DNA of 63,963 nt, the filler included, from Thelocarpon superellum (lineage: Eukaryota): assembly GCA_026025795.1 (NCBI GenBank). It is 4 parts of 4 records of this genome, joined end to end, with 100 filler letters (N's around TTAATTAATTAA, not from the genome) between each part and the next. Parts side by side here need not be neighbours in the genome. Positions count along the whole stretch, not along the records: positions 53,971 to 63,963 come from JAPEUG010000546.1; 3 more parts are not named here. One strand, given 5' to 3'. The first letter of the stretch is position 1. Each line of letters starts with the position of its first letter. Position numbers and translations under genes: made by a program. Under the pieces are notes generated by a model. The model worked only from the letters and a program-made list of their open reading frames with translations, was not told the DNA's origin and made no database searches. Below, piece by piece: positions 1 to 63,963 of the stretch.

Positions 1-660
1 CCAGAGCTCCATGGCCGTCGAGCATCCGCATCCAGAATGGCCCCATTCGCTCGCTTACCGTTCGCCATCGTCCAACTCCCGAGTCCTCGCTAACTTGCGG
101 TGAAGTGCCGCTCCGTGCATTACTTGATGCAACAGCTTCTGTGAAGAGCCCTCTAGCGCGACAAGATTGGGGGACTTGGACTCGCGGACTTTGTTGCTGG
201 TCCTACTGTTCAGTGGCGTCCTTTTGAGACCAGGAGGCATGATCCCCTGGGTCGGACTGCGGCCTGACGGCCGACAACGCGTAGACAAGACCGCACCACA
301 CGTTCCCAGACAGGGCGAAGCCAGGTCCACTTTGGTCGCTGCAACTGTCGATCCAGCTGCTCTCAGGATCAGGTGCGTGGTGTTGCATTGTGCTCAGGAC
401 CAGGGAGGGACATCGCGTAGGTGAATTACATCGAGAGACCATCGCGCCATGTTCTTCTATCCCAGTCGCCGAACTCCCAAGATCGTGCCACTGCGTATCT
501 GGAGGTCGCAGGACACCCACATTCCTCACGCGGGACCATGCCATACAAAGACCTCAGGGACGGCCAGATCATTCCTCGCCCTTCACGTAGTCGCGCCGTG
601 TCATGGCGGGGGCGTGTGCATGGCCTCGAGATTCCAGGAACCACTGAGAGGTTGGCCTAG
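1..660 (+). CDS. 3' end of an unidentified spliced gene (partial)
   Basis: Putative GT..AG intron (donor GTGCGT ~373, acceptor TAG at 418-420) leads into open frame 421-660 (VNYIERPSRHV...TERLA*), convergent on SNX41. No recognisable motif. Confidence 0.3.
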
Positions 661-688
661 GACGCGGAGCGGCGGAGCGATCTGTGAC

Positions 689-2870
689 CTATCGCACCTC
701 GATCTTGTCCACCTCGGCTCGCGCCTCTTCCCAAGTCTCGAGGTTCTTCCGCGCCCAATCGATGTGACATTTGGCGTAGGCAATCTAAGGGCTACCGTCA
801 GCCTCGCGCGTCGGGAGTCGGGCGCCTGCCTCCGGGATCTCACGTACCATATACCGCTTCAGGTCGTCTTCCTTTTCTTTCTGGAACCGCTTAAGGTCCC
901 GTAAGACGCCGGCGCTGGCGTCCTTGACGTCTTGTTCCGACACGCCTAAGGCTTGTTCGAGCTACCGCGTATGTCAGCTGGGGGCACGCTCGCCCATCTA
1001 CTGTGGGTCCGCCGTGACGGTACGCACCTGCACCAAGCTTTCCTTGGTCTTGCCAATCTGATCCCGTCGCGTGCGTTCAGGATCGACGTCGACGATGCCG
1101 TGCATGGCGTGACTCAGACGCCCAAAGATCTTGTTCGTAACGAAGTTGCCGCTTTGGCTCTTCCGTCGGCCGGGCGAATTCGCATCCTGGGGCGCGCCTT
1201 GCGCCGCGGATGGCGGCGACGACGGCGCTTCACCGTGCGTCGGCGGAAAGTCTGAGTCGATCGAGGCCGTCTCCTCGCTGCTCGCGTCCCGGCGGGGGGT
1301 CACGGCGGGCGACGGCGCCGCTCGCGACGTCGGCTGGCTTGGCGCGCCCGTGCTGCTCAGGTACTGGTCGATACGCTTGGCCTCCATCTCGCTGCGCTCC
1401 AGCGACTCAAGGAGCGCCTGCTTCTTCGCCAGTTCCTCCTTGGTCATGTCCTCCTGCACGCGCTTCAAAACGCGATAGCGCAAGACGCTGCGCACCACCC
1501 CGGCAAACTGCGCACTCTCTCGCATTGGCTCCGCGAACCCGGCGCCCAACGATGATGACAGCTCCTCCGTCGCGATGTACGACGAGTCCACCGACTGCCC
1601 GATCCGCTCAATGGCCGCCGCTAGCGTTGGGGACTGCTCCGACAGCGAAAAGGCATTGTATCGCGCCCCAAGCTCGGCCAGGTCGGTCGAGAGCGACGAG
1701 AGATGTGTCAGCGTACGACGGTTGACCTTCTCGATGTTGCCTTGCAGCAATAGCTCGAGCTCCCGTGTTGAGGCCTCGTAGTTGACAAAGTACGGGTCCA
1801 AGTCTTGTTCGCTCAGCGTCTGCGAGGTCGGCGGAAAGCGCCCAAAGACCTGCGGCCCTGGGATCGAGTGCGCGGCCGTGGACGGAAGACCGGCGTATTC
1901 GGACGGAGAGGACGGGGTCCCCGACCCCGCCGATCCATTTACCCCCCTCAGCTTGGCGGAGGCCGAAGGCACCGGCAGATAGCTGTGGGCCGGGGTGGGA
2001 TTGGCCGGATCCAGCGGCGGTGCCTTCATGTTAGACTTGGGCACCGAGGCCACGGGATGTGAGTGCAGCACTTCGCTCCAGCTCGCGTTCGGGTCGAGGA
2101 AGCGCCACCACACCCCATCTTCCCGCACCTCTCGCATCCGTCGACATCGATTCAGGAAGACGCTGAGCATGCGCTTCCGAAGATCAATGATGCCCGTGTC
2201 TTCTTTGGCCTTGGTTGGCTTGGCCGCGTAGTCGGCCATTGAGTGTTTCTCGGGGATTGGCGGAATGACGAGGGTGGGGTGAAGGCTCACGAGGGTCGCG
2301 CGTAACGAGCTGAATTCAGAGTATCGTCGCCGAACCTCGAGATCCTGCCCCAAGGTCAGCGAGCCACCATGATGCGACCATGATGCGACCACGATGGGGG
2401 CACACGCACTCCGGTGCGAATGGTGTACACGATGTACCCGCCGCCACTCTCATGGTTCTTGCCAGCATCGGTGATGATGATGGGCAGATCCGGATTCTCG
2501 CACAAGATCTGCTCGATGCGGCTGTCGTAGCCGCCCTTCTTCCGTGGCACCTCAGCCGTGTCCTCGCCGGGGGGGTAGGTGTGATCATGGTCGTCGTCGT
2601 TCAACTCGTGCGGTCGTGAGATGAACTCGGGTGGCTCGTTACTAGTGGACGAGTCGACCGAGGCGGGGGAAGAGGACCGTTCGAGACCTGCTGCATCACG
2701 CAGACGAATGTCAGCGCCGTAGAGGATCGATGCAAGAGCTGGGCATGCCCTGAGCCACGTTGGGGGGAGGACCGACCAGTGGAGGGGGAGGTCGCATTGA
2801 TGGTGGGGGAGACAGCAGAGTCGCGGCGGTCAAGAGAACCATAAGGATTGTTATCTTCGTCGTTCCACAT
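689..2870 (-). CDS. SNX41: Sorting nexin-41 / Atg20-like PX-BAR protein, 5 exons
   Basis: N-terminus MWNDEDNNPYGS; PX motifs GGYIVYTIRTG, VRRRYSEFSSLR, IPPIPEK, LRKRMLSVFLNR; BAR region. The last two exons (961-848, 784-689) were read manually through GT..AG introns and end in AYAKCHIDWARKNLETWEEA...IEVR* (TAG 691-689). Confidence 0.9.
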
Positions 2871-3713
2871 CGTCGTCGAGCTTCACACACGCCTGAGTAG
2901 CTTCCGACGACGGTTGACATGCACAAAACCATAGATGACGACAGATGTTACCGAGCTTGGTCCTTGGCTTGGCCTTGGACTACTCTTGTAGCCCACCGTT
3001 TCATGCTGATCATCGTGCCCTCTTACCTAAGAATACGTCCTAGCCGAGTGTGGCCTGACTCCGACCCTCATTCGGCATCTTCCGTCACTCATCTGACGAA
3101 GCTCCCTCCAGCACCAGATGGCATCTGACCACGGAGCATCTAGCAAGATACTGACTGTCGATGCCACTAGTGCTGGCATTGCTCGACGAATGAATGATAC
3201 ATCTAGACGCCTGAATTGGTAGACTTCACAAGAGAAGACACAATAGGTAGGTGATGCATGCCCTTACCAGGCCCGGCCGTGGGAGAGCTTCAGCCCGTCA
3301 CGTGCAGCTTTGCGTGACGCCTCCACTCATAAGCTGCGTCTGGTCAGACGCCGCTGAGACCCGTTAGCCTGCGCTCCTTCGTACCTCTATCGTTTCGTGG
3401 CACTGCTCCAACAAGAGTCACATAGTTGAGGCAAAAGAAGAGATCGATGATAACATGCTCGACTGATGACTGTGCCGCCCTGTGCGATCACCATATTGAG
3501 GTTGCCTCCACGACGCGACGCCAACGTTGACGCCGTCGTGCATAGGGTAGTCGTCGAGATCGGTGGGACCGCGCTTCCCCAGACCGATGCCCAAAAGAGC
3601 GCGGCTAGGGTACTGAATGTTTCTGCCCCATTGTCGAGCACCGGGCCACCCCCGGTATGGCCAGGCTCGTGTTTGGTGTGGGCACGACGATCGCCGGACT
3701 CGAGCTGGCATGG

Positions 3714-4025
3714 TCAACAGTCAGCCATACGGCATCCGTATCGTGGATCAACGCACAGTATCGTGTCAAGGTGCCTCCTGTCCGTGACATGGGGAAGCTT
3801 ACGAACCAAGTGGAGGCGCGGAGGAGAGTAGTACTGGGTATACGTGCGCACCTGTCGCCGTCGAAAAGCCAACGCAAATGAGACGACGAGCAAGATCACG
3901 GCTAAAGGAATGGCAATTCCAACGGCAACAGCTGTGGAAGCGTTGGGGTCTGTTGTTGACGATGGTAATCCCCCCATGACCAAATGTGTGGTGTCGCTGT
4001 TCTGGAGGGGCGTCGGTTCGTTCAT
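3714..4025 (-). CDS. Small hypothetical single-pass membrane protein
   Basis: ATG at 4025 (MNEPTP...), S/T-rich stretch, hydrophobic helix AVAVGIAIPLAVILLVVSFALAF followed by RRR. The 3' end is uncertain. Confidence 0.4.
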   Translation of the reverse strand: MNEPTPLQNSDTTHLVMGGLPSSTTDPNASTAVAVGIAIPLAVILLVVSFALAFRRRQVRTYTQYYSPPRLHLVRKLPHVTDRRHLDTILCVDPRYGCRMADC

Positions 4026-4579
4026 CGCCACAATCTGTCTAGCTGGAAGATGTGGGGCTCCACTCAGGATCACCGGCGAAATCACGCTGGGCTCTCTCCG
4101 TATGGTTTATCGTCCACACACAGGTTCTCGGATTGTGGATGGGCCTGAGACGAGACGCCACTGCCGTTGTTGCTGATTTATCGTCTCTCTTACCCTCTGA
4201 TTCCGTGACCACGGTTTTGCGGCCTTGTTCTAGGCATCTTTCCTCTGAAAACTTTCACCTTCTTGCAGCTGCCGTGTAACCATGTCGGAATCCTCTGGAG
4301 AAGAAAGCCGTTTGCGCCACCTTTGTTGCGAGCATTCGCGAATTTGTGCTTCATTCTGGAAAGCGCCCAGTCAATACCCTGGATTTCAATGGTACCATGA
4401 AGTCTTAAGGCCAACATGGCCATGGGCGCATGGTGCTGCTTCGCCTGGATGCAATCCACTGCTAAATAAGCCCGTGATCCGAAATCCTCCATGTCCGAGC
4501 CCCTCGTGCATGCCGCCGGTACGGCCAGCACATCATTCCTCGTGGGCATCCACAACCGAACCAAGACCTGTTGCTCTCC

Positions 4580-5782
4580 CTACTTGAGTGCAGGATCCCG
4601 CAACTCGCCGGCTGCTTCGTCATCCCGCTTGCTACGCTCGCGATCACCGCTGGCTAGCTCGTTAATCCCAGCCACGTCTTCCTCCCTTGTTTGTGATCGA
4701 CGGGAACGGTCACGCATTTCCATCCCTCTGTGCTTGGCTTTCGCCTCTCGAGAATCCCGCGCGTGAGAATCTCTTTCCTTTCCTTTCTCGCGGCGCTTCC
4801 GCGAAGACTTGCGAGTGTCGCCCCCTGGGATCCATCCCGAGAGGAGGCGCAGCATCTCGCTGGGTCTCTCCCGTCCGCGTTCCTCGTCCGGCGTTTCCCG
4901 TCGGTGTCGCAGCGTGCAAAGATAGACCAACAAGGCTATGACAACCAGCGCCGCAAAGACGGCGGCAGCGGTCACCCCGCCTCGCTCAGCAGATGACCAC
5001 GTCGACCAACCGTACGACGGCGACACCAGATTGAGTTTGTCCCCGTCCCCGTCCACGTCGCTTGTCGCGGCTTGTGGAGCGGCCTGAACGATGATTACGG
5101 TCGTTAGCGTGGTGCCGTCCGGGTTGATAATGACGCCGTCTACTTGAGTGAGGACGAGGACGGGCAAGCCGTTGGGATAGTCCTTGGAGCTGGGATTGGA
5201 TGGTGCGGGTAGAGTGGTATACTCCAAAGGTGACGACATCGTGAGTGTGGGAAAGCGCAAGAAGATGGTGTCTCCTGGCGCAGCTGTCACTGAGGTCGAG
5301 AAGGTTGTCGTACGAGTTGCGCCCCAGATGGTTGAAAGGGCCATCACCGCCTCATCGACGGCTATGTTTTCCTGCGGCGCCATGATCATGGACGTCCTCG
5401 TCACCTCGATCGCCGGGATCGGGTTGTCCAGTTGCTGCAGGGTCTTGGGAGCGTCGGCACCAAATGGCGAGATGACGATGGGATAGCGGAAGAAGTCGAA
5501 CCAGAACTTGGTCCGGCCCGCTTCGACATAGACATTAACCGCGGTGAACAGTGGTTGACGCGCAGTCGCCGGGGAGACCAAGGTGAAGAGCGTCGCAATC
5601 GAGGCGTGGTCGCTTGGATCGGTGGTCACGTTTTGCTTGGAGAGGGGTTGGTCATAGAAGACGCGATAGGGAGGTCGATCGCCAACGGTGATGATCGGGG
5701 GGGCGAGGGTCGGATATGGTTCCAGATTCTTCTCAGGCGTATCATCCTCACTCGAGGAAGTGGAGGTGCTTGTCGACGACAT
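4580..5782 (-). CDS. Hypothetical ~400-aa single-pass membrane protein (Thr/Pro-rich N-terminal domain, highly charged tail)
   Basis: Long uninterrupted ORF, first ATG at 5782. TM GGVTAAAVFAALVVIALLVYLCTL followed by RHRR, then an R/E/K-rich tail. No N-terminal signal peptide. Confidence 0.55.
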   Translation of the reverse strand: MSSTSTSTSSSEDDTPEKNLEPYPTLAPPIITVGDRPPYRVFYDQPLSKQNVTTDPSDHASIATLFTLVSPATARQPLFTAVNVYVEAGRTKFWFDFFRYPIVISPFGADAPKTLQQLDNPIPAIEVTRTSMIMAPQENIAVDEAVMALSTIWGATRTTTFSTSVTAAPGDTIFLRFPTLTMSSPLEYTTLPAPSNPSSKDYPNGLPVLVLTQVDGVIINPDGTTLTTVIIVQAAPQAATSDVDGDGDKLNLVSPSYGWSTWSSAERGGVTAAAVFAALVVIALLVYLCTLRHRRETPDEERGRERPSEMLRLLSGWIPGGDTRKSSRKRREKGKERDSHARDSREAKAKHRGMEMRDRSRRSQTREEDVAGINELASGDRERSKRDDEAAGELRDPALK

Positions 5783-6020
5783 GATGGCGCAGAGATGTAT
5801 GATCAATGGCTCCGCAAGAAATAAGTAGTGTCAACGGAGGTGGTCGTGGTGAATCGTCCACGCCTTTTGGCTTTCACTTTCCGCTCGTCTCTCCACTCGG
5901 CTGTCCACCCCAGTTTTTCTCTGAGCTTTACAACACATGATCAAAAAGATGGTGCAACGAGAGCATCGAATCAGGGACCATATTTGGTTCTTCTAGGAGG
6001 CAAGAAGGCAAAAAAATCAT

Positions 6021-6106
6021 TAGTCGTGCAGGGTATCGAACCCTGGACCATCTCGGTTTGTTATTCACTTTGTGAACGAGATATCATACCGCTAGACCAC
6101 ACGACT
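6021..6106 (-). tRNA. tRNA-Val (anticodon CAC) with 14-nt intron at 37/38 (6070-6057)
   Basis: Acceptor stem AGTCGTG/CACGACT, A-box TGGTCTAGCGG, anticodon stem TCTCG/CGAGA with loop TT-CAC-A, T-arm CAGGG-TTCGATA-CCCTG, and a downstream oligo-T Pol III terminator. The intron contains GTGAA, complementary to the anticodon loop. Confidence 0.95.
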
Positions 6107-6541
6107 TTACTCGTCAATGGGAAAACTGGTAAAGATGGTTATATTCTTAGAGTCATTTTCGATAAGATAATTGTGCGCAGTAGGATTCGGAGCAGCATCC
6201 AAGGTACCGCCTTTCTCCTATCATGTTATCTCAAAGGAGAGAGATGAGGCAAGAGTATCCACAGTCTTTAATGGCTGAACGAGGCTACGCACTTTAGCGC
6301 TTAGGAGACAGCGGCGGTTATCGACTGGCGGAGTCAGGAGGTGGGGATAGGATAAGCTTTAATTGGATTTGTCCAGGGCTTAGCTAGAGCTTCAGCGAGC
6401 ATCCCGGCGACTAAGGAGACCGAGATCATTCCCGGACCCATCACGACCACTCCTTGCTTCCCACAAAAGTGCATGCCGCGCAGAGGCTTATCTGGTTACC
6501 ATCGGCCTGCGCTCAGGTGTGGATCTATCGCATGAGCACAG

Positions 6542-8894
6542 ATGTCGGGTCGCTTTGTTCGTGCGTCGAAATATCGTACGTGCTGGACGGGTCCCGCATC
6601 GCGCACCACGCAACCTTGGCTGACGCGCCGACAGGACATGTGTTTGGGCGCTCGACACGAAAGGTATGCAGCGGCACATGCACTGTGCCGTTATCACGCT
6701 GATGTGCCTTGCAGGAACAATGCTACGATAACCTGAGGATCTCGCGCAATGCCTGGGATACGAATCTGGTGAAGGTACGCATGGTCCAGTCGCTCCGACT
6801 GAGCCGGCGGCTGACGATGTGATTTCTCAGGCAAACCCGCAGTACCTGTCAGTCAACTGGGAAGCAAGCGGGGGTGGTGCATTCGCCGTCATTCCCATCA
6901 ATGAGAAGGGCCGTCTCCCAGAGCAGATTCCCCTCTTTCGAGGACATACGGCACCGGTGTTGGATACGGATTGGTAGGTCTTCTACCGGACCTCCTGGCC
7001 CGACGAGCCTTACACATCGTTTAGGAGTCCTTTCAACGATGCTTTGATTGCGTCGGGTTCAGACGACGGCAAGGTGGGTCCGCTCGGATTGACAGCGCGT
7101 CAGCGGGCCAGATCTGATGGAGGCGCAGGTGTTCATCTGGAAGGTCCCCGAAGATTTCACGCTTCATGGGATCGAGGGAGAGCCACAGGATATCACGCCC
7201 GTCAGCAAGCTCACGGGACATTCGCGGTAAGGTCGGGTCATGGTCAGCACGGACGACGCTCATTTTGGGATTAGAAAGGTCGGCCATGTCCTGTTCAACA
7301 CGGCGGCAGAGAACATCTTGGCCACGGCGTCGGGCGATTACGCGGTCAAGCTGTGGGATGTGGAGAGTGGCGCCCCCCGGTTGACGTTGAAGCATGCGGA
7401 TATCGTGCAGAGCTTGGCCTGGAGCGGCAACGGTTCTTTGTTGGTCACGACGTCTCGCGACAAGAAGCTTCGCATCTGGGACGTGCGACAGGAGAGGCCG
7501 GCGCACGAAGTGCCAGGGCATGCGGGAGCAAAGAACAGCCGGGTGGTGTGGATGGGCGAGCACGATCGGATTGCGACGACGGGATTCTCCAAGATGAGCG
7601 ATCGGCAACTGGGCCTCTGGGACGTTCGAGAGCCCAAGGAACCAATCGGAGGCTTCCAGATGCTGGACTCGATCTCGGGTGTCTGCATGCCGTTCTGGGA
7701 CGATGGCACACAGTGTCTTTATTTGGCGGGCAAAGGGTAGGTGCAGCGTATGGCGGACTAGGGATGTACGTGCTGACCGTGGCAGGGATGGAAACATTCG
7801 CTACTTTGAGTTTGAAAACGACAAATTTGAACCTCTGTCAGAGTACAAGTCTGCCGACCCACAACGAGGAATCGCGTTCTTACCCAAGCGTGGAGTCAAC
7901 GTGAGTGATCCAGGGTTCGAAATCCAGATTGCCAGTAGTAGACGTTGACACCGGAGGTCTTCAGACGCACGAGAACGAGGTCATGCGTGCCTTCAAGACG
8001 GTCAACGACTCATACATCGAGCCCATCTCCTTTATCGTGCCACGGCGAGCCGAGGTCTTTCAGGGAGACATCTATCCACCCGCGGTGGGATCCAAGGCCG
8101 GGGTGTCGGCCGCGGAGTGGTTCGACGGGAAGGACGCCTTTCCACCGAAGATTAACCTGGAAAGTCTGTACGACGGAGAAGAGCCGGAGGATGTGCCGGC
8201 CGTCCAGACAGCCGCTGCGTCCGCGGCGGCCCCTACGGTTTTGCGATCTCCCGTCAAGGTGGAAGCGGAACCTCGAACGCCGACGACGAAACCCGTGGCT
8301 ACTTCTTTGCCACCACCTAGCATGGTGGACCAGAAAAAGTCCATTTCGGACATGGCGTCGAAGTTTGCGGACAAGGACGAGGTCGAGGAAGCTGAGCCAT
8401 CGAGCTTTGATACGCAGCCGAAGTTGGCGGGAGGAGTCATGCCGCTTACCGCCGCGCGCGAACCTACCAGCACGGCAAAGGCAGAGACGACGGCAACGAA
8501 AGAAGTGACGGAAAGGTTCCCTGACACAAAGGTGAGTCTTTTCGCATTGAGGTCTCCATTGAATACGGACTAAGAACAGAAACAGTTTCCGTCGACCCCC
8601 CCAGCGTCCACATCGAAACTGACCATTCCCACCACGGCACCCTCCGCGAATGCAAGCAATCCCTCACCGTCAGCTAGCGGCCCCATCGAATCGTCGCTGG
8701 AGCAGATCAAGGCTCTCTTGGAGGAACAGAGCCGGACCATCTCAGCGCAAAGCGACAAGATCGGTCGATTGACGGCGGAAGTCGATACCCTGAAGACCAG
8801 CGTGGGCGAGTCGACAAGGGACCGAGAGAAGGATGAACGGATTCGACAGTTGGAGAAGGAGTTGGACCAGCGCCATGGCAGCAGCAGCAGCTAG
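6542..8894 (+). CDS. CRN1: Coronin (actin-binding WD40 protein), 10 exons
   Basis: MSGRFVRASKYRHVFG, CYDNLRISRNAWDTN, WD repeats, LYLAGKGDGNIRYFE, IVPRRAEVFQGDIYP and a C-terminal coiled coil. All introns are GT..AG; TAG at 8892-8894. Confidence 0.96.
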
Positions 8895-9249
8895 CCGAGG
8901 CCTTCGTACCCTCTACGTAGATACTCGCCCCGACGCGCTCTTGTGTCTACAGCACGCCGGTAGAACTGCCGAGCCAGGGTAGTACTCCTTACTGCTGACT
9001 CAAGAGGCGACGGTAGAGGTAGCCAAGACGCGAGTGGGGCGAGAATGGACAACCGTCTTTACGGACGTGACAGAGAGTGGAGAGCAGCCACTCAGTAGAG
9101 GAACAGTCATCTCCTGCGAGCAGAATAGTTTTCCAGCACGGGACGACGACGTGCGTAGTGAGACTGCTCTCACGTCATGAACCCACCACACCCCCCTCCT
9201 TCCTCGCCGGTGACTACCATGTCCATCGGTTTTCCAGCCAACTTACTCG

Positions 9250-10527
9250 CTATTCAGAGTCCGCGTCCCTCACACCTCCATCAGGCACCTCCAGAATCAT
9301 CGTAGGCGGCGCGTGGAGTAGCACCTGAGTTCCGATGCCCGTTTCTTCGGGAGCGGTAATGGTGATTCCCGGCACTTTGGACGTCCGGGCCTGAGCGGAG
9401 GCTGAGATCCGAGGCTCGGTCGGGCTTGACCACTCAAGCGAGAGCTGGCTTAGAGCCAAAGCAGCGGAACGCTGCAAGGCCACGGCGTCGGAGTAATGCA
9501 AGGCCAGGGCGGCCGAGCGGCTGCGGCTGCGGTTGCGGTCGGGACGAGCTTGATGCGGTAGCGTTGGCGTCGCGAGCGCGGTGCTGACTGCACTCGAGTC
9601 GGTATCTTCGTTCCCGTCGAGCGAGGGAATCGCCATGGTCGAAGTGCCGCTGCTATCCGTGCTGACGACGTGGACTCCAGATGCAACGCCCTTCTGCGTC
9701 CCGCTTCGCTCTCCTTCATCATCGTCTTCGTTGTCCGTGTCGTCCGCTCCTCCCCACGGAGTATCGAGAATGGTCGCTGTGGTCGGACTGCTGGTATTCG
9801 CGTTGACGCCGTTCCATCCGCTGGCAGCACCGTTCTGTGCTCCTCCGGCGGCATTGTCGTCCCCGTCGTCCGAGTCTGCGCCTCCCCACGCACTATCCAC
9901 CAAGCTCGCCATCGTCTCCGTGTCGTACCGGCGTTGCTCCTCGGGAAACTCTCGTCCGTCTCCATTACCAGCGTTATGACCGATCCCAATCCCCCCTCCG
10001 TCGGCAGCATGTTTTCCTCGCGTTGGCACCGGCTTCTTCCCCGCCCGCTTTCGGATGTCCTCTCGTTGAAAGGTCACCCTCAGTCGTCTCGTCAAGCGCG
10101 GAGGCTTATGTCTAACCAAGGCGGCGCGAAAGACGGGGCGAGACTTGAGCAGATAGCGCACGCGATGGCGAATCTGCTTCGGCGTGAAATCGCGGTCGTG
10201 CGCGGAGGAGTTCAGTGCCTCGTTCAAGCGCGTCGGCAGCTCCATCCGGTCCCTGGCCCCGCTATGGACGTGTCGCGCCATTAGGCAGAGCAGCGTGTGT
10301 GTTTCGTGCGCCGTCCATTCGCGACTTGAGCTGTCGTGTTCTGGGTTTGAGCAGTCAGAAGAATGGGTTGACTGAGCGTCTGCGTCCGTATCTGCGTCTG
10401 AGTGTGCGTGCGTGTCTGCGTCTGCGCTGGGTTCTGGAGCTTGCGGTTCTGGTTCCGGCGAGGAAAGGAAGAGGGGATTGTGTCCATGGCGTTCGTCGTC
10501 CTCGTCTTGACGGTCCTGATGCTCCAT
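9250..10527 (-). CDS. Hypothetical 425-aa protein with a Myb/SANT-like helical domain and acidic low-complexity repeats
   Basis: Intronless ORF. WTAHETHTLLCLM...LNEALN...FTPKQIRHRVRYL resembles a Myb/SANT-like helix-turn-helix pattern. Internal duplication WGGAD...GAQNG/GTQKG. Confidence 0.55.
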   Translation of the reverse strand: MEHQDRQDEDDERHGHNPLFLSSPEPEPQAPEPSADADTHAHSDADTDADAQSTHSSDCSNPEHDSSSREWTAHETHTLLCLMARHVHSGARDRMELPTRLNEALNSSAHDRDFTPKQIRHRVRYLLKSRPVFRAALVRHKPPRLTRRLRVTFQREDIRKRAGKKPVPTRGKHAADGGGIGIGHNAGNGDGREFPEEQRRYDTETMASLVDSAWGGADSDDGDDNAAGGAQNGAASGWNGVNANTSSPTTATILDTPWGGADDTDNEDDDEGERSGTQKGVASGVHVVSTDSSGTSTMAIPSLDGNEDTDSSAVSTALATPTLPHQARPDRNRSRSRSAALALHYSDAVALQRSAALALSQLSLEWSSPTEPRISASAQARTSKVPGITITAPEETGIGTQVLLHAPPTMILEVPDGGVRDADSE

Positions 10528-10649
10528 GGCTCGATCGATGGATTCAGCTAACGATTCAGCGATTGAGTGGTGGTCAAGTGAGGGTACAAGAACGATTGAA
10601 AGGGTGAAGGAGCGTGAGAGGAAGTTGCTCCTTTGTATTGCACCTCTCG

Positions 10650-11345
10650 GCGATACGATGCGATGCGATGCGAAACAATGCGATGTAAGATGGTGCGGTG
10701 TGATGCAATTTGATTCACCGCCAGGCCGAGAATCACGTTGACATTGACGTTACCGAGATGCGCTTCCACGACGCGCACAAAGAGCGCGGGGACAAGTGGT
10801 GAAGAAAGGAAGGAAGGAAGGAAGGAAGGAAGGCAGCTATCAAGGCAGGCAGGTAGGGAGGCGGGGAGGCAGGGTGATAGACAAATCTCCACCTACCCGA
10901 TCGACCGACTGACTGATTGATCGACCAACAACCTGACCAACCGACCGTGTAACAAAGCGTGAATGGATGGATGTACCCTGGTTCGCATCTGTGTCTGATC
11001 TTGATCTCGACCAAACACCACTCTTCTCTTCTCTTTTCTTCTCTCCTTATTTGCCCAGGCAGCTTCACTTGCTCAATCAAGTCATGTCGATCATGTCACG
11101 TCATGTCACCTCGCAATAAGTCTTTGTAGCACAGCATGCATCATCACCATCCATCATTGACATTGTAGCACATCCATATTGTATGCTGTGAACTGGATGT
11201 TGGTTTTCACATCACAGCTACAAATCACAAGTCACAGTCGCAATTCGCGATTCGCGATTGGTAGCTAGAACGCCACTAAATGCAAAGATCTCATGCTGCT
11301 TGAGTCAAACATAAAGACACGCACTCGCACTCGCATTCGCGCAAA
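10650..11345. repeat. Mosaic of short tandem repeats: (GATGC)n, (GGAA)n, (GGCA)n, (GACT/GACC)n, (CTCTT)n, (CATGT)n, (TCGCAC)n
   Basis: Directly visible runs, e.g. gaaggaaggaaggaagg at ~10806-10832 and gatgcgatgcgatgcg at ~10657-10672. Confidence 0.75.
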
Positions 11346-11431
11346 GAAAGAGCGATGAAGGTGACGAGTCTCGCTTCTTCCTTCCAAGACTGCAAGATGA
11401 ATCGCCAGCTCGAAACGAGCCGGATTACAAT

Positions 11432-14400
11432 TCAATAGATGCCCTGACTCCGGTATTGAAAGGTATCGTATCTGCCATCACACCCCAATCACATTAGCTG
11501 TGTCTTTTCGTATTCCGGCAGCGACACGACAATAACCACCATTCCGACGACGTCAAGACAGAGGGATGAAGACGACGAGACTCACAGTCGCGTATAATAA
11601 CTGCCCATGGATTTTCCAATCAGGTCCGTCTCGACATAATGCTCCGCTGCCTCCTGGCTCAGCTGGAGCTGGAACCGCTGCCGCAGACTCGTTGTCACTT
11701 GGTCGACCCCGGCCGCAAAACATGGCATCTTGGATTCTTTGCCCATGATCTCCACCAGGGATACGATGTTCTCGGCGGATTTCCGCAGGGCTAGATGGGG
11801 CCGGGAGTGTTAGCCTGGCAAGAGCTGGGTTTCGCGCAGGTAGGGTGAGGTGGGTGGGAACCTTGGAATGCTTGCTTGCACAGCTGGGTGAACTCCTTGA
11901 AGCCAGCTGATTCCGTTCCTCCGAGTACGTCGATATATTCTTGCGTTAATTTGAACGGCGCAGCTTCAAATCCCACGGATCCCGGAGAGTTCGAGAGCAT
12001 GAAGCCAAAGTCGATATGAATGATATCTGGACTCTCGTCAAGACTATGACCCCCGTGCCGCTGCTCCATCTCGACTCACTCCCGTATTCGTCAATTAGGA
12101 TATTCCCGTTGTGTCGGTCCTTGAGCTGGAGGATATACGAGATGATGCTGTACGCAGCCAGTGACCGCACGAACGCTTGCGCGGCGGCCTTATATGGCTC
12201 GGAACCGGATTTACCAAATGACTGGGGGACGATGAGCATCGTTCTGATCCATCCGAGACGACCGATACACACCTTTAAAAAGTGATCTCTCAATGTTGCA
12301 ATCCGGCCGCGGGGATTCTTACCACCCGCAATCATCGCAAGCGTAAGACTGCGCTTGACGGAGTGGAGAGACACTCCATTGGTGATGGTCTCGATCAAGC
12401 CCGATGACTTTTGCTGTTAGCGGATGTTGAACATCCTTGCGGACGGTGATGTACCTCGCCCGTCACCAAGATCCTCATTCGTCGAACCCAGACAGGCACG
12501 TCCGCGTCCTGCCAGATCTTCCAACAGACTTGGATGAGCTGGCAGGCAAAGGCCTCCTGTCTCAGATCGGCCCCGGTCTTGACAATCACGCTGATCAGAT
12601 CCCACTTTTCCACCGATCCATACGGTGATGATCGCCGAATCCGCTCCTTCTTGGCCGTCCACTCTTCGCCGATGGTTGCCGCGCTCGGGTCATCCTTGTC
12701 GCCCCTCCGCTCGACGCCTCCGGTCTTCTGGTCATTTTCCATCCGAGCAGCCCCGGCACTGCGCTTGAGACCCGTCACCGGGAGAGCGCCTTCGTCCAGC
12801 GCGTCCGGCATCGTCGTCGTGCCCGTGTCGGCCGTAGCCAAGATCGTGTCGAAAGTCGGCGTATCCTGAGGCTCGTCGGCGTTGAAATTCTGCTCCTCCA
12901 GCGTCTGCATGCTGGCGATGATTTTAGCTTTGATGGCGGCCACCTCATCTCGTGGCCGCTTGCTTCCACTCGAGTCAAGCTGGGTCAGCATCTGGGCCGC
13001 CGTCCGCATGTGCGTGGCGAGAGCGGAGAAGTCTGGCGGTTCGCTGGTTGGAGGACGCTGGGTGGAGGATGATCGGAGCGGATTCGCATCTCCCCGAGAC
13101 GCATCAGATGTGCGAGGAGTCGACGGCGCTGACTCGATGGAAAGTAGATCCAGCCCCTTGGGAAGCCTGGACGGGGTCGTCACGGAGCTCCTGCCCGAGT
13201 CCCCGCTCAGTTGTGGCCCCTTGGACCCGTCTGCCGTACCTTGGATCAAGGCGGAGCTACCGAGATCCCCAGTCGAGGGCTCAAACACACTGTCGACCGC
13301 ATCTTCCACATCCGGAGCTCTTAGGCGGGCACGAGACGCATTGGTAATGTCAAAGATGCGGCGGCGGCTGGTGCCCTTTTCCAAGCTCAGTCGCGTCACC
13401 AGCCTTTCGTTCTCTGGGGTCTCGGGGTCAAAGTCAAAATCCTCGCGGATCACTTCTATCATGATGAGATAAGGCACCCGTTCCGCGCTATTGAGAACGG
13501 TCGCTTCGGCGGGGTTCAACCGGACGACGCGGTGATGCCGGCTCTTGCCCGGGGATCCGTCCGGCAGCGTGGCCGGACAAAGAACGGGAATATCCACCTC
13601 GGCGGGGAGATCCTGCGCGATCAAGGCCAACTCCGCCCTCAACGCGCTGAGACGAGCGGCCTTGGGGACGACGACTAGGCGATTGGAGATATCCTCCAGC
13701 GCCGTCAGAAACTGGGTTTCGCTGCGAAAGTAGTTCAGGCGTAAGAAGGACACTTTCTCGGCGCGAGACATCGTGGCGATGGCTGGAACCGGGGACTTCA
13801 GATACTGTGAGTGAAGGCGCAGTCGTGGAGTCAGCGGGCGTGGTGGGTTGATTGATGACGGCGTCTGCGGCTCAGAACGGATGTTCAGGCGGTCAATGTC
13901 CGGCAGAGATGAGGAGCTATGTGTAGGTCGGGATGTCTTAAGCTCCGCAAGTGACGGCCGATGGGCGAGAACCACCGGCGAGGTTTCCGCAGGAACTGGG
14001 GCGAGATTCAATGAGGCGCCGCTGCTGGTAACGCTTCGCATGGGCTTGGGGCGATGGCCGTTGGCGCGTGGCTTGCCGGCCGGGTTGTTCCGCCGGACCT
14101 GAGCGGATCGGTCTCGCCGTGTCCGAGGTGAGGCTCCCCCAACGGTATGGCTGCGAGATAATTGCTGGGTCTGACTGGCGTCGGCGATGGTGTCGTCCGA
14201 CGGACGGGGTCTCCGGGCTTGCGCCACGGCGAGAGGGCCTGCATAGTGGGGGAGAAAGGGGGTGGCGATGCTAGCCAAGACGAAGCTTGACAAGACGGTG
14301 ACGGGCATTATGTTCTCGGACAATTTGTTCCGCCGCGACCCCTCCTCCCCTCCGAATATAATATGCTGAACCTTGTTGAAGACTCGGCGACACGTCTTGA

Positions 14401-14859
14401 AGGCATCGGATTGAGGATTGCCCGAGAGATCGTGGAAGTAGGTTTGAAAGAGCCAGAAAGTCTGCGGCAATGTGTCGGGTCAGTCCGCTGTCTCATCCCG
14501 GGAGAGTCCATTCGGTATTACCAACAAGGCCCCGTTGGCCGACTCCTCGCACAAGTCGACGATGAATTCCTCCAGGGCCATGGAGTCGTTATCGATACTG
14601 ATGCGCAGGTGGCATAGTTGCGGCAGGAAGAACTCGATCTCGTCATAGCTGAATTGTCGAAGCTTGGAGCAGAGGACATATTGGATGCCAACGTGGTCGG
14701 CATAACGGCTATGACCACGGTGCAGAGACAATTAGTGGACTGGCGGATGTACAACGCGACCTGGGAGGATGACACGTACGATAGATATGCCACCGACAGG
14801 AATGGATCATTATTGAAATGCTCGGACTCAAGGAACCGCTTCAGCAGGTCCCAAGACAT
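11432..14859 (-). CDS. PIK1: Phosphatidylinositol 4-kinase Pik1 (multi-exon)
   Basis: [42 protein letters not shown], catalytic [12 protein letters not shown] and [22 protein letters not shown]. The last exon reads [12 protein letters not shown] (TGA 11434-11432). Confidence 0.96.
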
Positions 14860-15675
14860 TGGTGGAGGTTTCCATCAAGCCGATGCACGGATGGAGCCAC
14901 GATTCGTCCTTTCGCGGCGGGCCTCGATCCAAGCAACGGCTGGAGGCGGGAGAGGCTGATGCTCATCCAGTCATCGTGCCGCGACGCCACCCAGACAGGG
15001 ATCGGATCTATTGGTATCAAGCTAATTAGGACAGGTCTACAGCGGGGATAGAACAGTCTCCCAATCAGAAGAAATTCCGAACGCCGTCCTAGGCCATGGG
15101 GCCTTGCGGTCGATATGACGCACCGAGAGTGGCACATCGGGACCCGAAGGTAAAACTGTCACCTCCGCTACTCATGCTGCTATTCCGGGCTCCTACAGGG
15201 CACACAGAACTGTGTCGAGTTCCGCCCACAATATCATCTACCTGATCCAGCAGACCGACTTGTTTACGCTATGACCTGCGGCGACCTACTACATTCATCA
15301 GAAAATTCGGCCACGCAATATTCCATTTCAATGAACGACCCTGGTTGTGAAATCGCACTCGGCTACATACCACTCTGCTCTGCCGCCACACTAACCACGT
15401 AAGCAAAAGCCTCTGACTGTGCTCGCTGCACTTGCAAGTACGCAGAATGGCTACGATGCGTGGACACTTCTTAAGTAGAGAGATCAATTCAGCTCAAAGG
15501 GTCAACTAATACGAGCTCCAGAGCCAGCAAGTCACATCATCGGACCCCAAATACCGTGGAACGTCTGGTACGAAGTAGTCACATAACTAAATACTTATAA
15601 CGCACGAATCGCCGATTTGGCCTGCTCCGGACGAGTAACCACTGGAGCGAGAAGATGGACGAATCACACGTCAGG

Positions 15676-15931
15676 TGTGAGGCCGGGAGCTCCACGCCTC
15701 GCCGCGAGGATAGTAGAGGTCACGTGACTACCACGTGATGGTCACATGATACAGCACATGACCTGGCACACTTTATATAAACTGAGTCCCACTGCGAGCT
15801 AGCAGAGCCCCAGCGTTCAACTCAAGTAACACAAGGAGGCTAGTCATAGGTCTATGAGCCCTAGGAGCCACAGAGTCAACCCTAGTGACGACATCTACTG
15901 TTTCCGCCTAGCTGTAGGCCTCGTCGTCACA
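15676..15931 (+). mobile_element. Probable solo LTR, family B copy 1 (~256 bp, TG...CA)
   Basis: Starts TGTGAGGCCGGGAGCTCCACGCCTCGCC (near-identical to 36688), contains paired CACGTG and a TATA-like TTTATATAAA, and ends GCTGTAGG...GTCACA like the second copy. No clear target-site duplication (TSD). Confidence 0.55.
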
Positions 15932-15936
15932 ACCTG

Positions 15937-16753
15937 ATGGAAAGGGACGACCTCTCTGGTGACGACTACTCTTACAATGACCTCGCCGACGGTGCTCTAA
16001 CTTCTCCTGTGTCCCCCCTTCAAGCTCTCTCGACCCCAAGCAGGAAGATAATAAGATACTTCAGTGGCCAAATGGTAAGTGTCAGACGCCCCAACTTGAT
16101 CTTTCTCAAATCCCAACATGGAAGCTGGCGTCACCCACTTTCTACCCTCGACAGAGTAACAGGCCGTGGAAGCCCCTATGGAGGAGCAGGGACAGGTCAT
16201 GGAGACTGCCACCGACGACTTCTCGAGTCAAGGCTTCCACCCGGACGAGATGGCGCCGCACTATACATCGGAATATTGACAATATCACGACTTCTGGTGG
16301 CTTGCCTCACTGGCCGCGCATATGACCTATTTCCTCTGCCGGCACGAATCTGTCGCCCTCCAACGCTTCCAGCAGCACCTCTATCAGGAGATGATGGACC
16401 TCCACTGTGAGAACCTCGCCTTCCCCGTCTGCCTGAAGCAATATGGGGACACCGATTTCCAACGCGCGGTGGCATCAAACCATTCTTTCCTATGGAACAA
16501 GGCCTGGAACCTAGACCCACACACCCAGCGCCATCCGCTCCAGTGTGAGATCGTGCCCAGAGACCTGACAGCAATCAAGGCGCACCCCAGCCATGTGCAT
16601 GCAACTGCGGTCACTCCCTCTGTCTACGAGTGCTTCCAGCGCCTCCTGTGGGCCCGGTACCAGAAGGCGATCGGGCCTCGTGTCTCCACTCCCAGGAAGA
16701 CCCTGGTCGAGGTCTTGGTCTCTGCGCTGATACGTCTTTGCTGGTCAAAATAA
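15937..16753 (+). pseudogene. Decayed gene of unknown function
   Basis: One frame (MEAGVTHFLPSTE*QAVEAPMEEQGQVMETATDD...EY*QYHDFWWLASLAAHMTYFL...) is interrupted by in-frame TAA (16157) and TGA (16277), both explainable by C>T changes. Confidence 0.45.
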
Positions 16754-17584
16754 GGACAGCCGATGACAGACTGCAGTGGTCATCACAAGGACCAAGGAGC
16801 GTCTCCGTCGTATGCACTGCCCAAGTGAGGGCAGAATCAGAGGGCGGGTGGACAGCGGCTAAGGCGATGGCTTCGCTAAAGGGAAGCCCTCGTAAAAGTG
16901 ATGTTCATAAAGCCGACAGCCTCGTTAAAGTGATGGCCTCTCGAAGGTGGGGGCTGCCACTACTCGTCATGGTCAATGGCGGAATAGGATATATACTGCT
17001 CAAGAGCCAGTCAGAAGGATTTTCAATACGTTCAGTTCCAGACAAGCACTCGCTGGACAAAATGTGCCTATTCATCCTCATTAGAGAAGCACAGGTAGCT
17101 GATACCTTTGCCTGGGCCAGATCGAAGGCATACCCTCCATCGCCACCTCAAAGCGCTGGCAGTACTCCTGGCGTATCGGTTACAGCTAAGCGCGGGCCCC
17201 TTGGAGCGCTGGGCGCGTGTGGGGTGACCTTCGGCCTGTGGGGGGGGTGGGGCTTCGCCTCGCTCTACCCGTCCTCCCACTCCGTTCGAACACGCGAAGC
17301 AAGGGAAAGGCGACGATGAAAAGACTAGGGCATGAGCAGGGATACATTCGGTCCAAAGCGCAAAAGGACCCTCATTTGGCTGCGTGCCACGTCAAGCCTG
17401 ACTTTGTTTTTACCATCAGCGACTAGTATAGTTGGTTTTTCCAAGGCGATGGTTGCCTCGTTGCCGTACTCATGTGCATAACACGAGGGTAAGGGGTGCG
17501 CTAGATGATAATTGCCTTACGTGCTGGCTCAGAAGGTGACCCTTAGCCCTAAAGATGCCAGCTATATAACCCGTCCTCCTGCCC

Positions 17585-17591
<7 letters not shown>

Positions 17592-17622
<31 letters not shown>

Positions 17623-17654
17623 CCCCCCCCCCCCCCCCCCGCCCCCGCCTCCCC
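17592..17654. repeat. Poly-C tract (C29-AA-C18 plus flanking C runs); G-quadruplex potential on the minus strand
   Basis: Directly visible homopolymer near the contig end. Confidence 0.85.
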
Positions 17655-17947
17655 ACTCGACAACCGTTTTCCAGTTGAACAGCTACGACTGCTCGTGAGT
17701 CTAAAAAGCCCAGTATCATAGCGCTGTGCTTACTAGCTCTTCGACTTATCTCAATCGCCTGCCACCATGTGTATTCGTAAATACATCATCTATGGGTGCG
17801 GCTGCCCAATGTACAGGCCAGTGGAGGTCTGCGCACAGAACTGTGGGAAAGTCATGGACCAGCAGGACGGGACTATGTCTGTACGCTGCCCAAAACACAA
17901 GAACAGCTACTAGGTTGGGTCCTCTTCCATCTTGTGGTCACGTCATG

Positions 17948-18047
17948 NNNNNNNNNNNNNNNNNNNNNNNNNNNNNNNNNNNNNNNNNNNNTTAATTAAT
18001 TAANNNNNNNNNNNNNNNNNNNNNNNNNNNNNNNNNNNNNNNNNNNN
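17948..18047. other. Artificial contig linker (N44-TTAATTAATTAA-N44)
   Basis: Exactly 100 nt, with stops in all six frames; identical to the other two spacers. Confidence 0.97.
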
Positions 18048-19490
18048 GGGCTGGGGCTGAGGCTAAGGAAGGTAAGCCGGGGATGGTAACAACAGGACGA
18101 GCGCGGGTAACTCACAATGATGAAGAGCCACCTGGGTTAAAGCCCGAGAAGAGACCGCCCATGTTCCCAAACCTAGATCCAGCCTTGCGAGATCCAGCGG
18201 CTGGGGCAGCGGCTGCAGGTGCGGGTGCAGCAGGAGCGGCTGGGGCAGCGGCTGCAGGTACGGGTGCAGCAGGAGCGGCAGGAGGCGCGGCCGCAGGTGC
18301 GGGTGCAGCAGGAGCGGCAGGAGGCGCGGCCGCAGCAGGCGTGGCCGCAGCAGACGTGGCCGCAGCAGGCGTGGCCGCAGCAGACGTGGCCGCAGCAGAC
18401 GTGGCCGCAGCTGGAGCGGCGGCAACCGGAGCGGCGGCAACCGGAGCGGCGGCTGCCACGGCGGCTGGAGCTGAAGCGGCGGCAGCTGGGGCAGCTGATG
18501 CTCCATCGAATTGGACCTGCGCCGGGGAGCCAACTTCCTGCATATTGATGGTGCCTCCGTTGGACGAGATGGACGAATAGGATCCCGACGTGCCGGAATA
18601 CGAGTATGATTGGCCGGTGGAGTAGTCAGTGACCGCGACAGACTGCACAATCATCGTGAAGGGTCCTTGGGACCAGTCGGTGGCACCCGCCCATCCTGGG
18701 ATGGTTAGCGTTGCCCATGTGCTGGCTCATGTGCCGGCTCGTCTGCTGGCTCATGTCCCCAGAGACTCACCATTAGGACCATTCGGGTTGTTCGCCGGGT
18801 CACCCGGGGCCCAGATGCCAATCTTCAGGGCCACGGGGGTCTGTGGGAGGGTTGTGCTGGTGGCGGTTGTTCGGCTAACCACCGAGACCCCATCGATCAT
18901 CCAATTGATCTCACCCTGTGTCCACTCGACCGTGTAGGTATGGAAGCCCGTCTGTGCGCCGGGAACCGATGGGTTGCCCGAGGTCGGTTCTGTTCCTGCT
19001 GGGGCGATACCTTGGGAGAAGAAGTTGGTCTGGATGTTGTTGGGATCTCCACCCAGCGCCTCCCAGTCAATCTCGTCGGCATCGTCTGACATCAAGACCG
19101 AGGCGCTGCAGATGCCGGAGCCAGGAGCAACCTGCATCACGGTATCGACCCGGCCGTACATGATATAGAATTTGCTGACCAACGTCGGCGAGTCGCCCGA
19201 CTTCGCCGCCGTGAAGGAGACGCCTTGCGGCCCGTAGGTGGGCGCTCCTCCGCCGATGTTATAAAAGGCATCCGAGGCTCCCTTGGTAAAGTCGAACGTT
19301 TGCATGCCCCCCAGCGCCGGATCGGCAGGACAGCTTGCTGGGCCGCCGTTAGACACCGCCCGCGCTGCCTGGCCGCATCGGAGAGCCTACCGTTTTTCAA
19401 GGGATTGCAGAACGTCTGTGCGTGCACCGCGGACATTTGAAGGGCTACACATAGCGCGAGGGCAGGGAGCGAAGTGAGAGTGCTCCACAT
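18048..19490 (-). CDS. GH16 Crh-family chitin/glucan transglycosylase with Ala/Pro-rich stalk; 3' end runs off the contig
   Basis: Signal peptide MWSTLTSLPALALCVALQMSAVHA-QTFCNPL, CPADPALG, FYIMYGRV, intact catalytic DEIDWE, FHTYTVEWT, PQTP, WAG..TDWSQGPFTM. The apparent TGA at 18114-18112 lies inside a GTGAGT donor (intron 18115-18063), so the CDS likely continues. Confidence 0.88.
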
Positions 19491-20299
19491 GGTCAAGGAG
19501 GACAGGGATGATTGGGACGGCCTGGTGGGTCAAGGAAATCACCACTCGAATAACACGGTGTTGAGCGTAGAGAACAGAGGACGAGCCTCGACTTATAGAG
19601 CAATGCCCTTCATCGGTACCCTGTATTGTCTTCTACCTGAGTTGATCCGCAGCGACCATGGAGGCCAACCCTGGCGGGTGACCATGATTTAAATCGGGGA
19701 AAGATCGCGCGTACAAAACACACTACCCATGTTCTGGCTGGAAGCAATGGCTTCTACGATGCGGTCCAGACATTGGAGCCATGGCGGATGATTCAAATGG
19801 ACGATCGGAGCGGCAATCGCTGGGATTTGGAAAGCAATAATCGGCAGATGGCAAAGGTGTGATCATGTGCCCGTGGGGTAAATGATCATCGACCGTTGAA
19901 GGGGACCGGTCTAGGCAAGTTTCACCTATGGACCGGGGAACGGAGCACCCAAATATAGCCGGTACGGCACCTCGATCGACCCTTTGAAGCAAACCTTTAG
20001 TCACGGCGACGATTAGTAGTCGCTCTTTTGGCTGGAGCTGCGGCAACGATCAGCCAACAGTGGGACAGAAATAGGTTGCACCCAGCGTTTTGACGATTAT
20101 TCTGAGAGGCAGAAAGACGTATGCGTCGCATGGACCAGGTGCTCATCGCTACGAGACTAACTGTTCCCAGCTGTAGCCCAAGTAGCTGCACCGCTACTCT
20201 CGGCGGCACCCAGAAGCAAACACCGCGACGGGGTGGACAGCCACGTCCATCCGTCCATTCGTCCATTCGTCGATCCGTCCCTTTGTCGGTCCGTCCACC

Positions 20300-20695
20300 A
20301 TGTCGGCCTCACCGACCAAAGCCACGTCCTCAACCTCACCTCCGCTACTAACCACTACCCCGACCTCGACCACGACCACGACGTTTCCAAGCACCACGCT
20401 CCCACCAGCCTCCACCTTCGACATCCTCCCGCCCCTGCACTCGCTCCTCGCACGCCTGGTGCCATCGCCGACGTCGCCCGATGCCCCGCTCGAGCCGCAG
20501 CATCTGGTGACGGAGGCCACGGCCCTGAAGATCCGCCTGCAGAAGGCCCGGGCCGCCGTTGACAGCCTCCCCGACATTCAACGACTGCCGGAGGAGCAGG
20601 CCCGGGAGATTGGCGAATTGGAGAGCCGCATCGCGAGTCAGCGGGACGTCTTGAAGGAGTTGGGAAGGCGGGCGAAAGAGGGTGGGAGCAGTTGA
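20300..20695 (+). CDS. MED9: Mediator complex subunit 9 (Med9/Cse2)
   Basis: LPPASTFDILPPLHSLLARL ... ALKIRLQKARAAVDSLPDI.R..EEQ..EI.ELE.RI..QR.VL is the typical fungal Med9 pattern; single exon. Confidence 0.85.
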   Translation: MSASPTKATSSTSPPLLTTTPTSTTTTTFPSTTLPPASTFDILPPLHSLLARLVPSPTSPDAPLEPQHLVTEATALKIRLQKARAAVDSLPDIQRLPEEQAREIGELESRIASQRDVLKELGRRAKEGGSS

Positions 20696-21079
20696 GCAGC
20701 ACGAGGAGGGATGGATCATTGAACCGATGGTTGGATTGATGGATCGTCGCGGGTGCATTGCGGTTACGCGTTACGTATACATGGTGTTCCCGGTTCAAGA
20801 GGTTCTGCGGTCCGTGGATGCGTAGCGGAGAGATGCGCAAGGTGAAGGCGCCGGAGTCGTGGTTGAGTTGGCCCCAGATGAACCAGAGGGCGGTGAGACT
20901 ATCGAGAGGGGATAAGAGAAGCGGTGGAGACCACACACCACACAACTACGACCCGAACGCCGACGAATGCGTTGAAGCACAAAACGAGCGCGGTCCCAGC
21001 TTACGCGACACAAACCATCATCCTCGGCCACGCCACGACGGTTGAAGTGTCATGACCACGCCCGGCCAAAGCATCGACA

Positions 21080-22683
21080 CTAGACGGGCAAGGGAAAGGT
21101 GGTGGCCCAGGCCGAAATCTCCTTTCGCAGCGCCAGGATCTCGGGTACCTCGCCACCGGCCACCTTGGCCTTGAAGTCCTTGAGTTTGTTGGCCTCCTTG
21201 GGCAGCGCCGCCTGCACCCGCTGCGTGATGCCGATCAGCTGGTCAATGTAGCTGGCGATCCGGCCGAAGTCGTCCACGCCGAAACCGCGGCTGGTCATGG
21301 CCGGCGCCCCGATCCGGATGCCACACGGCGTCAGCGCCGACTTGTCGCCAGGGATGGAGTTCTTGTTGCACGCGATGTTGGCCTGCTCCAGCACCGCCTC
21401 GACCCGCGCGCCGTCCAGCGATTTGGGCCGCAGGTCCAGCAGCACCATATGGCTGTCCGTCCCGTCCGCCACAAGCTTGTATCCGAGCCGTTTGAACTCC
21501 ACCTCGAGCGTCTTGGCGTTCTTGATCACCTGCTCCTGGTAGAGCTTGAACTCCGGCGTGGTCGCCTGTTTCAATGCCACGGCCAATGCAGTGATGGTAT
21601 GGTTATGGGGACCGCCTTGATGGCCGGGAAAGACGGAGAAGTTGATCGGACCCTCGAGATCATAGAGCGTCTCCTTGCCCGCCTTGGCGTCCACGGACCG
21701 CACCCCTTTGCGGAAGAAGATCATGGCGCCCCGCGGGCCGCGCAGCGACTTGTGCGTCGTCGTCGTCACAATGTCTGCGTGCGGAAAGGGCGAGGGGATG
21801 ACGCCCGCCGCAATGAGCCCCGAGATGTGGGCCATGTCCACCACTAGGTAGGCGCCCACAAGGTTGGCGATCTTGCGCATGCGGGCATAGTCGATGGTCC
21901 GACAGTAGGCCGACGTGCCCGCTACCAACACCTTGGGCCGGTACATGAGCGCGTTGGCTTCGAGCGCGTCATAGTCGATGATGCCCGTTTCGAGGTTGAC
22001 GCGGTAGGGAAAGGTCTCAAAATACGTCGAGACCGCCGAGATCCTACGTCGTGTCAACAGCCGCTGCCCGGCTCCTGCACCGAGGGGAATGGGTCACGGA
22101 CTTTTTCTGCGGGGTTTGGTATCCGTGGCTCAGGTGCCCGCCATGAGGCAGGTCGAGACCCATCAATCGGTCATGAGGCCGCATGATCGCCTGGTATACC
22201 TGTAGGTTGGCCGGGCTGCCGCTCAGGCACTGCACGTTGACCCCCCACTGGGCCGGGTCCAATCCATAGGCCTTCAGCGCCCGGGCCTGGCAGGTGAGCT
22301 CTATCTCGTCAATGTGCTGGTTACCGCCGTAGTACCGCGCGCCGGGATAGCCCTCGGAGTACTTGTTGGACATGGGCGAGCCTAGGGCATCAAAGACGGC
22401 ACGCGACGTGAAGTTCTCCGAGGCGATGAGCACGATGGACTCCCGCTGGCGTTGAATTTCCTTGGTCTGCCTCACCCACGCATGAGTCTTCGCCCGGGAC
22501 GCGTCGGCGGGTCACGCTGCCCACTCACCATAATGGCCGCAATTTCCGGGTCCGTCTCCTGGAGCGACTTCTCCAGGAGCTGTCCGGCTTCCGTCAGTCC
22601 ATGTCCCTCCTGTCCGGTGCCATGGAAGAAGTTGGACTGGAACTCACATCCTGGTGCGACTTGGGCAAGGCGTACGTAGCCAT
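21080..22683 (-). CDS. SHM2: Serine hydroxymethyltransferase, cytosolic (4 exons)
   Basis: [12 protein letters not shown] start with no presequence, [36 protein letters not shown]-lysine motif [24 protein letters not shown]. Confidence 0.97.
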
Positions 22684-23400
22684 GGCGGCGGTGTGCGAGG
22701 GGCAATGCTCACAGGCGCGGAGAGGATACACGTCGAGTAATGCTCACCCGAGCGGAGAAGGATAAGGGCGGGATGGATCGGTGGAGGAAGGACGAAGTCC
22801 AATGGCAATTGGGAAGCGTCTGGCTCTTCTCCCCCACCACTAGGGTCTCGCCCGCCCTTTATGCCCCGTGTCGCCGGTACCGGCAGCCGGATGACACGAC
22901 GAGATGGTTCGAATTTCTCCCGGGATTCACGCGACCCGGTGTGCCCCTCGCTAACCCGGCGCGGTTAGACCACACCTTGGCGTGTTCAACACGAAAATCA
23001 TTCGGTCGTCGTGAGGAGGACAAGGTGAGAGTGAGGACGAGCACCCACCGGGGCCAGGTCCCACCCCAGAAGCGGTAGCAAGTGGGGCGTCATCTGGCTA
23101 GCTCTACATGGATCATAGACTTGTTCATCGTACTACAGTGTACACGATGCATCCAGAGTGATGGATGCATGATACAGCGCCAGACTCCGATATCTCCGGC
23201 GCTTCGTTCAATTCAAGCTCCCAGGATTTTCCCCAGCCATTTCATGTCATCGCGCGCAACGAAGCCTCTTTTCCGCAAGATGCATGCCATCCCTCTTTCC
23301 GACGCGAGACGAAGATCTCTGCATCTTCACTTCACCCCCCGCCAAGATCGGGTCTTCCGGGATCCATTCAGAGTTGCCGCTTCTCGACCACCGAGTACGT

Positions 23401-26222
23401 CTACTCCTCTGTGCTGTTGCTGTCTGTCGACGAGGTGCCCAGGTCTTCGCTTGAGAACCCACTACCCCCTCCTACCGTCGCTGCCGAGCTGCCAGCCGGC
23501 AGCTCTTCCGCGAACAAGGGCGCCACGTGTCGGTCAAACTCGCTTTCGCGCTCGGCGATCGTCTCCGGGTCGAGCTCGCGCGCCGCCGCGAGGAAGTCGA
23601 TGGAGGAGCTAGAGCCATCCGGCGCCGGGTCAGACGTCGAGCACGATGGGTGCGAATGTTTTGTTGCAGGACGCATCGCCGACGCATGAGACGCCCTCAC
23701 GTCCACATCGCTCGAGCCCGAGCCCGAGGCTTTCGCGGCCGGGTTATCGCTGCTGCTGGCCCACGACGACTGGAGACCGTCGTCCGACGAAGATAATGAG
23801 AGGAGCATGGTTGCTTCCGGTAGCGCCGCTGGCGGTAGAGGGATCATGCGAGATCGAAGGACTTCCGTGACGAGGGGCGTGCAATGTTTCTGCGATCGCA
23901 CTAGGGCGTCCGACCGGGCTGTTGAAAGGATCCGGACGTGTGCCGCGGTCGGACGCGTCGGTGTGTGCTGAATCCGCGCCAGCCGAGTGTCCACCACGAC
24001 GGCGAAGTTGTCCATCGGTCGCACTCCTCCCACCCCTGACGCTTCCAAGCGTACGAGGGATGCCTTGGTAAGGGAATCTGGATCACCTGAGTCCGCGATG
24101 ACGGGCGATGTCATGCCAGCGATCATGCCGACCTTGTCCATCCACGCCTGGTCCTCCGCTTCGTCGATCACTTTGTCCCACCCCTGGAGCCGGTTCTCGA
24201 GGGCTTCCTCGGGTCCGGAGGTGGTCCCGACCGACGGCTGCCCGATCACCGCCACCGCAAGCACCTCGTAGGGGGGTGGGGCAGAATAGCGGATGTCCCC
24301 ACTCAGATCGGTACAGAACATGACCTTCTGGTAGAAAGTCAAGGGGCCGCCGAGACGTGCTCGATCTCGCGACTGGGAGCTCCGTCTCTCCGAAGCGGCG
24401 GCCACCCCGGATCGTGAGGTGACGGGCGCGCCGGTTCGCTCGTCGCCCGCATCCCACGACATGACCGAGTCTTCTACCAATTCATCCCACGCCTCGCCGT
24501 CGTCGGGATAGTGCGCGCGGGGGAAGAGCGGGTGGTAGGGGATCGTCGGCTCGTCCACGTGTTGCACCGTGAGCGGCGCCATGGCTCGCCGCGCGTTCCG
24601 CTCTCCGTTCGATGCGGCGGGCGTGTGGCGCGCGGCATGAGCCTCCGACGCGTCATCGGATTCCGATTCCATCTGAGGACGGCGCAAGATTGGGAGGCCG
24701 TGATGGGTTTTGCGCCGCTTGTGTGAGGCGAGGTATTCGGCGTCGTCGGCAGCGCGCAATTTGCGACTTGAGAGACCCTTGGTGTGGTCGAGGTCGGAGC
24801 CGGCATGCGAGCGCTCCAGGCTGCCTTCCCAGCGTACTTTCCGACCATCCGACGACAGCTTCAGCCTCGAGCGACAGTCCACTAGCGCCTTCCGCACGAA
24901 CTCCTGCGTCACGTTGATCGTATGCAGCTGTGCCATGTTGGTCAGAAGGTTGAGGTAGATCCACCCTGAGGACCCGTCACCGACGCTCTCATCGTCCGCG
25001 CCAGTCGGAGAGAGGCCCAAGTGGCGGATGTATCCGAGGCTGTCGGCCGGACGTGTCGTGCGAGACTGATCCAGGTCGAGGAGCCGAGTGGGCCGTTGTT
25101 CGGGACCCACGTCGGCCAGCCCCGGTCCCACCCCTCCAGCTGACAATGCCAGGGCGAGATCCATGCTGTCGGCGACGGGGCCGGCCGACGCTCCCGTGGC
25201 TGGCCACATGCGCGCCTCCCGTAAGCCTTCCCCGGCATCACGCGGGCCCCGAGCCTCAGTGGCCGACCGTGGCATCTCGGGCTGCGGCGGGTGTAGCTGC
25301 GGGCCCTGGACATGGTCTTTCCGCTCCGGCGACTGCTCCGTGAAGAGCTGCTCGAGCTTCTGGACCACGAGCGCCTGCTTTACCACCTCGGTCATGACGG
25401 ATGACGTCTGAGGTCGGAGGCCAGCCGGCACATCGGATAGGTGGGACTGCAGCTGGTGCTCCTTCGTCCCCACGTGCTGCGAGAACCGCCCGGGCTCCGA
25501 GCCGTGTCGAACCCCGGCACCGGACGCGGACATGGACGCATACGCCGAGTCGTGTGGCCGCGAATGATTGGTGGAGACGGAGGAGGGGTGGAGCGAGGGC
25601 CGAGTATCGGCGGCGCGCCGTGGAAGCTGCGAGTCGCACGAGGAGCTGGTGGGTGGGGTGCCGGCGCCGAGGCGGAGGGCAAAGCTGCGGAGCGTCTCTT
25701 CCAGTTCCAGTTTCTTCGCCGGCGTGAGCCCATACACGCGCACTTCGAACAAGCGATCATCTTGAAGGTGTCGATACGACCGCTGCTCATACCGCCTCAA
25801 TCGCAGTCGCATCCGCTTGTTTTGGACCGTCAGGTCATCGATAATGCTCCGAAAGCCCTCGCTAGAGTCATCGCTTGAAGCCCGGTTGGGCGAACGGGGG
25901 CGGGAATGATGAGCGAGGATAGAGTCGTGCAGCGAGCCCTCCGATGGCACGGCTCGCGCGCTCACGTCGTCGTCCGATGGATCGCGTCCCGGGAAATAAA
26001 ACGGAGGATCATCTGGTGGGCCGGAAGATCAGTATGATCCCGTCCCGCGGGTCAGGCTTACGACGTACCGGGGACGAGGGAAGAGGTCCGATTATGTCGG
26101 ACGTTCTGATTGGTCTCTCGAAACCACCGCTCCGCACTGTGCTGACTCCCCGTCTTGATGGCCGCAGATGTGTCGACGAGGCCCGGCGCCGGACGAGTGG
26201 AGGAGGGGGAAGAGGAAGCCAT
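23401..26222 (-). CDS. frq: FREQUENCY circadian clock protein (~921 aa; exons 26222-26069 and 26012-23401)
   Basis: WF..TNQN, DPPFY across the splice, coiled coil FRSIIDDLTVQNKRMR..L, LFEVRVYGL..KK.ELEETLRSFA, LVVQKLEQLFT, PEQRPTR.LDLD, GWIYLNLLTNMAQLH, LEASGVGGV.P.DNF. These blocks match Neurospora FRQ. The start codon choice is an inference. Confidence 0.92.
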
Positions 26223-26359
26223 TCGGGGAGGTCCCTGGTGTGCCAACCGAGGCGATATTGAGCGGACCGGCGGGCATATGGATGCGTCGGCGGCGAAATG
26301 GCAAGCAGAAGCGTCGGCTTGCAACGGCACGCCTGCTCGATCTCGACGAAGGTGCCAGC

Positions 26360-27397
26360 CGATCGCGGGAGGGGTCACGAGTGAGAGCGACCCATGCCTG
26401 GCACCCAAGCCGGGACGGATGGAGGAGAAAATAGGAGGCCGGCCAAAGCCAGGCCAGTTTCCGCGTCGGTGAGGGCGGCGGGGGGGTGAAGAGGCTCACG
26501 ACGTAAGAGTGCCAGCGCGCCCGGCCGCGACGATGTGACGGCGCGTCGATCGATGATAACGAAGCTCCGGAGATGCCAAGAGCCGCCCCAGTCGTGGCCG
26601 CCACAGGTACTGCGGGTGCAGCACAAGGGTATGTGGCCACGAGGAGGACTGAGAACGCAACGGTCGATCCGTCGGTCGGTCCGTCGGTCTGGGGCGGCGG
26701 GGTATGGAGTACAAGGTAGGGTGGCGGGGATTCTCAGCGGCTCGAATCCGATCGGCGACGAGCCACCCCCAATGAAATGCTTGGGAGGTGTGGAGGCATC
26801 TCCGTGCGGACAGGGTGCCGGAAGAAGCTCCTGTGATGCAATGTTGCTCGGCGTGCAGAGCTGGATTTTTGACCTGTCGCACGGCGGATGGCGGTGGGGA
26901 CCTGGGTCTAGTTCGGATTCTGACCGTCAGGGTCCGGGGGGCCCGGTGGCGACGGCAGTCGTAATGGTAAGGCTGGAGGGACGTCTGAGCCTGCCCACGA
27001 ATCCTGTCTGGTCGGTCTGTCGCCGTGCTTGCCTCGTATTCGTGCTGGTCCCTTAACGGACGTCCTGGAACGAGTCTCCCATCGGGGCCATCGGGGCGGC
27101 GGCGGCATGGCGATCGGGCAGATCCCGCACATAGCATGAGGCGCGCGTCGTGCTGCCGGGTGGGTGGGTGGCACTGGGCGCGGGGCGGCGCGGTAGGTGC
27201 TGCGCGCGAGAGACCGGATGCGCTGTGGGTAGAAGAAGCAGGAAGCAAGAAGGTCGAGAATGGTGCCAAAAGTTCGATCGCAAGCCCATTAGCGAAGCGG
27301 TGCAGATCGGGGTCGCTTAGGGCGGGGCGGCGTTGGAGCTCAATGATACTGTCGCCGGATAGTTAGATGGACGTGATCGGTGATCGGCAACCGATCG
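26360..27397. promoter_or_regulatory. Cluster of CGATCG/GATCG motifs upstream of frq; candidate White Collar Complex light/clock elements
   Basis: CGATCG at 26360, 26547, 26749, 27111, 27275 and 27392; tandem GATCG-GT-GATCG at 27375-27386. Confidence 0.5.
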
Positions 27398-27634
27398 CGT
27401 CGGTCCCTTGCCGGGTTCCTGCCGAGCGTGTGCCAGACTCGGGCGAGCCTGGGAATCGTCTCCTCAGATGCGTGGTGCCCTGGGACAGCCGAGCTCCTGG
27501 GCTCCTTTCCTTAGGCGCCTGCGCCGCCGAGGAGCAATATCCTTTGACCTGTGTGAGTCTAGGATTGCTGAGGTCTCCGGACCATTATTCTCCCAGGAGG
27601 TGTGTTGTCCCGGGACGAGTATTCGTGGGACCAG

Positions 27635-27709
27635 CTCCCGACAGTGCTGGCTCCCAGGAGCCAGCACTGGAGCCCTACCAGCACTGTCGGGAGTCGGTGC
27701 TGGCTCCTG
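27635..27709. repeat. Nested perfect inverted repeats (16-, 13- and 13-bp stems)
   Basis: 27635-27650/27678-27693, 27642-27654/27657-27669 and 27655-27667/27697-27709 are exact reverse complements. Confidence 0.9.
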
Positions 27710-27991
27710 TGGGCAAGTTGGTCCACGATCAAGGACGAGTTGCCAGGCGACGACATTGTGGCGCCTGTGTCGTTCCTCTGTCCTGCTTTCCATATGAAAA
27801 GAGACATTGACGAGCCTCTGACAGTGATCATAACTTTTACATTCGCGTGTCCAGTAATGGAGCAGATATTGTATAGCATTCCTTTTTCTAGCATCGATGG
27901 AGTTGACTGTCACAATGTGGGAGCGGTAAAACCCCGACATTTTGGGTCGCATGTGTCCCTCAATGAATATTGAGACCGCTCATCCTCGGTG

Positions 27992-28081
27992 TGTAGGAAT
28001 CAGAGCTGAAATGCTAATCTACGCGTAGTCGGGATAGTGATAGGAGTGGGCACGTGACCAGATCACGTGCGCGCTCCTACA
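27992..28081 (+). mobile_element. 90-bp dispersed element, family A copy 1 (TGTAGGA...TCCTACA termini, 4-bp TSD GGTG)
   Basis: Highly similar to 44087-44177. 7-bp terminal inverted repeat; GGTG at 27988-27991 and 28082-28085; internal palindrome with two CACGTG. Confidence 0.75.
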
Positions 28082-29206
28082 GGTGCAATACTACCAGTTT
28101 CCATCACTTCCTTAGAGGCATTTGCCCGCAGTCTCATGAACGCAAATTCCCCTAAGCCGTGGGTCAGGAAGATGCAGGTGACATCACAGCCTTACTGTTG
28201 AGGGACTGACAGGGTTTCTAACGTGCTCACCTGTGCGAGGCAAGCCAGGTGGAGGAGAGCTGATGGTGCGAGAAGGGCAGGGAAGCGAGCCATCATGAAT
28301 AAGCTTGCAGCGTCTTGAGAGGTGAAGTTGAGGTAGGCAGGAATTCAATAAGTTGTCGGACTTTGAACATTCTTTTTCCAGCAGGATGGGATGCGCTATC
28401 CCACATCAAATGGCTGCCATGTCTCATGCTGTTTAGCATCACGTAGAAATCTAGTAGCATGATGGTTTGCTACAGGTCCAAAACTCACGCAGTTGATGCG
28501 CATCAGCTTCTGCTTGACAAATGCATGATCCTTTGGCATGATTCAAGACTATCTATAGTTCGCATAGTGACCAGAGACCAAAATAAAGTACACTCAATCA
28601 GTAGTAGTCTCAGGTGCTCCCTCGTTCGCCGTTTCTCAACGTGTCCATAGCCCGCGATCGATCGTGAGCAGCCAACATCCTTGCGCACCACCCCTCGGCC
28701 AGTATGGCTAGGCGGTCTGACCCGTTGACCCGTAATTTGTACCCATGGGTTCGTCCAGATTACTAATATCAGGCCACCTCCAACCGTACCGTGTGCGAAG
28801 GGTTTACTCGTAAGACGCAGCGATGGGCAAGTTGTATCCTCGATCCACAGCATTCGCGAGGCCAAACCCAATCACAGTCAACGACCAACGATCTAGCACG
28901 TGACTTTACGGTGGGACCAGGTCTTCGTAAACCACGGTTGTACATCGCCGATGGTTCGGTTTTGCAGGACTCGGCGATCGGAGCTATTGTGATTACATCA
29001 GCCCCACCAAGTCGGCCATCGCAATATCTTCGGCTCCTGATTTCATAACGATGATGGAGCTAGTGGACACATCAGTTAGGGCACCTCATGTCATATCCCC
29101 TTCCAGACCACCGAAGGCGCCCTGCATGCGGATGAACGCTCATTACGTGGTATTGCGGGACGGGGATTTCCGCGAACGCGACTTGGAGATAGCTTCTTAC
29201 TGATCC

Positions 29207-31254
29207 TCAGTCCTGCGGGAACGTACCCGGATGACCTTCCTCGGCCGGTTCGTCACCCTCTTCATCACGGGGCAGTTGCACGCCCAGGAGGCCTAGCAGA
29301 TTTCCCCCGGGCCCGGGCATGCCTGCCTGGCTTTTAAAGCTCTCTAGCAGATTCTTCGCCAGGTTTAGGTCGATCTCCACCTCGTCCGGCTCGTCCACCT
29401 CCGACGCATCGTCGTCGTCATTACCCTCAGGCGTGCGCGCGTTGTATCGACTTCCATTAGATGGTGGCTGTCCGCGTGGGGCTTTTTCGCGGGTTTTGAT
29501 CTTCGTAGGCCTGTAATCGAGATTCAGTGCGCCAGCTTCGTTCAATTCCGCCGCCATCTGCTTCATGACCTCCTGTAACGAGTCCTGGCCGTCGCTTTCG
29601 TCGCTCTCGTCTTCCATATCGCCGCTCGCCGTCCGAGCACGCGAGGCGTCGGGGGGCCGGGTCTCGACTGGTGCTTGAGGTCCGCTGGCGAGATCTTGGG
29701 CCGGCATGCCCATCATCTCTCGCATCAAACGTCCAAATTCGTGCTCATCGAAGGATACTTCTTTATCCTCGCCATCGTCGCTGGCGTCGCTGCTGAGATC
29801 GTCGTCGTCGTCGTCATCCATGTCCATGTCGTCCGTGATCTCAGCGCCTTCCGCTCCCGCAGCGTCATCATTAAGAAATTGTTCGAAGCGTTCCACCATC
29901 TTGCGGAGATCCTCCTCCGTGGCACCATCTCGAAACGCAGCTTTGCCTTCCTTCGCGCCCGCGCCCTGTCCGGACAGGGTCCGCTCAAAGTCCGCAAAGT
30001 TGACGTTCAGCCAACTCTCATCGTCGTCGCCTTGCGCCCATGTCGCGATGAGAGAGTCAGAGGGAAGTGAGGTATCGCCCTGGACAATCAAGTCTATCAT
30101 TTGGTGGACGGTCTTGACCACCGGTTGCTCGCGATGTTGAGGATCCGCGAGCAACATCTCAAAAGCGCATGTGACGCGCATGCCCAATTCCGCGCGTGCT
30201 GACTCTTTCGGCGAAGCATCGGCCGGTAAAACATCGGCCCAGATGGATGGGGGCGAAAAGTGTTGACTCTTGACCTGAGCGAAGCCTACTTTCGTGAAGA
30301 TAGCGGAGACAGTGACTAGATCACGAGGGGGAAATCGCAGCCCTTGCACGCCGCTGGCCGCCGCGTTTTGCAAGGGGCGGGTGGCGATGGGATCGCGGAG
30401 GAAGAATGCGTCGGTCGCCAAAGCGATGAATGCCGGGTGTTCATGCAGAATGCCAGCCAAGAGGCGTGGAATCGTGAGACGTGCATGGTGTAGATTTTTA
30501 GAAATCTGCGCGGGATAATGACGGAGGCGGTAGAAGGCCTCTGCCTCGACAAAGGTAGAATGGGTGATGGCAGACGAATTCTCGGAAAGAGCACGCAGCG
30601 CCGCAGCCAGAGATAGGTTGCGAGAAACCGGGGTGTCTCGAGCTTTCTCGGCGGTTTGCTCAGGGGGCGAGATGATCATCAAGCGGCCGTTGTTCAGCCA
30701 CACCTGTGTCGGATGTCAGTACATAGAGCGCCGCTCGAACATGATGGCCAACTCACACGATTGTCGGCCACCTCAGGGTTCAGCCAGCGAGGCAAGGCTT
30801 GGGCCGCTTCGACCAGGAGGAATTGGCCGTCGCTGTCGACGACTCTGGTCCAGGCGCGATGAAACTTCTTGCCAAGCTCGAGCAATAGGTAGACCACCAG
30901 CCATTCATCTTCAATCGCGTCGCCATAGTGGGTGCGACCATGGAGGAAGGTCAGACCTGCGTACCAAATCAGTTCTTAGTCGTCCCAGTCGTCTAGTCGT
31001 AGCAAACCGTCTTCCGTTTGCACATCAAGTCGGAATGCATCTCGCTGCCAGATATAATTGCGCAGAAGTTTCTCTGAAAGCTCGGCCGCGGCGACTCGGA
31101 TGAGCTCGAGTTGTGCATGTAGCTCAGGACCGGAGCACGTGGTGTCCACGATGAAAATGGAATACTCCACCGAATCTTCCGACAGGTTCTTGGGAAATCC
31201 ATCAAAGCCTTCCCCAAACCATTTCAAATCGTCCCGCGGTGGCGCCGCGGCCAT
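29207..31254 (-). CDS. SGT1/ecdysoneless (Ecd)-family protein, 3 exons
   Basis: WFGEGFDGFPK.L.ED.VEY, YIWQRDAF, DEWLVVYLL, DGQFLLVEAA..LP.WL.PE...NRVW, DDDESWL.VNF.DFE, NLAKNLLESFKSQAG.PGPGGNL. Confidence 0.85.
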
Positions 31255-31564
31255 CCCGACTTTCTCCGTTGCCTTTGATGAAGCGGAGAGGGTCTCAAGG
31301 ACGACGAGAAATGGAATATGACAACAGCATAGCTCATCAATTTCCTATGCTCTGAATAACGACGGGGCCCATCAGGACGTACTGGAGTTGGAGCATGTAT
31401 TCCGGAAGCAGTGGGAAATTACGCATGCCCACCTAGTCCCGCAACGGTATCACAGAGCTCTGTCCTGGTTAGCTAGGATGAGAAATAGATGTTGTGGTTT
31501 GCCTCCGTCGCCGTCGTCAGGATCCGCAGCTCCAACTCATTTGACGTCCGGTTCATTCTCGTCA

Positions 31565-31598
31565 TCACGTGCGATAGCGAAAGGCGAAGTCACGTGAG
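31565..31598. promoter_or_regulatory. Paired TCACGTG (Cbf1-type bHLH E-box) sites in the divergent Ecd/alpha-tubulin promoter
   Basis: ATCACGTGC and GTCACGTGA about 25 bp apart within a 576-bp head-to-head intergenic region. Confidence 0.45.
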
Positions 31599-31830
31599 AC
31601 AAATTACGCACTAACGGATGGGCGATAAACAAGCGAAATGCGATTCAGGAGGCACACAATCTCCAAATCCGCTGTGCCCCACTACTCCCCTATTGTGCCC
31701 ATCTGTGCATCAGGCTGGACTCCGCGTACTGCCTCCAGCCCACCAGCACGCACCGTTGCCTCATCGCCGGCCGAGCCTGTCAGCATCATCCCTTCCATCT
31801 GACTCCCATTCTTTCCCGCATCGCGCAATC

Positions 31831-33621
31831 ATGAGGGGCGAGGTCAGTGGCCTGTCGGCGTGCAGTGGCTATGGAGGGTGCATGCGACGCGTCTCACCGC
31901 CTAGCGGGCCCACTACACCGTCACACCTTCCAACCCAGTGGACTGACCTCTCCGCTCATCTAGGTCTGTCACATCCACATCGGGCAAGCTGGAACACAGC
32001 TCGGCAACAGTGCATGGGAGCTGTGAGTATGCTCCGGTCCTGGCCGAACTTCGGCGCCAGGAATGGTAAGTCCTGGTGGCTGCTAATAAGGAACATTTTG
32101 GTAGTTACCTCCTCGAGCATGGCCTGAAAGCCGACGGACGCCTGGACGCCGAGGCGACGGACATTGGTGAACCAGGCTCTTTCGAGACCTTCTTCACCGA
32201 GACGGGCAATGGCAAATATGTCCCGCGTTCTATCTTTGTCGACCTTGACCCGTCGGTAAGGCTCGCCGAATCTCCTCCCCGAAAGCATCCAGAAGCTCAT
32301 TGCTGGGTAGCCCATCGACGAGATCCGCACCGGACCCTACCGTCAACTCTTTCACCCGGAGCTCCTGATCAGTGGCAAGGAAGACGCCGCCAATAACTGT
32401 GAGCTGCTGTCCTGATGATGAGTGGAGAGTGCAAGGCTGAGACTGGCTTCACAGACGCCCGTGGTCACTACACCATCGGCAAGGAGTTGGTTGACAGCGT
32501 GATCGATCGGATTCGTCGTGTGGCAGGTAGGAAGGGCGGGCAGGAGTGTCCGGTGACGTGGACTCACTGATCGACAGACAACTGTGCCTCGCTTCAGGGC
32601 TTCCTCATCTTCCACTCGTTCGGCGGCGGCACTGGGTCAGGCTTTGGCGCTCTGCTTCTGGAACGCTTGTCGACGGATTATGGCAAGAAGTGCAAGCTTG
32701 AGTTTGCTGTCTATCCGGCTCCTCGCGTGTCGACGGCGGTGGTGGAACCGTACAACGCGGTACTCTCGACCCACAGCACCATCGAGAATTCGGACTGCAC
32801 CTTCTTGGTGGACAATGAGGCGGTCTATGACATCTGCCGTCGGAACTTGGACATTCCCCGGCCTGGCTACGAACACCTGAACCGGCTGATTGCGCAGGTG
32901 GTGAGCTCCATCACGTCCAGTCTGCGCTTCGATGGCGCGCTCAACGTCGACCTGAACGAGTTCCAAACCAACCTGGTGCCGTACCCTCGGATCCACTACC
33001 CGCTCATTAGCTACGCGCCCGTCATCTCCAGCAACAAGAGTTCGCACGAGAGCTTCAAGGTGTCGGACTTGACCTTCCAATGTGAGATCCCTTCCGGCCC
33101 AAATGGTCCGAGCGCCTACACAAGCGCTCTCTGAGACTGACACGAGCACAGGCTTCGAGCCGAACAACCAGATGGTGGTCTGTGACCCCCGTAATGGCAA
33201 GTACATGGCCGTGGCGCTCCTCTACCGTGGCGACGTGGTGCCGCGTGACTGCACGGCGGCTGTGGCGGCCCTCAAGGCCCGGGCATCCTTCAACCTGGTG
33301 GAGTGGTGCCCTACGGGCTTCAAGCTCGGCATCAACTACCAGAAGCCGATGCGGGTCCCAGGCGGTGAACTGGCGCCGGTCGACCGCTCGGTCAGTATGC
33401 TGTCCAACACGACGGCGATTGCCGAGGCGTGGAGCCGATTGGACCACAAGTTCGACCTCATGTACTCCAAGCGCGCCTTTGTCCACTGGTACGTGGGCGA
33501 GGGAATGGAGGAAGGTGAGTTTAGCGAGGCGCGAGAAGATCTGGCCGCGCTGGAGAAGGACTACGAGGAGGTGGCCAGCGACAGCGCCGATCCGGAAGGT
33601 CTCGAGGAGGGCGAGTATTAG
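31831..33621 (+). CDS. tubB: Alpha-tubulin, divergent alpha-2 (tubB-like) paralog, multi-exon
   Basis: [72 protein letters not shown]-terminal EEGEY. Confidence 0.95.
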
Positions 33622-34258
33622 GGTGGCTCACATCGGGAGGACGTCGGACCCGGACACGGACACGGACATGGTGGCGAGACGAGAGTTTGGCTTTGGATGC
33701 GCCGTCGTGATCCGATGTCTCCCTGCCGCGGTGCCATCTTGTCATCTCACGTCCCACTGTCGTTTCTCATCACCCCCATTTCCTTGGTTTCCCAGCCCCA
33801 CCACTTCCCACTGACCAAATTGACTCCTTTTCTAAACCCCATCTCTTTCTTACCCTTCCCAATACAATCCCACTTCATCTTCCATGGAAAGAATAAGCAC
33901 GAAAGCGAGCAAGCGAGAAAGAGTGACCATGTGAGAAAAACGAACGCCAGGCAACTACCTTCCTACCTACCGGACCGATGATTCGTAAAGAAATTGACAC
34001 CTTTCTCTACCACGCCTGGTCCTGCAAACCAGGCAATCGGGGCCTTCACCTCCGCTATTCCGTAGATGAACGAGTCCCTCAGATCTGGAACCGGGAGGTG
34101 ACACTTGAATGTTATCCATTGGAAATCCAAGGTATCGTGACTGCTGTACACGCTAGATCTTCCTGGACTCTCTGCAGGATGTAAGAAAGTACGTGTCTTG
34201 CCTCCGTCCCTCTCTTCGCCTTCAGCCTGCCCTACATCATCTCACCACCCCCTCTTCC

Positions 34259-35101
34259 TCATCGCCGTTTCGATCTCGGTGTCTTCGCCTCTCCGCCGCT
34301 TCCACTACCGCTCTTGACCGACGCTCCAGACGTAGTCGCGGTCGCATTGTCCGCGGCGAGATGATCCACCGCACTCAAAACGGCCTCAGGCTTTCTAGCA
34401 CCACCCTTGGCATTGTTCGGGTCCGCCCTTCCAATCACGGGGACTTCACTCGCCAGCCAGCGCTGGAAGGGCAGGGCGACGAAATGACCATCCTCGTCGA
34501 ACCATCGCGTGAACGGCGCTTCTAACTCACGCGTCTCCCATTTCTGACTGCTTCCGCTTCGGTAGCGCGCGTGGAGGTGATACAGGGGACTGTGCTTGTC
34601 GCTCCGAGTTGTGATTTCGAGCTGTAGGTAGGAAAGTGCTCAGTCCCGGCCTAGTGAACCGTCATTGGGCGGGGGGGAGAGGGGAGAAAAGGGCCAACCT
34701 CCGCGCCGTTCCCTCCACCCACGAAGATCCGCCCAGCCTCCACCGCCCAGATCCAATACGTCAATGCAGTGTTGAGGGCAAAGTAGACGATGGTAGTATA
34801 GAAGGTGAGATGCTTGGTGGCGTCCCAGCCTTGTCGATAGTCGAGGTAGAAAGTCACGCCTGCGATCACCACGGCAGTGTAGCCCAGCGCTAGGCGTACG
34901 TCGGTGTAGAAATGCGACTGCTTGAAGGAGACGGAGGTCAGATAGGCGGGGAGAGCGTCGTCGGTGGTGTTTTTCAGATCTAGCGTTGCGATGCCACGGC
35001 GTCAGCTGTGGATTCATTCGTCATGTCGTTGCACTGAGCGCAAGCCCATGCGCAAGTTCACCTGGTGTGGAGTAGAGCGCTATCTTTGGAGATTGCGCCA
35101 T
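34259..35101 (-). CDS. SPC2: Signal peptidase complex subunit 2 (SPC25 family), 3 exons
   Basis: DLKNTTDDALP.YL, TDVRLALGY, two TM helices, PFTRWFDEDG.FV..PFQRWL. The last exon 34621-34259 was read manually and is in frame. Confidence 0.88.
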
Positions 35102-35388
35102 GGTGTCGTTGTGGTGCGAGGAAGACGTGCACTCGGATGGGAGATTTAGAACCTGTACAGCTATTGTTCAAGCATCTTTCAATCGTACTGTTGACTTGAT
35201 CTCAATCAACTCGTTGCAGCTTTCGGGCTCGTGCCTCCCGCCGTCAAACGACAAAGGTGGTCGGATGTGGTACGGGCTGACATAAGCAACGAACTTCCAG
35301 GATCGCGGAGCTTCAAGTACGAGTCTGTCCCCAAGCATACGATCGAATACGCCCAGTCAATCGCGTCGTAGGACGGAACAGAGCCAAC

Positions 35389-35924
35389 ATGGCTCAGATT
35401 GAGGCGCAGACGATCCACCGCGATCCAGCGTTATTGTGAGTCACACCTGCCATCCGTGATCCACAACCGTACTGATTCGTCTAGCTACTGGATCCTGTTT
35501 CCCATCACGGTGGTCATGGTACGGCTGAGCCACATTCCGTTTGTTGGGGGAGGCCTGCTCACCCACGTCAGATCCTCACAGGAGTCCTCCGTCACTACGC
35601 CACGGTGCTGATGCAGTCGGCGCCGAAGAAGCAAGACATCGGAACATTGCGAGAGCAGTACGACTCACTCGCATTTCCATCCCATTATCCCGTCCCTGCT
35701 CTGACAACCTTCCAGACGCTCCCTCATGCGCGGGATCAACCTACGGAGCAATGCGTCCGTGCTTCCCCGGGCGTCCTATCTCGCGCGAAAGGAGTATTTC
35801 ATCTCAGCCTACCAAAGCGGCGCCTTTCTCAAAGACCCGGATAACAAGGGCAAGCCGCCTGCGAATCCCATGACGGACCCGGCGGGCATGGAGGCGATGA
35901 TGGGCATGATGAAGGGGAACATGG
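35389..35924 (+). CDS. EMC3: ER membrane protein complex subunit 3, 5' part (truncated at contig end)
   Basis: QTIHRDPALFYWILFPITVVMILTGVLRHYATVL ... PANPMTDPAGMEAMMGMMKGNM across three GT..AG introns. Confidence 0.9.
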
Positions 35925-36024
35925 NNNNNNNNNNNNNNNNNNNNNNNNNNNNNNNNNNNNNNNNNNNNTTAATTAATTAANNNNNNNNNNNNNNNNNNNN
36001 NNNNNNNNNNNNNNNNNNNNNNNN
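35925..36024. other. Artificial contig linker
   Basis: Same 100-nt N/TTAATTAATTAA spacer; separates two unrelated truncated genes. Confidence 0.97.
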
Positions 36025-36033
36025 GAGCTCTAG

Positions 36034-36311
36034 CGGAGAACATGTGGCTGCACCTCTCCCTGATTACCTCCCTGAGCCAGACATGCAAGTCCGTCTTTCC
36101 GACCGTGCAGTATGCATATACCACCATTCCGACGTATCCAAGCGGCCAGATCGGCTTCATGGTCTGCTGCAAAGACGCCTCGCGCGACGTGTCCCAACCG
36201 CTCCGGAGCTGGAGTCCGGAAGAGGAGGAGAAGCTCTGCCGGTACTACAACCGGAGCATTCACCAGGCAAGCTTCATATTGCCCAACTTTGCCCGCCAGG
36301 CGTTGAGTTGA
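36034..36311 (+). CDS. SPE3: Spermidine synthase, last exon only
   Basis: [42 protein letters not shown]; preceded by a TAG acceptor. Confidence 0.92.
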
Positions 36312-36687
36312 GACGCGAGTTCGGTTCCAGTGATGGCTGGAGGCAGATACTGCGGCCATGAATGATGAGACTACGAGCATCCGGCTATGGCAGCTTTCAG
36401 CTGCTTCCTCGACGTAGATGATGAGCGTAAGCTACGGCTCATCAGTAAACGAAACTATGCAATCAGATGGGGGTTCCTTGACTCACGAAGCGTCAAGGCT
36501 GTTATGGCGGTCGCTGCTTTACTTTACATGCTCTTCGCTTGGTTTGATCGACGATACATGGTTTTTGTGGCGCCCTAGTTGCCAGGGTGCTTGGCCTCGA
36601 GCCAATCGCCTTCAAGTACTTCATACCTAGCAGCTCATCTATCCTTCCCGGAGCTCGGCCCACGACCCGACGATGGCTCAAAGCTTA

Positions 36688-36938
36688 TGTGAGGCCCGGA
36701 GCTCCACGCCTCGCCTTACGAATAGGATAGGTCATGCTATGATCACGTGAAACTTCACGTGACTTGACCCGCTGTATATATCGTTGGGCAGAGAGAATAA
36801 TACAGAGAAAGATAGTATTAAGGCTAAGTGTTGAAATCCGGCTTGGGTCTCTCCATACAAGATATATGGGAGCCCCTAATGCGGCATTTCCCGTTCTGCT
36901 CTTCACGACCAGCTGCTGTGGCTGTAGGTTAAGTCACA
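36688..36938 (+). mobile_element. Probable solo LTR, family B copy 2 (~251 bp, TG...CA)
   Basis: Starts TGTGAGGCCCGGAGCTCCACGCCTCGCC, has paired CACGTG and TATATA, and ends GCTGTAGG...GTCACA, co-linear with 15676-15931. Confidence 0.55.
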
Positions 36939-37274
36939 CTCTAACACAACGATCTCGGATTATCTATCACGTGCCCTTATCAGTCCGACCACAAGCAACT
37001 ATGTCTACGCTTCTGGTCAAGTTAGTGGCTGAGATAGTAGATTCAGGTGCATTGTGCCGCCCTGCATATGTCGTCTCTCCTATTTGCCGGACGGCGCATC
37101 TACGTATGCACGTCTTGGCCCTTTAGCGAGAGGATAATGACCGGATTGCATGCCTGGGTCAGAGAGGAGGCTCTTTCTAGCAGCGTCCCAGCCAGAGACA
37201 GATCCAACCAGCTCTCAGGCGTCGGTAGAGTCCTTTGGGCGAGAGGAGACCGGACTTGCCACTCAGTGTGCAGC

Positions 37275-38709
37275 ATGGTCTAGCCTCAGCACCGGAGACA
37301 GTCAGTCGGAGGCTGAGAGGCTCGGTCATCCTCGCGAGATCACGAATAAGCGCGCGTGTGCCTTTGCGGCCTTCTACGCCCGCCACTTGACGGACGACTT
37401 GCATCTTGATTACCATAGCGCCGAGGTTTTCGAGGCTCGGTCATGGCAGGAGCGGGAGCGCAAGCAGCAGCGTCAACAGGACATCGCGCGAGAGATTGAG
37501 CGTCAGCGGCGCTTCCACCTCTGCGGCGTCCAGGGCGACACCAGAACCAGCGACGTCGAGTGGGCAGTCAACAGAAGAGGTGATCCGGCAATCGAGGTAC
37601 CAGGTCACCAACGACTTTGATGACGATCTGTATGATATCAGCTCAGAAGACCGCTATCAGGTCGAGTGATCCGACGAGTCCGACAAGTGGAGTTCACCCC
37701 CGAAGACCGTCGTGCGAAAGCTCTTCGGCCCTGATTTCCCCCCCGCGCACGCCCGAGTACGCGCACGCAGCTCCACAAGACGCGGAGGTCACGACTAATC
37801 ACCTCAATTACGGCGAGGGCCTCCTCGACGCCTGTGCAGTCACTCCTATACCAGACAAGGATCGCCAGCTGGCTTGCACACAGCTCACTCGCTCGCCTCC
37901 GGCAGATTCAGTTGACCGGCAGATTCAGTTGATGAGCTCGCACCACTTGCCTTGGCCCCGTTCGTTCCGCCGCACGAAATGTAATCCCGTCTCAGACGAC
38001 GAGCCTGTCGCAGACGATCCCATCCCCGCGACACCAGTCGTGACGACCCCTGGAAGCACCCGTCATATCGATCGCGCGAGATCGCGCATGACATCGTTCT
38101 GCCTGACGCCATCGCGCGATATGAAGCCACTGTCGACGAATCTCGCTCAGACTCAGGACGAGGATCCGCACCAGCATCAGAACGACGATTGACGTCGAGG
38201 CGCTCCAGACGACGTACGACGACAAGATGGCGCTGGGGCCAGACGGCAGCACGCCTCACTAGAGTACTCTCACCCCGCTGCAGCGATTGCGTCAGGCCTG
38301 CGGCGAGGACGTGGGTCCCGTTGACAGGCAGGGCCGGCATGCGGCAAAGTACGACAACACGTCAACAGAGTTTGAGCGTCGTGAACAACAGCACGCTGCG
38401 GCGATCATCTTGGACAACGATGAGCTGTTGACTCTTCATGCGCTAGCCAAGGACGAGGTGACTCGGCTGCCTTTTGAGAGATTTCTGCGTCTCTCCCATG
38501 GACGAGGAGGACGAGGCGCAGGACGAAGTGGAGGGCGAGGTGATTCCAGCCTCATCGTCGGGGGCGGCTACAATCCAGTCGACGAAGCGATAGATGGATG
38601 GCTTCTGTTCTCTCCTTCTCGGCGGTGGACCGGGCTTGGCCGATCACCTTTCAACAACGTGTTTAGGTTTCGCCCGTGGCAGTGCAAGAGAGGAAAAGAA
38701 GAAGGATGA
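37275..38709 (+). pseudogene. Fragmented hypothetical gene (coiled-coil and S/P-rich segments)
   Basis: Consecutive protein-like ORFs in shifting frames (37150-37620, 37617-38192, 38287-38709, e.g. ERREQQHAAAIILDNDELL) without clear introns joining them. Confidence 0.3.
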
Positions 38710-39629
38710 AGAATGCGGTGAGCGCATGATGAGGTGATGAATAGGAAAGGAGAGAAAAGACCAAGGATTGATAGGTGGGCCCGGACCCATTTCGCGTCCT
38801 TACCGGCTCGTTGCTGCTCCAGATGGATCGATCACGGTTGACTCGATGGGTGGGCTCTTTCTCTCCTCACCTCTGGTTTGCTTCGCTTTGCTGGGAACGA
38901 GACAAGTTGATATGCAGTAACGGATCAGTGCATATGGATTCAACTGAAACGGATACGTTGAATGGGCCTTGATGACCAACGGAGAGCTGTTGTGATGCCG
39001 CTCCCTCGGTCTTGGCGATTCTCCTCGACGGTGGAACGCGACCGATTGCGATGTGTTACTGGGTAAAACGAATGGTCTTGGAAGGGTTGGGCTTCTTAAT
39101 CATGCTGCCCGAGGAATTGTACCACGTCAACGAGCCTTTGGCGAATACCCCCGCCCTCCAAAGGGAATTCTCCGCGCCAGTCGACCATCTTCAGGCAATC
39201 TCGTGGCGAGAGGATCATGTGCTATGGCAAGTGTCCCCCTCTCTGCCTACGCTGGGCTCCTTTTGAGTTTGGTTCTGTGAAGCACGACATCCGACTTGAT
39301 TGCTCTACAGAGCATTTCTCTGTGACTCTTGATACACTACTCGACTGTAGACCATTCTCCCTAATCTCCTCGTCCACTGGATTTGATGGTTGTGTTCAGA
39401 TCAAACTGGCCCAACTCACGCTGGTTGCTGCTGTCCACTTTGCTGTTGATGTGTCAAGTTTTCCACTCCACAATGTCGTGACAACGCTGTCCACAGGAGC
39501 AATCGCCCCGCTCTGCCCACATCACAAGCCCGCTGTCAAATCTCCTTCTGGCCACTCAGGGGTGGATGGAAGTCGGCATGCTCAGTCTCGGCCGGAACAA
39601 AGTCGCCATTGGCTGAGTGAAGGCAGCTT

Positions 39630-39878
39630 CTAGCAATTTTGCTTTGATCCCGGCGGCTGGCAAGTGTAGATGCCCTTTCCGGGAATTGGATAAATCATTG
39701 AGGGATTGATGTAGAGGCAAGTGCATTGAGTGTTGATGGCGCTACCCGAATATCCGAGGCAGTCGCCATTGTTTCGTGAGATGTCGCAGTACTGGCCGAT
39801 GTCGGATGATTTTGGCATGGCCGAGACGAGGGCGCTGAAGCTGGCCACGACCAGCCCGAGCTTGGTGGAAAGACGCAT
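39630..39878 (-). CDS. Small secreted cysteine-rich protein (82 aa, 6 Cys)
   Basis: CCACCATG Kozak context, signal peptide MRLSTKLGLVVASFSALVSA, Cys spacing C-x8-C-x11-C-x-C-x18-C-x8-C ending in Cys. Confidence 0.75.
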   Translation of the reverse strand: MRLSTKLGLVVASFSALVSAMPKSSDIGQYCDISRNNGDCLGYSGSAINTQCTCLYINPSMIYPIPGKGIYTCQPPGSKQNC

Positions 39879-42037
39879 GGTGGCACAGTGCGAGGCTGGA
39901 GGCGGGAATTGCGTGATTCACAAGTTCTCCCGATGAGAACAGACGGCTTCTCAACAGGAGTCTGATGGATGAATGTATGCTTGTCGAGAGCAGATGGACG
40001 TCTAAGCCGGGAGATCACGGCCATGATATACCTCGCCATCGCACCTCTGTACCACGTTGTGCGAGGGACATGGCAGATGGCGCTGCAGATCCTAATGCCC
40101 GGACCAGGGTTGTCGATACATTCTACTGCTCTTCTTGCCGTTTCCTTTCACCCTCGGCTCCTGGCCAGGAGCGCGATATTACCCGCTGTAGAAAGCGGCA
40201 GGACGAGATTGGATGGGATGGGGTGGGGTGGGATGGAGTGGGACAGAATGGAAGGGGACGAGCATGAGGTGTCTGAGATCCAGGATGGTCTGCGCTTATC
40301 GCGTGCTGTAGCCTCGCTGTTGCCATTCAGCCTGGACAACAGCGCATAAGTGGACACAAGGGGCCTAGCATCACTTGTTTCAGGCGCTGTCGCTCCGAGC
40401 TGTGGCAAGGGATGCACTCAGCTGTCGCTTCTGCACCCATAGCGCAGGTAGGAGGACAGTGAGGCTGCAGAGACTCATCCCCCCTCCTCCCATGCTCAGG
40501 GACAGTGTAAGACACATGCAGCTGAACACCATGCAACTAGCAATCACACAACAGTGATGAGCGGTGTTTCTTTCATCCGGTTCTGACATTCTTCTCCTAT
40601 GACCCTCCTGATAATTGCGCGTTTTTGGCACATATGGGGAAGGTTGTTTGCTATTGAGACACTGACAGACCAGATCCCAGGCCAGAGCTCAATGTCCGTG
40701 GTTGTCATTGCTGTCGATGACAATAGCATGGGTAGATGATCCCCCTTCCATGGGATCAGTCAGATCAACTCCTGTAGTGCTGACTCGCTTGCCATTCATC
40801 GACCACTTGCCCGTGTCTCTGGCCTAGCGGACTGGACTGTCGCGGCGCCTACCCTGACGTTCCTTCTTACCTAATATTCTTCTCTTCTTCGCTGTTGATC
40901 CCCAACGCGTTTATGAGCGGTAAGCTGCGGTGGACGATTTGACGGAGTGCGATCTGTGCGGCTCTGCCGTGCGGGCGGCCCGTAAATGGCGCAAACGCAA
41001 ATCGGGCTGGCGCCGCGCCAAAGAATCGGTTCTTGCGGCAGAACGGACGACACCGGCTTACGCTGCTGAATCGAGATGACCTGGCCATGAGCGTCTTCTG
41101 ACTTTGTGGGGTGGATGCTACCTTTGCCCCATGCTCAACCAGTCTCGATTGCGCGACTGCTTGTGCCTAGAGACTGGTCGCAATGCCGGACCACCCGCGC
41201 CCCTTGCCAGACCCATCACCCTGACCTTTCTGGACCCAGGGCGGGATCCATTGGTCCTCCTGGTGCGGGCGCGGAAAAGCGTCTCCGTCTTCAAGAGGTC
41301 AAGGCCGGTCCACGGAAGGCGCCGGCCACGGGCGTCGTCCAGGAGAAGCTTGATCCTGTTGCCGATGGACATGGGGGCCTATGCACTCATGTAGCTGATG
41401 AATCCATCGGAATGATGGCTGTAGCCCGTGTCTATATAACCCAGCGTGTCTGGTAGGATCAGCTTTGCTTGTGCTGAGAGACTACGAGACACTTCTCGCA
41501 TCCGTCTGGTGACAGCTCATTGCCTCGGTCAGTGATCTTGAACCGATCTCGCCTTCCCCTCTGTCTCCGTCGTGGGCTCCCGACATCGTGAAATCCGACT
41601 ACTGTACCCTCCCGTCGTCTCGTGAGACACGATGGCCAGCTTCACCCGCGCAACCTTCCTTCTGACCGTCATGGTCTTGAGCAGTGAGTGATTCTGCTTG
41701 GGGTCCTCGTGAGGTCGAAGAAGACGACGATCTGACCGGTCTTGCTGCGCAGTGGCTCTCGTGGGAATGGCCGCGCCCGGGGAGGATCCATCGAGACCGG
41801 GTTACAACGGCACGCCATGCACGTCTAGCGACCAATGTCAATCTGACTGCTGTGAGAAGAAGGTCCTGAGATGCACCGATTCGTTCTTTAAAACCTACAC
41901 GGGCGACTGCACATGAAATGCATCTGGGCCTTCCAGTGCCTGTCATCCCCCTTTGTTCCACGCTCCGTCATGTACCAGACTAGCGTGAGCAGGAGACACG
42001 AAGCACATGAATAAAATCCAAAAATTCATCCTCACAG

Positions 42038-44086
42038 ATGTTGGACGAGTCCCCTGACTTTGCCTCGACCAACGTCTCGATATCTGACCCTACGGTCAGG
42101 TCGGCAAGGTGGATGGTGGCATCATGGCTTGAGGCTATGGGAACTGGTGGCTGGTCATGGGTCGGGGTGTGGAGCGGCACGATGCGCATGTGTGCGATGG
42201 TCGATGAAATTGCTGGGGCCGGTATATGGGAGCTGTCCATCTAGTGTCTGTGGCCTCATGCATCATTCAGAAGCCGTCAGGCCTGTACGTGGTCCCCCTG
42301 GACTCACCGCACAATGGCTTGACTGGTCCGCTGAGGCTCTCGGAGTCGCATCCCCCATGGTACTACAAAGGCCACGATGGCTCATCTTAGGTCGCCTCAT
42401 CATCGCCCTTTCCCACGCGCTCGGGATCCAGGCAATGAAGGCCCTTCAGAGGCTCTTGGCAGGGACGAGGTGAGGCATCTCATCACGCACAACCCACTGG
42501 AGCCACTCTTCGTCGCAGGCCATCGGGCGGACCTGAATGGGCCGCTCGCACGAGAGCTTATCCCCCCTGGTGCAGATGGATAAAGGCTCGTCCGCTGCGG
42601 GTAGGTGCGGAGAAGAGCTCTCGGGTGGAGGGGCCCACTCACGTGTCGCCTGTCCGAGTAGTGGAGAAAATCCCCCCACTGCGCGAGCGACGGGGGCGCA
42701 GTGGCTGCTGGACATCCTTCTCGCGATGAATTCCCTCGAGCTTCGAGTCCTCAAACCTACCAACAGTCTGGTCACGCTGGATCTTTCGCAGGGCGACGCG
42801 GTGGCCGAGGTCTTGCAGGACCTGACTGAGGGCGGATGGGAGGTCTTCAAAGGGGCCACCCACGTCTCGTCCAACTCGGTGAAGCAGAACATCCTCGCCA
42901 ACAAGGTATGATGAGAGTCAAGGCATGGAAGTAGCGGCGAATGGCGTGCGCAAGGTTATCCGGGCATTTCTCGACTCTATCCGCGACAGCCGATTTCGCA
43001 TCACCGGCTACAACGTTTTCGAGGTCGCGGGAGGTTCGGACATGACAGGGCGCTCGGCAAATTGGTCGGGGCTCGCACGCGATCATGGGCTCGTCGCTCT
43101 CCGCACCAATCACACTGGAGGCACGAAGGACAACCAGTGGCCGTTTGCTTTCGACACCGGGCTCAGAGGGGAGGAGACAGGCGTGATGGAGACCGTTGAA
43201 ATCAACGGGACAGACCTGTTCGGCGCCTCTCCCCGCTCCAACATCCGTCTTCTAACCCTCCTTCAGGGTGCTCTCCAACACGTTTCAAGGTGCAGACTGT
43301 CGAGGAAACGCTCAATCCTCGACACGTATGCTACCTGATGATTCTGTTTCTCATGGGTCAAGGCCCAGGCGCTTCCAAACAGACGTGCACACTGAATGCA
43401 CTACGTTCGATCAATCATGAGCTGAAGAGCCTGGTGCCCGGCACCAGATCCGCCACTGACACGATCGTGGAGGTGACCAAGTCTTTTGTAAAGCCGACTG
43501 CAAGTTATGCTGGGGCAGCGGTGTTTTCCTGTCTGATCGCGTAAGGTTGGGTGGAATCTCCTGACAATGTGGCCCGGCCCTTCCAATGCGGAGATACGAT
43601 CATTCGGGGTCGCTCCCTTCCATCGGGGTGGCGACCTGCCGGCGTGTGTAGCCTCCAAGAGGCTCGCACGGATGTGAAGGAACTCGAGGTGCTGGTTCTT
43701 GATGACTTCATGCTTGACGACGGAGGAGCGTGGTCTTGGCTCGGGGCGCTTGCGCGCACGCCTTGATTTGCTCGCGGCAACTGTGTCCGAGCCAATTGTA
43801 AAGACATTGGACATGCCTTGCAAGACGTAGTGATGACGACATTGAAGAATCGGGTCTTAACTGCTCCCGAGGAATTGTCGTCATGCTGGAGCTCGGACGA
43901 CATGCTGTTTCTCGTCGGTGCAGGGGGGTCCGCTTATTGGAGACGGGGAAGGCGGAGGTTGGGGGCAGTAGCCATCGTGTTGAATATCGCTACCGGAAGT
44001 TGCGCACCGGTGTTGGCGGATGACATAAACAGGAGACGACAGGAGAAAGGGCCGGGCGAGGTCAAGTTTGTCGCTTTCCATACTAT
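42038..44086 (+). pseudogene. Decayed large gene of unknown family, abutting a family A element at its 3' end
   Basis: Series of protein-like ORF fragments (42537-42911, 42925-43338, 43290-43544, 43551-43766, 43818 onward) separated by single stops or frameshifts. Confidence 0.4.
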
Positions 44087-44177
44087 TGTAGGAATCAGAG
44101 CTGAATTGCTAATCTACGCGTAGTCTGGGATAGTAGTAGGAGAGGGCACGTGACTAGATCACGTGCACGCTCCTACT
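44087..44177 (+). mobile_element. Dispersed element, family A copy 2, in the TKL1 upstream region
   Basis: TGTAGGAATCAGAGCTGAA.TGCTAATCTACGCGTAGTC...CACGTGAC.AGATCACGTGC.CGCTCCTAC matches 27992-28081. The TSD is not preserved. Confidence 0.75.
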
Positions 44178-44521
44178 GTTATCTAGCATCTGGTGTTGTA
44201 CTTGTTGGAAGCGCAGTCCTCACGTGACACGTACACGTGACCAATTCAGATCACTACCCAAGTTAGAATATGACATAATCAGTGGTTGGTCATCGGAAGG
44301 GGTTGCAGCAAATACTAACATACTTTGAGAGCTCCCGTACTATCATGTTACGTTCCGCAGGCGACCACGGTCGGGAAAACAGCCCCGCCATTAGCGACTT
44401 TTCGCTCGCCTTAATGTCACTCCATCTCCCCTTCACCTTCTCAACTGCCACCCTCACCGGCTGATCTGTCCACGATCTCTGAGCATTGACCAGAATCCAT
44501 TGAGCCGGTCGAACCGCAAGC

Positions 44522-47112
44522 ATGGGTTACGGAAAGATTGACGAGTTGGCCATCAACACCATTCGACTTCTAGCTGTACGTTGTCCTCCCCCCACTTTGC
44601 TCTTCGCCACGGAGCTGCTGAGGGCCCACCGGCTTTGGCTTCCTCGGCGCCTTGCGTGCAAATGATGAAGTCCTACCAAGGCCCAGTCGATCAATATGAT
44701 GACCAGTGGCTAATACTTCTTGACAGGTCGATGCCACCATCAAAGCAAATTCGGGCCACCCTGGCGCCCCTATGGGGATGGCTCCTGTCGCCCATGTCCT
44801 CTTCAACAAGTTCATGAGCTTCAATCCAAAGAACCCAGACTGGGTCAACCGTGACCGGTTTGTGCTCTCGTAAGCCACCTTTTCATTTTCTCCTTGATCA
44901 CATCAGCCCCGTCGGTGGGTGAGGGTAGTCTAGATCAGTGGAATGTAACGTTCCACCAGTCACGGGGTATGCGCTTTAGCCAATGTCACCCCTGATAAAA
45001 TCAGCCTCTCGACGAGATCCACCACTCAAAAGCTTCGGTGCTGATCCTTGAGACGATTAGGAATGGACATGCCTGCATGCTTCAATATGCCTTGTTGCAC
45101 CTCTTCGGCTATGGCGTGTCAATGGACGATCTCAAAAAGTTCCGGGTACGTGGGAACGTCGCAGCCACCCATTCACCACGTCCACCATAGGATGTTCTAA
45201 ATTAACCTCAAATCTAGACCGTCGACAGTATCACCCCTGGCCATCCGGAGGTCCATGACACCCCAGGGATCGAGGTGACGACGGGTCCGCTCGGCCAGGG
45301 ATTCGCCAATGCTGTCGGCCTGGCCATCGCCCAGGCGCACTCCGGAGCCGTCTTCAACAAGCCGGGCTTTGATCTGCTCACCAACTACACCTACTGTTTC
45401 TTTGGTGATGGCTGTGCGATGGAAGGTATTGCCAGCGAAGCGGCAAGCACTGCCGGTCATCTGCAGTTGGGCAATCTCATCATGATCTACGATGACAACC
45501 ACATCTCCATTGGTAGAGTAGCCCCGCTATTGGCACTCCTTACACGGGAGATTGCTTACCGGGTCGATAGACGGCAACACCAACTGCGCCTTCACGGAAG
45601 ACGTGCTGAAGCGTTTCGAGGCATACGGATGGCATGTCCAGTGGGTCAAGGAGGGCGATCACGACCTCGCAGGCATCGAAGCCGCCATCGAGGCGGCACG
45701 ACAGGTCAAGGACAAGCCCTCCGTGATCAAGCTCACGACCACCATCGGATTCGGGTCGAAGCTGCAAGGAACGGGAGGGGTACATGGCAATCCTCTGAAG
45801 GTCGACGACGCCAAGGAGGTCAAGAAGAAGTTCGGCTTTGACCCTGAGCAAAGTTTCGTCGTGCCGCAAGAAGTCTACGATCTCTACCACAAGCACTCCG
45901 CGGAAGGCGCCGCCAAGGAGCAGGAGTGGAACCAGCTGTTCGAGAAGTACGCCAGCAAGTTCCCGAGCGAACATAGCGATCTCAAGCGCCGCTTGACTGG
46001 CGCGCTGCCTGAGGGCTGGGAGAAGAATCTTCCCACGTACAAACCCACCGATGACGCCGTGGCGTCGCGAAAACTGTCTGAGACCGTCCTTACCAAGATC
46101 CACGCTGCCATTCCCGAGCTCGTGGGCGGTTCTGCCGATCTGACAGGCTCCAATCTCACCCGGTGGAAGGATGCCGTTGACTTCCAGCCACCTGTGACAG
46201 GACTTGGGCAGTGGAGTGGCCGCTACATCCGCTATGGGGTGCGTGAACACGGCATGGCGGGCATCATGAATGGGATCGCGCGCTACGGCACGATCATCCC
46301 CTACGGCGGCACGTTCTTGAACTTCGTCTCTTACGCCGCGGGCTCTGTACGCTTGTCAGCCCTCTCGCATATCCGCGCCATCTACGTCGCGACCCATGAC
46401 TCCATCGGCCTGGGCGAGGACGGGCCAACCCATCAACCGATCGAGACCCTAGCCCATTTCCGCGCGCTGCCGAACATGATGGTCTGGCGCCCGGCGGACG
46501 GAAACGAGGTGTCGGCCGCCTACTACGTGGCGCTCACCAGCAAGTCCACGCCGAGCATCATCGCCTTATCGCGCCAAAATCTCCCGCAGCTGGAGAATTC
46601 CACGCTCGAGCATGCCATCAAGGGTGGTTACGTGGTCCATGAGGCCGCCAACGCGGACCTCACGCTGATCAGCACGGGCTCAGAGGTGGGCATCTGCGTG
46701 GATGCGGCCAAGTATCTGAAGGATCATTCCAACCTGACGGTCCGCGTGGTATCGTTGCCGTGTTTCGAGGTCTTTGACGCGCAACCGAAGGAGTATCGTC
46801 TGAACATCTTGCCGGACGGGGTCCCGATCTTGAGCGTGGAGGTCATGACGACGCTGGGATGGGAACGGTATTCGCACGAACAGTTCGGCATCAATCGATT
46901 CGGTGCCAGCGGCGCGTACAAGGACGTCTACAAGGTAGGCGGCCCGTGCTACTCCCTACCCCGTGGCCAGCGCAGCCAGAACACTGACTTGGCAACAGAA
47001 ATTTGAGATGACCCCCGAAGGCATTGCCAAGCGCGCCGTGGCCACCGTAGACTATTACAAGGGTGCGAAAGTCCGTTCGCCCGTCAACCGCGCCTTCCAA
47101 CAACTCATCTAG
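44522..47112 (+). CDS. TKL1: Transketolase, 6 exons
   Basis: [46 protein letters not shown]-binding GDGCAMEG...[30 protein letters not shown] at 47110-47112. Confidence 0.97.
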
Positions 47113-47510
47113 ATGGCTGCATGGGCCTTGGCAAGCAGGACTGCCGTGGATATGGTGAAGCAATACGGCCACACAATGCAAAGCCCGCGACTTCATTCAT
47201 TTTCAACATACTCAGATTAGACTCAAATATTCAATCTCGAATATCTTACGATGAAGAGCAGCCTAAAGGGCGGGCTGGAGAGGATCCGTAAACAGTCGAT
47301 GCTGTGAAGCGGCTAAAACTTCGGCCTCGGCCGAACAACGGCTTGGGTAGTTTTCCACCTGAATGTGTCTGATTCATCCACGATGGATACAATGCCTCAC
47401 GCGGGTTCCGCGGTCCGCCAGCTGGGATCTCAGCAACATCTCACGGTCCACCGACGGACGCCGCGCGCGATGTCTTGAGACCTTGGGAATGCTTCGAGCA
47501 TCGACTCGCC

Positions 47511-48701
47511 ATGGGGCCACCGCGAAACCCATCCAACGGAAAGGGAGCGCAGAAGCGCGCATCGAGAGGGTCGTCATCAGGCGCAAAAGCCGAGGTGACC
47601 CACGGTGCTTCCGCTACAGGTCAAGATCATGTCCAGGGAGATGCCTTCGCGCGCCCCCAGCCTGTCCCGCTCGAGCATCAACAAGCCGTGCTGGACCTAT
47701 TCAAGACGTCATTCCGCCAGCGCATCGCGTCAGATCCGTCCCGCCTCCTCCAGGAAATCAAGGGCCACCTCTACAACCGAGACTTTGACGCTGCTTTTGG
47801 ACGGCCCGACTATCTTGAGGCCTACGCCATTCGCTGGAGTCCCAGCCGCGCGCTGGCCTATCTCGACATCTTCCGCGCCTTGCCCCGCGACATGCTCAAG
47901 CCGACTTCCTCACCACGTGAAGATGACGGTCCTCCCACATTGAGGGTCACTTGCTTCGGTGGCGGTGCTGGCGCAGAGGTTGTGGCTCTCGCGACATGTT
48001 TGGGCGTTGTCCAGCCATCTCCACGGAGCACTCCAAATCTCTCCGGCGAGCGCTGGCATCTCGTCGTCCGCGTTGCCGACATCGCGAACTGGTCCACCGT
48101 TCTAGAGAAGCTGGGAAAGGCAACTCTAGCCACGCAGCCTTCGGATCCAGGCATTGAGAATGGTTCAGATCTCCCGCGCTTCTACGAGGGCGACGAGAAC
48201 AATCCCGCCGTTGGATTCCGGCAATGCGATCTCTTGGACCTCTCCAGCGAAGAACTACAGTCCTTGGTGGTTGATGCGAGACTCATCACCATCATGTTTA
48301 CCCTCAATGAGCTCTATGCCGCTTCTCGCGTCAAGACCACCAAGCTACTGCTCGACATTGGATCCGTCGTGCAAATCGGCACCTTTCTCTTGGTCGTGGA
48401 TAGTCCGGGCAGCTACTCTTCCGTCAAACTAGGGAGTGGCGGGGCAGCCTCGCAGGCGGAGCAGAAGACTTATCCCATGCACTGGCTTCTTGACCACACC
48501 CTGCTCAGTGCAGGCGCCGGCGCCGGCGCAGGCGCAGGCGACGACGAGCCTGGTAAGGAAGCGTGCGTGTCGTGGCGATGGAAGAAGATTACAGGCGAGG
48601 AATCCCGATGGTTTAGATTCCCAGAGAATTTACGGTATCCGGTTGATTTGGAGAACATGAGGTATCAGATCCATTTGTATGAGCTTGTTGAGCGGCCGTA
48701 G
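47511..48701 (+). CDS. BMT6: Putative 25S rRNA uridine-N3 methyltransferase (Bmt6/DUF3115 family)
   Basis: IKGHLYNRDF..AF, YAIRWSPSRALAY, SAM-binding GGGAGAE, FTLNELY, VVDSPGSYS, YPMHWLLDHTL, LENMRYQIHLY. Confidence 0.8.
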   Translation: MGPPRNPSNGKGAQKRASRGSSSGAKAEVTHGASATGQDHVQGDAFARPQPVPLEHQQAVLDLFKTSFRQRIASDPSRLLQEIKGHLYNRDFDAAFGRPDYLEAYAIRWSPSRALAYLDIFRALPRDMLKPTSSPREDDGPPTLRVTCFGGGAGAEVVALATCLGVVQPSPRSTPNLSGERWHLVVRVADIANWSTVLEKLGKATLATQPSDPGIENGSDLPRFYEGDENNPAVGFRQCDLLDLSSEELQSLVVDARLITIMFTLNELYAASRVKTTKLLLDIGSVVQIGTFLLVVDSPGSYSSVKLGSGGAASQAEQKTYPMHWLLDHTLLSAGAGAGAGAGDDEPGKEACVSWRWKKITGEESRWFRFPENLRYPVDLENMRYQIHLYELVERP

Positions 48702-48787
48702 TCGAGGAGTGGTCGATGACACGCGGGGCATCAGGTCTTTTGGATAGTAATTTATCGATTGGTTCAGCCATTGAAGGTGTTAATATA

Positions 48788-49464
48788 CTACTCATCATCG
48801 TCCTCCGCGTCATCATTGACGACGTTGAAGAAGCGGAGCTCATAAACCCCCTTCGACGTCGATACCACGCGGAGCCAGTCTCGAAGCTGCTGCTTCTTGA
48901 GGAATTTCTTCGTCCTGCAACAAACCAAATCTATATCAGCCTACTGGCCCTGAGGGGTTCGGTCACGCCCGAAACGATCGGCACATATATGAACACATCC
49001 AGATCCAGACGTGGGACAGGGGGAATATGTGAGGCCACTTACAAGTACTTGAGATACCGGCCCGAGAACTCCTGATGAGCGACCACCTCGATCTTGCCAT
49101 CGCCCTGCTGCGAGATCTGGACGACATCGCCCAGGTTTCCCGTCCGTCCATCCACCTTGATCTTGTCGTGCAGGAACTTCTCGAACGCCGAGACGTCGAA
49201 GATCTTGTCGCCGGCGGGCTGGGAGGCATTGATGATGAACTTGCGAACAGGTCAGGGCAACATTCTCTCTGCGGGTCAAGAAAATTACACACCTTCTTCG
49301 TGACCTTGCCCTGCTTGGCCTTGGCACTGCTTCCACCGCTCCGAGATTTCTGTGGACCCAGATGCCGCGTCAGCGTGATGATGAGCAATACCATTGGTCG
49401 GATAGTCAACCAGCCGGCGGTCGGAAAAAGGAAAGGGTCGTGGACATACCGCTGCGGGAGCCAT
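48788..49464 (-). CDS. RPL22: 60S ribosomal protein L22e, 4 exons
   Basis: [73 protein letters not shown], acidic tail. Confidence 0.96.
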
Positions 49465-49658
49465 ATTTAGTTGAAGGCTGACTTGGACGCAAAGAGGTGA
49501 TTATCCTGCGCCAAGTAGAGTTCCGCCCTTCACGAAGAGATCATGAAGGTTGATAAGTCAAGTCGAGCAAGGGGAGAGCATTTGCCAACATTCGCCAACG
49601 ATAATAATGGTGGTGCCTCCACTTCAGTGTGCGCCCCGCTAAGCGTCATCGGAACTAG

Positions 49659-49674
49659 TGTGACCTTAGGGCTA
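49659..49674. promoter_or_regulatory. Ribosomal-protein promoter elements: HomolD-like TGTGAC next to a Tbf1-type TTAGGGCTA
   Basis: TGTGACC-TTAGGGCTA lies about 200 bp upstream of the RPL22 ATG. Both motif classes are known from fungal ribosomal-protein gene promoters. Confidence 0.5.
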
Positions 49675-49945
49675 GGAACCGCGTCAGATGTATCCGAAAC
49701 CTAATCCGCCGCGGCACTGGAGGTCCTCACACCACTATGAACGGGAAGTCCTCCGTCGCCTGACCATCTTGCGGGGTCTTCTCGGTCACTGGGAGATGTC
49801 CATCATCTCACAGCGACTGAGACATATTCTTCCCCCTGTATGTATAGCATCTCCAAAATGTAGTGTGATGCGGCATGTGCGTAAAGAACGTGATGTACAG
49901 GCGCCCACTCCCCTCCGCTACGACCGACCGCTCAACACACACAGA

Positions 49946-50931
49946 TCAGAGGTGATATGGCTCCAGCTGCTTCTGAGTCCAAGTCCACAGGTCCTCGCCC
50001 AGTTCCGGACTGCTCGACATCTTGGACTCTTTCCCCAGGATCGCCATGGGCTCGTAGAAAGCTCCGTTCTTCATTGCGCTCTTGTCCGCCGTTGCAGCCC
50101 AAAGCTGATGCCATGCCCCTTCCTCGGGCGCTTTCATCGATCCAATGTTAGTCGCGTAGACCAGGGCCTTATGCCAGAAGTCAAGATCGCCAACAAGTGC
50201 GGTTTTGACCACCCCGGGGTGGACAGAGACGGAGGTGATGTTCGGATACCTTCGGGCCAGCTCGTGGGCATAGATGACATTGGCAACCTTACTCTGACCG
50301 TAGCGGATCCAGGTACCCATGACCATGAAATTGTCCTGGGTCGTCTGCAGGTCTTTGAAGATGATGCCGGCCGGAGGGTGCATGCGAAACCCGGTCGAGG
50401 ACAAAAGGATGATCTTCACGTCGCTATGCGCGTCCTGCGCCGTTCTTTCCAATGTCGGCAGAAGCAGCTTGATAAGCAGCGCGTGTCCGACATGATTGGT
50501 GCCGAATTGGCTCTCGTAACCGTTCTTGGTCAGGCCTGGCGGGTGTGCCATGATGCCGGCGTTGCACATGAGCACATCCAGGCGCTGGGATTGCCCGACG
50601 AATTGCTTTGCTGCCTCCTGGACGGATTCAAGGTCGGCTAGGTCGGCTCGGATGAAGCTGACTTTAGCACCCGGTACCACCGCTTTGGCCTCACTGATGG
50701 CCGTAGCAGCACTCTCGGCATTCCGTCCGGTGAAGTAGACATGTGCTGGATTGTGCTTGGCCAACGGAATGATGCATTCCTTCCCCAGACCTCCCGTTCC
50801 TGTATGGCATCGTCAGACCTGTCTGACACACTGGTGATATGATTGAGGCTAGACTTACCTCCCGTGATGAGGAAGACTTTGCCGGAGAGATCTGGAATGT
50901 CTTTGTCGGGGTTGAAACTGATGCCACCCAT
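49946..50931 (-). CDS. Short-chain dehydrogenase/reductase (retinol dehydrogenase/WWOX-like), 2 exons
   Basis: DIPDLSGKVFLITGGTGGLG, LDVLMCNAGIM, QFGTNHVGH, catalytic YGQSK, VHPGVV.T. Confidence 0.93.
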
Positions 50932-51969
50932 GGTTTGCTTAGTATTGCACAGTAATATTGATGAAAAGGTTAGTAAAGATCCATTCAGTCAAAGGCAACA
51001 TCTGGAAAGAGCACAACCGAGCGAGGGAGTGTGATGATCTTTGTACTCGCAAGAAACACCTGAACCGGGACCGGAGACATGACAACTCCGAGACTCTCCA
51101 CATGCATCTCCGGAGCGTGCCGGGACTTCGTAAGTCCGTTCCGGGAAGTTAGCGGAATTGGCTCGGGTCGTCAGGACCACTGCGATCCAATCGACTCGCG
51201 AGAATGCTGAATAACACGGATAAATCTCGGCCTTTAGTTCAGCCGAGCCCGAAATGATTTGTAACGCGAACTGGCACCTGGTGTGACTGCCCGAGAAGTT
51301 CTGCCCTGCCTATCGGCCCATTTCCCCACTGGCCAAGGACTCGTTGCGCTATGACGGGACCCAGTAAGCTTGTATTCATGCTATGGACTTATAAATAAAC
51401 TCGTTGGGGCGTGCTCTCACCACGGTGACAATGGGCATTGTGCTGCTCTGTCACGAGGTTGTCTCAACCCTTGTCGAACCGAGCTGTAACACGTCTCGAC
51501 CGCCACCTTCTCTAGGCATGAAAGTTGACGTCCGCCTGCGCATGAAGTGTGCGCGGGCCCTCCCATGATCCGGGCAGCCAGCACAATGGTCATTCTCCCA
51601 AGTTAAGTTCGACTGAGCCTCGGTGACGCAAGCAATTGTCGAAACCGAGAACGACGCATGATGTATGAAGAGGGCCAGCCAACCAAGTCTCCCAGGCTCG
51701 TTGCGTGGCCATTCTCTGCATGGCCGTTCATCTCCCGTTGCATGATGTATCACGTTGAAGCGGAACAAGTTCTTTGTGGCGCTGCTCGGAGGCCACTTCA
51801 CGTCTCAAACGCGTCGCTGGCGTTTGAAATGTCCAGACACAAGATATAAATCCGGGCCAAACCCGCCGGCCCACGAAACGTGTCTGTATCTTGATCGCGC
51901 ACAACGCCATTGTATTGCTCAAGAAACCGCTCCGCGATCCTGTCGAGGCCCTCTCATTCATCCATCACC

Positions 51970-52771
51970 ATGCTGCTCTCCAACTCCCTCTTTCTTGGTA
52001 TGGTTTCTCCCACGACTAGTTCGCTACCGACCTCGACTGACATCTTTCGTATCAGTGCTCCTTTCTAGTCTTTTGACCAATGGCCCTTGCGTGCAAGCGG
52101 CGCCAACAACGACAATCATTGAATTACGTCAATCGTCGTCCGACATGTCAACGACGCCGAGCAACCAAGCCCTCGTCACAGTCTCGACCATCAACTGTGG
52201 TATTGCCACGCAACAATGTCAGACCTGGACATGCCCGAACCTGGCCACCGATGGCCACACATCGGTGCCTTCTGCAGGATCAGCAACGGATACGCTGGTA
52301 TATCAATTGTGCGAAGATTACTGCGGTTGTGAGACCAAGCAGACGGCGACCTCAGTTCCCGCGGCACTTGATGGCCAGGTCCAGAGCACCACGACGGACC
52401 AATCGCAGACCCAGGTCATCAACCAATTCATGACCTATCTGAACTGCACGACGGTGGATCTTCAGAACAGTAACGCGGTAGTGGACACCAATTGCCCCAG
52501 CTCCACCAGCAACAACACCAACACCGAGCCGCCTCCACCTCCGGAGAACGGCGTCGGTGGAACTGCAGTCCCTCCCAGCAATGGTACCGCCACTGGCCCT
52601 CTCCCTGCTGCGGGAACAGGCCCTGCTGGAGTCGCCCCTCCTAGTAGTGCAGGCACCCCCGGCGCCGTCGCACCCCCTGCCATGCCCCCTGCCGCACCCG
52701 CCACCGCGGCGGCCCAGGCCCTGACGCAAAGATCAGCCACGAGCCGGGGGAGAAGGAGAATCATTGTATAA
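51970..52771 (+). CDS. Secreted ~247-aa protein with an 8-Cys domain and Pro/Ala/Gly-rich tail (exons 51970-51997, 52056-52771)
   Basis: TATAAA at ~51845 and CACCATG. An intron (GTATGG..CTGAC..CAG) yields the signal peptide MLLSNSLFLVLLSSLLTNGPCVQA. Confidence 0.7.
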
Positions 52772-53870
52772 CTGTCCTTCTCTCTCCTCTTCCACTTCCG
52801 TCGTCGTCTTCTGCTACTCCTCTTCCTCCGCTCCACCTACCAAGGTTTCACCCCGGTTTCGAGATATCCCCGCGGGATGAGCTCTTCTTCCCTGGCGTAT
52901 CTCCGGTGTTCGGGGTGGCTGAGCGCGGGATCGATGTTCTCTTCGGCTTCTTCACTATTTTCTTCCATCTTATTTCTTCTTCTGCTTCTTCTTCTCCTCC
53001 TTCCGCCTCCTCCTTCTTGTTCCTCGCTCTATGAGAGAAGGAAAAGGAAGGAGAGCGAACCCCGCCCTGTTGTGGTTGGATCTCTTACGCTTGATCTGAT
53101 CATCCTCTGTGTTTATACTTCTATGCTCTATTGCACGCAGTACTGGTGCTGGCGCTGGGATGGGGATGGGAAGAGAGCGGCCTCTACTAGAGAAATTTTC
53201 CCTCTGATCTATCATGGATAGTCTATCTATGCTTCATCAACTTACGAATTCATACAATGATGCATCTAATCACCCATCCATCCGTCCATCTGTCCGTCTA
53301 CCTTGTTCCCCGCACACCTCTTCAGTCACCTACGGACCCTTGTAGTTCACATTAATATGTCATCGACAGGACCAAGCATACATGAAAGTCGTCGTTCGCT
53401 AGGTCACCGAGCTATTCCTGCTGTTCCGTGTTCTGTGCGTCGACTAGAGTCGATCGACACCCGCTAAGTGATTGCTTGTTATTAGCTACTTACTGCACTT
53501 GTCTCCCAGGGACTGCCTTACTGAACGCGGTTAGCAGTCAAGCGGTGTCATGCATAGATATGCAGGCATGACCTGCGGTACGTGCCTGGGCCCGTGCACC
53601 ACATACTGTACTACTTGTAGTACTAGTAGTATGCCAGTCCAGATGGTACCAAGTGCAGAGAAAGTACCTACACTTCCAAATCAGGAATGCAGCTACTCAT
53701 CGATCGAAACCAGGTTGTCATAGCTCATCAGCCAAGTACAACGTACTGCTTAACCCGACATAGCTCGTGTTCCCCTCAATTAGTGGGGCCTACACGCCAT
53801 ATTAGCCACGTTGGCACCGGTCGCGCAAAAATCAAGGGTGTTATGTAAAAGGAATCGTAAGGAGAGAGGG

Positions 53871-53970
53871 NNNNNNNNNNNNNNNNNNNNNNNNNNNNNN
53901 NNNNNNNNNNNNNNTTAATTAATTAANNNNNNNNNNNNNNNNNNNNNNNNNNNNNNNNNNNNNNNNNNNN
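53871..53970. other. Artificial contig linker
   Basis: Same 100-nt spacer. Confidence 0.97.
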
Positions 53971-55060
53971 GTACAGAAGACGGGGCGGCGGAATACCGTC
54001 GATTCTTTGTTATTGGGAAGGGAAGAAATGAGTTTGGTGCGCGGTCGCTGGCATTCCGTCTTTTTAGAAGGCACGACCGAGATGGCTTATCGTCCTCGCG
54101 AGCCTCTTTCTCTCTTTCTCTCTCGGCATCTCTCGACGTCGGGCTGTCCGTATCTGTCGTCCGTTACCCTCCAGAATTCTCGTCTGTCCCGTCCGTCTCG
54201 CTGTGACGCCCACTCACCCCACACTCATTCACTCGCGTGTCTCCACTCTTCTCTCTCCTCGTCTCCTTCGTTCTCTGATTGTCTGTTCTACTCTCAATAT
54301 GTCCTTTCTTTCCCTCGGCTCCATGTCGTTGCGCACGGGGTATAGACCTCAATGGACGACGAAGACGAGAAGAAGGATGGAAGAAGGAATGAAGAAAGAA
54401 AGAGAACGATAAGAAGTGGAAGAAGGAGAAGGAGGGGACGGAAGAAGGGGAGGGGGAAAGGGGTAATGTAATTACTAATTCCGAGCCTGGCCGAAACACC
54501 AAATGGGCAGACAGGACAGAGAGCGGGGGACGGTTTAATGGGCGGATGCGGACGTGGGTACGGACGCATAACGAGCAGACCGAGGCAGGCAGCAACGATG
54601 GATCAAAGCCGTCCAGAACCGCCGGGTCGGCTGGACACGTTTTGTCTCATTCTGTCGTCTTTGTCTATATTACGTTCCTGTGTTCCTGTGTTCCTGCGTT
54701 GGAGAGAGAGAGGGAGAAGGGATGGGAGAATAGTCTTCTATTCTCCTCTGGTAGATAGAAATACGTAGACGGATCAATCAAATAATCGACCAAGCAATCA
54801 TCAAACTATTGTCGCTCACAATACTGTACTGTTACGACTTATAGGAGTACCAGTAATCACTGCGTATGTCTGTTCCGAGATGAAGTGAATCGTCGTTTCA
54901 TGTCAAAGATATACATTCTGGAGGAACCATGGAATGCGTACAGCGTATAGGAAACAGTTGAACCGGATGTATATCTGACTCGAAGCAGAGTCATGACCAG
55001 AAGCCTGAGTCCAGATGCATCATGCCTTCCGCTCCGCCCAGAAGACAGAAGACAAATTCC

Positions 55061-56052
55061 TTACGCCAACTCGGGCGTATTCGGTCCATCCAGCTCATTA
55101 ATCTCCCGTCCACGAGGCGGGACAGGCATGTTCGGAGGCGGGTATTCGCTATAAGGCGGCTTGTCATCGACCACTTCGCCCTGGCTTAGACCAGGAGGGT
55201 GGCCGCCCACGAAGGCGCCACCGTTCCCGCCATCGGCGCCCCGCACGTACCGCCGTTCGGCACCTCGTCGCTGCCAGAAAATGAAGGCCAGTGCGGTCAG
55301 CAGAGCCACGCCCAGCGGGACGCCAACCGCGGCGCCGACCGTGGACGCGCTTGGTGACGGCTCGGGACAAAATTCCTGCGTGGAGTTGTTGTTGACGCAG
55401 TCGTCGGCAGAGTTAGAGTTGGAGGTCGAGGCGGAAGTCGAGGAGGAGGTCGATCCCGTGGAGGTCGACGTGGGGTTCGGCCACGGGTCAACGCCCACTT
55501 TGAACACCGATGGCGCAAGCCCGTTTGGCAGACCAATCTGCGTGCCGCAGCATCCATCGCTGCCTGTTTCGTAACAGCAGAAGGAGTGGTTGTCCGGTCG
55601 GCACGACAGGATCGGCACGTCCGTGCTTTGTTGTACTGTCGTTCGGAGCCAGGTTAGCTGAGATTCGATTGGACCGGCCAAGGGCTCTGGGGAAGATCGT
55701 CCTGACCCTCCGTGCACGATTTCGCGCAACTCGGGTCCTTGAACGTTGGATCGGTACAGGCACCACGATAGATGTAGCCCTGGCCACCGACACACAAGCC
55801 CCCCTGGATGCACGTGTCGGAGTCGAAGCTAAAGCCCTGGCAGCAGGCGCTGAACGTCGACGTCTTGTTGCAAGGGTAATGGTCCGTCGCCACCGTCTTG
55901 CCGTCCGGGTAGTAGCAGAGTGGAGGAGACGATGAAGACGCTCCGCCTGGTGACGAAAACAAGACGGGAAGTGAGAGGAGGAGAGGAAGATGAAGAAGAA
56001 GGTTCAAGAGTCGAGTGGCGGAGACCTCCGGATTGCCTCGATCTGAACCCAT
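55061..56052 (-). CDS. Single-pass membrane protein with Cys-rich ectodomain and S/T stalk (Mid2-like architecture), 2 exons
   Basis: Hydrophobic leader, CYYPDG...CN...SACC...C...GLC...YRGACTDPTF.DP.C...C, FCC...CC, S/T run, TM VGAAVGVPLGVALLTALAFIFW-QRR, tail with repeated EL motifs. Confidence 0.8.
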
Positions 56053-56825
56053 CTTGCTCTCGTGGAATGTGGATGAGAATGGGAATGGCAATGGAAGCCC
56101 TTCCGTCGCTATGGAACGGAGACAAGCAAGAGTGTGGGATGTTCTTGACAGATCGTGGCGAAAGAAGTAGCCCCGTTACTTGTCGCGGTCCAACGGCTCT
56201 TAAATTGCTGTGCTCCGACCATCTTCCCACCACTACGGTGGCTTGAACCATGGATTTCGAGAGTCTCTAGCGTTTCGCCCCCAAGTGTCACCCCTGCAAT
56301 CACTTGGAAGCCGTGGGCCGCCACCAGTTCTCCAGGATCATGTGACCAAGTGACCGAGATCTTCCCCTCTTGCCTACGAAGCAGCTATCGACCGAGAAGT
56401 CGTTTCTAGCTTTCAGCACTGCCTCCGTAGCCGCCGTGCAATGCAGTGACCAGGAGCTCGCAGCACGAAAGGCTTAGCCATGGTCCGCCTTTGCCTCGCG
56501 GTTGACACGGCCCGACAACCAAGTAATTCACGACTTGGCCCACACCGCGAGGCAGCTCCGACGCGGCTCCGCCTACTGGAAACTGCCTGGTGCACCGCTA
56601 GACGTGCTAGTGCTTACGGATATCGCCGACGTAATCTGTTTCAAAGCTACGATTAAAGAGGGAGGCCACAAGGCCTGTGCCACGGGGAGGCACGATGGGT
56701 GGTTGGCATTCGAGGGACCGCCCATCAAGTAGACCTCAACACCTCTACTCATGTCGCTGATTCGTTGTCTGTTTCCTGTTTCCTGCTTCTATCCACACTG
56801 CAACGCGCACGATCTGCATCTCACC

Positions 56826-58768
56826 CTACTTCACAGTAAACCTACTCCTTGCCCGCAGCGCTTTACCATAGAAGAAGAGAATAAAGATCCCGCCGATACA
56901 GGCGCAGGTGAGGGAGGCGAGGATGCTGAGGCCCTTGCCGACGCCCAGGTTAGCGTAGAGCGGGTGGGCAAAGATGATGGCCGCCGCCGCGAGCGACGAG
57001 CGGCAGAAATCGTTGGCGGCGAAGAGCGAGGCGGCGTATTGTGGGTAGGTCAGCGGCAGGTAGATGAAGATGCACTGGAGGATGATAAAGACGCCAACGG
57101 TGAAGAGGGCCAGCGCCACCACCGTGCCCATCCAGTGGATGCTGGGGTTGGCCAGCCAGGCTGCGTGAGGCCCGGCGGATTAGCAGCGGTGGGCTTCAAG
57201 GGCATGGAGAGCCTTACCGAACATGAAGAGCCCGATGGGCACCAGGAAACTCGAGAACAGAGCGGGGATGAGTCGGCGCTCCTGGTCCCCCAGCCCGTTC
57301 TTGAGCAGGTCGGGTTCGACAATGTACCACAGGTAGGCCCAATAGATGCCCACCGAGGAGATGCTGGCGACGGGAATGGCGAGGAAGGCGAGGCCAGTCT
57401 CGCCCACGTTGAAGTCATACATGACCGGGTAGACGAGGGGAAAGACCTCGAAGAAGGAGTAGAAGATGCCGTACACGAGACTGACGTAGACCGAAGTAAA
57501 GGTCACGGCCGGGTCGAGGATGGTGATCTGCCACGGCTTCCACAGGTAGAAGAGCGCCGTGTCACGCGGAGACATGTTGGCCTGGTCAATCTCGCTCTGG
57601 CTCTTCATCTTGTCGTTACCCGTGAGCTTCCGCAGCCGGCCCGCCCGTCGGAGCAGGATGTTGGAACCCGACGTTTCGGGGAGGAAGCTGAAGAGCAGTA
57701 GGAACGTGGGCCCCGCCATCCACAACATCTCCCAGAGCGACCAGCGCCAGTTCTCCGCCGGCACGCTGAAGCCCGAGATGATGGGACCAAGCGCTGGTCC
57801 GCCCGTGGCGAACAGCGCCCACAAGGAGACGGAGTACGGGAGCTTGATGAGCGAGTACAAGTCTCCCAACGACGCGCCGCCCGTGGCCAGACAGGGCGAT
57901 CCGAAGAAGCCCAGCAGGAATCGAAGCACCATCAAGCCGGCGAAATTGTTGACCAACGCTGCCGGGACGCAGAGGATGACGAACACGGCAAACGTAGCCA
58001 GATACGGCGGATTGCGCCCGATGGACGGGATTTCGCTCAGGGGCGACCACAACATCGGCCCAATGCCGTACGCAAGCACGTACATGGACAAGCCCAGCGA
58101 TCCCAGTGTCCCCGAGATGCCAAACTGCTCCATCAGCCCCGTGATACTGGGCGTGTAGATGGCCGACCCCATGTACACCACGAGCGTATACAAGCTGCCG
58201 CCGCGTCAGTATGGCCGGCCACGCTGCTTCGCCGGTGATCTCAGCCCACTCACCAGATCTGGAAGGTCACGAAATACTTCTTCCTCGAGCTCCAATTCTG
58301 CGGGTTTTCCGGGTCGTCGGTATCATACCAATCCACCAGAATCGTCCCATCATCCAGCTTCTCGGGGACGATGGGCCGCGTGGGTTCCTTCTTGACCGTG
58401 ACGGAGCTGTAGGCTCGCTCCAAGTCCTGTCGGGTTTGAACCTTGTGCAGACCCTCACGCGTGGCCATGCGGCTCAAGGCAGTGGTGTGCGAGGGAATTG
58501 GCTCGATGTCCAAGTCCTTCTCGGTGTCCGGAGTGGCGTCGGCCGTCGCCTGCTCCGGCGCTTCGCTGCCTTGTCGAGAGACCTCTTTCTCCGCGAGGGA
58601 AGGGTCTGCACCCGTTGCTTCCGCCGACGCATCAGTGGAGTCGGTGGGTTTGACATAGCACTTGGGACACCGCCAGTCGGCCCGTTCCTCTGGGTAGAGC
58701 AAGACCTTGTTCTTCGTGGCCAGGCGGATCAGCTGGCCCAGACCAGAATCCCGCAGAAGCGCACTCAT
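56826..58768 (-). CDS. MFS drug:H+ antiporter (DHA1; Flr1/Mdr1-like), 3 exons
   Basis: VDWY.TDDPENPQNWS, YMGSAIYTP, GPMLWSPLSEIPSIGRNPPY, RFLLGFFGSPCLATGGA, LPET, ERRL.PA, YAASLFAAND, LRARSRF. Confidence 0.94.
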
Positions 58769-59576
58769 GGTGGCGGTATGAGTGCGAGAGGGCGCAAGGG
58801 CAAGTGTACAGGAAGGCGCCGCCCGGGGAGAGCGAAGGGACAGAACATGAACTAGGGGAGGGACGCGGCGCGTGCGGCCTTATATCCGGCAGGGCGATGG
58901 CCCACAACACTTGCGCCTTGGCCGCAGGAAGGTTGGCCACGATTGAAACGGCGCGCTACTGGGACAACGGTAAGTCGGGGCCATTCTCGCCGATGGTACG
59001 AAGTACGATCGTCAGAGGCGGGGCGAGGGAAGTCTAGCACCACTGGTACGAGCACAAGTACTCGGACGTGCCCTGCAGCGATTCAGGTGCGAGGCCATCG
59101 TACGAACAGGCGATGATCGAGCGGATGGCGAAGGCAAAAGCGCCAAGATGGACGCTGGCGCCGCATGTCAGGACTCGGTTGGCAGGAGACGCTCCCGGCC
59201 ACGGTGGAAGGCTCATGCCGAAAGACCCTCCCGTCACGCCACGCATGAGCTATGCCGCGAACGGGCAGGCTCGGCCCACTATGACATCGCTGCAACCCTT
59301 TGCTCTGCCTTTTGTCCGATTACTGATCCGTCTAAACTCCGATCACCACGAGTAACGTGGGTATGTAACGCGGGCGACACGATCGCACGCGTTATGTGAG
59401 GTTCACTGAGTCACGGACCTGCTGAGTAAAGAGTTGCCACCCTCGATCGTCCGTCATCGCGTTGATAATTTGGCGGCACGCGTAGCGAGCAGGGAGAAGC
59501 ATGGGGCGTGTCTCAGCGGCCGCTCAATGGTCGAAGCGGGATGCGGGAGGCGGGGTGCGGGACTAGGAGGGCGAAG

Positions 59577-59924
59577 CTAGCGCGCCGCGTCAACGTTGGG
59601 CAGGTTGGCGCAGAGAGCGCATGCGTTGGCATCTAGCGCGGATCGAAATACCAAAGCACATGCCTGCCTCCTCTTATCGCCGTACTGGAGACGTCCTGCC
59701 ATGACCCAATCGTCCGTGGAGACAGAGCAGTAGTCGGTATGGTACACGTCCCAGTGCGAGTAGCCAAAGTAGTTGGTCCCGTTGCAGGTCGCATTTTCGA
59801 AGGTATAAGGTCCATACTTGAGGTTCCAATTTCTGGCAGCGACGAGTCCCGCCGCGCCCCAAGGATGAAGGAGAAGAAGCGGGAGAAGAACGGTCGAGAT
59901 GAGAAGGGCCAGAGAGCTCTTTAT
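59577..59924 (-). pseudogene. Small secreted Cys-containing protein gene with an apparent ATG>ATA start mutation
   Basis: CAAACA-ATA-AAG precedes KSSLALLISTVLLPLLLLHPWGAAGLVAA (signal-peptide-like) and an aromatic-rich mature region with 5 Cys; the frame is otherwise open. Confidence 0.55.
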
Positions 59925-60409
59925 TGTTTGGATTGGTGGCGACGGTATAACATGTCGGTTGGTCCATTTGGAGCGATGCCGGAGATCAGGTAGGCTGCTG
60001 CTTCGAACAGCTCCAGTGGGAGTCATGACCCAGTCTGAAGTACGGCAGTCTAAGACTTTCGATGGCCATTTCATTCCCAGCTGGTGCAGTAAGATGATGG
60101 TACGCAGACGATGCAGAGAGGCTCGGCCTCTTCGCTGCAACGCGCGTGCTGTTCCGTTATCCATGCACAACCCCTTCCTCACAACTGCACTGCTTCTCGT
60201 GGACTAGACCATGACGCTCGTGGACAAGCATCGACAATACAGTTCACATGCCCCCACATTATGGATTTCACGTCACTGCCTGTCTCTGTCAATGGCAGTT
60301 GACTAGAGCGCGTTGACTGCTATTGCGGCCAATTTCCACTGAACTCTACTTGGGTCTTCCTGGACTGTTTCAACTCCTTATATGTGGTAATGATAGAGAG
60401 TGGAAATCC

Positions 60410-60438
60410 ACACGCATTGACCAATAGTCAATGCGTGT
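60410..60438. repeat. Perfect 12-bp hairpin (ACACGCATTGAC-caata-GTCAATGCGTGT)
   Basis: Exact reverse complement arms with a 5-nt loop. Confidence 0.85.
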
Positions 60439-60810
60439 CTGCGTACTGAATACTTACGAGGTTGTAACCATACACATGTTCCGGCGCTAGGTACCCGAGA
60501 CTTAACTGGAGCCCTCTGCGCCCCTAACTGGCCGTTGGGCCTCTAGGTAGGTGCTTTCCGTTCGTTAGCTTCGCCTCTACCCAAGACGCGTCACGGCATC
60601 CCACGTCACGCCTCCTCGTCCGACTGCTAGATAGGGCAAAGTAGGACACGCGCCACCGTCCTCCATGTCCCATCATTCATGACAAGCCCAGGCTACGTGG
60701 GATTCGATCACTTCGTCCATATGCAATGTTTTTGGATTTCCTTGTGCAACATGCAGAATCGCCGCGTCTATGAAGCGGGGGAAGCTCCGTCCTCCGTCGC
60801 CAGCCAGATA

Positions 60811-63800
60811 TCAAGTAAACTCCGGCCATCTATTATAGCGCTGTAACGCCGGTCCGTCCCACTGCTCTCCGTACGAATTGGTCCGCAGTCCGTCAAAGAA
60901 ACCATCCTGCGCATGCGTGATTGCATCAAGCCACGACGAGGGCTCGGGATGTCGAGACCACTGCCCGAGGTCAGCAGAGACGCGAGGCGTCGGGTGGTGA
61001 AAGATGGCATACCTGATTATGGATGTGATATGCCCAGGCACCTCGGAAGAAATTCTGCAATGTCCGGTTCCGCGGCCGATACGGATCCTCCTCCAAGACA
61101 TAGTCGAGCGCCGCCGACTCCGGATGCGCCTCATCATCCACACCGTCCCGCCCGACAAGCTGGTTCGCGAGAGCCTCGCCGTGGAAGGTCCGCCACTCGT
61201 GCGGCAGGGCGCCGGTCTTGCCTTCGAACACGTCGCTGTAGTAGGTATGACAGGGTACGGTACACTGTCGTCCGCGAACATGGTTCATCGTCGTCGTTGA
61301 CGGATCGAAAAAGGCCGTGTCGAGCATCAATAGCTCGTCGTTTCGCCGGTCTTTCCACGCCATGCGTCCGATGACCTTGGGGTGGTAGTTCATCCCCATC
61401 CGCACGCCGCCGTGCAAGAGGTAGGTCGATAGGGACGAATTCGCCGTGAGTGACATCACCGCCGTGTTGTAGTCCGCCGGATGCGACCGCTCGACCCAAT
61501 GCTCCGCGAACGCATGCTGTCCCGTGACGGGATCCGGGAGGAGGAGGGGCCGGAAGTCACGGAGGAGGAGGATGTCCATGTCGCAATATACCCCGCCGTG
61601 GAGGTGGAGCACCACGAACCGGACGAGATCCGACACCACCTCCGGGAACAAGGCCATGCGCGGAGGAAAGACCAGCCACCGTTGCTTTTCAGCGTCCTGG
61701 ACGACGCCATCCGCCACGGGGATCTCCCCGTCGCCCATTGGAAGAGCCGACGGCTCCACGCCCTCTTTCTGGTGCGCCAGCGCTACCTGGCCCGGAAGTG
61801 GAAGGCGCTCGGGGAAGCGCCAATGTTTCACCACAACGTCCCCTCGCTCCACCAGCGGACGGAACCGTTCAAAGAGCGGATCGCGGTGCAGCATCGCTTC
61901 CGGGGCCTCAGGATCCCGATCCGCGTCCACCCACAGCCACAAGCGTGAGCACGGCAGATGCTGCGTGTACAAGTAGCTCTTGATGAACAGCTCCACCCGC
62001 CAAGACGCCGGCCCGGTCCAGTAAACGTGGAAAGGAATGATGGGTCCTGCGCACGTCCCAATGGACGCCTTGGACGCGGGCTCCGCCGCCGAAGGTGTGA
62101 CATATTGAGACAGCGTGTTCCCGTGGCCATCCGCATCGGCATATTCTGCCTGCACTGGATCTTGCTCGCTGGCACGAATGCCCGCGTCTGCCTTGGGGAG
62201 AACAAAGTACTCCTGCTCCGAGCTCGCCAGATACTCGAGACACCTGAGGCCGTCGTGATTCGTCTCGCTGGGCAGGTAGAAGCCGCTGCATCTCGACACG
62301 ATCAAGGACAAATTCGCCACCGTGTCAGTGTGCGGTCGCCTTCCCAGGTAGTCATCTATGGGCACCACGGCACTCTCCGGACGATTGATCCAATTCGCGT
62401 GAACGTTGATGGTCGGAGTGTGGCCCGAGTTCCACGCCAGCGCCGGCTTGCTCCGCCAGTCGGCCAGTCCTGTCTGACACCAGTACAACAGCTGATACAC
62501 GCTTCCGTAGACGACTCCAGCGACCATGAGGTTGCGGATGATGGAACCCACATTCCGCACGTTGCCCGCCGGGCCCGTCATGCGCTCCGTCCGCCGGCTG
62601 AGAAGAAACCAGAGACTCGACAGCCAGCACATCAAGATGCCCAGGATGGTGTGCAACGGCAGCCGAGAGGGACTCAGCACCAGTAGGGAGAAGGCGCTAC
62701 GGGGTACCGACAGGAAGGTGGTCGTGAGGGGCGAGGTGGCGCGCACGAGTAACAGCGTGAAAACAAAAACGAACCAGCCACCGATGCCGCTGCAGATGAA
62801 GATGGTCCAGAAGACTTTGACGTCCAGGACGTAGCAATTCCGTTGCATGTCATTCCACTCGTTGGAGAGGAGGAGCAGCGGGGCCACCAGCAGCGTCGCC
62901 ATCATGGCTGTGTAGCGCAGCACAAGCCAGAAGGCGCGCCACTCGGCCTTGGAGCTGAGCAGGTCCGTTGTGGTGGGGGACACGACGTCGGCATCGCTAT
63001 GCGCATGTTGCTGGGCCACGATGGCGGCCATCACGCTTCGGTACGTTTGCAAGAGCATGATGGGATAAAGAGCCGTGAAAAAGGACGAGAGCAGGCCCAG
63101 GGCCAGACTGCCGGGGGTGACATGGAACGTGGAGCTGGTGGTGGCGATGAGCAAGTTGAGCGTGGCGATGAGGGACGAGGAGATGGTCGAGGCCGAGTGC
63201 GAGGTGGCATTGAGCGCCGTCGTGAGAACGAGCGACAAAGGAATGATGGCGATGCGGGTGAGAAGGTACATGGACAGTTGGGCCTGGCTGTACCCCCGTC
63301 TGGTCAGTCACCACCAAACTGCGAGATAGAGCCCTCATACGTACGCAAAGGATAAATTGCTCAGCACCACCTTGGCCGCGTATACGGCCGCAAGGGGAAG
63401 GACGCGACGCGCAATGGACCAATCCCACATCGCATTATTGTCCGCCGCGGGACCCACCCCCCCGGCGCGCCATAGGGGTGAACGGGCATGGAGGCCTCCT
63501 AGATCATCAATGTCGAGGGGAAGCGTGCTCGCATTAGGGAACCGACGTGGGGTCAGAGCCAGCTGGATCTCGCGAGGCACGGGGAAGCGCGTGATGGTTC
63601 GAGTGAAGCGTGCGGCGGCCAAGACCAACAGCCAGGTCATGAAAAGCTGAAAGCAGGTGGTCATCAACGGGTAAGGAAATCTACGTCGTCGTCAGGAGAC
63701 ATCTGAGACGGCGATTGCGCGGGGATCGATGCTCACTTATAAACGCCCACTACAACCCGAGGGGCCCGGTCAGCTCTTGGCCTCGCGCCACGGCGGTCAT

Positions 63801-63955
63801 GCCGGAAGAGGCCACTTACTCCACATCAAGAGCTTATTTGTCAACACCAGGCCAAAGCCCGTGCCCGCCGCCCACACGACAAGGAAGGCGACGTAGAGCT
63901 GCCATATCGACGAAGGGTTGGACAGCCAGGATTGAAGTGTGGTTTGCTTGGACAT
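60811..63955 (-). CDS. Fusion protein: nucleotide-sugar transporter (TPT/SLC35-like, 10 TM) + signal anchor + DXD glycosyltransferase (GT32-like); ~969 aa, exons 63955-63820, 63749-63737, 63680-63345, 63287-61013, 60960-60811
   Basis: Transporter motifs LTNK, KFPYPL.TT.FQ, LSNLSF, TSPLTT.FL. GT motifs FHVYWTG, SDLVRFVVLHLHGGVYCDMDILLLRD, YNTAV, YHIHNQW. Exon lengths sum to 2910 nt (in frame). Confidence 0.85.
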
Positions 63956-63963
63956 CGGTTCAA

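Follow-up and report, generated by a model that had tools for sequence, protein, structure and literature searches.

A putative nucleotide-sugar transporter joined in frame to a GT32-type glycosyltransferase in Thelocarpon superellum and many lichen fungi

A gene of the fungus Thelocarpon superellum (NCBI GenBank assembly GCA_026025795.1) is predicted to join a ten-helix protein of the nucleotide-sugar-transporter fold to a DxD glycosyltransferase within one polypeptide. The window, i.e. the whole stretch of DNA that was analysed, comprises 63,963 nucleotides in four joined parts of the genome with filler between them, and the gene lies in the last part (positions 53,971 to 63,963, from JAPEUG010000546.1). 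On balance, the gene fusion probably encodes an eleven-helix protein of the Golgi or ER, in which the N-terminal half is an importer that supplies the tethered glycosyltransferase, with the two standalone proteins acting as partners in unfused fungi. Each half would keep its native topology, the termini of the transporter being cytosolic and the catalytic domain lumenal. The N-terminal half would act as an exchanger that takes up a nucleotide sugar (a GDP-sugar being the likeliest) and releases a nucleoside monophosphate, and the tethered enzyme would use the imported sugar at the lumenal face on a glycolipid or glycan acceptor. Channelling of the donor from the transporter-like half to the glycosyltransferase is a plausible proposal. 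The coordinates of the features are shown in Table 1.

Table 1. Features of the predicted fusion gene in the window (TM, transmembrane helix; GT, glycosyltransferase)
Feature	Positions	Strand	Remarks
Exon 1, part within the window	63820..63955	-	encodes TM1 (..LYVAFLVVWAAGTGFGLVL..NKLLMW)
Microexon, 13 nt	63737..63749	-	..M-G-V-Y-K..; flanking GT..AG introns of 70 nt and 56 nt
Exon 3	63341..63680	-	TM2, long cytosolic loop, TM3 (..SNLSFAY)
Exon 4	61013..63283	-	2271 nt; a single open frame with TM4-TM10, join, TM11, stem and the larger part of the GT domain
Exon 5	60811..60960	-	conserved C-terminal tail (WSRHPEPSSW...RWPEFT) and stop codon
Transporter-like half, 10 TM, predicted TPT/NST fold, introns included	62582..63955	-	hhalign, Foldseek
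Fusion point	62579..62584	-	last Arg codon of the tail SRRTER, then ATG aligning with the start Met of standalone GTs
TM11 (IIRNLMVAGVVYGSVYQLLYW), putative former type II signal anchor of the GT	62480..62542	-	alignment and AF2
PF04488 (Gly_transf_sug) match	61541..61639	-	includes the DxD motif (DMD, 61582-61574)

Five exons on the minus strand, from 63955 to 60811, give a single spliced frame of 969 codons plus a stop codon that is stop-free throughout, in agreement with the ~969 aa of the first-pass annotation of this DNA. All four introns are 52 to 70 nt long and have GT..AG ends. The NCBI model of the same gene (Thelocarpon superellum protein M1838_004722, 919 aa, marked partial) is 100% identical. 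Regarding exon 1, TM1 reaches a Kyte-Doolittle peak of 2.05 and is placed by alignment on the TM1 region of the standalone relatives. Sequence comparison indicates that the 13-nt microexon is genuine: it encodes ..GVYK.., which compares with 'W(T/S)GVYKFPYPL' in relatives, and a unit of AG, 13 nt and GT coding for GVY was found about 70 nt 5' of the FPYP exon in six of the seven fused metagenome loci examined. The long cytosolic loop of exon 3 is a degenerate form of the otherwise invariant GGIAGGGLFEFD insert of the family, which counts to some degree against a working transporter-like half. Homologs read ..SNLSFAY/AQL.. at the exon 3/4 boundary, so that the exon 4 acceptor is more likely at 63283 (donor GTATGA) than at 63287, the boundary given both by the first-pass annotation and by NCBI; the shift alters one residue (Y for Q) and leaves the length the same. 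The tail encoded by exon 5 is also found in standalone glycosyltransferase orthologs. The frame is still open at the last base of the window (63963), and the standalone transporter-like relatives are about 100 residues longer at the N-terminus; the true start may lie upstream of the ATG at 63955, and the 5' end of the gene is probably beyond the window.

The C-terminal ~560 residues are identified by profile and motif as a GT32-type (PF04488) DxD glycosyltransferase, as had been proposed. PF04488 scores were 29.2 bits for the window protein and 28.9 bits for the NCBI model, compared with a cutoff of 23, and relatives scored 28.5 to 36 bits. The DxD motif reads HGGVYCDMD in the window, and D.D is present in all of the 60 aligned fused and unfused sequences. 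The best Foldseek match of the glycosyltransferase part, at moderate model confidence, was the GT-A enzyme YeGT (8ovt; probability 1.0, E 0.044, 184 columns), and the Atlas model of a standalone glycosyltransferase matched PF04488/Caps_synth clusters (TM 0.83 as given in that row). The AF2 model for the window protein reached a pLDDT of 68.7 overall and less than 50 in the C-terminal part, its glycosyltransferase domain being of moderate to low confidence.

Both profile comparison and structure models assign the N-terminal half to the TPT/nucleotide-sugar-transporter (SLC35, DMT) fold as a divergent representative, which bears out the ten-helix transporter-like protein that had been described. 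The direct Pfam match to TPT that had been predicted did not materialise: fused proteins and eight standalone relatives yielded no match to TPT (PF03151), UAA, EamA or CSG2 at E<=10, and the window protein, the NCBI model, three other fused proteins and the eight standalone relatives all stay below the Pfam TPT gathering score, so that homology is seen only at the level of profile and fold. In searches of PDB sequences the family profile had no match at E<=10, and the single sequence gave only weak GT-toxin-like matches (YeGT, E 0.49). The search for standalone transporter-like relatives of 390 to 500 aa gave 53 matches, and the profile built from them retrieved 490 proteins at E<=1e-3. Twenty lower-ranked listed matches of this profile were scanned, of which 13 score above the Pfam TPT gathering threshold (57 to 126 bits); E values of the profile matches were 1e-16 to 5e-27. 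Comparison by hhalign of the standalone-family profile with the TPT-positive proteins gave 99.95% and E 6.5e-38 over 321 columns and all ten helices; R159 was paired with R113, and R341 with the invariant K267 of the TPT-positive proteins. Two inserts of the family are missing from canonical TPTs and would be cytosolic loops by the nucleotide-sugar-transporter topology.

For the AF2 model of a standalone relative (pLDDT 77), the Foldseek search ranked Vrg4 (5oge) first among PDB entries (E 4e-7, TM 0.72-0.74 by target) and CST, TPT and SLC35B1 after it. In the AF2 model of the NCBI version of the window protein, which lacks TM1 in the modelled sequence, the membrane helices have a pLDDT of about 80 to 98, and its Foldseek matches were CST, Vrg4 and TPT at E ~1e-4. 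The nearest canonical relatives by profile carry automatic SLC35C1 or GDP-fucose-transporter names; close homologs of one of them are named 'GDP-fucose transporter C1' by JGI (an automatic name, at about 20% identity to the family).

The two halves meet between 62582 and 62581 (codons ..SRRTER / MTGPAG..), inside exon 4 and in a stop-free frame. The position and the open frame, together with the same architecture in dozens of assemblies, uphold the earlier view that the junction is not an artefact of gene merging. On the N-terminal side the join aligns with the ..RREEGR tail of standalone transporter-like proteins. On the C-terminal side, 18 of the 19 standalone glycosyltransferase orthologs shown start with a short basic tail and one hydrophobic helix, and TM11 aligns with this N-terminal anchor in the same number of proteins, the remaining one beginning after the anchor. 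Since the join coincides exactly with the point where these orthologs begin, at their start Met and signal anchor, helix 11 would be the ancestral type II anchor; the AF2 model for the NCBI protein (919 aa) shows it as the helix at residues 357-383. The helices, the basic loop SRRTER, helix 11 and the HGGVYCDMD motif were all found as they had been described. An eleventh helix after a short Arg-rich loop means that the glycosyltransferase should face the lumen, and the orientation produced by ten helices plus one would equal the type II orientation if the nucleotide-sugar-transporter topology holds. Since a cytosolic C-terminal tail would pass seamlessly into a type II anchor, the architecture could have arisen without a new helix.

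Judged by comparison across assemblies, the fusion is real, ancient and common to many lichen fungi. At least 41 homologs share it, among them proteins of Letharia, Cornicularia and Sticta, and of the 120 homologs listed, 60 span 86-100% of what exon 4 encodes. Regarding the metagenomes, a transporter-like part lies upstream in 14 of the 65 glycosyltransferase loci, all 14 with one open frame across the join. In a FastTree phylogeny of the glycosyltransferase halves one branch (support 100) splits fused from unfused sequences, which would mean that the fusion has one origin on this tree. The remaining 51 loci gave no transporter-like match, among them 24 unfused loci whose upstream sequence extends for 3 kb or more; no transporter-like gene being found within these 24, the partnership of the standalone proteins is not backed by a conserved neighbourhood. 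Fusion by read-through of neighbouring genes was rejected as a present-day pattern on the same count (51 of 65 loci without the neighbour), an ancestral adjacency being possible. Both standalone genes occur together in Polyplosphaeria fusca and Neofusicoccum parvum.

The substitution rates show the fusion gene to be under purifying selection, with dN/dS values, at dS of about 0.6, of 0.22-0.23 in the transmembrane half and 0.12 in the core of the glycosyltransferase. Identities of standalone pairs were 61-79% for the transmembrane protein versus 72-86% for the glycosyltransferase, a divergence ratio close to that of the fused pairs and thus no clear sign of relaxation after fusion; relaxation of the transmembrane half was considered and found no support in the identity ratios or in the omega of ~0.22.

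In TPT and nucleotide-sugar-transporter structures the basic residues of TM4 and TM9 have a substrate-binding role, which is putative for the present family. Both positions carry Arg in the N-terminal half in the window (TM4 Arg in ..LLTRIAIIP.., TM9 Arg in ..FLSVPRSAF..), each aligned with a basic residue that is conserved in canonical TPT proteins. The TM9 Arg is invariant in the standalone forms, where it is aligned to the invariant TPT lysine. Of the 25 fused proteins that extend over the TM4 position, 24 still have its Arg, but the TM9 Arg persists in only two of 41; in the other 39 it is replaced by E (16), M (7), S (6), G (4), I (2) or by T, Y, V or N (1 each). The window copy keeps 35 of the 47 residues that are invariant in standalone forms (74%), and the 39 fused homologs without the TM9 Arg retain 25-63% of them. 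In view of this replacement the notion of a self-supplying module may not hold for most of the fused clade, though the window copy has the TM9 Arg.

This pattern invites an explanation in which the fusion is real but the ten-helix half does not transport, serving the GT32 enzyme as an anchor, as a module for localisation or stability, or as one that presents the acceptor. It is consistent with the loss of the TM9 Arg in nearly all fused homologs, often to Glu, and with a dN in the transmembrane half about twice that in the glycosyltransferase core, its identity also being lower. It has a parallel in yeast, where, according to PMC11594620, Csg2 regulates Csg1 and Csh1 at the levels of stability, transport and expression; and among the ESM Atlas neighbours of a standalone protein are two Ascomycota clusters with PF16965 (CSG2) in 27-43% of their members, to be taken as a lead only. 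However, PF16965 itself gave no match at E<=10, and the closest profile relatives are TPT- or SLC35C1-like rather than Csg2. The window copy, moreover, has both basic residues and most of the standalone invariants, the divergence ratio between the halves is alike in standalone and fused pairs, and the transmembrane half has an omega of ~0.22, so that a non-transporting role is considered rather unlikely.

It is improbable that the Thelocarpon locus gives two products, with the glycosyltransferase made separately from the ancestral Met (62581-62579) by an internal promoter or internal initiation, and the upstream frame yielding a separate product or none. The ATG in the window does stand exactly at the start site of the standalone orthologs, but neither a stop codon nor intergenic DNA separates the halves, only six codons lie between the tail of TM10 and this Met, and most of the fused relatives shown lack a Met there and keep the frame open, as do all of the fused metagenome loci; purifying selection on the upstream half points the same way. 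That the join is an assembly chimera, or the gene a decaying pseudogene, can be given hardly any credence. One contig of a DNA run spans 60897-62764 and hence the join, but it is the only bridging contig seen and is not independent, since the run probably represents the source sample; three moss-metagenome runs gave short pieces of 95-99%, none of them over 62560-62600. Against a chimera or a pseudogene, the architecture recurs in dozens of independent assemblies, including the named genomes of Letharia, Cornicularia and Sticta, the 969 codons contain no stop, and the splice sites and the microexon are conserved.

The transporter-supplied enzyme remains the preferred reading, and an extension of it, possible but on the whole doubtful, treats the gene as a 'Rosetta stone' fusion. 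Two orphan families of Pezizomycotina, one derived from SLC35C1 and the other GT32-like, would form a dedicated unit of donor import and glycosylation, the pair having been welded in the ancestor of Lecanoromycetes and Thelocarpales into a single eleven-helix chain that passes the donor directly to the active site. If this is true, the unit would serve a glycolipid or a wall glycan, and the later replacement of the TM9 Arg (often by Glu) in most lichen lineages would reflect either a new substrate or conversion to a non-transporting scaffold.

Compared with known systems, the N-terminal half resembles SLC35C1-type and other TPT-family transporters such as Vrg4 (5oge) in its predicted ten-helix DMT fold (Foldseek TM 0.68-0.74 by target), in profile homology over the ten helices and, in the window, in the TSPLT motif, the TM4 Arg and a basic residue in TM9. 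It differs from them in its identity of about 20%, in the missing Pfam TPT match, the two inserts, the TM9 Arg in place of Lys and the covalently attached enzyme, and transport by it is putative. The GT32 members include Och1, Sur1/Csg1, Csh1 and A4GALT (PF04488). With these the C-terminal half shares a PF04488 score above the cutoff, the DxD motif and, in its standalone orthologs, a type II N-terminal anchor. It is unlike them in its larger lumenal part (~560 aa), its long stem and its conserved Cys and N-x-S/T sites, in the small number of residues that match the Pfam model (33), in belonging to a subfamily named 'snoRNA binding protein', and in being placed here behind ten helices.

Yeast MIPC synthase, as described in PMC11594620, likewise combines a GT32 subunit (Csg1/Sur1 or Csh1) with a multi-spanning membrane partner, Csg2, whereas here there is one polypeptide, the partner is TPT-derived and Csg2 (PF16965) is not matched. 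SLC35A3 has been reported in non-covalent assemblies with MGATs, in which a donor importer is physically coupled to the enzymes that use the donor (PMC6453868); there the link is a protein complex, here a peptide bond written into the genome. Ostreococcus tauri has a GT92 protein that carries a TPT domain, mentioned in passing in PMC5082852; this too is a natural single-gene combination of a TPT/NST domain and a Golgi-type glycosyltransferase, but in a green alga instead of a fungus and with a GT92 or STELLO-like instead of a GT32-like enzyme. The earlier statement that no characterised example is known thus stands for the present family, for which neither a characterised ortholog nor a report of the fusion was found in open-access full text; as a statement about such fusions in general it is qualified by the one from Ostreococcus, which is in print.

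Direct hand-over of cargo from Golgi nucleotide-sugar transporters to particular glycosyltransferases is an old idea that is hard to test, and a fusion that has become fixed in evolution and is maintained by selection throughout a fungal class would be the strongest hint from genomes that this coupling brings a benefit. The fused gene also connects two uncharacterised fungal families whose standalone versions occur in the culturable Alternaria and Neofusicoccum. Both families carry misnomers in the databases, 'GDP-mannose transporter' for the transporter-like proteins and 'snoRNA binding protein' for the glycosyltransferases.

The spliced frame of about 969 residues proposed in the first-pass annotation was recovered as 969 codons and a stop, in five exons on the minus strand, with four introns of 52-70 nt that all have GT..AG ends.

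Exon coordinates of the fusion gene in the window
Feature	Position	Strand	Remark
Exon 1	63955-63820	-	spliced frame
Microexon, 13 nt	63749-63737	-	spliced frame; encodes ..GVYK..
Exon 3	63680-63341	-	spliced frame
Exon 4	63283-61013	-	spliced frame
Exon 5	60960-60811	-	spliced frame

The NCBI protein M1838_004722 (919 aa, marked partial) of T. superellum, a lichen fungus placed in Thelocarpales (leotiomyceta incertae sedis) by the NCBI taxonomy, is 100% identical to the window. For exon 4 the acceptor at 63283 appears more likely than 63287, used by both the first-pass annotation and NCBI, because relatives show ..SNLSFAY|AQL..; one residue is altered. The microexon was confirmed by 'GVYKFPYPL' in relatives, which matches its product. 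An equivalent unit (AG|13 nt|GT) was present in six of the seven fused metagenome loci examined, whereas the pattern was not found upstream of loci L062-L064, which form the fused lineage that diverges most (44% GT identity). Since the frame does not close before the window ends and standalone transporter-like relatives extend about 100 residues further at the N-terminus, the gene probably starts beyond the window. An MFS_1 (PF07690) open frame (95.7 bits) at 57180-58205 on the minus strand is the downstream neighbour; no tie between this frame and the fusion was seen.

The two halves meet inside exon 4, between positions 62582 and 62581. Standalone GT orthologs start M-A-(D/E)-x-x-x-A-R-..-L-(L/F)-R-N-L-.., a short basic tail and one hydrophobic helix, and this N-terminus aligns residue for residue with MTGPAGNVRNVGSIIRNLMVAGVVY of the window; the C-terminal end of the standalone transporter-like proteins (..WFLVARREEGR..) aligns with ..WFLLSRRTER. 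The fusion therefore lost only the last few residues of the transporter, its stop codon, the spacer and the GT 5' leader. Judged by this alignment, helix 11 belongs to the GT, being its type II anchor. Solved nucleotide-sugar transporters (NSTs) have both termini in the cytosol; if the same holds here, the join would leave each half in its native topology. The Arg-rich loop between TM10 and TM11 (5 Arg) would fit a cytosolic position, and the Cys residues and N-x-S/T sites conserved in the GT part would fit a lumenal one.

The earlier description of the C-half as a DxD enzyme of the GT32 type was borne out by a match to PF04488 (Gly_transf_sug), the GT32 signature, with 29 bits (cutoff 23) over the motif HGGVYCDMD. 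The D.D is kept in 60/60 aligned relatives. A search of PDB sequences yielded only toxin-type GT-A enzymes, matched weakly over the DxD region; the top structural match of the GT part was YeGT (probability 1.0, but E 0.044). Uncharacterised proteins from ascomycetes, about 600-660 aa long, are its nearest relatives. The name 'snoRNA binding protein' is in wide use for the family, without backing from any domain match seen.

The Pfam TPT (PF03151) check proposed for the N-half failed: at E<=10 no match to TPT, UAA, EamA or CSG2 was obtained with the fused protein, with four further members of the family (three of them fused and one GT-only) or with eight standalone relatives, and the family profile had no match among PDB sequences. 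Standalone relatives of the N-half (53 matches) are 390-500 aa long and come from Leotiomycetes and Dothideomycetes; searched against 1.84 billion representatives, their profile reached 490 proteins at E<=1e-3, and 13 of 20 lower-ranked listed matches scanned passed the Pfam TPT cutoff (57-126 bits). Comparison of the family with ten TPT-passing proteins by hhalign gave 99.95% probability (E 6.5e-38) over 321 columns and all ten helices. Both AlphaFold models (pLDDT 77 for a standalone member, about 80-98 in the membrane helices of the window protein) matched Vrg4, the CMP-sialic acid transporter, the plastid TPT and SLC35B1. The claimed transporter identity thus stands in part: homology to TPT proteins is clear at the profile and fold level, despite the lack of a direct Pfam match.

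The family shares TSPLT and the TM4 Arg with canonical TPTs and differs by two inserts, TM2-TM3 and TM6-TM7, both of which would lie in cytosolic loops by NST topology. In TM9 a family Arg aligns (hhalign) with a Lys that is invariant in the canonical set. The motif GGIAGGGLFEFD in the family-specific TM2-TM3 loop (window 63341-63680) is invariant in 23 standalone proteins; the fused copy in the window holds a degenerate ..AGGVGPAADNNAMWDW.. in its place. Close homologs of one canonical TPT relative bear the JGI automatic name 'GDP-fucose transporter C1 / SLC35C1'. Names given to the transporter-like family ('GDP-mannose transporter', 'Myo-inositol 2-dehydrogenase', 'C4-dicarboxylate transporter') are without domain-match backing. 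P0197, a homolog filed under Carpinus fangiana (plant; 973 aa), combines a transporter-like part (residues 30-456) with a pectate lyase domain, and appears to be either a gene-model merger or fungal sequence within a plant assembly.

Both halves were covered (86-100% of the exon-4 product) in 60 of the 120 homologs listed, and the other 60 had 53-72% coverage, mostly of the GT half only; 41 and 19 of these, respectively, picked by rank and for having names, were aligned. The transporter-like part runs into the anchor helix in 41/41 aligned fused proteins. Named fused species were Thelocarpon, Letharia lupina, Cornicularia normoerica and Sticta canariensis. Those with unfused forms are Dothideomycetes (the lichenised Trypethelium and Bathelium among them), Geoglossomycetes, Peltula and others; the fusion therefore tracks phylogeny, not lichen lifestyle. 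One branch (support 100) in a FastTree tree of the GT halves parts fused from unfused forms, and this unrooted tree is compatible with a single origin. Use of the GT alignment to scan metagenome contigs turned up 65 loci, 14 with a transporter-like part directly upstream (nine distinct open-frame translations) and 51, 24 of them with 3 kb or more of upstream sequence, without a transporter-like match anywhere in the locus, so the two genes are not neighbours in unfused fungi. Polyplosphaeria fusca and Neofusicoccum parvum each have both standalone genes. P0033 (Icmadophila ericetorum, 672 aa, marked partial; 53-72% group) is of the fused type with only a TM4-TM6-like part before the anchor helix, either a mis-spliced model or a lineage losing the transporter half.

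The reading somewhat favoured here is one 11-helix protein, in which the ten-helix N-half would bring a nucleotide sugar into the lumen and the tethered GT32-type domain would consume it there, with putative channelling of the donor towards an acceptor. Fungal GT32 enzymes use GDP-mannose; because of this and of the nearest relatives of the N-half, the sugar would most likely be a GDP-sugar. The main rival, less probable though to be taken seriously, is that the ten-helix half transports nothing and acts as a partner or anchor, by analogy with yeast Csg2, on which the yeast GT32 enzymes Csg1/Sur1 and Csh1 depend (PMC11594620). Neighbours in the ESM Atlas, annotated in part with CSG2, provide a lead only, and the negative Pfam search for CSG2 (PF16965) argues against it. 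Two separate products from the locus are improbable: one open frame crosses the join in 14/14 fused metagenome loci, and the Met at the old GT start is absent in most fused proteins displayed in the alignment. An artefact or pseudogene is very unlikely. In one fused-lineage pair with unsaturated dS (about 0.6), effectively a single independent comparison, omega stood at 0.22-0.23 in the TM half, 0.25-0.28 in the stem and 0.12 in the GT core, which marks the TM half as coding sequence under constraint and not as a relic.

Transport by most fused copies is left doubtful by the TM9 Arg, whose loss may be a warning sign: invariant in 23 standalone proteins, it is kept in 2/41 fused ones (the window copy and P0004, the relative nearest to it), the others having E (16), M (7), S (6), G (4), I (2) and T, Y, V or N (1 each). 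The TM4 Arg is kept in 24/25 fused proteins covering that position. Fused proteins keep 25-74% of the standalone-invariant residues, the window the most (35/47). Simple relaxation of the TM half after fusion was not supported, as the TM/GT divergence ratio is similar in fused and standalone pairs.

No report of the fusion and no characterised ortholog was found in the literature searched, so that the earlier remark on the lack of a characterised example holds for this family. Transporter-GT fusion as an architecture is not unheard of: a GT92 protein of Ostreococcus tauri that carries a TPT domain has been mentioned in passing (PMC5082852). Non-covalent NST-GT assemblies are described as well (PMC6453868). 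The present case differs from known couplings in its GT family, its fungal clade and its defined, predictedly seamless topological junction, and links two orphan families, one transporter-like and one GT32-like. Short, low-depth pieces 95-99% identical to the gene (window 60811-63963) were seen in the moss-metagenome runs X2-X5 of another study, and a close relative of this fungus may therefore occur there.
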